Assembly: GCA_963664875.1 (NCBI GenBank)
Contig: OY761611.1
Span: 1,792,001-1,856,000, forward strand
DNA: 64,000 nucleotides
Source of the DNA: Candidatus Kapaibacterium sp.
GTDB taxonomy: Bacteria > Bacteroidota > Ignavibacteria > Kapaibacteriales > UBA2268
Direction of reading: 5' to 3'
Part shown: positions 1-64,000 of the stretch, one piece after another
How the letters are laid out: each line of letters begins with the position of its first letter
Numbering within the stretch: position 1 is the stretch's first letter
Program-made: the position numbers and the translations under genes
Notes under the pieces: model-generated
What the model was told of the DNA's origin: nothing
Databases searched by the model: none
Seen by the model: the letters and a program-made list of their open reading frames with translations, nothing else

Positions 1-1
1 C

Positions 2-1126
2 GGGGTTATTTAGAATAAATGAGATATAAGGCATTTTAGCTTTATTTTCAAATATTTTATGCAAGAGTAAAAGTATCTGAGTTGATTTAGAATTATCTTC
101 ATCTTCGGATATGATTATGATAGAATTAGCATATTGCACATTCGCTATTTTCAAATCATCTTCTACAGTAGGGCTTCCGGTACGAAACGTAATGCTTAAT
201 CTGCTACTGTTTTTGATATTTTGAGAAAAATACGCAGCCATGTCCGCTTTGCTCTTTTCTGCAAGCACAACAGCAATTATTCTTTTCTTGCCCTCTAAAG
301 ACATCAGCAATTCGTTAAAAATTATACTGATGTTGTCAGACCATCCCAAAATCACAACATGATCGGTGTCGTAGGTCTGTTTCCTGCCGGAGGCATCTAA
401 CTCACGAATATTTTCCAACTCCGAAACTAATACACCTATAAACAAATTGAGTATAATCATACTGCCAATAACAATAAAGGAAATGTAAAATATAGATGCA
501 ATCAGAGTGTTTCCGTTTTCTATCTGGGTGGCAAGCAAATCCGGCCAACCTTCACCCGTAATTGTCTGAAACAAAGTAAGCACTGCGGAAGAAAGATCTC
601 CATAATGCTCTGGGTCTGACACTTTGAACATGAAAACACCCATTATTCCATAGACATAAAACAAAATAAGAATTATCAGTGCTACATAACTCATGGAAGG
701 AAGACTCTGGAATAAGGTATTAACAAGGCGTTGCAGCGGCTTGACAAAAGAGAAAAAACGCAGCACTCTCAGCACTCTGGTCAATCTCACTAATCTGAAT
801 ACGATTACTGCCTCAACCACGGAAGATGCTTCAAACAACCACGGCAAAATGCTAAGTGCGACAATGATAAAATCAAACAAATTCCAGGCATCTTTGAAGT
901 AGTCAAAAGGAGTGGGTTTGTTAGCATACATCTTAATAAATACCTCAGCAACAAAGATTGAGATAATTATATTATCAACAGTATGCAGAATGTGCGACAT
1001 TTCCGAGCTCAGACCGGGTATAGTTTCCAGTCCAATCAGACATGCCGAAATAAAAATGAGAAGCATTATTGCATTTTCGAACCAGTTATTTTCTTTATTC
1101 TTTATTTTTTCAAAAAGTTGGCTCAT
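2..1126 (-). CDS. Voltage-gated cation channel (6TM, BacNav/Cav-like) fused to a C-terminal RCK-type domain; 3' end runs off the window
   Basis: Not in the ORF track because it is edge-truncated; translated by hand from ATG at 1126 (MSQLFEKIKNKENNWFENAIMLLI...). S3 motif WNLFDFIIV, S4 FRLVRLTRVLRVLR, pore LFQTITGEGWPD, S6 ILNLFIGVLV, then HVVILGWSD...FRTGSPTVEDDLKIANVQYANSIII. No stop before position 2. Confidence 0.9.
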   Translation of the reverse strand, partial: MSQLFEKIKNKENNWFENAIMLLIFISACLIGLETIPGLSSEMSHILHTVDNIIISIFVAEVFIKMYANKPTPFDYFKDAWNLFDFIIVALSILPWLFEASSVVEAVIVFRLVRLTRVLRVLRFFSFVKPLQRLVNTLFQSLPSMSYVALIILILFYVYGIMGVFMFKVSDPEHYGDLSSAVLTLFQTITGEGWPDLLATQIENGNTLIASIFYISFIVIGSMIILNLFIGVLVSELENIRELDASGRKQTYDTDHVVILGWSDNISIIFNELLMSLEGKKRIIAVVLAEKSKADMAAYFSQNIKNSSRLSITFRTGSPTVEDDLKIANVQYANSIIIISEDEDNSKSTQILLLLHKIFENKAKMPYISFILNNP

Positions 1127-1420
1127 ATAAAACTCTCTTATAGATTATTCTATCAATATCATCTAAAATAAACGGCTTCATAGGAGGCAAATTAAACAAA
1201 AATATAAACATACACCCCATATTCAATTCACAATATATAAAATATCAAATTAAGAAAGTGATAAGAAAAGACTTAGATTAGATGATTTTGTAAGAACTTG
1301 TTATTGTGGAGATTATGTGGGGGGTGTTTCTATCACACTCTTTCTATTTGCGGGCAATACAAAAAAAATGTATTTTGAGTAGAATAATTTTAGTTTGTAC
1401 TATTTTTTCGAATCAGCCAA

Positions 1421-1762
1421 ATGTCAAATTCAATCCGCACAACAGATGATTATACCAAATTAGGTTTTTGGAAAAAACTTGTCAATTCTGCACAAAAGGG
1501 CGGGAAGAAAGTTATAGAAAAGGCTCTTATTCTATACTATACTCTTAATGACAGCGATACTCCCAAAAAGTACAAAGCTATTATTTACGGAACTTTGGGC
1601 TATTTTATAGCTCCCTTGGACGCTATCCCTGATTTTGCACCTGTGATAGGCTACAGTGATGATTTATCTGTTATTGTAGCTACTCTGATCGCAGTCTCTT
1701 CCTTCGTGAAAGAACAACACAAAGAGCTGGCACGACAAAAAATAGACAAACTTTTTGGTTAG
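1421..1762 (+). CDS. YkvA/DUF1232 family small membrane protein
   Basis: Motif YFIAPLDAIPDFAPVIGYSDDL is typical of DUF1232. Confidence 0.85.
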   Translation: MSNSIRTTDDYTKLGFWKKLVNSAQKGGKKVIEKALILYYTLNDSDTPKKYKAIIYGTLGYFIAPLDAIPDFAPVIGYSDDLSVIVATLIAVSSFVKEQHKELARQKIDKLFG

Positions 1763-1846
1763 GAAGAGAAGGACTTTACAATAAACATATAAACCATTTT
1801 TTTATCAGCAACGTTAATCTGAGAAAATCAATATTTGGATTCTATC

Positions 1847-3532
1847 ATGGAAGGTATTAAAGATACTTCAACTATAAGTCTGAGAAAGATATTAGGAAAC
1901 GGACTTACATATCTTGTTCCGAAATTCCAAAGGGATTATTCTTGGGAAACGGAGCACTGGGATGACTTATGGTTAGACATGATAGATTTATATAATGATG
2001 TTGAAACAAGCCATTATATGGGATATTTAGTTTTTCAGACATCAGACAATAAACTGCACAAAATTATTGATGGACAGCAAAGGCTTACTACAATTTCTTT
2101 ACTCATAATTTCTATCTTGAAGAGACTCAAAGAACTTGAAGAGACAGGTATTGATGCTGAGAAGAATAAACTTAGAAGAGAACAACTTCAAAATAGCTAT
2201 ATAGGATTTATCGACCCTGTTACTTTGATTGCTAAGAATAAATTAGAGCTCAATAGAAACAATGATGATTTTTACAAACATTATATTGTGCCTCTTGCAA
2301 ATCTCCCTCAAAGAGGCAGAAATGCCTCAGAAAAGTTAATGAAAGCTTGTTTTGAGTGGTTTTATAAAAAAACAACTTCTCTATATAAAACCGGAGAAGA
2401 GCTAACAAGGTTTATTGAAAAAATAGTAGATAAACTTTTCTTTACGGTTATCACTGTAGGCGATGAACTAAATGCTTATAAAGTATTTGAGACATTGAAT
2501 GCGAGAGGAGTTAAACTATCTACGGCTGATTTATTAAAAAACTACCTTTTTTCAATTGTTGACTCGAATGAGAAAGAAACTAGGAAAGAAGAATTTGAGC
2601 TTTTAGAGTACTTATGGAGTGAATTACTCAGGAAGCTCGGTTCTGAGAAATTGCCTGAGTACATACGATATTACTGGAACAGCAAAAATAAAACTGTAAG
2701 AAAAAATGATTTATTCAAGACATTAAAATCTAACATAAAAGATAAAGCAAACGTTTTTGCATTGTTGAGAGATTTAGTTGAGAAAGCTGATATTTTTGTT
2801 GCGATTTTAAGTCCTGAAGATGAGTATTGGAATAACCATACTTTAGAACTTCGCAATAGCTTACGAGAATTGAAAATCTTTGGTGCAAAACAACAAATCT
2901 CTTTACTTATTTCAGGCAAAAGTAATTTGACTGACCCAAAATTTACTGAGTTAGTTAAATACTGCTCGATAGTGTATATGAGATATAATATTATTGGTGG
3001 ACTTAATCCAAATGAGCAAGAAGGAATTTTCAACAAGTTAGCTTTGGATATTCAAAACAATAAAGATTATAACAAATCTGATTTTTTGGAAATATACCCA
3101 TCTGATGAAGAATTTGAAGTAGCCTTCTCAAATAAAGAATTTACAAATACCTCAAGAAACAACAAAGTTACAAAATACATCTTAACAAAAATAGAGAACT
3201 ATATCTCACAGGCAGATTTTGATTTTCAGAGCGATAGAAATACGATTGAACATATTTTACCTGAAAATCCGGATGATACATGGGATATCGAAGATGATGT
3301 GCGAAATAGATGCAGATATAGACTTGGCAATCTAACATTGTTAGAAAAAAACAAAAATTCGCATCTTAAGAACAAATCTTATGATCAGAAAAGAATTGTT
3401 TTTCAGAATTCCAAATTTGCTATAACTAAGGATATTGCGGCAGATTATTCTCATTGGGGTGAAGAAGAAATATCAAGACGTCAGAATATTCTGGCAAAAA
3501 AAGCTAAGACTATTTGGAGAATAAGTTTTTAG
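1847..3532 (+). CDS. DUF262 + DUF1524 (HNH) protein, GmrSD-like modification-dependent restriction family
   Basis: VPKFQRDYSW, IIDGQQRLTT and FETLNARG (DUF262); TIEHILPE and RLGNLTLL..N (DUF1524 HNH). ATG at 1847 preferred to TTG at 1835. Confidence 0.85.
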   Translation: MEGIKDTSTISLRKILGNGLTYLVPKFQRDYSWETEHWDDLWLDMIDLYNDVETSHYMGYLVFQTSDNKLHKIIDGQQRLTTISLLIISILKRLKELEETGIDAEKNKLRREQLQNSYIGFIDPVTLIAKNKLELNRNNDDFYKHYIVPLANLPQRGRNASEKLMKACFEWFYKKTTSLYKTGEELTRFIEKIVDKLFFTVITVGDELNAYKVFETLNARGVKLSTADLLKNYLFSIVDSNEKETRKEEFELLEYLWSELLRKLGSEKLPEYIRYYWNSKNKTVRKNDLFKTLKSNIKDKANVFALLRDLVEKADIFVAILSPEDEYWNNHTLELRNSLRELKIFGAKQQISLLISGKSNLTDPKFTELVKYCSIVYMRYNIIGGLNPNEQEGIFNKLALDIQNNKDYNKSDFLEIYPSDEEFEVAFSNKEFTNTSRNNKVTKYILTKIENYISQADFDFQSDRNTIEHILPENPDDTWDIEDDVRNRCRYRLGNLTLLEKNKNSHLKNKSYDQKRIVFQNSKFAITKDIAADYSHWGEEEISRRQNILAKKAKTIWRISF

Positions 3533-3567
3533 TCAAATCAATTATCCATTCTTCTCTACGCAATTTG

Positions 3568-3575
3568 TATATTTG
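3568..3575 (+). promoter_or_regulatory. Bacteroidota-type -7 promoter element (TAnnTTTG) for uvrB
   Basis: TATATTTG about 40 bp upstream of the uvrB ATG; the same motif precedes hydG (17904-17911) and lies in the duplicated 29-bp element. Confidence 0.5.
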
Positions 3576-3612
3576 TTTTTCGTACTAAGTAGAAAATTCT
3601 ATTGAGCGTGAA

Positions 3613-5643
3613 ATGGGTGATTTTAAATTACAGTCTAAATATAAGCCGTCTGGTGACCAGCCTACTGCTATCAAGGAGCTGACAGAAGCTGTCGAAAGAG
3701 GTGACAAACATCAGGTTTTGCTTGGTGTTACCGGGTCGGGTAAAACTTTTACCATATCTAATTTGATAAAAAATGTGCAGCGTCCCACTCTTGTCATTTC
3801 TCCTAATAAAACTCTTGCAGCTCAGCTTTTTGGCGAATTGAAGGCTTTTTTCCCTGAAAACTCAGTAGAATATTTCATTTCCTACTATGATTACTACCAG
3901 CCGGAAGCATATATAGTTACTTCCGATACTTATATTGAAAAAGACTTTTCTATAAACGACGAAATCGACCGTTTGCGTCTTCGTGCTACTTCTGCTTTGG
4001 TTGAGGATAGGCGTGATGTGATAGTTGTAGCTTCTGTTAGTTCAATCTATTCCATAGGTAGAAAGCAGGACTTTGTGGATAGCCTTTATCATGTTTATGT
4101 CGGCAAAAAAGTTGATAGACAAGCGATTTTATATAAACTGACTGACTTATATTATACAAGAAATGATTTCGAATTTCAGCGCGGTACTTTCCGTGTCCGC
4201 GGCGATGTTATAGATATTATCCCTGCGTATGAAAACCAGCTTGGTATTCGCATAGAGCTTTTCGGAGATGAGATAGACAAAGTTTCTTATATAGATGCTC
4301 TGACAGGAAAGGTCGTTCAGAACCTGCAGGGTACAAAAATATTCCCGGCTAAGCTTTTTGTAACAGGTGACACTCAACTAAAAACTGCAATGCAGAAAAT
4401 AAGAGATGAGCTATATGACAGATTAAAAGAATTGCGTAGTCAGGATAAGTTAGTAGAAGCACAACGCCTCGAGCAGCGTACTCTTTTTGATTTGGAGATG
4501 ATGAAGGAAGTAGGTTATTGCTCTGGTATTGAGAATTATTCAATGCACATTTCAGGCAGAGACTTTGGCGAGAGACCTCACTGTCTTTTCGATTTCTTCC
4601 CGGATGACTATTTGCTTGTAATTGACGAAAGTCACGTTACTTTGCCTCAGCTAAGAGCGATGTATAATGGCGACCGCAAGCGAAAAACTAATCTTGTGGA
4701 ACATGGTTTCCGCCTTCCTTCAGCAATTGAAAATAGGCCAATGAAGTTTGAAGAGTTTGAGGCTATGGTGAATCAGGCTGTGTATGTAAGTGCGACACCA
4801 GGGCCTTATGAATTAGAAAAAGCAGAGGGTGTAGTGGTCGAGCAGGTTATCCGCCCAACCGGATTATTAGATCCTGAGATTGATGTTAGACCAATATCTA
4901 ATCAAATAGACAATCTTCTTTTCGAAATTCGCAAAAGGCAGGAAAAAGGCGAAAGAGTACTCGTTACTACTCTAACCAAGCGTATGGCGGAAGACTTGAC
5001 TGATTACCTAAGTAATTTAGATGTAAAAGTAGCTTATATCCACTCAGATATAGACACTCTTGCACGAGTAGAAATCATACGTGATTTGCGTCTGGGCGAG
5101 TTTGAAGTATTAGTTGGTGTAAACCTGCTTCGCGAGGGCTTAGACTTACCTGAAGTATCGCTTGTTGCTGTACTCGATGCTGATAAAGAAGGCTTCCTTC
5201 GCTCCGAAACATCTTTGCTTCAGATTGCCGGAAGAACTGCACGTAATGCTGAGGGGCGCGTAATTTTATATGCTGATAGGATTACAAGATCTATGCAGGC
5301 TTTGATTGACGAAACAAACCGTCGCCGTAAACTGCAAACCGAATACAACGAAAAGCATGGCATAAATCCTGTTACAGTATTCAAATCCCTGGAAGAAATT
5401 CTAAGCTCTACTTCTATAGCTGATGTAAGAAAAGACAGCAATAAGAGAGATTTAGCTTACGGAGTCCACAAAAATAAAGAGATAAAAGTAGCTGACCCAC
5501 TTGCTGAATATATGAGTAAAGAACAGCGAAAAGAGCTAATTGAACAAATGTTTGTCGAAATGAAAAAAGCCGCCAAAGATTTGGACTTCGAACGTGCTGC
5601 AGAGTTGAGAGATGAGATACAAAGACAGCAGGAAATGGTGTAG
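3613..5643 (+). CDS. uvrB: Excinuclease ABC subunit B
   Basis: GVTGSGKT Walker [32 protein letters not shown]-terminal UVR motif [11 protein letters not shown]. Confidence 0.98.
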
Positions 5644-5755
5644 TTTGTATATATGCTGTAGTATAAAGTACTTTTTTCAATTTGAAAATTGTGGGTCAAG
5701 TTCCTGAGTAGTTAAAAAACTATTCTATCCGGAAAATCAAAATATTACACATTGA

Positions 5756-5788
5756 AAACCTCCCGTGGTATAAAAGCCCGGGAGGTTT
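5756..5788. terminator. Intrinsic terminator between convergent uvrB and oxidoreductase genes
   Basis: AAACCTCCCG...CGGGAGGTTT inverted repeat. Confidence 0.7.
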
Positions 5789-5814
5789 AATTCAATTTAC
5801 TTTAATTCAATTTC

Positions 5815-8800
5815 TTATTTGAATGCTTTTTCTAAAAGTCCATCGCCTTTTAGACTTAATCTTTCGAAGTAATCAGGTACGTCTTTGCCCGTTAGTTTAT
5901 CTACGTACATTTTTGCAAGGTACTGACCAAGCATAAAACCTTGACCACGAAGACCGGTAAATAAACCTAATTCAGGATCTATGTACATTCTTGGTTCCAC
6001 GTAGTAGCCTGCCCAGATCGCCTGGAAACCAACGCTTGATAGCTCAGGTAGCCAATCCACAAAGACTTCTGAGACTATTCTGAGGAAGTCTTCAGAGTTG
6101 ATTTTTAAGTTGGCTTTTGCTTCCTGAGGGTCAACTGCAGGTGATGCACAACCTATAATCTGTCCTGTTTCTGCTAATTGCTGACCGTAAACTGCCACAA
6201 AACCTTTGTAGTTTCTGCGGTCAATAAGCATAGGAAGCGGAATACCATCTTTACCCATCATAGGCAAACGACGAGTAATAAATGCCTGATGTTTCACAGG
6301 GTACAAGCCTGTTTCCAGACCAACCATTTTAGTAAATTCTTCTGCCTCAGGGCCAAGTGCATTTATAAAGACTTCAGTTTCATATTCTACATATTCTTTA
6401 TCGTGATTATGTACCAAAACGTGGTATTTGCCATCTTCTTTTGTTACCTGAATTAGTTTACAGTCCTCCTGAACCGTACCACCATTTTTGATACCGATTT
6501 GTCTGATCAGGTCAACTACTTTGCCCGGAGTAGCCTGCCAGCAGTCTTTAGTAATAAGGGCCGCCTGATAAGTAGAAAGATTTTGGTTAAATCTTGGAGA
6601 TATTTCTTTAGCAAAGTCTTTAGGTTCTACCATGTATGCATTTGACCATTGTTTAGAAGCTTCAAGAGCCTGATAAACATTGTCGTCATGAGCAAATGTT
6701 ACATAATCGATAGGTCTGTAGTCGATATTTGCTATTTTATCCAATTCTTTGAAAATAGCAAGGTTATTTATTGCTATGTCTGAGATTTCAGGCAATGAAA
6801 ACGCAGGGCGACCACCGGCAATATTTCTCCATGAAGAGCCTCTGCCGTAGTTTACCAAAGTTGGTTCCATGCCTGCTTCTGCCAGATAGCGGAATAAAGC
6901 AGAGCCACCGATACCGCCGCCCGCAACAAGTGATTTGACTTTGATTTTTCTGATATTTTTAGTTGCTACCGGAATTACTTTATGCACAGAACCGTTCGGG
7001 TAAAGCTCGCCCATATTTACCTGATTTGACATCGGCCCGCGTGGGGTCGCTTCACCTACAATAGTTATGCCGCTGCCTGCAAGCGTCTGTTTCAAACGTT
7101 TGATACATCTTTTACCGCGACATGCACCCATACCCAAACGTGTAGTGTGTTTGATTTCGTCAATTGAGATGAATTTTCTGTCTCCGATAACATCCATGAT
7201 TGTATCAAGCGTAACATCATCGCAGTGGCAGATGTATTTTTTTGATTCGATATTTTCTTCATTATCCACAAACTCGACAGGTTCGGGGTAGTTTTCTCTA
7301 AGGATAAAACCGCGAGCTTTTACAATTTCTCTACCTTCTAAAGTAGTAGATTTCACTCTTGCTATATGAGTTTTATTTCCTTTTTTGAATATTTTTTCGA
7401 TGATTCCTTCGCCAAGTTTTTTGCCATGATTATCAACAAGAAATACTTCTTTATTAGTTTCAATATCAAATTCGATAGGAAGGAATAACCAGCCTTTTTT
7501 GATATTATAACCAAATATGGCTAAGCCCGGGCACTGATAAACGCACTCCATACAGCCGATACATCTGTCATAATCAATAACAGGTACAGTAGATGAAGAG
7601 TTTTTGCTGATAGCACCATGAGGACAAGAGAAAGCACAAGGATTACAAGCAAAACCGTACAAACAGTCAGCTATAACAAAAGGTTTTTCTAACCTATCTT
7701 CATTAGGCATAACAGCTTCTGCGATTATTTTGTGAGGGTGCTGCTGAGAGTCAATATACTCTTTAGAGATTTTTAGATAGTCGTCGTAGTTATAACGCAT
7801 ACCCAAATCTTCCAAAATCTCAAACGCTACCTGCTTGCCCCGAAGTACAGCACTTGTACCTTCGCCGATTCTAACGGCATCACCTATGCCATGGCAATCG
7901 CGTTTAAATATTTCTTTGCCTTTGATAAGCAAAGCATCATCTGGCACAAGACCTGTACAGATATTTATCGCATCGATACCTTTGATAATTTTTTCAGTAC
8001 CCGGAACAGGTTTGAAGTTTTTGGCTTCAGCAACCACTGCGCCGATGATACCGTCTTTATTTTCATTTGGAATCGCTTTAACTAAGATATGAGAAAGCAT
8101 AACAGGAATGCCAAGTCTTCTTACTCTGTTTGCCTGAACAGGGAAACCACCTTCATGAGGTTGTGCTTCGATAATAGCTTTTACGTTAGCACCACCCTGC
8201 ATAAGCTGGTAAGAAGTCAAGTAACCGATATTACCTGCACCAACTGTCAAAATGTTTTTACCAAGAAGAGTAAGCTCGTCATTCATCATTTTCTGAACAA
8301 CTGCAGCAGTATAAACTCCCGGTAAATCATCATTTTCAAAAGAAGGCATAAACGGTACTGCACCTGTAGCAATGACAAGCACATCTGCTTCTACATAGTA
8401 GATTTCATCTGTTTTGATATTTTTAACAGCTAAACGTTTGCCGTCTAAAATGTCCCAAACAGTTGAGTTCAGGAAGATATTTTCATGGCTGGCGCCGGCT
8501 AAAGTAGCAGAAATATCAAAACCACGCATACCGCCAAATTTCTTCTCTTTTTCGAAGAAGAAGAACTGGTGTGTTTGCATATTAAACTGACCGCCAACTT
8601 TATCATTATTATCGATAACAATATTATCTACGCCAAAGTTATTTAACTCTTCGCGTGCTGCCAAGCCTGCTGGGCCGGCACCGATGATAGCGACAGTAGT
8701 TTTATAAATTTTTACTTCATGATTATTTTTATAGTCCGAAACGCTCGGAGTATAATCTTTAGGAATCTCTTCAACATTACTAATGTTATCAACTTTAGTA

Positions 8801-9042
8801 ATGCAGATACGTTTGATTTGACCATCTACAAGCATTTCGCAGGCGCCACATTTTCCGATGCCGCATTCCAAGCTGCGTTTACGGTTGTCTAAGCTGTGGC
8901 TGTGAACGGGATACCCCGCTTGATGCAGTGCCGCAGCTATTGTTTTGCCTTTTTGTCCTTTTACTTTGTTTCCCATATAAGTAAAAGTAACTTCAGATGA
9001 TTCCTGTATCTCTAATATTGGGTGTGATGTGATTTGATACAT
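5815..9042 (-). CDS. Multidomain FAD/Fe-S oxidoreductase (sarcosine oxidase / dye-linked proline dehydrogenase-like subunits fused)
   Basis: N-terminal 2Fe-2S (CGIGKCGAC), Rossmann GAGPAG, 4Fe-4S dicluster (CNPCAFSCP, CIGCMECVYQCP), BFD-like CHC...CRGKRC, C-terminal DAO domain (GGGIGG). Confidence 0.85.
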   Translation of the reverse strand: MYQITSHPILEIQESSEVTFTYMGNKVKGQKGKTIAAALHQAGYPVHSHSLDNRKRSLECGIGKCGACEMLVDGQIKRICITKVDNISNVEEIPKDYTPSVSDYKNNHEVKIYKTTVAIIGAGPAGLAAREELNNFGVDNIVIDNNDKVGGQFNMQTHQFFFFEKEKKFGGMRGFDISATLAGASHENIFLNSTVWDILDGKRLAVKNIKTDEIYYVEADVLVIATGAVPFMPSFENDDLPGVYTAAVVQKMMNDELTLLGKNILTVGAGNIGYLTSYQLMQGGANVKAIIEAQPHEGGFPVQANRVRRLGIPVMLSHILVKAIPNENKDGIIGAVVAEAKNFKPVPGTEKIIKGIDAINICTGLVPDDALLIKGKEIFKRDCHGIGDAVRIGEGTSAVLRGKQVAFEILEDLGMRYNYDDYLKISKEYIDSQQHPHKIIAEAVMPNEDRLEKPFVIADCLYGFACNPCAFSCPHGAISKNSSSTVPVIDYDRCIGCMECVYQCPGLAIFGYNIKKGWLFLPIEFDIETNKEVFLVDNHGKKLGEGIIEKIFKKGNKTHIARVKSTTLEGREIVKARGFILRENYPEPVEFVDNEENIESKKYICHCDDVTLDTIMDVIGDRKFISIDEIKHTTRLGMGACRGKRCIKRLKQTLAGSGITIVGEATPRGPMSNQVNMGELYPNGSVHKVIPVATKNIRKIKVKSLVAGGGIGGSALFRYLAEAGMEPTLVNYGRGSSWRNIAGGRPAFSLPEISDIAINNLAIFKELDKIANIDYRPIDYVTFAHDDNVYQALEASKQWSNAYMVEPKDFAKEISPRFNQNLSTYQAALITKDCWQATPGKVVDLIRQIGIKNGGTVQEDCKLIQVTKEDGKYHVLVHNHDKEYVEYETEVFINALGPEAEEFTKMVGLETGLYPVKHQAFITRRLPMMGKDGIPLPMLIDRRNYKGFVAVYGQQLAETGQIIGCASPAVDPQEAKANLKINSEDFLRIVSEVFVDWLPELSSVGFQAIWAGYYVEPRMYIDPELGLFTGLRGQGFMLGQYLAKMYVDKLTGKDVPDYFERLSLKGDGLLEKAFK

Positions 9043-9405
9043 AAAATCTTTTTTAATTAATGGCTATTCTAAATTTATATAGTATAATAAATTAGCCAAA
9101 TTATGGGATACAGCCAAGACTTAGTCTATGCTAAATATTAAGTACATATAATATCAATATCTCAGCTAAAAGCATATAAATAGGGCTAATTTAAGAGATT
9201 TTAGCGACTAAGCTATCTTATCAGCTAAATTTAGTTTTTGTGAGATTTTGTATATTGGAAGAAATTAGTACAATAAAAGCAAAATAAGAAAAAATATAGA
9301 TCATTGGAGAAAGAGAGGAAAGCAAATTTAAAGATATTGATTTACTTTATATTCTTACGGGTTCATAATGCAAGTCTGAAACTTTACTCGTTGATGTCGG
9401 CATCC

Positions 9406-9978
9406 CTATCGAGTCCTCATTGCATTAATCCAATATCTCAAGGCAGGGAAAAACGCAAATCCTAAAGCTATTTTCAACTCTGTATAAACAGATATTAAGT
9501 ATGTATCTACAACTACATATGCTAACAAAGGCAAGACTTCAACTGAAAAAGTAAGTACTGATTTGATGTTTAGATAATCTATTTTTTTCAAAACAAACTC
9601 AGTAACAAGCATACCTAATCCAAAAAAGACATTTATTTCAAATATTGCTTTTGCGATAGAGTATAGATTAAAACTATCAACAAAAGATAATAGAATCAGC
9701 TTCTCTGCAAAGAGCGCAAGCATTAACATATACAGTGCTATATCTCTTGAGTAATTGATTTCTTTCATAGACAGCGGAAGCCGCTCTAATCTCGCTTTCT
9801 CAAAATTGAAATACAAACCATAAAAGACTATAGGGTATGCAACAATTTCAATTAACTCAAATGCAGATCTAATGTACTCACCGCTAAACCAAGCTAAAGT
9901 CATCAGGAACGGATATAGAAAAAACAAAGCATAGTAGTTGTTTCTTGTCCGGAGGAAATATGCAACAAGCGTAAACAT
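9406..9978 (-). CDS. ABC-2-type permease-like membrane protein (5th of tandem set)
   Basis: Hydrophobic, RLPLSMKEI motif; start set at MFTLVAYF, overlapping the previous stop. Confidence 0.6.
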   Translation of the reverse strand: MFTLVAYFLRTRNNYYALFFLYPFLMTLAWFSGEYIRSAFELIEIVAYPIVFYGLYFNFEKARLERLPLSMKEINYSRDIALYMLMLALFAEKLILLSFVDSFNLYSIAKAIFEINVFFGLGMLVTEFVLKKIDYLNIKSVLTFSVEVLPLLAYVVVDTYLISVYTELKIALGFAFFPALRYWINAMRTR

Positions 9979-10595
9979 TAGAATGTCCTCCAATTATTCA
10001 TCTTCGCTATCATATAGTCAGCAATTGTGATTATTATAAGAGGACTTACAGAAAGTAGAATTAGAAGCAAATGTTCTTCGCTAAATCCAAAGTTCCCAAT
10101 AATTATATCTTTTAGATTGGTCAGAAGAATGCTGTAAACAAATAATCCAACAACAGCATAAGCTGATGCAGTTAGTACAGGGAAGTTCTTTTCTTTCACC
10201 ATCAGCAGTCTGCTCAGGAAAAAGGAGATAAAATACATAGAAAATATTTGATTTGATATTGTACCTATATGCAGCTTATACTCCGGATCAAAATTCAATT
10301 CAATTATAATAAAGCTTAGAGCATATATTGTCATATAGAAAAACATACTCAGTAGCTTAGCAAGCCATATTTTCTTAGTATCAATTGGAATATCTGCTTC
10401 TATAGCGTTTGTTTTGCGTCCGAAAAAATCCTTAGAAAAGATAAAGAAGTAAGCAAAAATCATTGCAAGCGCGATAACAGAAGCTACTTCTTTAGTCTCA
10501 AAAACAAAAGTACTTAGAACCCCAATGAGTATCGATAAAAGCATCACCAAGAGCGGCTCTTTCGCAGTAATATAGTATTTTATTATTAGTAACAT
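9978..10595 (-). CDS. ABC-2-type permease-like membrane protein
   Basis: Multiple TM segments; DIPIDTKKIWLAKLLSMF motif shared with paralogs. Confidence 0.65.
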   Translation of the reverse strand: MLLIIKYYITAKEPLLVMLLSILIGVLSTFVFETKEVASVIALAMIFAYFFIFSKDFFGRKTNAIEADIPIDTKKIWLAKLLSMFFYMTIYALSFIIIELNFDPEYKLHIGTISNQIFSMYFISFFLSRLLMVKEKNFPVLTASAYAVVGLFVYSILLTNLKDIIIGNFGFSEEHLLLILLSVSPLIIITIADYMIAKMNNWRTF

Positions 10596-11224
10596 TATAG
10601 ATTTACCTTATATCTTTTTGCAAAGTAAACTACCACAAAATCTAATATTGATATTACTGATATTGGTAGTAAGTACATTAGAAGCAAAACCGGATGCTCT
10701 CTATCAATACCGGCATAGGAGCTTACTGCATTAATCAACTTGTAGAAATTTAATGTATAAATTCCATAAATAATGAACAGCCCAAAACAAATCGATAGAA
10801 CTTTTACATGACCAAGTTTTCTGTACTTCCACTTGCTCAATAAAAAAAGCATAAAATACATCATAATATAAGAGTGTATAGAGCCCTCTGTGGCATGCCA
10901 CACATTCCCGAAGTAGTCTGATCTCAATACTATCTGAAGCAGAATTGTAATTGAAGAAAGGATGTAAAAACTGATATACTTCGCCATCCATAAAGTATTA
11001 AAACTCACAGGTATAGACAAATTCAAATCTGAGTTTGAAAAATCTGAGTTTGAGCTTTTGCCAAAAATTTCGAAGTAAGGTGCAATCAGAATTAGCATAT
11101 AAAAATCAATAGCTGTACGCTCAAGGAATACAAGCTGATCAAGAGAGAATACTAGTATCATGCCCAAAATAAAAGCAGGGAGACCTGTTCTGCTTTTAAG
11201 GTAATGTAGAATAATCTGTAGCAT
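10595..11224 (-). CDS. ABC-2-type permease-like membrane protein
   Basis: SIPVSFNTLWMAKYISFY; REHPV shared with the next paralog. Confidence 0.65.
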   Translation of the reverse strand: MLQIILHYLKSRTGLPAFILGMILVFSLDQLVFLERTAIDFYMLILIAPYFEIFGKSSNSDFSNSDLNLSIPVSFNTLWMAKYISFYILSSITILLQIVLRSDYFGNVWHATEGSIHSYIMMYFMLFLLSKWKYRKLGHVKVLSICFGLFIIYGIYTLNFYKLINAVSSYAGIDREHPVLLLMYLLPISVISILDFVVVYFAKRYKVNL

Positions 11225-11856
11225 TATATTTTCACCATGTTATTCTTATTGAAATATGCTATCAAGTAATCAGATAGCGTTATTACTAATATGGGTATCA
11301 GAAACGATAATAGAATTACAGGATGCTCTCTTCCAAAACCTGTTTGCTGCATTAGCGTATCCATTAGCCACTTGAAATTCCAAAGATATACTGTAAAAAA
11401 GAGAAGCACACCAAAAATAACAGTCAAATATTTATAGCTTCCGGGTTTGAAAAGCATCCATTTCCCCATCAAAAAAAATATCAAATACATTATCATATAG
11501 CCTCTTACTGCTCTCTCTGTCTCCTTCCAAAAATCAATTTCAAAATATGAAATCATAAGTAGATGAATAGCAATTACTAATGCTGAAAGCACATAGAAAC
11601 TGATAATCTTTGCAGCCCAAATTTTATTAAATCCGAGAGGCAATCTCAAACCCAAGCCGGTATAGTCCTTATTTGCACCAAATGGCTTGGCGAACATATC
11701 CAAATATGGGAACATCAACACAACACTTATGGATGTAATTACTCCCACTTCTTCGAACACAATAAAGTCGAAAACAAACATAACAGCGATAGCCAGTAAA
11801 ATAACGGGAATACCGCCCCGATAGAACAAATAATGCTTAATAATCTGCCACATCAC
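11224..11856 (-). CDS. ABC-2-type permease-like membrane protein
   Basis: RLPLGFNKIWAAKIISFY; translationally coupled. Confidence 0.65.
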   Translation of the reverse strand: MMWQIIKHYLFYRGGIPVILLAIAVMFVFDFIVFEEVGVITSISVVLMFPYLDMFAKPFGANKDYTGLGLRLPLGFNKIWAAKIISFYVLSALVIAIHLLMISYFEIDFWKETERAVRGYMIMYLIFFLMGKWMLFKPGSYKYLTVIFGVLLFFTVYLWNFKWLMDTLMQQTGFGREHPVILLSFLIPILVITLSDYLIAYFNKNNMVKI

Positions 11857-12467
11857 GCCCTCGTTAATCTGTTTCTGTTTAGATAGGCTGCACCAAAGTC
11901 AAAAGCAGTAAAAACCAATAAAACTAAAAGGTTTATGGGTATTGCAGTTGCAGAGTTTTCTTCATTACTCAAGAGATTTGTTTTAAATAGTAGTACAAAA
12001 TAAGCTATACACAAAATCATATAAGCAAGATTAGGCAAGTTTACTACAGTATGCTTATCTCTTAACCATACTACTTTACCAATAAATGAGATGACGACAT
12101 ATATCATTCCATAAACCCAACTCAAAGCGGCAGCTCCTTCCTGAATATCATTACGTTCATGATACATAACGATAAAAATTACAACTGTAGCAAAGGCTAA
12201 ATAGATATAGAAACTGATAATTTTTGCGAAATACAACTTGGAAAAGCTAAGCGGCAAGTTCCGGGTGATACTGTCAATTTTTTCTTTTCTCCACATCCCG
12301 TCAAACATCAATAGATATGGCATCACCAATCCTGATGTGAGCAAGCCGAAACTCTTGGATATTTCATATCCTAATAGGTTCGAATAGACTAAGATAAATG
12401 CTAAGATTCCGGCAATGAGAATCAAGCCGTACCTATAGGTCATATAATATTTGATTACGTTTAGCAT
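11853..12467 (-). CDS. ABC-2-type permease-like membrane protein
   Basis: NLPLSFSKLYFAKIISFY; start MLNVIKYY at 12467, just after the ATPase stop, with GAGG RBS. Confidence 0.65.
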   Translation of the reverse strand: MLNVIKYYMTYRYGLILIAGILAFILVYSNLLGYEISKSFGLLTSGLVMPYLLMFDGMWRKEKIDSITRNLPLSFSKLYFAKIISFYIYLAFATVVIFIVMYHERNDIQEGAAALSWVYGMIYVVISFIGKVVWLRDKHTVVNLPNLAYMILCIAYFVLLFKTNLLSNEENSATAIPINLLVLLVFTAFDFGAAYLNRNRLTRA

Positions 12468-12469
12468 AA

Positions 12470-13327
12470 TTACCTCAATCGTATAAGTACGATTTCCTGA
12501 ATAGTCATATAGTGAGTATCGCGAATGCCTATATTGAGATTGGCGAGATGGCGCTTGCACTCTTCAAAATTATTTGTTGTTATAGTAAAGAAGTCGGTTT
12601 TGTCTTCCTGCTTTTGGATAAAAGGCTTGTCGTCCATGCGGTTTGTGATGTTTACATCAATCCTTCGCCAGTTTTCTATCATATCTTCTTTGTACTCGTT
12701 AGCCACTATTTTTCCGTTATCGAGCAAAGTAACCTTGTCAACCATTCTCTCAATCTCAGGAATAATATGAGTCGAATAAATAAGCGAGTGTTCTTCGTTT
12801 TCCATATACTCAAAAAGTAGCTCGGCAAAATCATCTCTTACTATCGGATCCAATCCGTCCATAGGCTCATCTAAAAGCAGAAGTTTAGGCTGCTTTGCCA
12901 GCTCGCCTGCGATAGATAGCTTCATCTTTTGCCCCTTCGACATCTGATGTATTTTGTCATCCAAATCGAGCCTGAGCACTTTCGCCACACGGTGACACAA
13001 ATCCCATGACCAAGTGGGATAAAACGAAGACAAAAACTTCAAATGCTTCATTGGCTTCACGTAGTAGAACTTCGGATTGCTGTCGATAAATCCTATTTGG
13101 CTTTTCCATTTTTCGTGGTCTTTTTTAGTATTATAGCCAAGCACCTCTATTTCGCCTCTGTCCTGCGACATCAGTCCGGCGAGGATATTCAGTGTAGTAG
13201 TTTTGCCGGCACCGTTTCTGCCGAGGTAAGCCATAGCCATACCTTTTTCGAGTTCCAAATCTATTGGGCCTAACTTGAATTTTGAAAAATCAAGAGAAGT
13301 GCCGCTAATTTTAAAAGAAAAATCCAT
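12470..13327 (-). CDS. ABC transporter ATP-binding protein (YtrB-like)
   Basis: GRNGAGKTT Walker A, MSKGQKMK signature, LLLLDEP Walker B, STH switch. Confidence 0.92.
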   Translation of the reverse strand: MDFSFKISGTSLDFSKFKLGPIDLELEKGMAMAYLGRNGAGKTTTLNILAGLMSQDRGEIEVLGYNTKKDHEKWKSQIGFIDSNPKFYYVKPMKHLKFLSSFYPTWSWDLCHRVAKVLRLDLDDKIHQMSKGQKMKLSIAGELAKQPKLLLLDEPMDGLDPIVRDDFAELLFEYMENEEHSLIYSTHIIPEIERMVDKVTLLDNGKIVANEYKEDMIENWRRIDVNITNRMDDKPFIQKQEDKTDFFTITTNNFEECKRHLANLNIGIRDTHYMTIQEIVLIRLR

Positions 13328-13701
13328 TATTTGCTCTCCAAAATCTTATTCAAAGTTTCCAAAATCTTTGATTTATTTATGCCCTCGCTTATAGCCTTAT
13401 CTATCAAAGGCGAGACAGCTGACTTAAAATCCGTCAGAGCCATAGACTCTTTTGAGTTTTCACTTATGCCACTGACAAAGTAACCTTTGCCTACCCGGGC
13501 ATAGATTAGCCCCTCTGCCTCTAAAGTTTCATAAGACTTTTTAACAGTGATGACACTGACCCGAAGCTCTTTTGCCAGCTTGCGAATAGACTGCAAAGCT
13601 TCGCCTTCGCCTATCTTTCCGGAAAGAATAAGCGAGCGAATCTGAGAGTATATCTGCCGATGAAGCGGCTCAGAAGAGCTTTCTGTTATATTTAAGTGCA
13701 T
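13327..13701 (-). CDS. GntR family (YtrA subfamily) transcriptional regulator
   Basis: PLHRQIYSQIRSLILSG...SIRKLAKELRVSVITVKKSY...GKGYFV wHTH with short C-terminus; ATG at 13701 follows AGGA. Confidence 0.9.
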   Translation of the reverse strand: MHLNITESSSEPLHRQIYSQIRSLILSGKIGEGEALQSIRKLAKELRVSVITVKKSYETLEAEGLIYARVGKGYFVSGISENSKESMALTDFKSAVSPLIDKAISEGINKSKILETLNKILESK

Positions 13702-13720
13702 AGATTTCCTATGTGTCATT

Positions 13721-13745
13721 ACTGTATATAGACAATATATACAGT
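13721..13745. promoter_or_regulatory. Putative YtrA-type operator
   Basis: Perfect 10-bp inverted repeat ACTGTATATA-N5-TATATACAGT immediately upstream of the gntR gene. Confidence 0.75.
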
Positions 13746-14071
13746 TGTCGAATTATTTCCAAAAATATTTTTGTAAAATTCAATTTTTTGTAGATTTAGC
13801 AAAAGTTGGATATTGGGAAGGAAGAGGCTGTTACATGAGTCAAAATTTGCATTGTACCTCTGAGACAGCTTCGAATAGGTAATGAAGACTTGGGAAATTT
13901 AAAGGCCAATTTAACTTGATTGTTTGAGATGTTATCTAACTAATATGCTTATAATATCCAGTAACGCTATATGTAGTTTTTATAGATTATATTGCACATA
14001 GCTTTAAATTCTTGACTTAAAATATAAAAAGTATATTCACTTCCTCCTAACACCTCAATCCAAGACTAAAT

Positions 14072-15700
14072 TTACATTTTCCTGTATTTTCCATCTTTTA
14101 ATTCCAATTGCAGATACCGGAGGTAGCTATCTTCCGCAAATTTCGTTTGATGCAAAAAATAATCTTTGTGAATTGGCAATTGCTCCAAATCGCCTCGGAG
14201 CACTTTGTGTGTGTTGAATATCTTTTGGAAGATAAAATTTATGATTTTACTATTCAGCAAATCGGCAAGCTGACTGTGAGTGATACCAGCGTCCTCGTGC
14301 AATATCAGCATATTGGCACTATTTAAAAAAAAGCTTTGCTTTCTGTCGCATACAAAAGACAGTTTCGAGGATATAAACTTATAAATCAGCTTCTCTTTAG
14401 CCTGATAAAGATGAATTGGAGCTACCTGTTGGTACAAGCTCAAATCTGCAGGTATGTAATTGGAAGCATTTTTCAAACCACCTTCGCTTATGTCTGCCCC
14501 TTTGTAAACAGGGATATAACCCGCTTGGTTTTCTGACTGTAAAAATTTAGAGTTACTTCCAGTTACAATACCCATGCCCCATTCGGCTCTACTTTGCAAA
14601 GTAATATGCGGCTGATTGTAAATGTGTTCAATGATTTTACTATCCTCGACAGAACAGAAAAAATTAAAGATAGCCTTAGGATTTTGTTTGAAAGATTCGC
14701 GTTCCCTAAAGTGCGAATAATCTGCTCCTTCGCAGAGAATATCATGCTTTTCTTTTGAGCATTTTTGCAGAGTGATTGCCTGAGCTTTTGTAATCAGCCC
14801 GCCAAAACATTTCCCATAATCTTTCATTTTCAATATTTTATTCTGCAATGCTTTGTTGCGGGCGTCTTCAAATATTTGAATATTGAAAAAAGCTTCCTGC
14901 AGTAAAAATCCTAAATACCCACCCTCTTTCAATGACTTTATCGCTGCAAAGAAAAACAGGGAACTCGTGTCATTGCTTTTTCCGGAAGCAAAATAATTAG
15001 ATAATTGTACTTTGCTTTCTGCATCAATCTTTTTTCCCCATGGCGGATTGGTAAAAATCAAATCGAACTGCAAATCTGTCTGAGTTATATGCTTCAAAAA
15101 ATCAGCATTTTGTATATTTTTACATTCTTTCCCGGTTTTTTCCAATATTCTTTGTTTGGCTATAGCTACTGCCACCGGATCGGTATCAAATCCGTAAATA
15201 TTATCAGGAGAAATTCCCAATTCTAATGCTCTCATTAGAAAATTGCCGGAACCACAGCAAGGATCGCAAAATGTCAGTGCTGAGAAATCGGGCAAAAGCT
15301 CAACGCTTAACATATCTTCTACAACATCAAAAGGAGTGTAATAAATGCCTTCTTTATTGCGAAAAGAGTCCGAAAGTTCATTTTCGTATTCCGAACCTAA
15401 TATTTCCAAATCTGACTCGCCTCTTTTCAGCCTTGCAGTAATGGCTTGGGCAAGTAGATTTTGATTGTGCTTGTCCTTGACTGATTTGTTAGCTCTGTTG
15501 TTGAGTTTATAAGTCCCTGCTACTTCATGCAGAAATTTCTCAAGAGAAACTGCACACACCATTCCTTTGGAAGTCTGAACCAAATACTTCGTTTTGATCC
15601 AATTACGGATAGTGGCTACTGAGACTTTAGCCTGCTTGGCTGCTTCTTTAATAGGTATTTCCGTGACCTTGGGATTGATAGAATTTTTCGCAGGTTGCAT
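14072..15700 (-). CDS. N6-adenine DNA methyltransferase (gamma class, TaqI-like C-terminus) with N-terminal HTH; M.VspI/HP0478-like
   Basis: GIYYTP, FCDPCCGSGNF (SAM binding), FTNPPW (catalytic); N-terminal IKEAAKQAKVSVATIRNWIK HTH; layout recalls Helicobacter ATTAAT methylases (from memory). Confidence 0.85.
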   Translation of the reverse strand: MQPAKNSINPKVTEIPIKEAAKQAKVSVATIRNWIKTKYLVQTSKGMVCAVSLEKFLHEVAGTYKLNNRANKSVKDKHNQNLLAQAITARLKRGESDLEILGSEYENELSDSFRNKEGIYYTPFDVVEDMLSVELLPDFSALTFCDPCCGSGNFLMRALELGISPDNIYGFDTDPVAVAIAKQRILEKTGKECKNIQNADFLKHITQTDLQFDLIFTNPPWGKKIDAESKVQLSNYFASGKSNDTSSLFFFAAIKSLKEGGYLGFLLQEAFFNIQIFEDARNKALQNKILKMKDYGKCFGGLITKAQAITLQKCSKEKHDILCEGADYSHFRERESFKQNPKAIFNFFCSVEDSKIIEHIYNQPHITLQSRAEWGMGIVTGSNSKFLQSENQAGYIPVYKGADISEGGLKNASNYIPADLSLYQQVAPIHLYQAKEKLIYKFISSKLSFVCDRKQSFFLNSANMLILHEDAGITHSQLADLLNSKIINFIFQKIFNTHKVLRGDLEQLPIHKDYFLHQTKFAEDSYLRYLQLELKDGKYRKM

Positions 15701-15963
15701 GAATAATTTGATTTAGTATTTAAGTAGGCAGTTTTTATATCTAATGATAGTCCAAATTTACATACCATAGCCTCAAAATACAACATAATAATCTCTGTGA
15801 TAAGAAAGCAAGAGCAAAAGAATACCTTAACCTCATCAAAATCTGTCAGTTTTGCAGACTGTATTGCAATTATGTCAGACTTCGAGATGCCGTTTTGACA
15901 TACATAAAAAATCTAAACGCCATTTTGGCACGCCACTACGCCATATTGACGTGTTTTTAGTTT

Positions 15964-15977
15964 TGGCACGGTTTTGC
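15964..15977 (+). promoter_or_regulatory. Sigma54-like (-24/-12) motif upstream of the Hsp20 cluster
   Basis: TGGCACGGTTTTGC; GG-to-GC spacing is 9 nt, one short of canonical. Confidence 0.4.
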
Positions 15978-16046
15978 TAATAAGTTATTATGTAAGCGAA
16001 ATTGACACAACAAAAAAGCAAAAAATATATCAAAGGAGATTTGAAA

Positions 16047-16484
16047 ATGACAATGATTAAATTCGACCCGGTTAGACATTTTGAGAATATGACTCGCAAA
16101 ATGCAACACATAGCCAACGAGGCTGAAAAAGGTTTTGTATTCGAAAAAGGTGGTTTCAATCCGAGAGTTGACATCACTGAATACGACAACAAAGTAGTGG
16201 TCTATGCGGAAGTGCCCGGTTTGGCAAAAGAAGACGTTAAAGTATCGGTAAACGAAGAAAGAATTTTGACTATCAAAGGCGAAAAAAAGAAACCAGAGCT
16301 TGCTGAAGGCGAATCGCTCATCCGCATGGAACGCTCTTTTGGTGAATTCTCCAGATCATTTATGCTCCCTGAAGATATTGATTTGGAAAACATCAAGGCT
16401 TCTTTCAAACATGGTCTGTTAGAATTGACTTTGAGCAAAAAAGAACCCGAAGAGCCAAAAGAGATTAATATCACAATCGAATAG
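16047..16484 (+). CDS. Small heat-shock protein, Hsp20/alpha-crystallin family
   Basis: PRVDITE, AEVPGLAKEDVKV, ERSFGEFSRSFMLP, ASFKHGLLEL; AAGGAG RBS before ATG at 16047. Confidence 0.95.
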   Translation: MTMIKFDPVRHFENMTRKMQHIANEAEKGFVFEKGGFNPRVDITEYDNKVVVYAEVPGLAKEDVKVSVNEERILTIKGEKKKPELAEGESLIRMERSFGEFSRSFMLPEDIDLENIKASFKHGLLELTLSKKEPEEPKEINITIE

Positions 16485-16671
16485 TTTAAATAAGAGAGTC
16501 CGGTGTTTGACAGACAACCCCATAGCAAAGACATTAGACAGATGTAGCTCGTTTTCATAGCACCAGTATATTAAAAGAAACAGAATGACAGTATATCGGC
16601 ATCGGACTCTTCTTTAACAAAAAGTATTAAAGAAAATAAAAAAAAGCAAAAAATAAAAAGGAGATATAAAA

Positions 16672-17121
16672 ATGGCAGTAGTAAGATTTGATCCTTTCAG
16701 AGGATTTGAAAGAATAAATAAGAGAATGGGGCAATTTGTTGACGAAATGGAAAAAGGTTTTAGAGTAGAGTATGGATCATTTGCCCCCACGATTGACATA
16801 GTTGAAGACGAAAAAACTTTGAAGCTCTTCGCGGAGCTTCCCGGTATTCCGAAAGAGCAGGTCAAAATCACTGTAAACGAAGACAAAGTGCTTATAATCA
16901 AAGGCGAAAAGAAAAGATGCGAGGAAGAAACTGACGAATGCAAGGAAAAAGCTTATATCAGAGCAGAAAGAAGTTTTGGTGAGTTTTCCCGCTCTTTCCA
17001 GCTACCGGAAAATATCAATACCGACTCAATCAATGCTAAATTCGAAAATGGTGTGCTAAGCATATCTTTGAGTAAAAAAGAGCCGGTAAAACCAAAAGAA
17101 GTTGAAGTAACGATAGACTAA
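16672..17121 (+). CDS. Small heat-shock protein, Hsp20 family
   Basis: AELPG, ERSFGEFSRSFQLP, AKFENGVL; AGGAG RBS. Confidence 0.95.
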   Translation: MAVVRFDPFRGFERINKRMGQFVDEMEKGFRVEYGSFAPTIDIVEDEKTLKLFAELPGIPKEQVKITVNEDKVLIIKGEKKRCEEETDECKEKAYIRAERSFGEFSRSFQLPENINTDSINAKFENGVLSISLSKKEPVKPKEVEVTID

Positions 17122-17244
17122 AATTGAATTGATTGTATTTTGTTCAGGTCTCGAACAACAGCAAGGAATAAAGAATCTTAAGTTTTTTACCCAAAAACAA
17201 ATTGACCAAATAGTAATGTTCAACAACCTAATCGGAGGTGTATT

Positions 17245-17697
17245 GTGACTTTAGTAAAATATGATCCGTTTACCGGTGTAGATGGCTTAATCCGCAGAAT
17301 GGACAGATGGATGGATGGCTTTAACAGAAGAAGCATGGTGTTTAATACATCAGCATGGATGCCTAAAATTGACGTACACGAAGAGGCAGATAGATTTTGG
17401 ATTTCTGCGGAACTACCCGGCATAGCAAAAGAAGACGTTAAGGTAAAAGTAAACGACGACAATATGCTTATCATCTCCGGCGAAAAGAGAAGCGTATTTG
17501 AGGAAAATGATGAAAAAGATGATAAGCGTCTGATTCGCTCTGAAAGATCTTACGGCAGTTTCACGCGCTCATTCATTTTGCCTGACAATGTTGATAAAGA
17601 CAGCATCAAAGCAAAATATGAAAACGGCGTGTTGAATATGGAAATATTGAAGAAAGAACCGGAAAAACCAAGCGAAACAGAAATAACTATAGACTAA
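17245..17697 (+). CDS. Small heat-shock protein, Hsp20 family
   Basis: GTG start after GGAGG; AELPG, ERSYGSFTRSFILP, AKYENGVL. Confidence 0.95.
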   Translation: MTLVKYDPFTGVDGLIRRMDRWMDGFNRRSMVFNTSAWMPKIDVHEEADRFWISAELPGIAKEDVKVKVNDDNMLIISGEKRSVFEENDEKDDKRLIRSERSYGSFTRSFILPDNVDKDSIKAKYENGVLNMEILKKEPEKPSETEITID

Positions 17698-17782
17698 ATT
17701 TTCCGACCTTTTAGCACAAGACGCAATGGAAATGGTATTTAAAAAAGGAAAGTCGTACACTTTAGGTGTTCGGGAAATTATC

Positions 17783-17818
17783 AAAAGAGACTCCACTCTA
17801 CCCTCGGAGTCTCTTTTT
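17783..17818 (+). terminator. Intrinsic terminator after the Hsp20 cluster
   Basis: AAAAGAGACTCC...GGAGTCTCTTTTT. Confidence 0.8.
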
Positions 17819-18108
17819 ATTTTATTGTAGTGCCACAAGCTGAACTGTAGCAAAAAAAATATTATAAGACAATATTAGTCCTATTTTTATTCGTTTTATT
17901 TCGTATATTTGTTCTGCAATCTATCTTGCTATATAGCAATTAGTTAGAGCTAAGTTTTGTAGAATAGATATGATTTATCCTTTAAACCTTGTTAATTAGG
18001 TAGTTTTTCTTACTCAAAAAAGGATAAATCAATCGTCTTTGCAAAATAGAATGCTTAGTTTTGCGTAAAGCAATTTGCTTTCTCTTTACTTTTTATTTTC
18101 TTGGGAAC

Positions 18109-19512
18109 ATGATGTACGATAATATTATTTCTGAGTCGCAGATATTTGAGCTTCTTAGTCATGCTCAAAAACCTGATAATAAGCAAATAGATGATATTTT
18201 GATTAAAGCTAAAGAGCTTAAAGGGCTTTCAAAAGAAGATGTAGCCGTCCTTCTTAATATAGAAGATAATGATACACTCCAAAAGCTATATGAGACTGCA
18301 CTATACATAAAAGAAGAAATTTACGGCAATCGCCTCGTGCTTTTTGCTCCGCTTTATGTCTCTAATCATTGTGCAAATAACTGCTTATATTGCGGTTTCA
18401 GAGCTGCTAATAAAGAAATACACCGTCACACCTTGACGTTGGATCAGGTAAAAGAGGAAACTCTTGAGCTATTGAAGCAGGGACATAAGCGCGCTCTTAT
18501 GCTTATTGGCGAAGGACACAAAAGCTGTACGTTTGACTACTTCCTCGAAACAATCGACGCTGTTTATAGTGTTAGAGATGACAAAGGAAGCAGCATCAGA
18601 CGTGTCAATGTGGAAATTGCTCCGCTCACTGACGAAGAATTCCAAAAACTTAGAAATGTAAAAATTGGTACTTATACTGTTTTTCAGGAAACTTACCACA
18701 GAGAAACATATAAACAAATGCACCCGAGCGGCAAAAAGTCTGATTATGACTGGCGTATCGAAGTTATGCACCGTGCATTGAAAAACGGAATGCACGATGT
18801 CGGAATCGGCGCTTTGTTCGGATTGTATGACTATAAATTTGAAGTAATGGCTCTTATCCAACATGCTGAATCTTTGGATAAGGAATTTAACGTTGGCCCT
18901 CACACGATCTCTATCCCGAGGATCAAACCAGCTTCCAATGCACCGGCAGCATTGCATATACCTCATCAGGTTAGCGACAGAGATTTTAAAAAGCTCGTCG
19001 CTGTGCTTAGGCTTGCTGTCCCTTATACCGGTATGATTTTATCAACTCGCGAACCAATGTCTCTTAGAACTGAGCTATTCGATTTGGGTATATCTCAAAT
19101 AAGTGCCGGCTCTAAGACTAATCCGGGTGGATATAAGCAGGCGATGAACGAGCACGAAGAAGATGCTTCTCAGTTCTGCCTAAACGATGCACGCACTTCC
19201 GGTGAAATTATACATGATGTAATTAAAATGGGGCACGTTCCTTCTTTCTGTACCGGTTGTTACCGCAAAGAAAGAGTGGGAGCTGACTTTATGGACTTGG
19301 CAAAACCGGGACTTATCAAGTTGCACTGCCTTCCAAACGGGCTAACTACGCTAAAAGAATATCTCGAAGATTACGCAACTCCTGAAACTAAGGCTCTAGG
19401 CGAAGCTCTGATAGAAAAGGAAATAATGAATATTCCTGCTGAAAACGTTAGAGAAAGAACTCGGGAATTCTTAAGCAAAATCGAAAAAGGCGAAAGAGAT
19501 TTATACTTCTAA
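18109..19512 (+). CDS. hydG: [FeFe]-hydrogenase H-cluster radical SAM maturase HydG
   Basis: FAPLYVSNHCANNCLYC, FQETYH, GPHTISIPRI, and C-terminal SFCTGCYR...C auxiliary cluster motif, which separates it from ThiH. Confidence 0.92.
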   Translation: MMYDNIISESQIFELLSHAQKPDNKQIDDILIKAKELKGLSKEDVAVLLNIEDNDTLQKLYETALYIKEEIYGNRLVLFAPLYVSNHCANNCLYCGFRAANKEIHRHTLTLDQVKEETLELLKQGHKRALMLIGEGHKSCTFDYFLETIDAVYSVRDDKGSSIRRVNVEIAPLTDEEFQKLRNVKIGTYTVFQETYHRETYKQMHPSGKKSDYDWRIEVMHRALKNGMHDVGIGALFGLYDYKFEVMALIQHAESLDKEFNVGPHTISIPRIKPASNAPAALHIPHQVSDRDFKKLVAVLRLAVPYTGMILSTREPMSLRTELFDLGISQISAGSKTNPGGYKQAMNEHEEDASQFCLNDARTSGEIIHDVIKMGHVPSFCTGCYRKERVGADFMDLAKPGLIKLHCLPNGLTTLKEYLEDYATPETKALGEALIEKEIMNIPAENVRERTREFLSKIEKGERDLYF

Positions 19513-19521
19513 GGAAAAAAA

Positions 19522-20616
19522 TTGAATAATATAGATAGCATCCTCTTACAAGACAATTTTACAAAAGAAGATATTGTCTCTCTGCTCGCTATTGAGTCAG
19601 ACGAGGACATGGAAAAACTACGCAAGCGAGCCAACGACGTGCTAATGGAACACGTCGGCGAAAAGATATTTCTGCGTGGTTTAGTCGAGTTTTCCAATAT
19701 CTGTGCTTTAGATTGCAACTATTGCGGCATCAGAAAAAGCAACAAAAATGTACACCGCTACCAGCTCACTAAAGATGAAGTAGTCAGTGCAGCTAAGTGG
19801 TGCGCCGATAAAGGATACGGCTCTTTTGTGCTACAGTCAGGCGAAAGAAGTGATAGCCATTTTATAGATTACGTATGCGATTTGCTTCGAGGCGTAAAAG
19901 ATGCTTCCAAATCGGAACAACTACCGAACGGGCTTGGCATAACTCTCTCCATTGGCGAGCAAACGAAAGAGGACTATCAAAAGTTATATGATGCCGGAGC
20001 TCACCGCTTCCTTCTTCGCATCGAATCTACAAATAGAGAACTTTTCGATAAAATACACCCGCACTCTCAGTCTTTTGAAAGTCGCATCAAAGCGATGCAA
20101 AATCTGCGTGAAGTAGGTTTTCAGGTGGGAACAGGCGTTATGATTGGTCTGCCCGGACAAACTTTGGATGACCTCGCAGGAGACATTCTTTTCTTCAAGG
20201 AGCAGGATGTTGACATGATTGGCATGGGGCCTTACCTTGTGCATAGAGATACACCTATGGCAGATTACTATGCAACATGGCTCGAACGCAAAGACGAAAT
20301 AACAAAACTCGCTCTGAAGATGATAGCCGTTACAAGGATTGTGCTGAAAGATGTAAATATTGCCTCTACAACTGCACTTGAGACAATTCATCCGAGTGGA
20401 AAAGAAAAAGGACTGATGCACGGAGCAAATGTAATCATGCCTATGCTCACTCCCGAAAACATACGCGCAAACTACAAACTCTACGAGGGCAAGCCAACAG
20501 GCGACAACTTCAAATCGGAACAAGGCGGAGACTCCCCTATTCTAAAAATTGCCGGAAGAGAAGTAAACTACGGCTCATGGGGCGATTCCAAGCATTTTGA
20601 GAGAAAGAGGAAGTAA
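19522..20616 (+). CDS. hydE: [FeFe]-hydrogenase H-cluster radical SAM maturase HydE
   Basis: RGLVEFSNICALDCNYC, DMIGMGPY, GANVIMP, YKLYEGK; adjacent to hydG. Confidence 0.88.
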   Translation: MNNIDSILLQDNFTKEDIVSLLAIESDEDMEKLRKRANDVLMEHVGEKIFLRGLVEFSNICALDCNYCGIRKSNKNVHRYQLTKDEVVSAAKWCADKGYGSFVLQSGERSDSHFIDYVCDLLRGVKDASKSEQLPNGLGITLSIGEQTKEDYQKLYDAGAHRFLLRIESTNRELFDKIHPHSQSFESRIKAMQNLREVGFQVGTGVMIGLPGQTLDDLAGDILFFKEQDVDMIGMGPYLVHRDTPMADYYATWLERKDEITKLALKMIAVTRIVLKDVNIASTTALETIHPSGKEKGLMHGANVIMPMLTPENIRANYKLYEGKPTGDNFKSEQGGDSPILKIAGREVNYGSWGDSKHFERKRK

Positions 20617-20687
20617 GAGAGTAGCTCTTCCACCAGTATCAAGGCTCGTTTGGGACTTACACCTATCGTAACCGTGCCGGGAGCACG

Positions 20688-20721
20688 AAAAAAAAGACTC
20701 TATGAATTATATCATAGAGTC
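20688..20721 (-). terminator. Intrinsic terminator closing the minus-strand lipoprotein/small-ORF cluster
   Basis: GACTCTATGA...TCATAGAGTC with an 8-T tail on the minus strand. Confidence 0.7.
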
Positions 20722-20772
20722 CAATAATAGGTAAGGAAAAAATATTTTCCCAAACAGTACTTGTTATAATTG

Positions 20773-21138
20773 CTAAGTTTCTTTGTTTCGAGACATATTC
20801 CCAAAAAACGCTAAAAAAGTTCCATATGATTGAACAATCATGCTTGGTGACATCAGTATTTGGATAATATCGAAATCATTTGCACTATTTAGAAAAAAAA
20901 GATACAAAGAAATAAGAAGCAATATTTCCGATGCATACCTCATCATAATATATACTTTTTTTTCTTTAAAATTGAAAAACAATCTGTTAATTAAGACAAT
21001 ATTGCTAAACAATAATATTAAATGTGCTTCTGAGTTTGCATACTTATCAAAAATAAATATACTATACAGTAAGAACAACTCTATACTTGCTAAAACAATG
21101 AAACCGGTCACCAATAGTGCAGTATTTCTTTTTTTCAT
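20773..21138 (-). CDS. Hypothetical membrane protein (about 4 TM)
   Basis: 121-aa hydrophobic ORF with basic N-terminus, followed by a minus-strand terminator. Confidence 0.55.
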   Translation of the reverse strand: MKKRNTALLVTGFIVLASIELFLLYSIFIFDKYANSEAHLILLFSNIVLINRLFFNFKEKKVYIMMRYASEILLLISLYLFFLNSANDFDIIQILMSPSMIVQSYGTFLAFFGNMSRNKET

Positions 21139-21204
21139 AATATTCTACTTCTTTTTAATCACCGAAAAAACGAGCAAAACTGTTATATATTAAGGTAGCC
21201 GTGT

Positions 21205-21441
21205 TCATTGCTTCCTTCTTTTTAGCAGTGCATCTTTGCTATATTTTACTCCATAGATGATGACATGCGGAAGAATAGCTATATTAATCATAAAAAAGTA
21301 AACATGCAGCAAATCTAACTCTATCAAAACTAAGACCGCTATAAATATCAGCACTTCTATATATAGATATATCGGTTTCATGTCATACCTGCGATTATAA
21401 ATTACAATTCGCAAAATACACAATATTATATTCATTTTCAT
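21205..21441 (-). CDS. Small hypothetical membrane protein (start may be the internal MKPIY)
   Basis: Two hydrophobic stretches and a basic tail. Confidence 0.4.
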   Translation of the reverse strand: MKMNIILCILRIVIYNRRYDMKPIYLYIEVLIFIAVLVLIELDLLHVYFFMINIAILPHVIIYGVKYSKDALLKRRKQ

Positions 21442-21735
21442 ATAGAATACAGCATAGAGTGTAAGTTTTATGCTCTATTAGCTACTATTTACCTATACTA
21501 CCTGCTAAAAGCTACCTGAGAAGCCTGACCGTCTAAGTGCTGGATGCCAAGGCTGTTAAATCTAAAGTTTTGCCTTTTAAGGAGTATTTGGAGTTAAATG
21601 TTTTTATTATTTATGACTATGCTGATAGTTTGTTTCAATTATAGTAATCAAAGGGCTCTGTTTATCATTGTCGAAGAACATGATATTACATAATCAGAAA
21701 AAGTTCTACAAATACAGTTCAGAATCAATAGACTA

Positions 21736-21924
21736 TCAAACAAAAAGCCAAAACAAAACAACTACTAATGCCACATAGCAACTGAAAAAAATATACTTTT
21801 TATTTCTGTTGCCAAAGAATATATTCGATACTTTGGCATATAAAACAGGATTGTTCTTTTCTGTTTTATGTTTCAGAATAAAAATCGAAAATAATATTCC
21901 AAAATACAATAAAAACAATACCAT
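21736..21924 (-). CDS. Small hypothetical membrane protein (2 TM), candidate immunity protein
   Basis: 62 aa, two hydrophobic segments, directly downstream of the lipoprotein at 21998..22897. Confidence 0.4.
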   Translation of the reverse strand: MVLFLLYFGILFSIFILKHKTEKNNPVLYAKVSNIFFGNRNKKYIFFSCYVALVVVLFWLFV

Positions 21925-21958
21925 AGGATTTACCCTAAAATTATTTTTTGAATTCTAT

Positions 21959-21987
21959 GTAGGTTTAGGTCGAAAACCTAAACCTAC
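21959..21987. other. Perfect 12-bp hairpin after the lipoprotein stop
   Basis: GTAGGTTTAGGT-CGAAA-ACCTAAACCTAC; no U-tail on the coding strand. Confidence 0.7.
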
Positions 21988-21997
21988 GTATGTTTGA

Positions 21998-22897
21998 TTA
22001 ATCCCACCAACCGAAAAGATATTTACCTGCTGCGGCAACTCCACAAACAACTGCATTGGTCACCACTACAGCAGAACTACCAGAGGCAGCTGCAGCACCT
22101 GGCAAAGCTCCGATTCCTCCTGTACAAACACCACCTGCAATTGCTCCAGCAGCATCAGCTAATACAGTTCCAACTGCACAAGCAGCAACAGCAGCTTCTG
22201 TTTTTCCAATCTTTTTAGAAACTACATTTTGTTCTTTTGCTCCTAACAACTTGCTTACGTTAAATTCATAAGAATGTTTCACGATAGCAATAGTTTTAAG
22301 AGCCATAGTTTCTTCTTCATCCCATGTCTCTTGTAAAATCTTACTTTCTACTGCTTGAATTCGATTAGCAATACTTGCCAAAGTAAACATCTCCTCTCCT
22401 TCAATAATATTTCGTAATTCATCAAAAATGTAAACTACCATATTAGCATCTTTCTCAGAAGTACAGCCATATATGGTCTCTCTTAATGAGGATGTCAGAA
22501 AATAGCCTGTGTTTAGTTCGTTTACTGCTGTTTTAAATCCGTTAGATATTAGGAAATCATCCACTTCTTGTTCAGATACGTTTAGGGACTGATTATTAAG
22601 AGCTCCAGTGATAATAGTCAACACTTTGCTATTAAAGTTGTCATCTTCATAGTTAGAAGTACTAGTAAACTCACCTGATTGGTAGTAAGGCAATAATTGC
22701 TGAAAAACTTCTTCCATAGCTTTATTATGTATTTCGCCTAAGTAATCATAGGGATTTACTAACTGTACTTGGACACTATTTGTTATAGTATTGTTTGACA
22801 TTGCAGGAACAACAGATTCATTGTCTTCTGTACAACTCATCAAACCAAAGATTGAAAGCGATAATGCCATTAAGGCAAGGATAATTTTTGTTTTCAT
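21998..22897 (-). CDS. Lipoprotein with Gly/Ala-rich (glycine-zipper-like) hydrophobic C-terminus
   Basis: Lipobox LMSC; NPYDYLGEIHN motif; tail VLADAAGAIAGGVCTGGIGALPGAAAASG...FGWWD. Confidence 0.75.
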   Translation of the reverse strand: MKTKIILALMALSLSIFGLMSCTEDNESVVPAMSNNTITNSVQVQLVNPYDYLGEIHNKAMEEVFQQLLPYYQSGEFTSTSNYEDDNFNSKVLTIITGALNNQSLNVSEQEVDDFLISNGFKTAVNELNTGYFLTSSLRETIYGCTSEKDANMVVYIFDELRNIIEGEEMFTLASIANRIQAVESKILQETWDEEETMALKTIAIVKHSYEFNVSKLLGAKEQNVVSKKIGKTEAAVAACAVGTVLADAAGAIAGGVCTGGIGALPGAAAASGSSAVVVTNAVVCGVAAAGKYLFGWWD

Positions 22898-22968
22898 TTT
22901 GATATCTGTAATTAGTTTTTACATTAAGTAATTGAATTACTATTGCTTTTAAGCGAAAAAGCAATAAT

Positions 22969-23059
22969 TTACAGTGCATGATTTCGTGTAAGTCAAACAT
23001 TTCGAAATCACGTGCGTTTTGTAGCCGATTACTCCCCAGTATCGGCTCTTTTTTTGCCG
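22969..23059. repeat. 91-bp element, copy 1 (upstream of the lipoprotein starting at 22897)
   Basis: Identical to 24211..24301; contains two hairpins. Confidence 0.95.
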
Positions 23060-23271
23060 TTTGTGTAATTTAGTTATAGTTTTTAGAACACTTTACTCCT
23101 GTTTCTTATTGAATATGATATTCCTATTTCGTAAAACTGATTTTTGAAGTTAAATGTTCCAAAATAGAACAACCATTTTGCAAAGAAAATTATTACAAGT
23201 ATACTTTATAATACAAAATTAGCGAGTTAACTTTTATGTATTCATCCTATTACATATTAGTATGCTATATT

Positions 23272-24138
23272 TTATTTTCCCCAGTTGCCTAAGTCAACTT
23301 CTCCCAACCAAACCTCAGCTATATCAGGCTCGAGTTTAACAAGCCCCATTTTAATTAACACTTCAAGCCATGAACCAGGTAAAACAACTACACCTTTCAA
23401 GCTAATAAAACCATCAGGCATAAACTTGATATTCCCATTGCCAAACCAGAACAAACTCCCCAAAAACATTTGCATAGTCGGCTTAGTAAAGATTGGCAAT
23501 TCACCTTCATAGTCCGGTTTACAGCCGGTTTGGACAAACCAAACATCTTTATCTTCATCTATAAGATTATTCCAATATACTGCATTAGCAAGACTTAGTT
23601 CACAAGCATTAAGTAAGATACTTTTTTTCGAGGACAACAATCCAAAATCACTATTAATTGCTTTTTTTATTTCAGTGATTTTAGAATCCATCTCAGCTAT
23701 ATCATTAACATTTGCAATTATATCTGCGATTTGTCTGATATAATTTTTCACTAAATCAGAAATATTCGCATTATTATAATAATCCTGTAATGAGATCGAT
23801 TGTATCATTGTGTAATTTTCTACAATCCAATCGTTGAATTCTGTCGGAATTGAATTCATATCTGAAGCTACAAATATGTTGCTCTTGTACATATTGCTAA
23901 AGCTCTGATAATCACATAATCCAATGAATTGATCTTTTAAACTAAAAAAATTATGCCAAGTTTGATTAAGCTGGTAAGAAACCTCAGTATTCAATATGCT
24001 AAGTTTTGACACATTTGAACTGCTAAATTCGCTTGAATTATCTGATGGCATTGTGTTAGAAGCTTGTTCCGTACAACTCATAAGACCAAAGATAGAAATC
24101 GATAATGCCATAATAGCAAGAATAATTTTTGTTTTCAT
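23272..24138 (-). CDS. Hypothetical lipoprotein
   Basis: Signal peptide MKTKIILAIMALSISIFGLMSCTE nearly identical to its neighbour; mature part divergent. Confidence 0.75.
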   Translation of the reverse strand: MKTKIILAIMALSISIFGLMSCTEQASNTMPSDNSSEFSSSNVSKLSILNTEVSYQLNQTWHNFFSLKDQFIGLCDYQSFSNMYKSNIFVASDMNSIPTEFNDWIVENYTMIQSISLQDYYNNANISDLVKNYIRQIADIIANVNDIAEMDSKITEIKKAINSDFGLLSSKKSILLNACELSLANAVYWNNLIDEDKDVWFVQTGCKPDYEGELPIFTKPTMQMFLGSLFWFGNGNIKFMPDGFISLKGVVVLPGSWLEVLIKMGLVKLEPDIAEVWLGEVDLGNWGK

Positions 24139-24210
24139 ATTTTTAACTGTAATATGATTCTACATTATTTTATTGAATTCCTATTGCTTCTTTTCAAAAA
24201 AAGCAATATA

Positions 24211-24301
24211 TTACAGTGCATGATTTCGTGTAAGTCAAACATTTCGAAATCACGTGCGTTTTGTAGCCGATTACTCCCCAGTATCGGCTCTTTTTTTGCC
24301 G
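24211..24301. repeat. 91-bp element, copy 2 (upstream of the lipoprotein starting at 24138)
   Basis: Identical to 22969..23059. Confidence 0.95.
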
Positions 24302-24632
24302 AAATTATTTTTTACTTTTTGTCAAGAAATATATCACCTATAAATCAATGAATAAACTATTTTCGTCTGTTATTATAGTCAAATATCAACAGCACTAATT
24401 TAGCAATTTCTCAAAAAAAAAAAAAACGAAAATGCTATGTTTCTTTAGCATTCATAATTCAAACTATCCTTGATAACATGGGCTATGCAATGACTTATAT
24501 TCTAACATAATGATTTAACACTATTTACCGCTGAATTTCTGTCGTTATATAGTATTATTTTTACAATAAGAACTATTATGAATGAGTATTTTAATACACC
24601 TATAATTTATTCATTATTTTATTCATTTTTAC

Positions 24633-24668
24633 AAAAAAAGAGCATAAGACCTGCATCCTATGCTCTTT
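24633..24668 (-). terminator. Intrinsic terminator of the esterase gene
   Basis: AAAGAGCATA...TATGCTCTTT with T-tail on the minus strand. Confidence 0.7.
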
Positions 24669-24690
24669 GATATGAATATCTGTATAGCAA

Positions 24691-26553
24691 CTATTGCACT
24701 ATTACTTTTACATTTTTTCCGTTGAGGATTAAATTGTAAACTCCGGCGGAAAGTGCTCTTAAATCAAGCTGTTTCCCGTCCGCTTTTACTGCAGAAGTAA
24801 CATCATTACCTAAAATATCAACTACTTTATATGTACTTGGTAGCTCAGTATTGATTGTAATAAAGTCAGCTGTAGGATTAGGGAATACTGAGATTTCTTC
24901 TTCGTTTGTTTCTTCTACTGAAACATTAGGATCTAAGATAATATTATCTATAAGAGTCATACCGCCCATTGCTCCATAAACTGAGAATTTGAATTGAGCG
25001 TGTTCGGACATATATTTAGAATCAAGATCAATTCTTTCAGTTCTCCAGTTTTCCTCTGCCGGTTTTACATTGTAGATATAAGTCTGTTCAAATATATCTT
25101 TGAATGGCTCATCATAAGTCGCAAGCTCTTCTCTTGTTTTTCTGTATATCTCTTCGAAAGTTTTACCACCGTCTATTGAGATTTCTACTACAAGAGTATC
25201 AGAGTAAATATATTCTGTTCCCTGAATATTATAATGGAAGTAGTTATAAGCAACATCAAAAGATAAATATGGAGCCATACCATCAATATTAAAGAATGGA
25301 GAAATCAGCTCATCTTTGAAGCCTTCGTAGTTAAATACCATAAGTGTAGGATTGCTGTAAAATGCCATAGCATAGTTGTCTCCATCTTGGTAAGGTTGCC
25401 AAGTTTCTAGTTGAGGGGATTCTTCTAAAAACCAATCATTTTCTAATTCGTTACCCGGAGCAGGATTGAATACATAAGGCAATTTATGAGGTTCCTCTGT
25501 GTAATAAATTGTATGTACAGTTTCTTCCTCTTCTTCTTTTGCTACGCCATTTACTTCCAGTACTTTGAAAGAAATATCATTTAGTCCCGGCTCTAAAGCA
25601 CCTGCTTCCACTTCGAGCGATTCAAAAACGTACTGTTCAGCTTCGCCTTCCCAAGTATATTCGTATGAATTAGTACCATTAGAAACTTCAAATTTGCAAG
25701 AAGTGATAGAGTTGTCTCCGGCACCTCTAAATCTGATATTAAACTTAGGTGTTTCTTCCAAAGTGTTGTTCGGTGAATCTATATCCATGATTTCTACTAT
25801 GTCGTTGCCCATATTGTCCCCGTTAAAAGCAACCTGTGCAACCGGGAACGCATGATAAACAATAGAGTGTCCCATATCAGGAATCACAAAGTGACGCATA
25901 ATTGCATTGTATTTTTCTAAACTGTCAACTACCATCTGAATTGGTTCTAAATAAAAAATATCATCAGCACCATTTGTAATAATCATAGGAACCTTTCTTG
26001 CATTTTCATAACGAATGCGTTCGAAAATGCCTAAATCAGCATATAAATTCATTGCATCTTTCGGCCCTTGCACTGCAGGAGTATTTAGTATTAGAGTATG
26101 AAATTTTTCCGGGTACTGCAAACCATAGCACATAGCCGAGCGCGCACCAAGAGAAAAGCCTTCAAGAAATATTCTGTCTTCAGCTACATTGTAGTTTGCT
26201 TTAACATAGTCGATACACTTGTCAACTATAGTAATGTCTTCACGAGGCTCGTAGAAGTCTCTGTTTTGGTCATCGCCACCATCAGGAATAACATAAATAT
26301 AGTTATTATACATTGGGTCTAATTCCGCAACAGATTTAGCAAAAGCTGCCATATTCGCAGAGTTGTCACCCAAACCATGTAGCATAATCATTACATCATA
26401 AGCTTTTGTACCATCGTAATCCAAAGGTACATAAAGCGAAACAGGTCTGTCTTCATCCAAATGAGGAAGTGTGATATTAATTAAGCCGGTTTCCTGCGAA
26501 AAAGCAGTGCCAAAGCAAATAAATAAAGCGAGTAGAGTAGATAAGTATTTCAA
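24691..26553 (-). CDS. Secreted alpha/beta-hydrolase (esterase-like) with T9SS C-terminal domain
   Basis: Signal peptide, LHGLG, nucleophile elbow GFSLG, NGADD and MGH triad candidates, CTD VFPNPT...LSAGVYNL. Confidence 0.85.
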   Translation of the reverse strand: MKYLSTLLALFICFGTAFSQETGLINITLPHLDEDRPVSLYVPLDYDGTKAYDVMIMLHGLGDNSANMAAFAKSVAELDPMYNNYIYVIPDGGDDQNRDFYEPREDITIVDKCIDYVKANYNVAEDRIFLEGFSLGARSAMCYGLQYPEKFHTLILNTPAVQGPKDAMNLYADLGIFERIRYENARKVPMIITNGADDIFYLEPIQMVVDSLEKYNAIMRHFVIPDMGHSIVYHAFPVAQVAFNGDNMGNDIVEIMDIDSPNNTLEETPKFNIRFRGAGDNSITSCKFEVSNGTNSYEYTWEGEAEQYVFESLEVEAGALEPGLNDISFKVLEVNGVAKEEEEETVHTIYYTEEPHKLPYVFNPAPGNELENDWFLEESPQLETWQPYQDGDNYAMAFYSNPTLMVFNYEGFKDELISPFFNIDGMAPYLSFDVAYNYFHYNIQGTEYIYSDTLVVEISIDGGKTFEEIYRKTREELATYDEPFKDIFEQTYIYNVKPAEENWRTERIDLDSKYMSEHAQFKFSVYGAMGGMTLIDNIILDPNVSVEETNEEEISVFPNPTADFITINTELPSTYKVVDILGNDVTSAVKADGKQLDLRALSAGVYNLILNGKNVKVIVQ

Positions 26554-26593
26554 CTCAAGTTCTCCCGATTAGTAACAGTAAATACAAAATGTT

Positions 26594-26622
26594 TTATATG
26601 ATTAGCACAAATATATGTAAAA
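26594..26622 (-). promoter_or_regulatory. 29-bp promoter element, copy 1
   Basis: Minus strand TTTTACATATATTTGTGCTAATCATATAA contains TAnnTTTG; identical at 29414..29442. Confidence 0.7.
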
Positions 26623-26642
26623 CTGTGAACATAAAACAATTA

Positions 26643-26675
26643 AAAATGACGATTCGTTTTAACAAGAATCGTCAT
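26643..26675 (-). terminator. Intrinsic terminator after the AT-rich T9SS gene
   Basis: ATGACGATTC...GAATCGTCAT plus T-tail on the minus strand. Confidence 0.65.
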
Positions 26676-26716
26676 CAAATAAATAAGTGAAATATCTATA
26701 TAAACATCTTCTTTTT

Positions 26717-26821
26717 TCAGGTTTTCTCAACTTTGTGTAAAGGATAGTTCGATATCATTATCTTTGGTGCAGTAAGTGCTAGAACGATAGCAAAACCATA
26801 CTTAAATAAATTGGATAACAT
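26717..26821 (-). pseudogene. 34-aa signal-peptide-like ORF, probable truncated gene remnant
   Basis: AGGAGG RBS, then MLSNLFKYGFAIVLALTAPKIMISNYPLHKVEKT*. Confidence 0.3.
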
Positions 26822-26826
26822 GATAA

Positions 26827-29244
26827 TTACCTCCTATTAATATTAATTATTTTTGAAATCTTTTTATTATTCATCTTAATTTCTAATATGTATTCTCCCA
26901 TAGAAAGATTGTATGGTAACACAATCGTCGCTGCATCGGAAAACCACATATCTTGGTGCAATACTAAATTCCCGGTAATATCATACAATAAAACCGTTGC
27001 GTTACCTCTATAATCTGACATATTCCTAATATGAACATAATTGACAGCAGGATTTGGAAAAAGTTGGAATTCTGATTCTACACTACCTTCCATTTCCTCA
27101 ATTACAGATAAAACATTACCAATATCTAATATAGATATGTTTTCTATTCTTCTAAACGAATTATTATCTCCATTTGGAACCGTATTTGCAGAAAACAAAT
27201 AAACAGATTTTTTGTCCTTAGACAGAATTGGATATATATAACTGTGTTTTAATTTTGGAATAGCCTTACTTAGATCAATATTTTGTATTATCTGTTCATT
27301 ATCTACATCGAGTATCAACATGTTTTCTGTGTCAAAATTACAAACAATCATATTGGAAGACTGTGGTACAGATATTATACTAGCACTTTCGTTATCACTT
27401 GAGCCTAATTGGTTATAAAACAAACTCGAAAAACTATCTTCATTAATGTGCAACTTTATACAAATGTCATAGTCATATGATAATATATACAACAAAGAAT
27501 CATTGTCAGGTATATCATAAGAAGCAAACTGATTATATATCTCATTTGTCTGAAAAAAAACTCCACCCTTGAAAGGAATTACTTTTTCATCTATCAGTGA
27601 ATACTTCGCAAATGAAAACAAATTATTATCATCATACTCTTTATCGATGTCTTTTTTTGCTGTCACCAGTATAAGCTCATAGTTATCGATTAATAGTAAG
27701 TCAGATATAACAGTATTGGTTGAATACTGTTGAACAACTTTATCTAATGATATATCATAAATAATAATATCACCAGAATATGTTGTAAGAATAATATTTT
27801 CAGAGTTTTTGTAGAAGTGAATAGAGCTAATATCTTCGTCATATTGTATAGTCTGTTTCAAAGACATATCTGATGCATTTAATATCCTAATTGTATTATA
27901 TATTGATAACTCTTCATCTCTTACCAACATAGCAACATATTGATCATCTATAGAAATATCAAACTTGCCTTCATTCATATTATCACAATAATAAAAATCT
28001 TCAATTATAGAAGTAGATGGATCATATTTACATACATAACTAGTATTATAAGAATAATCATAGCATCTAGTACTGATGCACATATCATCAGATTTATTAT
28101 AACGTTTTATATTGTTAACATTTCCTGGCAAAGTGAGTAATTTTGTCTTAGAGTCAGAATAGTCTGATAATAATAAAAATTGATCTGCTATTGAAATAAC
28201 TCTGGAATTACCTATATAATTCCCTGTCGCCAATATAGGAGAACTATAGCTCAACAGAGGTTGCTCATATTTCGGAGATGATATATCATTCAAATCATAA
28301 GTACAAATCTTTGCATTATTCATAGCTGTAAAAGTATTATATTTTTTATTTATATTACATTGATAGCTAGAATTAAAATCTAATGTTTGCCGATTTTTTA
28401 AGTTTGAATCTAAAACATTCAGACTATAACAACTATTATTAGCATTATAGCCTACAAATATGATTTTATCTCCTGATTCAAACAATCTACCATAAGCTCC
28501 ATAAACAATATTGCCAGTAATATCTCGCATACTATAATTAATAGTCTCATCATACTCACCAGACTCGGTCAATGCAATCAAACGCCCATTAGTACTTTGA
28601 TCATAAACTAAACAAAGCAATTTATTATTAAAGTAACAAACATCAAGAGGACCACCTTTGTACTTTTCAGTCACATTTACAACCCAATTTATTTGCATTG
28701 TTTCTATATTCATAGATAATATTTCTCCATTACCATAAATGCAGAAATAGTCTGTATCCGAAATAGAAGTTCGAATTGGTATTTTCACATTATCCAATTT
28801 TACAATATCAGTAAATTCTTTATTTATGATATCATACTTTATAATGTAACTAGCTTTATGTTTTCCCCACTCTCCTTGGTAGCCATTTATTAGAATATAT
28901 CTATCATCTCTACTAATAATAGGGCACTGTGGAAAAAACCCAACAGTATCAATATTATCATTCGTAATTACATCAGCTAACTCACAATCTGAATTTCTAT
29001 ATAGCATTAACATCCCTGATCCTTGTGGTTCTGATTCTACCTCAGAACCATTTGCAATCAAAGAGAAAATTCCACTCTCACTGGTGTATATCCTATTTAG
29101 ATGAACGAGATCCCCAGCTTGATATCTAAAATATTTTGTCCCGGCTAAAGAACTGCCTTGCAATTGAGTCGTGAAACTAGCCAATAAAATCGCCCAAATA
29201 AAAAACAATATATTAATTGACAACAACATTCTAAAAACTTTCAT
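26827..29244 (-). CDS. T9SS-secreted protein, probable beta-propeller
   Basis: Signal peptide, beta-rich repeats (e.g. SSIHFYKNSENIILTTYSGDIIIYD), CTD LFPNPA...GEYILEI; visibly more AT-rich than its neighbours; ATG at 29244 after GGAG. Confidence 0.75.
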   Translation of the reverse strand: MKVFRMLLSINILFFIWAILLASFTTQLQGSSLAGTKYFRYQAGDLVHLNRIYTSESGIFSLIANGSEVESEPQGSGMLMLYRNSDCELADVITNDNIDTVGFFPQCPIISRDDRYILINGYQGEWGKHKASYIIKYDIINKEFTDIVKLDNVKIPIRTSISDTDYFCIYGNGEILSMNIETMQINWVVNVTEKYKGGPLDVCYFNNKLLCLVYDQSTNGRLIALTESGEYDETINYSMRDITGNIVYGAYGRLFESGDKIIFVGYNANNSCYSLNVLDSNLKNRQTLDFNSSYQCNINKKYNTFTAMNNAKICTYDLNDISSPKYEQPLLSYSSPILATGNYIGNSRVISIADQFLLLSDYSDSKTKLLTLPGNVNNIKRYNKSDDMCISTRCYDYSYNTSYVCKYDPSTSIIEDFYYCDNMNEGKFDISIDDQYVAMLVRDEELSIYNTIRILNASDMSLKQTIQYDEDISSIHFYKNSENIILTTYSGDIIIYDISLDKVVQQYSTNTVISDLLLIDNYELILVTAKKDIDKEYDDNNLFSFAKYSLIDEKVIPFKGGVFFQTNEIYNQFASYDIPDNDSLLYILSYDYDICIKLHINEDSFSSLFYNQLGSSDNESASIISVPQSSNMIVCNFDTENMLILDVDNEQIIQNIDLSKAIPKLKHSYIYPILSKDKKSVYLFSANTVPNGDNNSFRRIENISILDIGNVLSVIEEMEGSVESEFQLFPNPAVNYVHIRNMSDYRGNATVLLYDITGNLVLHQDMWFSDAATIVLPYNLSMGEYILEIKMNNKKISKIININRR

Positions 29245-29266
29245 GAATCTCTCCAAAATTTGGTGG

Positions 29267-29415
29267 TTCAAAAATATTTGGTCAGCTCCGCCTTCCTCAG
29301 TGTATTCGTAGCTGTTTATACTATTAGAAACTTCAAACTTACATGAATCGATAGAGTTCTCGACCGCACTTCTATATCTGATTGTAGATTTTGGTATTTC
29401 TTCTAATGTATTATT
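29267..29415 (-). pseudogene. Relic fragment paralogous to an internal part of the esterase gene (25621..25770)
   Basis: Translates NNTLEEIPKSTIRYRSAVENSIDSCKFEVSNSINSYEYTEEGGADQ versus esterase NNTLEETPKFNIRFRGAGDNSITSCKFEVSNGTNSYEYTWEGEAEQ (33/46 identical); no start codon. Confidence 0.85.
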
Positions 29416-29442
29416 ATATGATTAGCACAAATATATGTAAAA
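29414..29442 (-). promoter_or_regulatory. 29-bp promoter element, copy 2
   Basis: Identical to 26594..26622. Confidence 0.7.
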
Positions 29443-29636
29443 ATTTTGTAATATAATATCACAATATTATATATTTATATATACTTATAGTAACATTGCT
29501 AAACTTGTAAGACACTCTATAGTACCAATCTTTCGCTCAATAAGCCCGGAACAACCCACACTTAAAAAAAAGCCGTCCAAATTATACATCCGAACGGCTT
29601 CAAACTCTTCTATTAGAGTAATTTTATTTTCTTAAA

Positions 29637-30137
29637 CTACTCTGCTTTTTTGATAGTCATCTCTACTTTTTCTCTCGGGCAATCTCTCATATCGCGAGGA
29701 GCTGATACTATTTTATCAGCTATTTCCATACCTTCGGTTACCTGACCGTAAACTGTGTACTGGCCATCTAAATGCGGTGCATCGGATACACAAATAAAGA
29801 ATTGAGAAGTTGCACTGTTAGGATCCATTGTCCTTGCTGCAGATAAGATACCTCTTTTGTGAGGTGTTTTAGAAAATTCTGCTTTCACAGTTTTTTGCTT
29901 AGGATCGCCAAATCCCCACATTTCTTTATTGTCTGTCTTGGAGTTTGGATCTCCACCCTGAATCATAAATCCCGGGATTACTCTATGAAAAGCAGTGCCG
30001 TTGTAAAACTCATCTGCCACCAATTTTTCGAAATTTTCGCAATGCAAAGGAGCAATCTCAGGGAAAAGTTCTAATGTCATATTTCCAAGCTCTACTTCGC
30101 CGTGTTTTACAGAGATGATATATTTAGGATTTGCCAT
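29637..30137 (-). CDS. Cyclophilin-type peptidyl-prolyl cis-trans isomerase
   Basis: FYNGTAFHRVIPGFMIQGGDP, SATSQFFI, HLDGQYTVYGQV. Confidence 0.95.
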   Translation of the reverse strand: MANPKYIISVKHGEVELGNMTLELFPEIAPLHCENFEKLVADEFYNGTAFHRVIPGFMIQGGDPNSKTDNKEMWGFGDPKQKTVKAEFSKTPHKRGILSAARTMDPNSATSQFFICVSDAPHLDGQYTVYGQVTEGMEIADKIVSAPRDMRDCPREKVEMTIKKAE

Positions 30138-30153
30138 TTTAGTAAAACTCCTG

Positions 30154-30780
30154 TTATTGTTTCAATTCTACTTTATAATCATGTAATTTTGTTATAGTCA
30201 TTTCTACTTTATCATTTGGTCTGTCGTTGCTTTTGCTTCTTGGTACACTAACTACCTGAAAAGCAACTCCGATATTAGCAAGCACCTGTCCGTAAACAGT
30301 ATATTTCCCATCTAAATGCGGTGCATCCGCAACGCAGATGAAAAACTGCGAGGTCGCACTGTTCGGGTTCTGCGAGCGTGCAGCCGAAAGGATACCTGTG
30401 GTGTGCTTAATTTCGTTAAATTCTGCCGGAATTTTTCTCTGGTTTTCATCGCCCATGCCCCAAGTCTCTTCAGGCATGTGTTTAGAGTTTGGATCTCCGC
30501 CTTGAATCATAAATCCAGGAATCACTCTATGAAAAGCTGTGCCGTCATAAAACTTGATAGCTACAAGGCTGTCAAAATTGCGTGCGTGCTCAGGAGCAAC
30601 TTCCGGAAATGTTTCCAATATCATTGAGCCAAATTCCTGCTCCCCTTGTCTTACGGTAATTTCGTAAAGTGGATTGTTGCCCGAAGGCAATTTGTCTAAT
30701 AATATAATTCTTTCTGATTTGAACATAGAACATGAAGCCAAAGCCAGCATCAAAGCAAACAAAGGAATTAGTCTTTTCAT
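30154..30780 (-). CDS. Cyclophilin-type PPIase, lipoprotein
   Basis: MKRLIPLFALMLALASC lipobox; FHRVIPGFMIQGGDP, SQFFI. Confidence 0.93.
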   Translation of the reverse strand: MKRLIPLFALMLALASCSMFKSERIILLDKLPSGNNPLYEITVRQGEQEFGSMILETFPEVAPEHARNFDSLVAIKFYDGTAFHRVIPGFMIQGGDPNSKHMPEETWGMGDENQRKIPAEFNEIKHTTGILSAARSQNPNSATSQFFICVADAPHLDGKYTVYGQVLANIGVAFQVVSVPRSKSNDRPNDKVEMTITKLHDYKVELKQ

Positions 30781-30930
30781 TATTACTCCCATAGATAGAT
30801 TACTTTTAGATAATGGATACAAAAATACAAAATTTTTGCAAGTCATTACAAAAAAAAGGAAGTAGTCCTACCTTTATTATTGTTTCTTCCGGACAAGTTT
30901 AAGGCAAAATATAAAACAATAAAGGGTACT

Positions 30931-30977
30931 CGCAATAAATAAAACCGCACTACTCCACCATCGGGAATGATGCGGCT
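30931..30977 (-). terminator. Terminator of the tandem T9SS array; near-copy of the aconitase terminator
   Basis: CCGCACTACTCC...GGAATGATGCGG hairpin; direct repeat of 37939..37983. Confidence 0.75.
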
Positions 30978-31011
30978 TATAAATTTCATAATATCTTTTC
31001 TTCCCCACCTG

Positions 31012-32436
31012 CTACTCTACCGCGAAACCTATGCTACGCTTCTCGCTGCCATTGTCTATCACAAGGTAGTAGATTCCGGTACTTATATCCTCAACATCTA
31101 TCTGTTTACTGCCGAATGCCTCGGAGGCGTTGTAGCTGTAACTGCCGTCAAGTTCCTTAATTTTGCAGCCCATATAGTCATATATTTCAAATTTTACTTT
31201 CTCGCGGTAATTTGGATTCAAAAAGAAGTTTACCGTTACCATACGTTTCGCAGGATTTGGGTATAGTTTAGTGGGCAGTACCGTTGGGAAACTCTCCGTT
31301 TCTTCTGCTACTGAGGTAGTGTCCTTATAGATATTATAACTTACTGCTCCCTGATAGTGCCACTTGCCGTCTTTGCCCTTTATTCCATCGCCCCAATGAA
31401 AGAAAAACCACATACGCTTTTTGTCAGGGGAAATATATATTCGTCCCGGTGAAACATATTGTCTGACAGGATCGTTAGGTCTGTCTATCATTTCCCAATC
31501 TTTATCTTTATATTTGATGTAAAACCTTGCATAATCGATATCTGCAACAAAAGCAATGCAGAAATCTTCGTTTACTTCTCTGATATTGAACACTATATTC
31601 TCACTTGCTTTTATACTTGTATCGTACATCGCAGTTGTCGATAAATCTTCGACTGTATAGTCCATAGTGTATAAATTCAATGTAAACATCTGCCACTTGT
31701 TATTAGTAAAATATAGCAGACTGTCTTTAAATAAATATGATTTTATTTTTTGATTAGTGTCCTGAACCAATTCTCTCAAATCAACTGCATATTTCCCATT
31801 CTCGTTAAAATATGTGATATTGTAATAAACTGAAGGATATACATAATAACCCTTTATTTTGTGGAGTTTATAATCAGAATAATTTATCTGCGGTATAAAT
31901 TGCAAACTATCATAGCTCATCACAAATTCCCATTCTAAGGTTCTTTCCGAAAATTTGAACACTCCCGGATATTTGAATACATAATTTTCAATCTTGCACA
32001 GAAAACTACTGTCATCATACAAAGGCTGTCTGAGGATAGGTGAATCTATGCCAAACTCCTTAAATACGGGAACTTCTTTGTCAAACCTGATGATTGTATC
32101 GTCAGTAATGTAATCTATACCAAAATTATACCTTGCAAGTGCTGAATGTTTGGTAAAGTTAATTACTGACTCACAATTTGCCTGACTTGACCACTTTGTG
32201 TATCTTATTGTATCCTTACCTCTTACTATCTCATCCACATGCCAGGTAGTATCGCCCGATGGTGGAATTATCCAAAATCCTCTATCTGTTCCTACCCAAA
32301 GATTCCCGGTAGAGTCAAACGAATGTTGAGTTAATACCACACCTTTTATATATTCAAAATATACGGGGTCGTTCCAGCGTTCTGCTTTGCTGCTGATTGC
32401 TGTAATCAGGAGGAGTAAATATATGGTGTATTTCAT
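31012..32436 (-). CDS. T9SS-secreted protein, tandem paralog 1 (474 aa)
   Basis: Signal peptide MKYTIYLLLLITAISSKA; DSTGNLWVGTDRG propeller-type blade; CTD LYPNPA...STGIYYL. Confidence 0.85.
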   Translation of the reverse strand: MKYTIYLLLLITAISSKAERWNDPVYFEYIKGVVLTQHSFDSTGNLWVGTDRGFWIIPPSGDTTWHVDEIVRGKDTIRYTKWSSQANCESVINFTKHSALARYNFGIDYITDDTIIRFDKEVPVFKEFGIDSPILRQPLYDDSSFLCKIENYVFKYPGVFKFSERTLEWEFVMSYDSLQFIPQINYSDYKLHKIKGYYVYPSVYYNITYFNENGKYAVDLRELVQDTNQKIKSYLFKDSLLYFTNNKWQMFTLNLYTMDYTVEDLSTTAMYDTSIKASENIVFNIREVNEDFCIAFVADIDYARFYIKYKDKDWEMIDRPNDPVRQYVSPGRIYISPDKKRMWFFFHWGDGIKGKDGKWHYQGAVSYNIYKDTTSVAEETESFPTVLPTKLYPNPAKRMVTVNFFLNPNYREKVKFEIYDYMGCKIKELDGSYSYNASEAFGSKQIDVEDISTGIYYLVIDNGSEKRSIGFAVE

Positions 32437-32477
32437 AGTTTGCCTCTTTGATTGGATTGTTTGGGTAATTATCATTA

Positions 32478-33905
32478 CTACTCTACCGCGAAACCTATGC
32501 TACGCTTCTCGCTGCCATTGTCTATCACAAGGTAGTAGATTCCGGTACTTATATCCTCAACATCTATCTGTTTACTGCCGAATGCCTCCGAGGCGTTGTA
32601 ACTGTAACTGCCGTCAAGCTCCTTAATTTTGCAGCCCATATAGTCATATATTTCAAATTTTACTTTCTCGCGGTAATTTGGATTCAAAAAGAAGTTTACC
32701 GTTACCATACGTTTCGCAGGATTTGGGTATAGCTTAGTAGGCAGTACCGTTGGGAAACCCTCTGTTTCTTCAGCTACTGAGGTAGTGTCCTTATAGATAT
32801 TATAACTTACTGCACCCTGATAATGCCACTTGCCGTCTTTGCCCTTTATTCCATCACTCCAATAAAAGAAAAACCACAAGCACTTTTTATCCGGTGACAT
32901 ATATAGTCGCTCAGGGCCTTCGTATTCCCTTATTGGATCATTTGGTCTGTCAATCAATTCCCAATCTTTGCCTTTGTATTTGATAAAAAAACCATAGTGT
33001 TCATGAATATAAGTAATGTGTGCGATACTGAAATCTTCATTTACTTCTCTGATATTAAATTGTGCATCAGGATTTACGTTTTTACATGTATCGTGCATCG
33101 CAGTAGTCGATAAATCTTCGACTGTATAGTCCATAGTGTATAAATTCAATGTAAACATCTGCCATTTGTTATTCGTAAAATATAGCAGACTGTCTTTAAA
33201 CAAATATGATTCTATTTTTTGATTAGTGTCCTGAACCAATTCTCTCAAATTTACCGCATATTTCCCTTTTTCATCAAAATATGTGATATTGTAATAATAG
33301 GATGGATATACATAATTATCTTTTAGTTTATGGAGTTTATAATCTTCATATTTTATCTGTGGGACATAAGGCACACTATCATAACTAATCAAAAATTCCC
33401 ATTCTAAGGTTCTTTCCGAAAATTTGAATACTCCCGGATATTTATATACATAATTTTCTATCTTGCACAGAAAACTACTATCATCATACAAAGGCTGTCT
33501 GAGGATAGGTAAATCTATGCCAAACTCCTTAAATACAGGAACTTCTTTGTCAAACCTGATGATTGTATCGTCAGTAATATAATCTATGCCATAATTATAT
33601 CTTGCAAGTGCTGAATGTTTGGTAAAGTTAATTACTGACTCACAATTTGCCTGACTTGACCACTTGGTGTATCTAATTGTATCCTTACCTCTTACTATCT
33701 CATCCACATGCCAGGTAGTATCGCCCGATGGTGGGATTATCCAAAATCCTCTTGTAGAACCAACCCACAAATTCCCGGTAGAGTCAAACGAATGTAGGGT
33801 TAAATTTACGCCTTTCAGGTATTCAAAATATACGGGGTCGTTCCAGCGTTCTGCTTTGCTGCTGATTGCTGTAATCAGGAGGAGTAAATATATAGTGTAT
33901 TTCAT
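32478..33905 (-). CDS. T9SS-secreted protein, tandem paralog 2
   Basis: As paralog 1, with clustered variable patches. Confidence 0.85.
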   Translation of the reverse strand: MKYTIYLLLLITAISSKAERWNDPVYFEYLKGVNLTLHSFDSTGNLWVGSTRGFWIIPPSGDTTWHVDEIVRGKDTIRYTKWSSQANCESVINFTKHSALARYNYGIDYITDDTIIRFDKEVPVFKEFGIDLPILRQPLYDDSSFLCKIENYVYKYPGVFKFSERTLEWEFLISYDSVPYVPQIKYEDYKLHKLKDNYVYPSYYYNITYFDEKGKYAVNLRELVQDTNQKIESYLFKDSLLYFTNNKWQMFTLNLYTMDYTVEDLSTTAMHDTCKNVNPDAQFNIREVNEDFSIAHITYIHEHYGFFIKYKGKDWELIDRPNDPIREYEGPERLYMSPDKKCLWFFFYWSDGIKGKDGKWHYQGAVSYNIYKDTTSVAEETEGFPTVLPTKLYPNPAKRMVTVNFFLNPNYREKVKFEIYDYMGCKIKELDGSYSYNASEAFGSKQIDVEDISTGIYYLVIDNGSEKRSIGFAVE

Positions 33906-33945
33906 AGTTAGCCTTTTGGATTGGATTTTTGGGTAATTATCATTA

Positions 33946-35370
33946 CTACTCTACCGCGAAACCTATGCTACGCTTTTCGCTGCCATTGTCTATCACAAGG
34001 TAGTAGATTCCGGTACTTATATCCTCAACATCTATCTGTTTACTGCCGAATGCCTCGGAGGCGTTGTAACTGTAACTGCCGTCAAGTTCCTTAATTTTGC
34101 AGCCCATATAGTCATATATTTCAAATTTTACTTTCTCGCGGTAATTTGGATTCAAAAAGAAGTTTACCGTTACCATACGTTTCGCAGGATTTGGGTATAG
34201 CTTAGTGGGCAGTACCGTTGGGAAACCCTCTGTTTCTTCAGCTACTGAGGTAGTGTCCTTATAGATATTATAACTTACTGCTCCCTGGAAGTGCCACTTG
34301 CCGTCTTTGCCCTTTATTCCATCGCTCCAATGAAAGAAAAACCACATACGCTTTTTGTCAGGGGAAATATATATTCGTCCCGGTGAAACATATTGTCTGA
34401 CTGGATCGTTAGGTCTGTCTATCATTTCCCAATCTCTATCTTTATATTTGATGTAAAACCTTGCGTAATCAATATCTGCAACAAAAGCAATGCAGAAATC
34501 TTCATTTACTTCTCTGATATTGAACACTATATTCTCACTTGCTTTTATACTTGTATCGTACATCGCAGTTGTCGATAAATCTTCGACTGTATAGTCCATA
34601 GTGTATAAATTCAATGTAAACATCTGCCACTTGTTATTAGTAAAATATAGCAGACTGTCTTTAAATAAATATGATTCTATTTTTTGATTTGTGTCCTGAA
34701 CCAATTCTCTCAAATTTACCGCATATTTCCCTTTTTCATCAAAATATGTGATATTGTAATAATAGGATGGATATACATACTTATCCTTTAGTTTATGGAG
34801 TTTATAATCATCATAACTTATCTGCGGTACATAAGGCACACTATCATAACTCATCAAAAATTCCCATTCTAAGGTTCTTTCCGAAAATTTGAACACTCCC
34901 GGATATTTATATACATAATTTTCAATCAAGCACAGAAAACTACTGTCATCATACAAAGGCTGCCTGAGGAGAGGCGAATCTATGCCAAACTCCTTAAATA
35001 CGGGAACTTCTTTGTCAAACCTGATGATTGTATCGTCAGTAATATAATCTATGCCATAATTATACCTTGCAAGTGCTGAATGTTTGGTAAAGTTAATCAC
35101 TGACTCACAATTTGCCTGACTTGACCACTTGGTGTATCTAATTGTATCCTTACCTCTTACTATCTCATCCACATGCCAGGTAGTATCGCCGGATGGTGGG
35201 ATTATCCAAAATCCTCTATCTGTTCCTACCCAAAGATTCCCGGTAGAGTCAAACGAATGTTGAGTTAATACCACACCTTTTATATATTCAAAATATACGG
35301 GGTCGTTCCAGCGTTCTGCTTTGCTGCTTAATACTGTAATCAGGAGGAGTAAATATATGGTGTATTTCAT
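33946..35370 (-). CDS. T9SS-secreted protein, tandem paralog 3 (mosaic of 1 and 2)
   Basis: As paralog 1. Confidence 0.85.
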   Translation of the reverse strand: MKYTIYLLLLITVLSSKAERWNDPVYFEYIKGVVLTQHSFDSTGNLWVGTDRGFWIIPPSGDTTWHVDEIVRGKDTIRYTKWSSQANCESVINFTKHSALARYNYGIDYITDDTIIRFDKEVPVFKEFGIDSPLLRQPLYDDSSFLCLIENYVYKYPGVFKFSERTLEWEFLMSYDSVPYVPQISYDDYKLHKLKDKYVYPSYYYNITYFDEKGKYAVNLRELVQDTNQKIESYLFKDSLLYFTNNKWQMFTLNLYTMDYTVEDLSTTAMYDTSIKASENIVFNIREVNEDFCIAFVADIDYARFYIKYKDRDWEMIDRPNDPVRQYVSPGRIYISPDKKRMWFFFHWSDGIKGKDGKWHFQGAVSYNIYKDTTSVAEETEGFPTVLPTKLYPNPAKRMVTVNFFLNPNYREKVKFEIYDYMGCKIKELDGSYSYNASEAFGSKQIDVEDISTGIYYLVIDNGSEKRSIGFAVE

Positions 35371-35410
35371 AGTTTGCCTCTTGGATTGGATTTTTGGGTA
35401 ATTATCATTA

Positions 35411-36850
35411 CTACTCTACCGCGAAACCTATGCTACGCTTTTCGCTGCCATTGTCTATCACAAGGTAGTAAATCCCGGTACTTATATCCTCAACATCTAT
35501 CTGTTTACTGCCGAATGCCTCGGAGGCGTTGTAGCTGTAACTGCCGTCAAGTTCCTTAATTTTGCAGCCCATATAGTCATATATTTCAAATTTTACTTTC
35601 TCGCGGTAATTTGGATTCAAAAAGAAGTTTACCGTTACCATACGTTTCGCAGGATTTGGGTATAGCTTAGTGGGTAGTACCGTTGGGAAACCCTCTGTTT
35701 CTTCAGCTACTGAGGTAGTGTCCTTATAGATATTATAACTTATTAAAAATTTATACATTTCTCTTCCATTAATCACAGTATCCGGAATTACTGTGTAGAA
35801 GAAATAAAACCATACCTTATCTTTATCAGGAGAAAATACCGGGTACTCAGGCCCGTCAACTGAGTATTTACCTAAGAAAGATCTGTCTATTACCCGCCAA
35901 TCTCCACCTTTATATTTAATATATATCGAGCTGTCTATTTTTTGATAGAGATTATTAGTCATCATAAAGTCGTCATTAATTTCCCAAATTGATATGTATA
36001 AATTTGGATTTGCATCAATATGGTTTTTGTACATAGGAGTAGCTCTCAAATCTTCGACTTCATAATTAAAAGTATTCAAGTTGATTTTATACCACAAATT
36101 AGAAGGAGTTGTGTAATGTAAGATACTATCTTTGAAATAGTATGATACTGACATCAGAGAAGTATCTTCTGTCAATTCGAGAAGATTCACTCCATATCTC
36201 TTACTTTCGTTAAAAAAAGTAATCCCGGAATTGTAATTAGCGTATATATAGAAATCATTCCATTTGTAAAATGGAAATGCATACATCGCCAAATTAGGTA
36301 CAGTGTAAGTTGAATCAAATTTACAAAGTCGAGTCCATTCTTTGGTTTGTTCAGAATATTTAAAAAAACCTAAATACTTATGAAGACCATCTGCAATTAG
36401 GCATATATATGAGCTATCATAATAGAAAGCACTCTGAATGTTTAGTTTTAAGATATTAAATTGACTGAAAAATGGGTAGGTATTATCAAATCGAACTAAT
36501 TCATTAGATGTCAGATAGAATATTGTGTCATTGCAATGCCCCAAAGCAGTCTCCTCATGCCATAGAATATAGGCTTTTTTATTAGTAGGGTCATTTGCAT
36601 ATTGATTGTACCAGAGTGTATCATTGTTTCGCGCTAAGAAAGGTATATATTCTGCAGTATCTTTCCCATCAGCAACTACCCAAAAGCCTTTGTTAGTCGC
36701 AAACCACAAGTTGTCTTCATAATCGTAGCTCGAGACAGTACTTTCAACCCAAACATAATCATAGCCATCTAAATATATTTTTTTACTCCATTCACCGGAA
36801 GTAAGATTAATAGAATACATTATACTTATGATAATAAAAAACAGTCTCAT
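35411..36850 (-). CDS. T9SS-secreted protein, divergent paralog 4 with near-identical CTD
   Basis: MRLFFIII start after AGGA; DNLWFATNKGFW homologous blade; from SYNIYKDTTSVAEE onward it matches the other copies. Confidence 0.85.
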   Translation of the reverse strand: MRLFFIIISIMYSINLTSGEWSKKIYLDGYDYVWVESTVSSYDYEDNLWFATNKGFWVVADGKDTAEYIPFLARNNDTLWYNQYANDPTNKKAYILWHEETALGHCNDTIFYLTSNELVRFDNTYPFFSQFNILKLNIQSAFYYDSSYICLIADGLHKYLGFFKYSEQTKEWTRLCKFDSTYTVPNLAMYAFPFYKWNDFYIYANYNSGITFFNESKRYGVNLLELTEDTSLMSVSYYFKDSILHYTTPSNLWYKINLNTFNYEVEDLRATPMYKNHIDANPNLYISIWEINDDFMMTNNLYQKIDSSIYIKYKGGDWRVIDRSFLGKYSVDGPEYPVFSPDKDKVWFYFFYTVIPDTVINGREMYKFLISYNIYKDTTSVAEETEGFPTVLPTKLYPNPAKRMVTVNFFLNPNYREKVKFEIYDYMGCKIKELDGSYSYNASEAFGSKQIDVEDISTGIYYLVIDNGSEKRSIGFAVE

Positions 36851-36914
36851 AGTATTTCCTTTCAAAATAGTATATGGAATCGGAACCAATCTAAGATTGA
36901 TTCCGATTTTTTTA

Positions 36915-37592
36915 TTATTGACATTTTACATCACATTCGATTTCAATGGGCTCTTCACCTCTAATAGAATCTTCTGGATAGTAATAAGATGTGCCTGGAC
37001 AGGTATTTCCTATATTTGCTTTTCTGCTTATTAAAGTTTGCGATAGCTCTAACTCTTGAGTTACAGGATTCCAAGTCCAACAGTCTTCATAAATGCTCAA
37101 GCATGTGGCATCTTCATCACATCGTACATATTCGAAAACCGGACGAAGCCAAGTTTCGTCGCCTTCAGTTCTTACATAGCACTCATTTACAGATGTGCAG
37201 GCTGCAGAAATTAGATGGACTGTGATTTGCCTACCTACATTACAAAAGATATAAGGTATTTCCAAATCTTCAGTTAGTTTCTTAACAAGAAGTTTGTTCC
37301 ATTCGTCTATAGACTCCCAATAGTTCTCTTTGAAACGACGCATAGCTTCTTTGGTTTCTTCCTCACATTCCGGACTTTTTGCTACGAACTCAACATGATG
37401 AAATTCGACATTTAAAACAAAATTTTGATTATCATAAAGATAACAAGCAACTACCCTGATTTGGTAGCAATCAGTTTCTTCAACATCAATAGTTATAGCT
37501 GTATATCCGGGTTCGCACTGTGCTTGTGCTTTAGAAGAAAATGCCAGGATGGCAAATAACATTAAAGATACAGATAATATGAAATGTTTCAT
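36915..37592 (-). CDS. Secreted cysteine-rich hypothetical protein
   Basis: Sec signal ending AQA-Q; 13 Cys in the mature part; no T9SS CTD. Confidence 0.75.
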   Translation of the reverse strand: MKHFILSVSLMLFAILAFSSKAQAQCEPGYTAITIDVEETDCYQIRVVACYLYDNQNFVLNVEFHHVEFVAKSPECEEETKEAMRRFKENYWESIDEWNKLLVKKLTEDLEIPYIFCNVGRQITVHLISAACTSVNECYVRTEGDETWLRPVFEYVRCDEDATCLSIYEDCWTWNPVTQELELSQTLISRKANIGNTCPGTSYYYPEDSIRGEEPIEIECDVKCQ

Positions 37593-37938
37593 GTGTATCT
37601 TCCTTTACTAAAATTAGAAAATATATTTAATACACATGACAAGTACTTGGATACTCGTCTATCCAATATGCACCGGCCTTTTAAATGTTTTGACTGCAAT
37701 TATTGTCCGGCGTTAAGTGGAGGTCGGGCATTTTTACCCGGCCTCTGCTATTTCTAACTTACCATTAGAAATTAGCACCTAAAAGTGTCATTAAGTAACC
37801 ATATCGTCTTTCCTGTATATGTTATTGATTTATCTTAATATAGAAAAAAAAAAAAACATAGCAAAGGAATTTTTGCAAATCTTAAAATAAATATTGATTT
37901 TACGTATAAACCCTTAATTTCCATTTCTACGTGTTTTC

Positions 37939-37983
37939 CGCAATAAAAAACCGCACTACTCCACTATTTGGAATAATGCGGCT
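37939..37983 (-). terminator. Intrinsic terminator of the aconitase gene
   Basis: Minus strand CCGCATTATTCC...GGAGTAGTGCGG followed by TTTTTT. Confidence 0.8.
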
Positions 37984-38004
37984 ATGTCTATTTATATATA
38001 CAGT

Positions 38005-40266
38005 TTAGGCGTTTTGCTGCTTGATAAGATTCAATGCAGATCCGGCTTTAAACCAAGCAATTTGCGACTCATTATAAGTATGAATTGTTTCAATTTCGTC
38101 TAAGCTTCCGTCAGAATGTTTAAGAATTACCTTAACTTTTTTACCCGGAGCAAAGTCTTTAATTAATACATCTATGGTATCATCTTCCAATATCTTGTTA
38201 TAATCGTCTTTATTATCAAATGTAAGAGCCAACATTCCCTGCTTTTTAAGGTTTGTTTCATGAATTCGGGCAAAAGATTTGGTAAGCACTACTCTTACGC
38301 CAAGATGACGAGGTTCCATAGCAGCATGTTCGCGTGAAGAGCCTTCTCCGTAGTTTTCATCACCCACAACAATAGAGCCTATGCCCTGAGCTTTGTATGC
38401 TCTCTGCACTTTAGGCACTTCGTCGAAGCTACCATCGAGCTGATTTTTAACACTATTGGTTTCTTCATTGAAGAAATTAACAGCACCTGTCAGCATATTG
38501 TCAGAAATATTATCCAAGTGACCTCTAAATCTCAACCAAGGCCCGGCCATAGAGATATGGTCAGTAGTGCATTTTCCTTTTGCTTTTATTAGGAGCTTCA
38601 AGCCGGTCATATCCTTGCCGTCCCAAGCACTGAAAGGCTCTAATAATTGTAGTCTGCTCGAAGCAGGATCTACCAATACTTCTACATTAGAGCCATCTTC
38701 TGCAGGTGCCTGATAGCCGGCATCTTCTACTTCAAAGCCTTTTTGCGGAAGTTCGTCGCCTGTCGGCGCATCAAGCATTACTTCCTGCCCGTCTTCATTT
38801 ATCAGTTTATCAGTAAGCGGATTAAAGCTCATACTTCCTGCAATAGCTAAAGCAGTTACAATTTCAGGAGAAGCAACAAAACCATGTGTATTAGGGTTGC
38901 CGTCGTTTCTTTTCGCAAAGTTTCTGTTGAAAGAAGTAATAATAGAGTTTTTCTCTTTTTTATCAGCACCATGGCGAGCCCACTGGCCAATGCAAGGTCC
39001 GCAGGCATTAGCAAGCACTACGCCGCCGATTTTAGCAAAATCATCAATAAACCCGTCACGTTCGATAGTGTATCTAACAATTTCCGAACCCGGAGTGATG
39101 GTATATTCCGATTTGACTTTCAAATTTTTTGCAACAGCCTGCTTAGCTAAAGAAGCAGCTCTTGAAATATCCTCATAAGATGAGTTTGTACAAGAACCAA
39201 TAAGACCAACTTCTAATTTTTCAGGCCAGTCGTTTTCTTTCACTGCTTCAGCCATTTTGCTGATAGGAGTTGCAAGGTCAGGAGTAAACGGACCATTGAT
39301 ATGTGGCTCTAATTCAGAAAGATTAATTTCGATAACCTGATCAAAATATTTTTCAGGATTAGCATAAACTTCTGCATCGCCGGTTAGATACTCGGCATTA
39401 GCCTGAGCCATATCTGCTACTTCTTTTCTGCCCGTAGCAGCGAGGTAATCATACATTTTTTGGTCGAATCCAAAAGTAGAAGTAGTAGCTCCGATTTCAG
39501 CACCCATATTGCAGATAGTACCTTTACCGGTACAGGAGAGTGACTGAGCACCTTCTCCGAAGTATTCTACAATAGCTCCCGTACCGCCTTTCACGGTAAG
39601 GATACCTGCTACTTTGAGTATAACGTCTTTTGCGGCAGTCCATCCACTCATTTTGCCTGTCAATTTCACGCCTATAAGTTTAGGATACTTCAACTCCCAA
39701 GGCATTCCTGCCATTACGTCCACTGCGTCAGCACCACCAACTCCGATAGCAATCATGCCAAGTCCGCCGGCATTTGGCGTATGCGAATCGGTACCAATCA
39801 TCATCCCGCCCGGGAAAGCATAATTTTCCAAAACGACCTGGTGGATAATACCGGCACCCGGTTTCCAAAAACCTATGCCATATTTATTAGATACAGATGC
39901 AAGAAAGTCGTAAACTTCTTTGTTAGTATCTTTAGCAACTTCCAAATCTTTATCAGCTCCGACTTTCGCCTGTATAAGGTGGTCGCAGTGCACAGTAGAT
40001 GGCACGGCAGTGCGGCTTTTTCCTGCCTGCATAAACTGTAGTAGTGCCATCTGAGCAGTAGCATCCTGCATTGCAACTCTATCGGGGCTAAAGTTGACGT
40101 AATCTTCGCCACGTTTAAAATCATTCAAATCATTTTGCTCATAAAGGTGAGCAAGAAGAATTTTTTCCGCTAAAGTAAGCGGTCTGCCTGTTACTTCCTT
40201 TGCTTTGTTCACTTTAGCAGCAAAAGAAGCATAGTGCCTTTTAAGCATCTCAAGATCAAAAATCAT
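38005..40266 (-). CDS. acnA: Aconitate hydratase (mitochondrial-type)
   Basis: [51 protein letters not shown]. Confidence 0.96.
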
Positions 40267-40455
40267 TACATTGCACCTATATATATAGAAAGAAACCTAA
40301 TTACTAAATTATAAGAAGTAGGCTGTACCTATTAATCCTTATTCAAATTATGATTTTCACCCTGAATTAGCTCACAATTAACACAAAGATTGTATTTTTC
40401 ATTCGAAATCTTAAATCCAATCCAGTACTTGTATCATTATTTTATCGGAGCAGTA

Positions 40456-42927
40456 ATGCCAAAACTCCGTCTTAATCTATTTAGCAAAGTATTCGGCTTT
40501 GCAGCCCTATTAGAGCTAATTATGGTCGTTATTGTACTTTTTTCAGTTTTTGCTTTCAATACACAAAAAGAACGAGACGATTTCCGGGAAATACAATCTC
40601 TGATGTTAGAAGCTAATCACCAGAGAAGCGACTTTTCAAAATACAGAGACTCCGCTTCAGTTTCAAAATTCAATCAAAAAATTGCTTCGATCGACAGCAT
40701 TTTGTTAGATTATAGAGACGACAATACTATATCTTCATTTCTACTGAAAAAGAAAGATTATAAAAAAATCTTTGAAAATTATGAAAATGAGATGGCAAAA
40801 CGCGGACTCGACGAGGAATCCGGAATAGAAGGAGCGTTTAGAAAATCGGTACATGAGCTGGAATCCAAAATAAAAGAACTCGATTCAAAAGACATGATGA
40901 TTGCCATGCTTCAAGCTCGAAGAAGTGAGAAAGATTACCTTATGCGTAAAGACGACAAATACGTAAAAAAAGTAAATATGGCTATCAGCTCTGTAATCAA
41001 ATTAGCAGAATCTAAATCAATAACACCATCAGACTTTGCTTCAATCAAATTGCTTGCCGACAATTACCTTTCAACATTTTCTTCCACGGTAGAAGTATTT
41101 AAAAAGTTAGACGAACTCGAAACTGCAATAATCGAAGACGAAGCAGAAATCTTAGCAATAGTTAAAGACATTTGCCTTCAAAAAACTATAAAAGCAGAGC
41201 AAATGAAAAATATACAGTACATTGCCGCAGGTCTTTCTATTCTTCTTGGTCTCATACTATCTTATATTATTGCTAAAGGAATCACAAAACCGGTAAACAA
41301 TTTGCAACAATTAGCAAAACAAATAGAAGCAGGTGACTTTTCAATTCCTGAAAAGATAACGGCAAGTGACGAAATCGGCGAACTCTATAATTCATTTACG
41401 GATATGACTTCCGTTCTCTCAGGATTGATCACAGAAGTAAACCATCTGACTCACTCTGCAGCGGAAGGTAAGTTAAGCATCAGAGGCAATTCTTCTAAAT
41501 ACAATGGAGGCTTCAAAGAAATTATTGAAGGCTTGAATCTGACTATGGATAACCTCCTAATACCTACAAATATCACTGCTGAATACATAGACAGAATATC
41601 AAAAGGCGATGTGCCGCCCAAAATCGAAAAAGAATTCATGGGCGATTTCCGTGAATTGAAAAACAACATGAACACTTGCATTGATGCAATAAATATGCTT
41701 ATCAAAGATACAGATATGCTGGCAGGTGCTGCACAGACCGGTAATCTTAGCACACGTGCAGATGCTTCATTACACAAAGGCGACTTCAAAAAAATTGTTC
41801 AGGGGGTAAATCTTGCTCTTGATTCAATAGTAGATCCAATAAGCGAAGCCGGCGAAATTTTGAAAGATTTATCCAATGGCGATTTGACTGTGCAGATGAC
41901 CGGCAACTACCAGGGAAGAATGGATTTGCTAAAACGAGACATAAACAGCTTAGCCAGTACATTCCGTGCATTGATTAAACAGGTATCAACTTCTGTATCT
42001 ACAGCTGTGGCTGGTTCCCACCAAATTAGAATGTCCACCGACGAATTCCTTGTGGCTTCTAAAGAAACAGAACAACAAACAGAATTAGTCGCTAATTCTA
42101 TTGACGAAATGAGCAGAACGCTACAAGAAAATGCACAAAGCACTCATCAGGCAACTGTAATGGCTGAAACAAATCGGGAAATCGCAACTGCAGGATTCGA
42201 AATAGTTGGCAAAACTGTAAACAAAATGAGAGATATAGCCGGTTTGGTGAGAAACTCTGCTGAGGAAATCGAAAAACTTGGAGATTCTTCCAAAAAAATT
42301 GGAGAAATAATTTCAGTAATCGATGAAATCGCTGACCAGACCAATCTTCTTGCTCTAAATGCTGCCATCGAAGCTGCCAGAGCAGGCGAACAAGGCAGAG
42401 GTTTTGCAGTGGTAGCTGACGAAGTAAGAAAGCTTGCCGAAAGGACTACCGACGCTACTAAAAGTATCACTAATATGATACAGGGAATACAACAGGAAAC
42501 ACAAAAAGCTGTAAACGAAATGGTACGTGGTACTTCTGAAGTTACAATTGGTATCGAGCTTGCAGATCAGGCAGGTGATTCGCTGAATAAAGTAGTCAGC
42601 AGCTCTGAAGAAGTACTCGATATGATTAACCAAATTTCTGCTTCAAATGCTGAGCTTTCTGCGACAGGTGATGAAATTGCAAAACATGTGGTCTCCATTT
42701 CCAAAATGACTAAAGACTCTGTCAATAGTCTTCAGGAAATTGCTGACTCTGCTAATAATCTTGACAAGCTAAATAGCAAAACAAGTAAGTTTATGACTAA
42801 TTTCAAAATATCCAAGCATAATGGACTAAATATGCAAAATCAGGATTTATTCGACGATGAAGATGATTATTATTCAGAGCAGCACGAAATGATAGCTCTA
42901 AGCGACGGTAACTCTTATGAAATGTGA
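40456..42927 (+). CDS. Methyl-accepting chemotaxis protein with HBM-like sensor and poly-HAMP region
   Basis: Two TM segments; [14 protein letters not shown] sensor; tandem HAMP repeats; [40 protein letters not shown]. Confidence 0.95.
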
Positions 42928-43158
42928 TAGCTGATAGCTTTTCTTTCAAAATATCATTACATATATTAATGTATAGGCAAGGTGTGCGAGGCATATACTT
43001 GCCTTTTTTTTCTATGATAATCCGTAATGTCCTTACTGATTGAAAATCGCACTTCACAATAAGCTATATCGATATACGCCTAAATTGAAATCAAAACATA
43101 TTTGTTTATAATCAAATATGACAGATAATACTTTAATAATAATTTTGGATTTATAGAG

Positions 43159-43578
43159 ATGAAAGCTAATCTTAAATTAGACAGAAATATGCGGATTATC
43201 GGAACAAACGAAAAAGGGTTGGAAACTATTTTTGATACTTCTCCCAAGGTAGGAGGAGAAGATACGGCTCCGACACCAATGGAAATTATGCTACAATCTG
43301 TTGCTGCCTGCTCATTTATGGATACTATCAGCATTCTTCGTAAAAAAAGAAAAACTATAATAGATTTACAGATAGATATCGAAGGCGAAAGAACAGAAGA
43401 GCATCCAAAAATTTTTAAAACGATAGTTCTAAAATACACTCTTACAAGCCCCGATGCTGAATTGAATGATTTAGAACGAGCAGTCGAACTCTCACAGGAT
43501 AAATACTGCGGTGCTTCTGCGATGATGAAGTTAGCAGGAGCAGATGTCAGCTATCAGGTTGATTTGAAAAGACCTTAA
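43159..43578 (+). CDS. OsmC family protein
   Basis: APTPMEIMLQSVAACS, ERTEEHPKIF, LSQDKYCGAS. Confidence 0.9.
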   Translation: MKANLKLDRNMRIIGTNEKGLETIFDTSPKVGGEDTAPTPMEIMLQSVAACSFMDTISILRKKRKTIIDLQIDIEGERTEEHPKIFKTIVLKYTLTSPDAELNDLERAVELSQDKYCGASAMMKLAGADVSYQVDLKRP

Positions 43579-43689
43579 AATAAATATGCAAGCACTCTCA
43601 AAATAGTTTCATTTTTTACTAAAATGATTTTGAGAGTGCCTTATATATCTTTATCTTTGTTGTTTTTTACCCGAACCGAGAACAGCACC

Positions 43690-44979
43690 ATGAAACCACC
43701 ATTTTCTGATAAAGAAATTGTATTTGAATTGCCTCCTTTTGAATCTGGTATTCTGAAAAACGGCACTGAATACTATCTAATAAATGATTCTAACCAGACT
43801 ATTACTACTATAAATATAATTGCCCCTGCAGGTGCTTATTTTGACAAAAAAAACGGAACAGCAGCATTTGCTGCAAAGCTAATGCAACGAGGCACTATCA
43901 AACACAACGCCACTGAATTGAGTAGATTAATCGAAAATATGGGGCTCAACCTTTCGGGGTCAGCTCTTTGGGACGAAGTTTCATTCAATCTGACAGGGAT
44001 GCCTCAGTTCATAGAAGATGGTCTGGATTTACTTGGCGATATATTATTTCATCCTACATTCGAGGAAAAAGAACTTGAGTTTCTGAAATCCAAAACTATT
44101 TCTTCGATTGAACAAGACTTGGTAAACCCTGCTTACTTGGCTCAAGTTGCTTTCAATACTAACCTTTATAAAAATCACCCTTATGGCAGATCACGTGTCG
44201 GCACAATAGAAGAAGTTACTCTTATTGATAGGAATGATTGCATTGAGTGGCATAATAGTTTGCTAAAATCTAAGATGTCAATTTTTGTAGCCGGCAATTT
44301 TGCCAAAGATAGAATCCTTTCAAAATTAGAAACCATATTTTCATCCGCTAATTTAACGGATAATCAACCGGTTTATTCTCAAGTAGCATACTCTCTATCA
44401 GCAACTCCAATACTTGCCGAAAAAAAAGAAGCTCCACAAGTTACTGTCAGATATGGTTTCCCGACGATAAACAGAAATGATGCCGATTACCCATATCTGC
44501 AGTTAATCAATACAATCCTTGGAGGATACTTCCTCTCTCGATTGAATAAAATTATTCGTGAAGAAAAAGGTTATACTTATGGGCTACATTCGACTATAGA
44601 AAATAGAAAAGCTTCGTCGGCTTTTTATATTTCGACGGATATAAATGCAGATAAAGTAAAAGAAACATTAGCAGAAATTGATAAGCAAATTGATATAATT
44701 GCCTCAAACAAAATACCTCACGAAGAACTCTTGCAGGCACAAAGATACATTCTCGGCATTTTTCTCAGATCTACTGAAACTCCTCAGCAAGCTGCCTCAC
44801 TTATTAGAACTACAAAAATCTATGGGCTGCCGATAGACTACCACAAGCAGTTAGTTTCTAAAATCAGTAAAGCAACGCCTGAAATGCTCATGCCGTATCA
44901 AGCTAAATTTTTTGGTAAGGTTCCAAAAACTATAGTACTTTGTGGTGACATAGATAGAATAAAAGCACAATTAGGCTAA
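43690..44979 (+). CDS. Peptidase M16 family protein, probably a non-catalytic subunit
   Basis: GTAAFAAKLMQRGT replaces HxxEH; HPYG; ILGGYFLSRLNKIIREEKGYTYG. Confidence 0.85.
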   Translation: MKPPFSDKEIVFELPPFESGILKNGTEYYLINDSNQTITTINIIAPAGAYFDKKNGTAAFAAKLMQRGTIKHNATELSRLIENMGLNLSGSALWDEVSFNLTGMPQFIEDGLDLLGDILFHPTFEEKELEFLKSKTISSIEQDLVNPAYLAQVAFNTNLYKNHPYGRSRVGTIEEVTLIDRNDCIEWHNSLLKSKMSIFVAGNFAKDRILSKLETIFSSANLTDNQPVYSQVAYSLSATPILAEKKEAPQVTVRYGFPTINRNDADYPYLQLINTILGGYFLSRLNKIIREEKGYTYGLHSTIENRKASSAFYISTDINADKVKETLAEIDKQIDIIASNKIPHEELLQAQRYILGIFLRSTETPQQAASLIRTTKIYGLPIDYHKQLVSKISKATPEMLMPYQAKFFGKVPKTIVLCGDIDRIKAQLG

Positions 44980-45100
44980 ATGCAACATTTCGGCATAAAG
45001 ATTGAACTAAATCATATAATTAATTATATTTTCCATTATACTAATTATCCGATAAGTTTGTCTTTATATTAGGTTCTGCAACTCATAAGGAAATATTGAA

Positions 45101-46957
45101 TTGGCAGTCAACAATCAAATACTTGCATTTATGCCTGATAAATATAAAAATGAAGTCTCGTCCGCTTTAGCTGGCTTTTCAGTTGTTTTTTTTGACAAGA
45201 TGTTGGATTTCATTGAAGGACTTTCTGAGTCAGACGCCTCGGCTGCTCTAATTATGTCTGATGAAATCAGTTCACTAAGCAGTGCAATCTCGCATAGTGC
45301 TAATTCTGATATTCCTATCATCCGGATTATAGCAAATTACACGGAAGAGCATATTGTAAATTCTATAAAACTTGGATTTGACGAATGTGTAAGCTTATCA
45401 AATATTATACGACTCCCCAGAGCCATCAGAGCGTTTGAAAACTCATACAGCAATAAGAGGAAAAGCTCAAAAATAAAAATAGCCGGAATTAAAAAAGAGC
45501 TTCTTGAGATTTTTGATTTGATGCCAAATATGGTTCTTCTAAAAGATGCAGATACATTTAACTATGTATATATTAATAGGAAAGGCGAAGAGCTCCTCGG
45601 TGTTAGTCTGCCAAATATTATAGGAAAAAATGTATTCGACCTCGTCCCCGAAAAGTATGCGGAAATATTCCATCAAAAAGATTTGCTAACACTCAAATCC
45701 ACATCCCCTGTTTTAGTTGAAGATACTTTGCTTCCAACTAAAAGGGGTGAGATAAAGTGCTTTGAAAGCGTAAAAATTCTTATACAAAACGGTGACAAGA
45801 ACAAAAAATATATTTTGGAATTTTCGCTTGATAATACACTAAGACGAAGCATCAAAGAAGAACTTGAAACCACGCAATCAAGATTCGACAAAATATTTGT
45901 AACAAGTCCAAATATTCTAATCATTGAATCTTTGCAAACAAGGACATTAATGAATGCCAACCCCGCTTTTGAAAAACTAACCGGCAGGTCAAAATCTGAA
46001 CTTATTGGTAAATCTTTCAAAGACTTAGGAGTTTGGATTGATGATTATAAAATAGAAGAAATGCTCTCTGCTGCTATCGATACAGGCAAGGCTCACAATC
46101 ATTCCGTTCGCCTTATGGATGCAAACGGCGAATTGAAATATTACCTTATCTCCATTGATTATCTATCTATCGAAAACAAAGAATGTATGCTTTACACTGG
46201 TCAGGACATCACTGACAAAAGCGAAGGTGAAATTGAGCTCAAAAGACTTCTACAGAAACAAAGAAATCTTGCTCAGCTCAAAAACAGATTCATTTCTCTT
46301 ATCTCTCATGAGTTTCGAACTCCACTAACTACTATCATGCTGTCTGCTGATTTGCTCAAAAGATACTCACAGGCTTGGGACGATAATGAAAAAACGAAAC
46401 ACTACGACCGTATAAAACAAACAATCCTGAGTATGACAAAAATGCTCGAGAACGTTACTATACTTAGCAAAATAGAAAGTAAAGAAATCGATATCTTCCC
46501 TGAAAGAATCAATCTAACACAATTTGCTCAGGCGATGGCTGAAACCGCAGCTCTGAATATGCCGTCAGCTAATGTGATTCAAGTGACTAACCTCAATCAA
46601 AATATTGAGGAAATAGTATCAGACGAAAACCTGCTTGGGCTTTCGTTGATAAATGTCATATACAATGCTATAAAATTTTCAGATAGCGACAAAGGAATAG
46701 AAATCGAAACTGAAGTAAAAGAAAAAATAGCCAATATTAAAATTAAGGATTCCGGCAAAGGAATCAAAGAGCAAGACTTACCTTATGTTACTCAAGCTTT
46801 TTACCGCGGCGATAATACAGTCAACGTTCCAGGCTACGGGCTTGGTCTCGCAATTACTAAAAAATCAATAGAAATGCTCGGAGGCACTTTGTATATTAAT
46901 AGTACTCAAAATCTTGGGACTGTTGTTTCGATTAGCATCCCGAGATATTTTTTATAA
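45101..46957 (+). CDS. PAS-domain sensor histidine kinase with degenerate N-terminal receiver-like domain
   Basis: Two PAS motifs; H-box SHEFRTPLT, N-box NAIKFS, DSGKGI, GYGLGLAI. Confidence 0.9.
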   Translation: MAVNNQILAFMPDKYKNEVSSALAGFSVVFFDKMLDFIEGLSESDASAALIMSDEISSLSSAISHSANSDIPIIRIIANYTEEHIVNSIKLGFDECVSLSNIIRLPRAIRAFENSYSNKRKSSKIKIAGIKKELLEIFDLMPNMVLLKDADTFNYVYINRKGEELLGVSLPNIIGKNVFDLVPEKYAEIFHQKDLLTLKSTSPVLVEDTLLPTKRGEIKCFESVKILIQNGDKNKKYILEFSLDNTLRRSIKEELETTQSRFDKIFVTSPNILIIESLQTRTLMNANPAFEKLTGRSKSELIGKSFKDLGVWIDDYKIEEMLSAAIDTGKAHNHSVRLMDANGELKYYLISIDYLSIENKECMLYTGQDITDKSEGEIELKRLLQKQRNLAQLKNRFISLISHEFRTPLTTIMLSADLLKRYSQAWDDNEKTKHYDRIKQTILSMTKMLENVTILSKIESKEIDIFPERINLTQFAQAMAETAALNMPSANVIQVTNLNQNIEEIVSDENLLGLSLINVIYNAIKFSDSDKGIEIETEVKEKIANIKIKDSGKGIKEQDLPYVTQAFYRGDNTVNVPGYGLGLAITKKSIEMLGGTLYINSTQNLGTVVSISIPRYFL

Positions 46958-47030
46958 ACTCCTGTATAATATCTTTTTCTTATCTTTATATTTTAAGATT
47001 AAGATATTTATAAATATATAGGAGTTATAA

Positions 47031-48446
47031 ATGGCAGCAAATACTGCAAAAAGAACACCTTTCCCGTTTAATTACTGGGTTGCCATCATTTTCGAGTTTT
47101 TCGAACGTGGCTCATACTATGGTGTAATGAGTATTCTTTCAGTTTATATGACTGACCAGCTTGGCTTTAGTAAAGAAGGCGTAGGTGCTCTTAAATCAAC
47201 CATTCAACCTATACTTTACTTCCTTCCTATTCTTACCGGAGCAATTGCCGACAGAATGGGTTACAGAAAAACACTACTCGCTGCGTTTTCACTTTTAGGT
47301 TTGGGATATTTCCTAGCTGCAGGGACTACTGAGTATGTTCCCATCTTTTTGTTCCTTGTAGTGATGGCAGTTGGTGCGGGTACATTCAAGCCAATTATCT
47401 CCGGCACAATAGCTCGGGCGACAGATGAAACTAACTCAACTATTGGATTTGGCATTTTTTATTGGTCTATCAATCTTGGAGCGTTTTTGTTCCCATTGAT
47501 AGTAGTACCATTCTTAAAATCCATCGACCAGGCTTATGTCCTTTATGCAGCTGCAATAGGAACAGGAGCAATGATTATTCCTACCATCTTCGTTTTTAAA
47601 GAACCTGAAAGAGGCGAAGGTGAAAATACAGCTCGCGAGCCGCTTGGCAAAATGATAAAAGATGTTTTCGAAAAAGTTTATATCGTTTTCCTCGATTTCA
47701 AATTTATTCTGTTTATTGCACTTTATTCAATGTTTTGGATTTTATATTTCCAAATGTTTGACACAGTGCTTTGGTATGTCAGAGACTTCGTTGACGCCAC
47801 ACCATTAAATAATTTTGTCTCAGGCGTGTTAGGTTTTGACTGGAAATTTGACGTAGAACACGTTACTGTTATCAATGCTTTCACAATAATTGTTTTGCAG
47901 CTGTTTATATCCTCGATAGTAAAAAACACAAAAGCCCTGCCTACCATCATTACGGGAATCTCTATCGGCACAATAGGTATGGCTATTCTTGCTTTAAGCT
48001 CCAATATTTGGGTTTTTATGGCTGGTATCACTATTTTTTCTATTGGCGAAATGACAGCTCATCCAAAATATATCTCTTACCTCGGTCTAATTGCTCCGGC
48101 TGACAAAAAAGCAACATATATGGGATTTGGATTTCTATACGGATTCTTTGGTTCGCTAATTGGTGGCATTTTGGGTGCAAAACTCTATGTATGGTTTATA
48201 GATAATCCTATGATAGGATTTGTAAAAGCAAAAATGGCAGAGCTTCAGGCAGGTTCGCCTTCAGCTACGATGACAGTCGAACAGGCATTATCTAAAGCAA
48301 ACGAGCTCGGAATTGCAAAAGAGCAGGTCGCCTCTGCTGCTTACACATCTGAGCTTTGGCTTCTGTTTTCGGGTATAGGAGTGCTTTGCATAATTTCCTT
48401 ATTACTTTACGACAAATTTATCGGCACCAGAGAAAAAGCTCAATAA
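47031..48446 (+). CDS. MFS transporter, POT/peptide transporter-like
   Basis: EFFERGSYYG (ExxERxxYYG), GAIADRMG, GTFKP, FYWSINLGA. Confidence 0.88.
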   Translation: MAANTAKRTPFPFNYWVAIIFEFFERGSYYGVMSILSVYMTDQLGFSKEGVGALKSTIQPILYFLPILTGAIADRMGYRKTLLAAFSLLGLGYFLAAGTTEYVPIFLFLVVMAVGAGTFKPIISGTIARATDETNSTIGFGIFYWSINLGAFLFPLIVVPFLKSIDQAYVLYAAAIGTGAMIIPTIFVFKEPERGEGENTAREPLGKMIKDVFEKVYIVFLDFKFILFIALYSMFWILYFQMFDTVLWYVRDFVDATPLNNFVSGVLGFDWKFDVEHVTVINAFTIIVLQLFISSIVKNTKALPTIITGISIGTIGMAILALSSNIWVFMAGITIFSIGEMTAHPKYISYLGLIAPADKKATYMGFGFLYGFFGSLIGGILGAKLYVWFIDNPMIGFVKAKMAELQAGSPSATMTVEQALSKANELGIAKEQVASAAYTSELWLLFSGIGVLCIISLLLYDKFIGTREKAQ

Positions 48447-48762
48447 CAATTCGCAATCCCCTTCTTATAAAAACAAAAATCAGAAGGGGATTTTGTTTCT
48501 CTGTTATTTGTCATTAAAACTGTAAACAAGCTTTGTATAATGCATTAGGACAAGGGAGTATGCTCCATTGTTCCGGTAGCTAAGATTACTTTATTACTAA
48601 TGGACTAGGGGTTTTAACCCCTCCTCATCATAGCATTTAACTACAATGCTATATTTTCTAATGCTATTTTTAGGTTTATATGATAAAAAAAAGGATAAAC
48701 CTTACTTATCATAAGATTTACCCTTAATATTAAAATTTATTTGTGCAGAAATCTGATTAAAA

Positions 48763-49656
48763 TTAGCCTACCATGCCTGCATCTTTTAGTGCTTTAGCAA
48801 TTAGTTCTTTATTATGAGGCAAAATCGGAACAAGCGGCAATCTGAAATTTTCTTCGCAGTATCCGAGCATTGCCATAATAGTTTTAACAGGAACAGGATT
48901 AGTCTCTACAAAGTTATAAGCCATCAAATCCAACAGCTCATACTGAGTTTTAACTGCTTTTTTGAAGTTCCCGTTCAAGGCAGCTCTTATAGCATCGCCA
49001 AACTTTTTAGGTGCGTAGTTTGCAATTACAGACATAATACCTGCAGCACCTAACATAATAGCAGGTAAAGCAAGCGAATCATCACCACAGTATAGCAAAA
49101 AATCTTTAGGTGCATATTTCATAATCTGCATCATTTGCTCCAAATCGCCGGAAGCTTCTTTGGTAGCATATACATTTGGAATTTCTTCTGCAATTTTTAA
49201 TTGAGTATCAACTTCAATATTTACTCCGCTGCGTGATGGCACGTTATAAATTATTAGAGGTAAATCCACAGATTCGGAAACAGCAAGAAAATGCTGAAAA
49301 AGACCTTCCTGCGATGGTTTATTATAGTATGGAGTAACAAGAAGAGCAGCAGCGGCTCCATGCTCTTTTGCTATGAGAGTCATATCTATCGTTTGCTGAG
49401 TATTATTAGAACCCGTGCCGGCAATGATCGGTACTCTGCCTGCAGAATATTCAACAGCTTGGATAATAAGAGACATTTTCTCTTTTGCGTTCAAAGTAGC
49501 ACTTTCGCCTGTAGATCCGCCCACTAAAATAGCTTCAACTCCACTGTCGATTTGGAAATCAATTATTTTTTTCAGTGCATCAAAATCAATTGATAAGTCT
49601 TTTTTGAAAGGTGTAATTAAAGCAGGTATAGTCCCTTTCACTTGCTTAATATCCAT
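48763..49656 (-). CDS. dapA: 4-hydroxy-tetrahydrodipicolinate synthase
   Basis: GSTGES, AGTGSNNT, PYYNKPSQEG, IYNVPSR, KEASG, ETNPVPVK. Confidence 0.96.
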   Translation of the reverse strand: MDIKQVKGTIPALITPFKKDLSIDFDALKKIIDFQIDSGVEAILVGGSTGESATLNAKEKMSLIIQAVEYSAGRVPIIAGTGSNNTQQTIDMTLIAKEHGAAAALLVTPYYNKPSQEGLFQHFLAVSESVDLPLIIYNVPSRSGVNIEVDTQLKIAEEIPNVYATKEASGDLEQMMQIMKYAPKDFLLYCGDDSLALPAIMLGAAGIMSVIANYAPKKFGDAIRAALNGNFKKAVKTQYELLDLMAYNFVETNPVPVKTIMAMLGYCEENFRLPLVPILPHNKELIAKALKDAGMVG

Positions 49657-49935
49657 GCTTTTCCCCTGTAAAAAATTTATTTTGTTTCAAATTATGTCTA
49701 AAATAATATCAGCAAAAGTTGCTTTCGGTATATATAAGTCCTTAAAGTACAATTTAATCAATCATTGGGTAAATAAAAACACATTTTTAAAATATATTAA
49801 CGTATAATTTGAAATATTGACTAAAATTAGACAAGCCTCGTCTCAAATATATATAGACTTATGCACGCTATTTAAATTGTACTGTATTGATAAATAGAGA
49901 CTTACATAGCTTTTTGCCATGCCGTATTTTCTTTG

Positions 49936-49950
49936 TGGCATGATATTTGG
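49936..49950 (+). promoter_or_regulatory. Possible sigma54 promoter for the giant T9SS gene
   Basis: TGGCATGATATTTGG with canonical 10-nt spacing but GG instead of GC at -12. Confidence 0.35.
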
Positions 49951-50068
49951 ACTTTGGCAAAAAAATCTATTTCAGAAAATTTTTTTTTGGTCGAGAAATA
50001 GATTAGCTAGCGCTATTTAAAACAATAGAAAATAAGTACTTAAAATAATAAATACCTCGGAGGTATCG

Positions 50069-53000
50069 ATGAGTTATTCTTCTACCCGACAAGCAGGCAG
50101 AATTTTTCTTGCCTCTTTGTTCTTCTTACTCTTCGCCGGTTTAGAACTGAGCGCTCAGTATTACGAATTTTCCTTGCTCCAAAGGAGAAGATTTGACCAA
50201 ATTGATGTTGAAGTCTGGGCGAAAGCTCTTCAGCAGGGTGCTCCTGCTCTGGGTAATTCGTCTTTGGTTTTAGAGTATAACACTGCTTTTTTGTCTCCTG
50301 CAGCTACTCAAAACCTAAGTTCGACTGACAGTATCACTTTCAATGTGAACCAAAGCAATCCTATTGCGACGGTTAGCTCTTCTTTTAGTCAATCGGCTAA
50401 CGGATACAATCCGCTCAGCTCTCGCTCTTACGGTATGGGATATTATGCTCTGGAGCTTAACCTTGCAGCCCTCGGTCAAGGTGGTGTATCACCGTCTTCT
50501 TCAGGTAAAGGTAGCTTCCTTGGCAAACTTACTTTTGACATATCGGGTAGCCCTACCGAAAGCTCTTTGACTAACATTGCTTGGAGCAGCAACGTACTTC
50601 CGGGTGAAATTCAGGTATTTGATAAAGATTCTAATAGCATAAAAAGCAATATCACTTTTAGCAATCCGGGCGATTACAATGTACTCGGTGTAACTATCCT
50701 CTCCCCTAATAAATACGGTCAGGTAGTCGATAGAGATGCTGATTATGCAGCTCTTTCAGGAGAATACACAAGCGGTGGCTATCCAATCTATTTCGAAAGA
50801 AGTATCAATCCTTCTCAATATACTGCCCCTATAGATGAAGACTTGGCTTATATGTTCCAATATTCTCTCAATAATGGCAGCACTTGGACTGAGATTGGCA
50901 GAGTGGCTGAAACTGACCAGCCTTCTACAACAGTGGGTATAAATGCTTCTTATACGGCTGGCGAAATATTCAATCCTAACACCGGTACTTCATTTACAAT
51001 CACAACACAAAAAGGTGAAAAGATTGACAATTCGAACTACCGTCAACCACTTAGAGTTGTTTGGGCTAAAAATCCTTTCTTTGTTGAACGCTCAGAACAG
51101 GCAAGATTGAAAATAATAAAATTGTCAGGTGCAGTGAGCACGCCTCTGAGCAATCGCAATCAAGATGTATATAATGATGTAAATGACCAAAAATTTGTAC
51201 TTGGCAGACTTTTCTTCTTGCAGTTGGACGGTAACAGCCAGTACCTTGTTACTAATGATAATTTTAGTAACTCTACACAGCTAACAGTAGAGACTTGGAT
51301 AAATTTGAATGAATATCAAACAAGCGGTACCGAACCGGGTATAGTAGTTTCAAGCGGAGGTGCTAATGCTGCACCTATTCACGGTTCTAATGAAGGTGCA
51401 TGGATGCTTTACCTGAAAGATGGAAGGATTCCTGCCTTCCGTGCAAGAGAAATCGAAGGCAGAGGAGATAACGGCTACATAGGTACAGTACAAGCTTATT
51501 ATCTCGACTCACTGCTCGCTGCATCCGATGCTGAACCTCTTGATAACACCCATGCTAATAACTGGGTACATCTTGCAGCTACTGTAAATAATAACACGCT
51601 TAGATTATATGTGAACGGCGAGCTTGCCGATCAGGTAGTTAATAACAATGCTACTAATATCAGAATGCTGACTACCAACCACCCAGTTTGGATTGGTGTC
51701 AATCCTAATGGCGGAATCGAAGCAAACGACTATCTCCATGCAGGAATTAAAAGCGTTCGGGTTTGGAGAATAGCCCTAACTCAAGACGAAATAAGAGAAA
51801 GAGTTAGCGGCATATTAAACCCTGAAGATGTTAGCACTTACGGTGATGTAAGACGCGGTTTGCAGATGTATTTCACATTCGAGGGCGAACACGCAGATCA
51901 GGCAACAGAAACTACCTACCAAGGTGGCGCAGAAAGTCCTGACTTTTACACTCAGGGCACAGTTGACAATTTCGGAATGACTTACAGACCTGACCAGCCA
52001 CACATTACTCTTACCAGTCCTGTGGCAGGAGCAGGTGTCTCTAATAGAGCAGGTTCTACTTTTGGAATCCGTTGGGTTGCTTATGGTTTGGGCGATCTTA
52101 CAGCTACCGGTACAAACGATGTCGAAATTGAATACTCATTAGACGGCACTAACTGGTACTATGCAGAAGACGCAAGCGGAGCTCAAATCGGTGGAATTAA
52201 TGCTCCCGATGTAGAACCCGGCTCAGCGATATGGGAACCTTACGAAAATGAAAACAGTGCTGCTAATCTAAGAACTATTAATCCATATTCAAGATCGGTA
52301 TATCTCAGAGCTCGAGGCACTGCAGCGAACACTCAGGATAATTTGATGGATGTTGTAGGTCCTTTCACTGTTGCTCCTTATTTTGCAATCAAAAAAGAAG
52401 AAGGTGCGATACTACTTCTCGAAGATAATGCAGGTATGAATATTACAGGCGATAAAGTCTTCATGGAAGCATGGATCAGACCTTATAGATTCCCGACAGA
52501 GGCAGAAGAATTCTTCCCAATTATTACAAAAGCTGATAGCACTGCTGATATGTTGCACTATAGCTTCGATTTGAGATATGATGGACGACTTCAGCTCAAA
52601 CTTTCAACAGAAGACGGCAAGGTCAGAACAGCTATAAGTGACGCATCTTTTGCTCTCGAAAGACCTAATTCGGTATCTGCTGATTCCGTATGGTCTCATG
52701 TGGCAGTTTATGCTAATATCAATGGCGGAAGCGGTCAATCTGAAGTAATATTTTATGTTGATGGTATCGCCCAAAGAGCTGATTCCATTACTACTCAGCT
52801 TGGTACAGATTTGACGCTCAACAGCTTAAACTCCTACCCTACTTATATCGGATATTCTCCATATATGAATGTTACTAACGATGGGCAGAGCGTAATCAAT
52901 GCTAAGCAGACAGAAAACATTGTCCTCTCAGGCAACATCAATTCCGGTACTCCTGCTAATACAGAAAGGAACTTTACCGGCACAATTTACGACAAAGATT

Positions 53001-56000
53001 ACAACACTCATACATTCGACTTTAACCTTCTTAAAACGGATAATGCTAGAGAATTTACTATAGCAACGTTGGTCGATGGTAATCAAATTCCGAGGGCTAC
53101 ACAAAATGTATCGCTTACAGGAAATATCAATAACACTCAAGCTGAAAACGATACTTATTCTACTCAGGTGCTTGTTTACGATGAATCAGATGCGGAATTG
53201 ACCTTAGGATTCACTTTTACAAAAACAGCTAATAATAGCGAATTTAATCTTGCTATCAATTTAGGGAATAATAATGTCAATTTGCAGCAGCTTTCTTTCG
53301 CAAGCGGTGTAGCAAATCCTTCGTCGATAACTTTAAGTGCTACTGATTTGAATAATGCAGGTGGTAATTTTAATACAACTATCCCTAAAGATCTTATCAT
53401 AAGTCTATCAGGCTTGACTTACACTGCAAACGCAAATGATGCAGCAGCAAGTACTATAACATACAGAACTTTAACATTCAACTCTGACGGCAGTGTAAAC
53501 TCTCCGGCTACACTTACTTTTAGTGCAGCTGACATGAATACAGCTGCAGGCAATCCGGTATTTACTTCTGATGTAAAACTTTGGATTGGTCCTGCGTCAA
53601 GTCAGGCAACCGGAGTTACATATCTACCGTCAGGCAATACATTTACTTTCGCTTCACAAGATGGCGGCACAGGTCAGTCTATTGTAGTCAATGATACACT
53701 TAATGCAGCATACTTTATTGGCGAACTACGTGAATTACGTATGTGGCAAGGTTCTCCGAATAACACTTCCACAACAGGAAACGAACCAACAGCACAGAGT
53801 TTGTTTGTTCAAGGTGCTCAGGCAGTTAGAGCTGCTTCACTTGCATCTTCCTATGTAAATAATCTAAATATGGCATTCTCCTTCGATGGAGGCTCCTTTA
53901 TACAAAATGGTTACAACAGAGCAATTGACGTTTCGACAACTGACTCTCAGATTCTTGTCAGAAACTTTGGTCAAAAGGTAGAATATGCAGCAACAGAACC
54001 TTATATCAAAGTTGTAGAACCTGCATTCAACGACCGTGTAGCTAATACAAAAGAAGATGTCAGAGTAAGATGGGTTGGCTTTGATTATCTACCTACGGGA
54101 TTCCCTACGGGTGATGCAGCACCTACAGCTCCTGCATTGGAATTTTCTATCCGCGGCGGCGGTGGTAAGCTTATTCAGCCATACCAATACGTAGGTAGCG
54201 ATTACTACACAGGCAACACCCAAGACGCAATGAGCTTCCCAAATACAAGCTCGTACATATTCAAAGGTACAGGTTCAGATATTTATTATGCTACTCAGCT
54301 AAATGCTTCAATTTCTGATCCGGACGAAGATAATAACGGAACATTTACAGACCAGGGGCCTTTGTCTGCATCGTTAACCAACGCAAGACTTAGACTTTCC
54401 GGCAGATATACTATCAATGGCGAAACTTCTTATATCAATGACGAAGGTCCGCTATTTACTATCACTCCTGCTTCAAACTTTACCATCAGGGTGCTTTTAG
54501 AAGGATACCATAACGGTTCGACAAGTGGCAATCAGATTCGCGAATTAGCTTCTTCATACGAAGCTGGCGGTCTGATGATAAAACTTTACACTGACAATAG
54601 TGGTGCTTTGGGAGAACTAATCGGAACTGCTGAATCTCTCGAAGGCTACGATGAGCTTGACCCTGCTAACAGAAACAATGGTAACAACCGATTTGCAAAT
54701 GTCAATTTTGTATTTACTGACTTAACAGATGGCAATTACTGGGTTGTAGTTTACCATAAAAATCACATGCCTATTATGTCTCGTTTCGCAGTTCCTTTCC
54801 AATACGAAGGAGATGACAGAACAACATGGGCTATCGAATCCGGTTGGGATTTCCATACATGGAACGGCACAAACAATAATGCTTTGGTCAATGCCTCCGG
54901 CGATGCATGGAGCTTAGGTGCATTTACTGCTTACGGTGATGTCATCTCTACAACAAGTAATCCACTATTTACTACTACAGGGCTAATCAACAATAACGGT
55001 GTTGGCGGTGGCAGCGAAAACGCAATGTCTGCTATGGTTGCAGGCGACGTAGATCGCTCAGGTCAGATAGACGCTGCTGACAGAATTAGAGTTAGATTAG
55101 ACGAAGGTACTTCTATAGTGGGATCTGACGTTACAGGCGATGGATTTGTCAATGCTGACGACAGAACAATAGTTGATAGAAACCACGGCCACATTGCTTC
55201 AATTTATAATGTCAATTTCCCTGACGGTGATTTCAAAGCTCCAATGGTAAGAAAATCGCCTCTCTCTGCGAAAGGCCCTTATGAAACAGAAGTAGCAGGC
55301 TACGAAGCACTTTCAAAAATTTACAACAAAACAGCTCAAAACTATAAAGCAGTTGAGAAATATATTAAAACTAATTCTGACCGCTTACTTGCAGGTTTGA
55401 ATTATAAAGTTTCTGCAACTCCTGATATTCATGATGGAGTGGTTGATCTTAATGTTTATATCGAAAATATCGGTGATGACTTTGCACTCGCTAATTGTAC
55501 TTTCGCTTTCGAATACAACGAAGCAGATATGAAATATGCTTCTTTAGTTGGTACAGGCGATGTAATTTTCAACAATAACCCTTCTATCGGTTATGTAGAA
55601 ATGAGTAGTGCACCAGATGCAGATGTGATAAATCCTTTGGAAAGTGTTAGAACTATCGAAGTGGATTATATCACAACTTCAGGATTGCCGGGCGAAATAG
55701 TTCCTCGTCAAAAAACATATTTAGGTACATTGCGTTTCAAACTTACCAATCCGGTTGGCAGAGTATTCTTCAAATGGCATACTTCAACTTCGCTGCATTC
55801 TGTTGATGGCAAGATTGTGACCAAATACGGAAAGTTCGAAACAATTACCCCAATCATTCTTTTCAACGCTTCGCTTACAGCTCCTAATGGCGGTGAGCAG
55901 CTTAGCCAAGATAGACCTTACGATATAACTTGGAGCTCTAACGGTACTTCAGGTGCATATTTAGAATTCTCTTATGACGGCGGTGTCGAATGGGAACGAA

Positions 56001-56998
56001 TAAATGACGAACCTATATTACTCAGCGACAAATCATACACATGGACTACTCCTGTTATTCATTCACGCTATTGCTTAATTAGAATGATTGACGCTGACAC
56101 TGACGAAGAACTTGACAGAAGTGACGCCTTATTCTCTATCTTGCCTAATCATGCTCAATTGATTAAACCGGCTTCCGGAGACCCTGTCTATACAGGCGGT
56201 TCCACAAGCCAGATTAAATGGGTAGCAAGAGGCTACGATAAACTAAGATTTGAGCTCACAACTGACGGCGAAAAAACTTGGACAGTAGTAAGCGATAACG
56301 TAAACGGAGCACTTGAAACTATTTCATGGAAGCTACCTAAAGTTACTACTAAACTTGCCAAAATGAAAATGTATGATGCTGTAACAAATGAAATGCTTGG
56401 CGAAAGCGGATTTTTCAAAATACTTGACGGTTCTCTTACTTTCCTTACTCCTCGTGCGAATGAAAAGCTAAGAGTAGATATGATTAGCCGTATCCGTTGG
56501 ACTTCCTCAAATATTCAGGTATTTGATTTAGAACTCAGCACAGATGGAGGTGCTAACTGGCAAACATTAGTGCCTAATCAGAATGCAGTGCAATCATTTA
56601 TCAACTGGACTGTACCTGACTATCCAACAGACAATGCTATACTTAGAGCAATCTATCAAGGCGATCCGGAAATGGAATATAACAGAACCGATCAGTTCGC
56701 AATTATTCCAAAAACAAGCATAGTAGAGCTTCCATCAGGCTCAGCTATAAAAGGAATATATCCAAATCCTGCTCGTAACGAAATAAATATTGAATTTGAT
56801 CTCAGCCAAGCTGTTACCACAACTCTTAAAGTTGTTGACATAAATGGTAAAGAGATTATGGATTTAGGAACAAGAGCTCTTAACTCAGGTATGAATAAAC
56901 TCAATCTCGACATAGAGCAGCTTAGTTCTGGCACTTACTTCTTAGAATTGAAAGGTGATAATTTCTATGTAGTCAAGGACTTCAACGTAGTCAAATAA
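50069..56998 (+). CDS. Giant T9SS-secreted multidomain surface protein: cohesin-like, LamG x2, FlgE-like inserts, dockerin, cohesin-like, Ig-like repeats, CTD
   Basis: GGAGG RBS, signal peptide; LamG motifs (LTVETWIN...WVHLAAT...LYVNG; FMEAWIRP...WSHVAV...FYVDG); dockerin GDVDRSGQIDAAD/DVTGDGFVNADD; PNGGE..ITW..YDGG repeats; CTD IYPNPA...SSGTYFL. Confidence 0.85.
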   Translation: MSYSSTRQAGRIFLASLFFLLFAGLELSAQYYEFSLLQRRRFDQIDVEVWAKALQQGAPALGNSSLVLEYNTAFLSPAATQNLSSTDSITFNVNQSNPIATVSSSFSQSANGYNPLSSRSYGMGYYALELNLAALGQGGVSPSSSGKGSFLGKLTFDISGSPTESSLTNIAWSSNVLPGEIQVFDKDSNSIKSNITFSNPGDYNVLGVTILSPNKYGQVVDRDADYAALSGEYTSGGYPIYFERSINPSQYTAPIDEDLAYMFQYSLNNGSTWTEIGRVAETDQPSTTVGINASYTAGEIFNPNTGTSFTITTQKGEKIDNSNYRQPLRVVWAKNPFFVERSEQARLKIIKLSGAVSTPLSNRNQDVYNDVNDQKFVLGRLFFLQLDGNSQYLVTNDNFSNSTQLTVETWINLNEYQTSGTEPGIVVSSGGANAAPIHGSNEGAWMLYLKDGRIPAFRAREIEGRGDNGYIGTVQAYYLDSLLAASDAEPLDNTHANNWVHLAATVNNNTLRLYVNGELADQVVNNNATNIRMLTTNHPVWIGVNPNGGIEANDYLHAGIKSVRVWRIALTQDEIRERVSGILNPEDVSTYGDVRRGLQMYFTFEGEHADQATETTYQGGAESPDFYTQGTVDNFGMTYRPDQPHITLTSPVAGAGVSNRAGSTFGIRWVAYGLGDLTATGTNDVEIEYSLDGTNWYYAEDASGAQIGGINAPDVEPGSAIWEPYENENSAANLRTINPYSRSVYLRARGTAANTQDNLMDVVGPFTVAPYFAIKKEEGAILLLEDNAGMNITGDKVFMEAWIRPYRFPTEAEEFFPIITKADSTADMLHYSFDLRYDGRLQLKLSTEDGKVRTAISDASFALERPNSVSADSVWSHVAVYANINGGSGQSEVIFYVDGIAQRADSITTQLGTDLTLNSLNSYPTYIGYSPYMNVTNDGQSVINAKQTENIVLSGNINSGTPANTERNFTGTIYDKDYNTHTFDFNLLKTDNAREFTIATLVDGNQIPRATQNVSLTGNINNTQAENDTYSTQVLVYDESDAELTLGFTFTKTANNSEFNLAINLGNNNVNLQQLSFASGVANPSSITLSATDLNNAGGNFNTTIPKDLIISLSGLTYTANANDAAASTITYRTLTFNSDGSVNSPATLTFSAADMNTAAGNPVFTSDVKLWIGPASSQATGVTYLPSGNTFTFASQDGGTGQSIVVNDTLNAAYFIGELRELRMWQGSPNNTSTTGNEPTAQSLFVQGAQAVRAASLASSYVNNLNMAFSFDGGSFIQNGYNRAIDVSTTDSQILVRNFGQKVEYAATEPYIKVVEPAFNDRVANTKEDVRVRWVGFDYLPTGFPTGDAAPTAPALEFSIRGGGGKLIQPYQYVGSDYYTGNTQDAMSFPNTSSYIFKGTGSDIYYATQLNASISDPDEDNNGTFTDQGPLSASLTNARLRLSGRYTINGETSYINDEGPLFTITPASNFTIRVLLEGYHNGSTSGNQIRELASSYEAGGLMIKLYTDNSGALGELIGTAESLEGYDELDPANRNNGNNRFANVNFVFTDLTDGNYWVVVYHKNHMPIMSRFAVPFQYEGDDRTTWAIESGWDFHTWNGTNNNALVNASGDAWSLGAFTAYGDVISTTSNPLFTTTGLINNNGVGGGSENAMSAMVAGDVDRSGQIDAADRIRVRLDEGTSIVGSDVTGDGFVNADDRTIVDRNHGHIASIYNVNFPDGDFKAPMVRKSPLSAKGPYETEVAGYEALSKIYNKTAQNYKAVEKYIKTNSDRLLAGLNYKVSATPDIHDGVVDLNVYIENIGDDFALANCTFAFEYNEADMKYASLVGTGDVIFNNNPSIGYVEMSSAPDADVINPLESVRTIEVDYITTSGLPGEIVPRQKTYLGTLRFKLTNPVGRVFFKWHTSTSLHSVDGKIVTKYGKFETITPIILFNASLTAPNGGEQLSQDRPYDITWSSNGTSGAYLEFSYDGGVEWERINDEPILLSDKSYTWTTPVIHSRYCLIRMIDADTDEELDRSDALFSILPNHAQLIKPASGDPVYTGGSTSQIKWVARGYDKLRFELTTDGEKTWTVVSDNVNGALETISWKLPKVTTKLAKMKMYDAVTNEMLGESGFFKILDGSLTFLTPRANEKLRVDMISRIRWTSSNIQVFDLELSTDGGANWQTLVPNQNAVQSFINWTVPDYPTDNAILRAIYQGDPEMEYNRTDQFAIIPKTSIVELPSGSAIKGIYPNPARNEINIEFDLSQAVTTTLKVVDINGKEIMDLGTRALNSGMNKLNLDIEQLSSGTYFLELKGDNFYVVKDFNVVK

Positions 56999-57029
56999 GC
57001 AAACTATCACAAAGATTCTAAACTATGTA

Positions 57030-57065
57030 AAACAGACAGTTCCAAAAAACGGGACTGTCTGTTTT
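57030..57065 (+). terminator. Intrinsic terminator
   Basis: AAACAGACAGTTCC...GGGACTGTCTGTTTT. Confidence 0.8.
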
Positions 57066-57298
57066 ATTTGTGGGGATGTTGCTTCTTCGATTTTCACATC
57101 CTTTTGTTTCAACTCTTTTTGAGACGGGGCAAAAGAATTAAGTGTGATACTATTGATATCAGTTACATTTTAAATATTTACGCTTCATAATAATCGATTT
57201 ACAAGTAGAATATTTAACACTCAATAGGAGATAAACTGCCGTAATGCTGCATCTGGAATTCTACATTATCGGGACTCGTACCAGATAAAAAAATTCAA

Positions 57299-57880
57299 CT
57301 ATTCAGATTTTAAATGGATTGTCGGTTTTTCAAGTTCAATCATTTCTTTTAAATACTTTAATCGATTTTCTTTCAAATCTTGGAAAAAAGGAATAATATC
57401 GTCTCTATATGCTCTCTTTGAGTAAGCAAAAACTGCAACAGCATGTTCATCATTGACTTCAACTTCTCTGTAATGATAAATGTTAAATTCCACTACAGTC
57501 ATTAAGCTGTCTTCTTTCTCACCTAATGTAAAATCCAATATGATTTCTTTCTTGTCAGGACTATGCCGAACTTGATAATGGCATGTCCCGTCATAAGTTT
57601 TTCGAGCTTCAAGTTCTTTTATCTTACTTCCTACAGTTTCCATTACAGACTTGTCAGCCAAAAATAGATTTATATGCATCATCTGGTTAAAATGATCTAA
57701 AGTTTCACCTTTGGGCAAATATTCCTGAACATAGGAATGTAGATGAGGTTGAGCGGACCAAGCTAAGTAGTATTCTGTTTTGTTAAACATAAGAGGAGTG
57801 TCAAGATGCATGTAATCAACAACTATAGTGTCTGAGAAAGATAACAATAGAGATGCAAGGGCTATAAATAATATTTTCAT
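57299..57880 (-). CDS. Hypothetical exported protein
   Basis: Signal-like N-terminus; YYLAWS..P...YVQEYLPKGETLDHFNQM motif resembles Bacteroidota hypotheticals. Confidence 0.7.
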   Translation of the reverse strand: MKILFIALASLLLSFSDTIVVDYMHLDTPLMFNKTEYYLAWSAQPHLHSYVQEYLPKGETLDHFNQMMHINLFLADKSVMETVGSKIKELEARKTYDGTCHYQVRHSPDKKEIILDFTLGEKEDSLMTVVEFNIYHYREVEVNDEHAVAVFAYSKRAYRDDIIPFFQDLKENRLKYLKEMIELEKPTIHLKSE

Positions 57881-58183
57881 GTGAATAGGTCAAAAGTTCT
57901 AAAAAAACTATCATAATTTAATCAAAACCAAAAGGATTACCAAAGAAAAACGCTTTAATAGATAATATTTCTCCACTATCTTTTTCATCTGCTCTAACAC
58001 AACATAAGCAAGCAAATACCCTTTAAATCCTCTATATTATATAGAGAGTTATCTAAATTATGACTATTTTAAAATGTTAAATGCAATACTACCATTAAGC
58101 AATATTTATCTTTTATTTGCTATGTGGTTAATTATTACTATATTGTTCTGTGTTGTATGGCTTATACTATAGAGAGGTCCACC

Positions 58184-59335
58184 ATGAAAAGTTTAAAATC
58201 ATTGCTTTTCCTATTCCTAATGTTTTCTTTGGTTTCCTGCGAAGAGGAAGACAGTATTACTAATCCTGATGGCTCCGGTAGTTCGGGTACTACTTTTATT
58301 GTAATTCAAAATATTGGAAATGAAAGTGCTAAGGAATATGCTATTTCAAAAATGTCGTTTTCAGGTGAAACGGCTAAGCTTGAAACACTAATTAGCTTGA
58401 AAATGTCAGCTTATCCTTATGATTTTATCAAGGATGTACGAATCGACGGCGACAAGCTTTATATCTATAGCTTACTCCCGGATTACAAGTCCAAGTTGGT
58501 TGCTTTTGATATCAATACTAAGCAGGTAGATACCTTGCCTTGGGCTAAAACTAATAATGATAATACTTGGTCTGCTTACAGCAGAAGTTTTGATGTTAAA
58601 AACTCTTATGTTCACTACATTATGACTGAAACCAGCACACATTATAATGACTGGCCGGGCTCTTATTTATGTCGCTATAATATATCTACAGGTGATTTTA
58701 CTCAGATGTCTAATCCAATTGATTTTACTTTAGCTCAACCTGAGAAGGGATGGGACACAGAAACCGGCAACTGGTCAAGCGTTCATGCGACCGGCGACGG
58801 TAAGGGCTGTGTGGGTAGTATCATGGCATGGGGGGTTGACGGAGGTTCAAACCACTATGACTATAATTTTCTTTATAGATACAATCCTGATAATACAAGT
58901 GACAGACTTACTCGCATAGGCTCTGAAACAATGAAAGTTTACGGAGCTACAAACGGTGCAAAATACCTATATCAATACAATCAGCTAATGAATACTGAAA
59001 CGGATACCTACTTCGAACTTTCAACAATATCAAGTATAGGAGCGGATTACACAGGCTACCATAACACAAACGGCGTGCTAAGACTCAGTAACTACTACGG
59101 TAAAAATATCTATATTTATTATCAAGACCTTGAAAATGATGTAGAGACACTTGTTGTAGAAACAAATCCTGAAATCCAGTTTGCACAAATGGATAAATCA
59201 GGTAGCTTCATCTGGTTCGGTATAGAAGGCAACGAAGAAAATATTCTATGCAAAACACAAGACCTCTCCGAAGGCTCAGTAGTAGATACAGTTGCAAAAT
59301 ATCCTAAATCAGTTTACGCTGCTATTCTCAAATAA
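58184..59335 (+). CDS. Hypothetical lipoprotein (beta-rich)
   Basis: GAGAGG RBS, MKSLKSLLFLFLMFSLVSC lipobox; terminator at about 59357-59394. Confidence 0.75.
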   Translation: MKSLKSLLFLFLMFSLVSCEEEDSITNPDGSGSSGTTFIVIQNIGNESAKEYAISKMSFSGETAKLETLISLKMSAYPYDFIKDVRIDGDKLYIYSLLPDYKSKLVAFDINTKQVDTLPWAKTNNDNTWSAYSRSFDVKNSYVHYIMTETSTHYNDWPGSYLCRYNISTGDFTQMSNPIDFTLAQPEKGWDTETGNWSSVHATGDGKGCVGSIMAWGVDGGSNHYDYNFLYRYNPDNTSDRLTRIGSETMKVYGATNGAKYLYQYNQLMNTETDTYFELSTISSIGADYTGYHNTNGVLRLSNYYGKNIYIYYQDLENDVETLVVETNPEIQFAQMDKSGSFIWFGIEGNEENILCKTQDLSEGSVVDTVAKYPKSVYAAILK

Positions 59336-59492
59336 TCTTGCACTTAAGTAAATGTTAAAAGCTATCCTCAGAGATTATTTGAGGGTAGCTTTTTCTTTGC
59401 GATTTGCAGTCTATTTATAATCAGAAGAGGCTTTATGAATAGACTATTTTGTATATTGCTACACTTCAATTATAACAACTTTAATCCAACAT

Positions 59493-60051
59493 ATGAAAAT
59501 TTTGAGCTATATTATACTATCAGGACTAATAGTTCTGTTGTATTTTTTTATTGTGGATTTTTTTTTACCACACGCTGGTGTCAATTTTAATTCTCTAGAA
59601 GTTGAAGTAGAAGCTCCTTTAGATAAGAACAAGTTAGTAATAGAAAAGGGTGTTTTTACTATAAACCGAGACTCTGACTTAGAACTGTTCTTAGGAAAGC
59701 ATAGTTTGGGATATGAACATAAGCAAATGATTTTCCAAGGTAAAAAATTAAATAGGTTAGAGACAGATTATGGAGAGAATGATTTTCTTTTTTGTTTATA
59801 ATGATTCTTGTTATTATCAATTTCGACATTTTAAGACACATTGCAATCAAGTAGATTCATATTTCTTTAAAGTTTTTGTAAAAGAAAAGAAAATTTATCT
59901 GAATGCTGAGATTGATGGCACTGACCCTATGATATTTGAGCGACCATTCAATCTAATAAGTAACGCAGAAATTTTACGCTGTAATTCGCCAATAAATGAT
60001 GATGCATATATGTATAATATGCTTGAATTAGTTGAGCCCAAGAAGAAGTAA
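59493..60051 (+). pseudogene. Hypothetical protein split by a single-base frameshift in a T6 run
   Basis: ORFs 59493..59801 and 59770..60051 join as ...YGENDFLF-VYNDSCYYQFRHFK if one T at 59788-59793 is removed. Confidence 0.6.
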
Positions 60052-60112
60052 ATAATCAAAATTGCAAATACATTAGTTGAGCAAAGCGTTAGTATATTGT
60101 TAGTTGCAAGCA

Positions 60113-60154
60113 AGCAAAAGCCTTGTAGAACATGATTTTACAAGGCTTTTTTGC
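60113..60154. terminator. Bidirectional intrinsic terminator
   Basis: GCAAAAGCCTTGTA...TACAAGGCTTTTTTGC. Confidence 0.8.
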
Positions 60155-60158
60155 AATT

Positions 60159-60459
60159 AGCGCTCCTCCCGGGGGGAACTAGGAGGAGCTAATCCCGGCG
60201 TTTCCGCCAAAATAGCATGGTGGGCATGCTAAGTGTTAGACACATCTTTTATATCTTTAAAGAGCGGTGGAGCTGTATTTCTTGGGGGGAAACGATTGAT
60301 TTTGCCCCACAGCTCTTGTTAGATACTAATGGTATTTATATAGACTATGCTTTGTGAGCGGCAATCATTGCGTCTCTACAAATAGGAATCCGGGGGGAGA
60401 TTCCATTTTGCACCAAAGCTTTTCTAAATTGTTACAGAACTAATGGTATTTATATAGAC
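60159..60459. repeat. Degenerate three-unit array with GGGGGGA hairpins and a 21-bp exact direct repeat
   Basis: ACTAATGGTATTTATATAGAC at 60325-60345 and 60439-60459; three G6A motifs enclosed by stems. Confidence 0.7.
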
Positions 60460-60460
60460 A

Positions 60461-61000
60461 CTAATTATTCAGAGAGATACCGCGAGGGTTGTGGTAAATT
60501 GAATTTGCCACTACGCCCCATATTTCAAATTTATCGTCACTTTTCACTTTCAAAGTAGGATATTTATCATTTTCAGGTTTTAGGAAGATGCCTTCTTCTG
60601 TTTTTTGAAAAGTTTTTAGTACTAATTCGTTATTGATTTTTGCGACTACTATATCGTTATTTTTTGCTTGCTTATTTCTATCTACAAAAACAAATCCACC
60701 GTTTTTGATGCCCGCACCAATCATAGAATCGCCCGACACTCTCATCATGAAATAGTTGGCATTTTTATCCACTATCATTGCATTTAAGTTGCCTGTTCTC
60801 GATTCGAGGTTTGTCGCTTCTCCGGTGAAAGTAATGTAGTTTTGCTTGCAAACCGATTTATTAAAATATTTCGAAGCTATAGATACCTTATCACTAATCG
60901 TGCCTATTTTTTGTTTTTCCGGCACTTCTTGATTTGTTACAGCGTTGTAATTAGTCTTGTGAAATCTCTTATTAAGTTTAGTACTGATATTCATAGTCAT
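60461..61000 (-). CDS. Peptidase S24 family (UmuD/LexA C-terminal-like) protein without HTH
   Basis: YFMMRVSGDSMIGAGI (catalytic Ser), ELVLK (catalytic Lys), LKPENDKY, EIWGVV. Confidence 0.85.
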   Translation of the reverse strand: MTMNISTKLNKRFHKTNYNAVTNQEVPEKQKIGTISDKVSIASKYFNKSVCKQNYITFTGEATNLESRTGNLNAMIVDKNANYFMMRVSGDSMIGAGIKNGGFVFVDRNKQAKNNDIVVAKINNELVLKTFQKTEEGIFLKPENDKYPTLKVKSDDKFEIWGVVANSIYHNPRGISLNN

Positions 61001-61226
61001 TCCCTTTACAAAATCTCTTTATGCTTGTACCAATATACTATCATTTACCGTGCCATTTTTACACATACGCTAATAGTCTTACATTTCAGAGATTTACCTT
61101 AAGCTGAATCTATTTCCTGTCAGGAAGTATTTAAATTGTCGCATTGTTAAGTATTTTGTATCAGTATAGTTTGTTGTTCTGATGTGCTTGCGGTGTTGTG
61201 GTTAGATATATCGTTTAGAGCTTTGC

Positions 61227-62099
61227 TTATAAACTACTCTGTAAAGCAGTCTCCAAAACTTTCTTTATTCGCAAATAGTCTTCTTTATTTACCAGGTTTG
61301 TCATCAGAGACAATTCTAAAGTAGCAAGTGAGGAGTAACAATAAATTCGTATAAGCTGTGGGTCTTCTAACGCTATTATATGCTGACTTACTGCAGCTGC
61401 ATCTGCTCTGGCGATAGGCCCGGTCAGTGGTATGTGGCTATCAGCAAATGCCGTTATATTATTCTCTAATGTTTTGCGAGTGATAGGAGCTATAAACTCT
61501 GTTGGAGGTATCCCGGCTTTCTCGGCTATAAGTTTGCCGGACTGCAGCGAAGTAGTCATATTGTTAGAACTCATGACAGCAGAGCAATGATAAAGTGCCT
61601 TTTGCATCGCATCATCCAATCTAAGTCTGCAATGCCCACCTCCGAGTACTTCGACAAATCTAACACATTCAGCATAGATTACATCTGAACATTCGACTCC
61701 CCATTGCACATCTTTTAAGTTAGATTTATCAGCATAAGCAAAAGTCTGAAACGGATGAATTGCAGCTACACCTCGGCTAAGCTGCGACAAAGCCGAAAGA
61801 GAATTAGCAGATTTTACACCTGATGAATGTGCAAATATAGATTGTGTTGCAAATGGATAATTTAAAGCTAAATCTTCTGCCAAAGTTGCCAATGCAGTGT
61901 CAGCTATTGCAATATATATGAATTGGGTTTCCGGAAGATCGCAAAGGCTGCTAAAAGCTAAGCCATTATATTTGGAGGGTATATTTTCGATATCTATATC
62001 AAATATAAAAGCGAGCTTCCCCTCATCGAAGAGAAGCTCAGCTATACTAAGTCCTACTTTTCCTGCACCTATGATTCCATATTTCAAGGTTTCAGTCAT
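61227..62099 (-). CDS. Rossmann-like + DUF2520 oxidoreductase
   Basis: IIGAGKVG, HSSG, HPFQTF, YHCSAVMSSN, LTGPIARAD. Confidence 0.85.
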   Translation of the reverse strand: MTETLKYGIIGAGKVGLSIAELLFDEGKLAFIFDIDIENIPSKYNGLAFSSLCDLPETQFIYIAIADTALATLAEDLALNYPFATQSIFAHSSGVKSANSLSALSQLSRGVAAIHPFQTFAYADKSNLKDVQWGVECSDVIYAECVRFVEVLGGGHCRLRLDDAMQKALYHCSAVMSSNNMTTSLQSGKLIAEKAGIPPTEFIAPITRKTLENNITAFADSHIPLTGPIARADAAAVSQHIIALEDPQLIRIYCYSSLATLELSLMTNLVNKEDYLRIKKVLETALQSSL

Positions 62100-62110
62100 G
62101 TAGTTACATT

Positions 62111-63565
62111 TTATATTTTGATAATTTCGTAAGTAAACTTATTATCTTTTATGATGTAGCCAAGGTCTTGTATTCTGTCTCTTAGCTCATCAGCCAAAGC
62201 CCATTCCTGGCTTGCTTTTGCTTTAAATCTTCTGTCTGCCAATTCTTTTACTTCGGTAGGGATTTCTTCCACGATTGAAGCTTTTGAAGTTATCAGCCAA
62301 ACACCAAAAATGCCATTCAATTCTCTAAACAAATCGATTAGTGCTTTTTTGGAAATTTGAGAAAGCTCGTTAGCCGGGTTATCGTTTATAAATGTAAATA
62401 TTGATGCAAGAGCTTTAGGAGTATGCAAATCTTCAGCTAAGTGACCGAATACTTCTTCTCTGAGCATATTTACTTCGATAAACTCATCGCCGTCAATATC
62501 TTCGTGCAATTCGTAGATGTAATCCTGAATACGAAGTCTTGCTTTTTTAGCAGCTTTGATACCGTCAAAAGTGAAATTGAATTTGGTGCCATAGTGTGCA
62601 GAAAGCATAGAGAATCTAATATCGAGCGGATCGATTCCTTTGTTGATTAAATCACGCAAAGTAAAGAAATTACCTGCTGATTTGCTCATTTTTTTGCCTT
62701 CTACTTCAAGGAATTCGTTGTGGCACCAGAAGTTATTAGGGTCAACGCCGTAGCCGGCTTTTGACTGTGCAATCTCATCTTCGTGGTGAGGGAATTTCAA
62801 ATCTACGCCACCTGTGTGGATGTCAAAAGGAATACCAAGTATTTCGTATTCCATAGCTGAACACTCGATGTGCCAACCCGGACGTCCCGGACATGGCATG
62901 CCATATACGCTGAAATTCCAGAATGGCTCGCCGTCTTTTCTGCCTTTCCAAATCACAAAGTCATGAGCTGTTTCTTTTTCGTACTCATCAGAATCAACTC
63001 TTTCGCCCGGCTTGAAGTTTTCGAAATCGATTTTTTTCAATTTGCCGTAGATGTCTGAGTTACGCCACTTAGTTACATCAAAATATACAGAGCCTTTAGA
63101 AACATAAGCATAACCATTATCAATGATTCTGCGAATCAAATCCTGCATATGAGGAATGTATTCCGTTGCTTTTGGCATAGAATGTAAGTCAGAGCTTCGG
63201 ATTCCAAGAGCTTCGATATCTTTGACAAATTCTTCGAAATAAAACTCTGTAAAGAGTTTTAGATTTTCCTTAGGATCATTGGTTTGAAATCCCATTTCAG
63301 GTTTCCAGGCACCGCTGCCTTTGGCACTGTCTCTGATGGTCTTGTCGTCAATATTAGTGATATTCATCACCCATTGGACTTTATAGCCACCTACAGTTTT
63401 GAGCACTCTTTGCAATAAATCTGCAAAAAGAAACGAACGCATATTGCCGATGTGAGCGTAGCTGTACACAGTCGGACCGCAAGAGTATAATTTAACCTCT
63501 TCGCCATATAAAGGCTTGAAGGGTTGCACTTTCTGTGAAAGCGAGTTGAATAGTTTTATTTGCAT
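62111..63565 (-). CDS. cysS: Cysteine--tRNA ligase
   Basis: [34 protein letters not shown]; start MQIKLFNS at 63565. Confidence 0.97.
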
Positions 63566-63754
63566 GGATATTAATATATAGTGAACCAACAAAACATTGC
63601 ATATAAAATCGGAAAATATTTTGATTGAAACAAAAATATTCCTTTCATAATTGATAAAAAATGCAGATAATGCTATCTTTTAGCAAAAATATTTTATACA
63701 TAGACTCTTATTTCAAGATTTATTGCAATTTGTTGACTAAAAGGGCTTTGAAAA

Positions 63755-64000
63755 GTGCATAAAACCACATATAATGAATATGAACTTCGCTATTTACTTC
63801 ATGATAATATTCATTTTACAGATGCAATTTATCTGCATGAAGGGTTAGGTAGCATAAAGTCTTGGGGCGATCTACCCATAACTTTGTACAAACAACTACC
63901 TATCAATTCTGTTTTGTACAACCGCATTCCACATGGACAAACTAAAGCCACTTTGCCTTCCAAATATCATTATTTTGACTTCCAAGTCGAAGAACTTTCA
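63755..64000 (+). CDS. Alpha/beta hydrolase, N-terminal part (runs off the window)
   Basis: Hand translation from GTG at 63755: ...AIYLHEGLGSIKSWGDLP... (HEGLGS motif); no stop before the window end. Confidence 0.65.
   Translation, partial: MHKTTYNEYELRYLLHDNIHFTDAIYLHEGLGSIKSWGDLPITLYKQLPINSVLYNRIPHGQTKATLPSKYHYFDFQVEELS

Follow-up and report, generated by a model that had tools for sequence, protein, structure and literature searches.

The window, a stretch of 64,000 nucleotides from a Candidatus Kapaibacterium sp. genome, carries at its left edge the start of a gene in which a BacNav-type voltage-gated channel is joined in one chain to a tandem RCK gating ring. We lean towards a product that is a homotetrameric, voltage-activated channel preferring Ca2+, with a gate on which a ring sensing a cytosolic cation would also act. 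The first-pass annotation had called the domain pairing unusual, and a full-text literature search checking whether the architecture was already well characterised found no description of a Nav/Cav-type pore fused to an RCK ring.

Within the window the gene is an open-ended frame of 375 aa that starts at the ATG at 1126 and runs to the window edge on the minus strand (Table 1). The ORF track had missed it, as was noted in the first pass, because open-ended frames are left out of the default ORF listing. The complete gene, whose recovery that annotation had proposed, is present in the window's own genome and encodes 732 aa in an intact frame (L001:428-2626, minus strand). Contigs of approximately 96%-identical strains, from coded metagenome runs, differ within the coding region by substitutions alone, the indels listed being confined to intergenic DNA. 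The gene has a GC content of 0.345, compared with 0.375±0.031 across 24 long window ORFs, and a GC3 of 0.334, compared with 0.332±0.048; neither gives a signal of recent horizontal transfer, which was rejected as judged by composition. A search of sequencing runs listed no RNA sequencing run carrying the gene, and the one contig of 194 nt that fell within the gene was discarded as evidence of expression, since its run (X20), although labelled RNA-Seq, carried the flag "probably DNA".

Table 1. Parts of the channel gene, in window positions unless prefixed L001.
Feature	Position	Strand	Basis or remark
Channel gene, first 375 of 732 codons	2..1126	-	start ATG 1126
Channel gene remainder, left of window	to L001:428, ~1072 bases past window position 1	-	stop codon L001:428-430
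Voltage-sensor domain S1-S4, residues 14-127	746..1087	-	Pfam Ion_trans; model helices; alignment columns
S4 helix, residues 104-127	746..817	-	arginines 111, 114, 117, 120, 123; model
S4-S5 linker helix, residues 129-140	707..742	-	AlphaFold2 model, 12-residue helix
Pore module S5-P1-filter-P2-S6, residues 142-245	392..703	-	Pfam, solved-relative matches, model
Selectivity filter T190-G-E-G-W-P-D196	539..559	-	translation; family alignment
S6-to-RCK1 linker, residues 246-256	359..391	-	family alignment
RCK1 N-lobe start, residues 257-375 in window	2..358	-	Pfam; DMI1/CASTOR sequence match; fold match
Remainder of RCK1, ending near residue 490	L001:1157-1501	-	left of window
Linker between RCK1 and RCK2, residues 482-512	left of window	-	low model confidence
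RCK2, residues 513-730	L001:437-1090	-	left of window

The channel, of BacNav type and with six helices, spans residues 14-245. The Pfam family Ion_trans covers residues 14-242 with an E-value far beyond chance (3e-50), and by sequence the module matches solved BacNav chains (4bgn, 7e-44; 6sx5, 2e-36; 6vwx, 2e-35) as well as repeats of CaV and NaV channels. The filter TGEGWPD, residues 190-196, lies exactly where the first-pass annotation had placed it and aligns to ITLEGWVDIM in repeat I of CaV3.1. The AnclNav P-loop pattern, T-x-(E/D)-x-W with a single acidic residue from each subunit and Gly or Asp, not Ser, at position 4, is found here as T-G-E-G-W-P-D. With CavMr and NavPp, both of the AnclNav type, the protein shares the plan of a single-repeat, voltage-gated 6TM channel whose S4 carries arginine repeats, and its filter follows the CavMr form T-x-E-G-W-x-D, in which position 4 is Gly and position 7 is acidic. 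The CavMr filter is TLEGWVD in excerpts of Shimomura et al. 2020 (PMC7041947), as had been quoted in the first pass; the present filter differs from those of CavMr and NavPp in having Gly rather than Leu at position 2 and Pro rather than Val or Thr at position 6.

The relatives of the channel module point the same way. Among the 81 nearest stand-alone relatives, examined from 80 species genomes, the filter is TLEDWTD in 44, of the Gly4 TLEGWxx type in 24 and another non-serine form in 13, with the canonical TLESW filter, or Ser4, in 0/81. A scan of species genomes with the membrane-part patterns of the family alignment gave only stand-alone channels among the matches listed, which is no gauge of how rare the fusion is. 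In a quick tree of fused and stand-alone TM modules, 26 fused and 3 stand-alone modules are split from the 81 stand-alone relatives by a branch with 96% support. On this sequence evidence, the relatives' filters and the tree placement, the channel module is of the ancestor-like BacNav (AnclNav, CavMr/NavPp) lineage.

Ca2+ would most likely be preferred over Na+, because the glutamate ring and the position-4 Gly of CavMr are retained in T-G-E-G-W-P-D. According to excerpts of PMC7041947, the Ca2+ selectivity of CavMr depends mainly on Gly4 and Asp7 is dispensable, while NavPp is Na+-selective with a PCa/PNa of 0.31. Since the filter departs from that of CavMr by Gly for Leu at position 2 and Pro for Val at position 6, its selectivity may be weak or different. 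It is possible, and we hold this as a tentative alternative, that the architecture is as described and the pore is Na+-selective or poorly selective, the ring tuning a depolarising Na+ or cation current. The commonest filter of the stand-alone relatives, TLEDWTD, is that of the Na+-selective NavPp, and in CavMr and NavPp alike a single change at position 6 has a strong effect on selectivity, V6T lowering the PCa/PNa of CavMr from 218 to 40 in the same excerpts of PMC7041947; the present filter carries both Pro6 and Gly2. The filters of deeper family members also differ much (SFEGWSW, TFDDWSE), therefore the family is not tied to one selectivity, and these filters would provide natural variation in selectivity on a common scaffold. 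Against a Na+ pore stand the Glu3 ring, the acidic position 7 and Gly4 itself, since D4G alone raised the PCa/PNa of NavPp to 41 (PMC7041947, excerpts). The filter is also retained closely among relatives, with T-G-E-G-W-P-D identical in 10/19 family members, strict in 10 of the 14 members of clade A, and [T][GA]E[GA]W[PA][DE] present in 14/19.

The part of the chain that follows S6 is a tandem RCK subunit. BacNav channels are proteins of approximately 270-300 aa with a short cytoplasmic C-terminus made of a neck and a coiled-coil bundle. No counterpart of such a tail exists here; S6 leads instead into a tandem RCK of approximately 480 residues in a protein of 732 aa, which also sets it apart from CavMr and NavPp with their short C-terminal tails. 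The stretch HVVILGWSD...FRTGSPTVEDDL...SIII is present in the translation directly after S6, and the first-pass annotation had read an RCK domain there; the region does model as RCK, but as two tandem domains rather than one. The HMM search suggested at that stage found the Pfam families Slo-like_RCK (31.9 bits over residues 255-348, the cut-off being 24) and Castor_Poll_mid (residues 397-491, E-value 9e-17, far beyond chance) in addition to Ion_trans, while a search of the protein against NCBIfam assigned no family. The likeness of the HxxILGWSD pattern to CASTOR/POLLUX was borne out by sequence matches of RCK1 to DMI1 (7vm8, 8e-25) and CASTOR (6o7c and 6o6j, 5e-24), with only a marginal match to the RCK of MthK.

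The AlphaFold2 model has a mean pLDDT of 90.2 and a pTM of 0.83, with residues 257-730 modelled at high confidence as a tandem-RCK subunit. Its top Foldseek match is DMI1 7vm8 (E-value 7e-31, target-normalised TM 0.83, rmsd 3.6 A), and CASTOR 6o6j, 6o7a and 6o7c match at TM 0.81-0.84 over about 510 columns. Full-length Slo1 and Slo2.2 come after these (approximately 900 columns), followed by BK rings and GsuK. The span from N227 in S6 to W262 in RCK1 is exactly 36 residues in 17/19 family sequences and 34 in the other two. In the proposed mechanism, the tandem RCK would take the place of the BacNav coiled-coil tail, four subunits would assemble their RCK domains into a cytoplasmic gating ring, and the short linker of fixed length would tie this ring to S6.

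Mapping of the CASTOR ion sites, for which the residue identities at 14 positions of CASTOR served as a check, indicates that few of them are kept. Excerpts of PMC6697748 give the CASTOR ring sites as Ca(I) with D442, Ca(II) with E493, Ca(III) with S345, D553 and D554, and Mg with D444, E493 being a bidentate Ca(II) ligand shared with a Na+/K+ site. Here D442 is replaced by N374, D444 by A376, S345 by G279 and D554 by S484, and only D553 (D483) and E493 (E425) are retained. E425 is invariant in 19/19 family members, inside a conserved LSFEGxE(I/V)Y motif. What the ring senses is most likely a cytosolic cation; at the E425 site the ligand would, as a first guess, be Ca2+ or a monovalent ion, although this invariant residue could be structural rather than a ligand. 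Biasing the same gate as the sensor, the ring would let voltage and an internal ion jointly set opening, a BK-like logic on a Ca2+/Na+-type pore.

Less probable, and in our view rather unlikely, is that the ring serves mainly as an assembly or stability module in place of the BacNav coiled coil and senses no ligand. The loss of most CASTOR Ca2+ and Mg2+ ligands would fit such a role, as would the first strand-helix turns of the Rossmann lobes, which read ILGWSD in RCK1 and IIGFND in RCK2; inspection of the protein sequence found no nucleotide-type GxGxxG in either lobe. The tails of the stand-alone relatives are likewise short, their stop-to-stop frames being mostly 285-412 aa and extending 4-69 aa beyond the channel match, and that of a close relative (L086) is rich in charged heptad-like residues. 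However, a ring of 480 residues conserved over 25-41% identity in the family, with a fixed S6 linker and an invariant glutamate, exceeds what tetramerisation needs, and the characterised rings cited, CASTOR (PMC6697748) and BK (PMC13095418), are all ligand sensors in the excerpts of these sources.

For a ligand-tuned, voltage-activated channel, depolarisation would act through S1-S4, which would open the S6 gate. The full voltage sensor with five S4 arginines described in the first pass was located in the protein, with model helices at residues 14-34, 44-68, 80-98 and 104-127 (AlphaFold2) and a basic residue every three positions along S4 (R111, R114, R117, R120 and R123). Conservation across the 19 sequences is high in S4 (R114 and R120 in 18/19, R117 in 19/19, R123 in 18/19 plus one Lys) and beyond it, with N18, T35, F58, E61, W81, D85 and R117 invariant and E34 in 18/19 of the family alignment; F58 is the hydrophobic plug residue, and E61 and D85 are the counter-charges. 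One clade-A member, P0003, is without three of the five arginines (D111, S114, I120), therefore the sensor can decay within the family, but with all five arginines present here and E61, D85 and F58 kept in 19/19, it is very improbable that the sensor is vestigial and the channel purely ring- or ligand-gated like CASTOR or MthK.

In overall plan the protein resembles Slo1 (BK) and Slo2.2, in which a voltage sensor, a pore and an RCK1-RCK2 ring also lie in one chain; the dual control of BK by voltage and an internal ion would be the shared logic proposed here. The Slo channels differ in having a K+ filter of the TVGYG type, compared with the Nav/Cav-type T-x-E-x-W, and the present protein has no S0 helix and only 13-15% identity to Slo1 and Slo2.2. 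The S4-S5 connection of the Slo family is short, and the BK sensor is not domain-swapped (excerpts of PMC13095418), whereas the S4-S5 linker helix in the monomer model here is of BacNav-like length, which suggests, by homology to BacNav structures, a domain-swapped sensor arrangement.

With the plant nuclear Ca2+ channels CASTOR/POLLUX/DMI1 (rings 6O6J, 6O7A, 6O7C and 7VM8), the protein shares the tandem RCK1-RCK2 with Castor_Poll_mid, the GW(S/x) with which the first strand-helix turn begins, and the E493 glutamate with its surrounding motif. It differs in being bacterial, in a ring only about 20% identical, in the loss of D442, D444 and part of Ca(III), and in its pore. The CASTOR pore has a ...GNHA filter with D265 (excerpts of PMC6697748) and is of a sensorless type, whereas the present pore is an Ion_trans/BacNav pore with S1-S4. 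By sequence the ring is closest to bacterial "CASTOR/POLLUX-related putative ion channels" (P0029, P0038, P0042, P0053 and P0074; approximately 620-660 aa), which have two membrane helices, a D-x-G-T type pore loop and no voltage sensor. Any match was found in 17/24 genomes of the host's family, most through this 2-TM type, which is thus common there; the host genome itself has no 2-TM channel of this type, and Castor_Poll_mid occurs there in the fused gene alone.

The fusion belongs to a small, unnamed family comprising this protein and 18 other 90%-identity clusters. The first-pass annotation had described a chimeric channel, and the fusion is real, though it is no one-off. Ion_trans and Castor_Poll_mid are found in 19/19 members and Slo-like_RCK in 18/19. 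Within the host's order the fusion occurs in 13/254 genomes; it is absent from 4/4 congeners and therefore dispensable for the genus. Clade A has 99% support in both the TM tree and the RCK tree, the latter also a quick tree (LG+G4, with a long-branch warning), and P0001 is sister to P0003 in both, in keeping with co-inheritance of the channel and the ring. Changes between the fused and stand-alone labels number 3 in the TM tree, 2 of them forced by well-supported branches, and 4 in the RCK tree, with 1 forced; a single origin of the fusion followed by loss of the tail would be a conjecture on these counts.

In the literature found, CavMr is the only native prokaryotic Ca2+-selective voltage-gated channel, and work on RCK rings concerns K+ pores and the CASTOR pore, with none on a pore of the Nav/Cav type. 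A bolder and rather doubtful extension of the Ca2+-preferring reading is a native bacterial voltage-gated Ca2+ channel with its own Ca2+-sensing ring, in which the gate would be under feedback from the ion that permeates. If true, Ca2+-induced potentiation or Ca2+-dependent shut-off would give a prokaryote an excitable element for Ca2+ signalling that is self-contained. The channel would also be the first with an RCK ring driving a domain-swapped Nav/Cav-type gate, and would mark the CASTOR/BK ring as a portable gating module across pore superfamilies. As a compact single-gene homotetramer, the channel may offer a tractable system for how a ring and a voltage sensor share one Nav/Cav gate, and its Gly2 and Pro6 filter variants a test of the Gly4 rule for Ca2+ selectivity. 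It may further represent a route to the study of regulated Ca2+ entry in bacteria and, potentially, a small, doubly controllable Ca2+-entry tool.

Five bp downstream of the channel gene sits a gene for a 312-aa membrane protein, P0081, with a Pfam TerB score of 22.6 bits, under the cut-off of 24.4. This TerB-like protein was ruled out as a conserved operon partner, since its 71%-identical orthologues in the congeners G002 and G003 follow an ORF of 175-192 aa rather than the channel, and no homologue was found in the flanks of approximately 1.2-1.5 kb of 12 other fused loci. The adjacency is retained in an approximately 96%-identical strain contig (X11).

The channel reading frame at the edge of the window is part of an intact and conserved gene, whose complete product, P0001, was recovered beyond that edge, as the first-pass annotation had proposed, in the host genome (G000, one contig of 3.83 Mb, with the window at G000:C1:1792001-1856000). 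The GC composition of this gene does not indicate recent transfer. The annotation had read the frame as a voltage-gated channel fused to an RCK domain, and Pfam, AlphaFold2 and Foldseek bear this architecture out as a six-helix sensor and pore module followed by a tandem RCK of the type found in the plant channel CASTOR. We rate P0001 as a combination of two known kinds of channel module, within a rare and uncharacterised family. Prior characterisation of the architecture, a point the annotation had raised against its own proposal, was not found: the search of open-access PMC and bioRxiv turned up no paper describing an RCK ring joined to a Nav/Cav-type channel, though a report in a subscription journal is possible.

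Coordinates of the channel gene, its domains, its neighbours and the other Ion_trans gene of the host
Feature	Location	Strand	Details
Partial channel ORF	window 2..1126	minus	ATG at 1126; exits window after 375 codons (open-ended frames listed)
Complete channel gene, P0001	L001:428-2626	minus	732 aa; in G000 genome
Ion_trans	P0001 residues 14-242		Pfam E 3e-50
Slo-like_RCK	P0001 residues 255-348		Pfam 31.9 bits, cut-off 24
Castor_Poll_mid	P0001 residues 397-491		Pfam E 9e-17
TerB-like protein, P0081	L002:7984-8922, ~window -2016..-1078	minus	312 aa; start 5 bp past channel stop codon
P0082	L002:6847-7932	minus	361 aa; no Pfam match
Pyridoxal-dependent decarboxylase	L002:4438-5934	minus	E 5e-119
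DUF1232 membrane protein	window 1421-1762	+	upstream of channel gene, divergent
GmrSD-type (type IV) restriction endonuclease	window 1835-3532	+	GmrSD_N E 1e-36, GmrSD_C E 3e-30; upstream, divergent
Kv-type K+ channel	L110:470-1363 = G000:C1:187769-188662	minus	297 aa

The sensor of P0001 is complete and its filter is CavMr-like. Five S4 arginines (111, 114, 117, 120 and 123) and the filter T-G-E-G-W-P-D (residues 190-196, window 539-559) stand as first annotated. Across the alignment of the 19-member fused family, sensor residues N18, T35, F58, E61, W81, D85 and R117 are invariant and R114, R120 and R123 nearly so. The exact filter occurs in 10 of the 19 members and the pattern [T][GA]E[GA]W[PA][DE] in 14, with deeper members carrying SFEGWSG, SFEGWSW or AFEGWSW (three) and TFDDWSE or TFDDWSQ (two). 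Residues ~7-250 match solved bacterial single-repeat channels (4bgn, E 7e-44; 6sx5, E 2e-36; 6vwx, E 2e-35; 4dxw, E 5e-29) and, in the sequence search, all repeats of CaV and NaV channels from eukaryotes; the four-repeat channels owe their high summed scores to four matches per protein. The filter stretch aligned to FQVITLEGWVDIM in CaV3.1 repeat I.

With one genome taken per prokaryote species, a scan returned at least 80 loci with 81 ORFs, all of which, among the matches listed, are stand-alone channels ending 4-69 residues past the match. Their filters, among the same matches, are TLEDWTD in 44, the Gly4 type TLEGWxx in 24 (one exactly TLEGWVD) and other variants in 13, with TLESW in none of the 81. 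Excerpts of PMC7041947 give TLEGWVD for CavMr, in agreement with the first-pass annotation, and the same filter with G4D and V6T for NavPp. Since the stand-alone relatives have CavMr/NavPp-like filters, the sequence comparison places the P0001 module in the ancestor-like BacNav (AnclNav) lineage and not among the canonical TLESW BacNavs. When 110 membrane modules were placed in a maximum-likelihood tree (a quick IQ-TREE run with SH-aLRT support), all 26 fused proteins and three stand-alone ones (P0160, L086 and L087) split from the 81 stand-alone channels with 96% support, and clade A, the 14 closest fused proteins, was supported at 99%. Of these three stand-alone genes, L087:1486-2433 (G014, host's family) has a degenerate filter, I-S-G-N-W-S-E, whose third position is not acidic, and L086:1456-2394 (G036, host's order) has the filter T-G-D-G-W-S-A and a charged, heptad-like tail. 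Head-to-tail pairs of AnclNav-type stand-alone genes, tandem paralogues, were also seen in several genomes, including two of the host's order (L104 in G240, L105 in G245) and a Caldilinea MAG (L029).

Immediately after S6 comes the Rossmann-like stretch HVVILGWSD that the annotation had described. Of the profiles it had named, Ion_trans and Castor_Poll_mid were found and TrkA_N fell below the Pfam cut-off; NCBIfam gave no model. The tail alone (residues 251-732) matches through RCK1 the gating rings of DMI1 (7vm8, E 8e-25) and CASTOR (6o7c and 6o6j, E 5e-24), with a marginal match to the MthK RCK (E ~0.07). An AlphaFold2 model of full P0001, built from 81 aligned rows (25 fused, 25 bacterial CASTOR-like and 31 stand-alone channels), reached a mean pLDDT of 90.2 and pTM of 0.83. 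Its channel part comprises S1-S4, a 12-residue S4-S5 helix (129-140), S5, P1, P2 and a long S6 (207-245), and its tail two Rossmann-type lobes with C-lobes (257 to ~481 and 513-730), joined by a linker of lower confidence. Foldseek against the PDB ranked the DMI1 ring 7vm8 first (E 7e-31; target-normalised TM 0.83; rmsd 3.6 A; 509 columns), followed by CASTOR rings 6o6j, 6o7a and 6o7c (E 1e-29 to 2e-28; target-normalised TM 0.81-0.84; 509-518 columns), full-length Slo1 and Slo2.2 (E 4e-21 and weaker; query-normalised TM ~0.5; ~900-950 columns), and isolated BK rings and GsuK (E 8e-18 and weaker, lower-scoring; 617-665 columns). The tail thus models as RCK, the point on which the annotation had staked its domain assignment, and is a complete tandem-RCK subunit of CASTOR-type fold. 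The stretch that runs from LNL in S6 to the RCK1 GW is 36 residues long in 17 of 19 family members and 34 in two, a near-constant length as expected for a mechanical connector.

The ion sites of CASTOR, as given in excerpts of PMC6697748, were mapped through a HMMER alignment whose offset was checked against the identity of the residues at 14 CASTOR positions. E493, shared by Ca(II) and the Na+/K+ site, corresponds to P0001 E425 and is E in all 19 family members. Ca(I) D442 becomes N374 (D in 9/19) and Mg D444 becomes A376 (acidic in 5/19), while for Ca(III) S345, D553 and D554 become G279, D483 (D in 10/19) and S484, the first and last not conserved in the family. Plausibly, then, one CASTOR-like site at most is kept, so that sequence does not fix the ring ligand; Ca2+ or a monovalent cation are first guesses.

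P0001 may plausibly be selective for Ca2+ and gated by a ligand. Four subunits would form a domain-swapped channel above an eight-RCK ring, depolarisation would open S6, and Gly4 together with the Glu3 ring would favour Ca2+. In CavMr, according to excerpts of PMC7041947, PCa/PNa is 218, falling to 12 in G4S, 8 in G4D and 40 in V6T but remaining at 144 in D7M. No characterised channel with Pro6 or Gly2 tested in its filter was found in the literature, leaving the degree of Ca2+ selectivity uncertain. With a cytosolic cation bound, the ring may pull or relax S6 through the linker.

Ion_trans and Castor_Poll_mid also occur together in 18 other 90%-identity clusters recovered by a word-indexed search. 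These are 27-42% identical to P0001 and annotated only as 'ion transporter', 'hypothetical protein' or 'Kch', with Leptospiraceae, Spirochaetota and Bacteroidota MAGs as named sources. Of 1.84 billion 50%-identity representatives searched exhaustively, 19,425 matched at E <= 0.001; the best 150 of these include only 10 full-length P0001-like proteins (744-840 aa), the rest being mostly eukaryotic four-repeat channels. Within the host's order the fused gene occurs in 13 of 254 species genomes, G000 included (two cut or partly matched), with a split form in one further genome; the other fused genes share 26-34% identity with P0001. The four congeners have neither the gene nor a match to it in their DNA. 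In G142, of the host's family, the relative occupies two overlapping ORFs, L102:1453-2424 (membrane module, query residues 13-306) and L102:2330-3799 (RCK part, 291-678), which reflects either a frameshift or a true split of the gene.

In the RCK tree the closest relatives of the P0001 ring are bacterial two-helix CASTOR-like channels, which lack a sensor and carry a D-x-G-T pore loop. These channels, common in the host's family, are absent from G000, where P0001 is the sole Castor_Poll_mid gene and one of two Ion_trans genes. The other, the Kv-type K+ channel, has the filter T-T-I-G-Y-G-D and a Cys-rich C-terminal end. Both the membrane tree and the RCK tree recover clade A with good support and join P0001 to P0003, so the channel and ring halves have travelled together. 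P0045 (711 aa, Acidimicrobiales MAG) bears a Castor_Poll_mid ring on a K+-channel module with the filter TVGYGD, a third kind of pore, placing the same ring on three pore types in bacteria.

The adjoining P0081 is predicted to have three membrane helices, and its TerB match lies below threshold (22.6 bits, cut-off 24.4). The gene order is kept in a ~96%-identical strain contig from an activated-sludge run. As a conserved partner P0081 was rejected, as its orthologues in two congeners have no adjoining channel and none of 12 other fused loci has a P0081-like neighbour; we treat the adjacency as local. The decarboxylase and P0082 make up a block with conserved synteny, at 71% identity, in three of four congeners (G002-G004), with the channel and TerB-like genes outside it in those congeners; in G001 the block is split, falling into two nearby matches.
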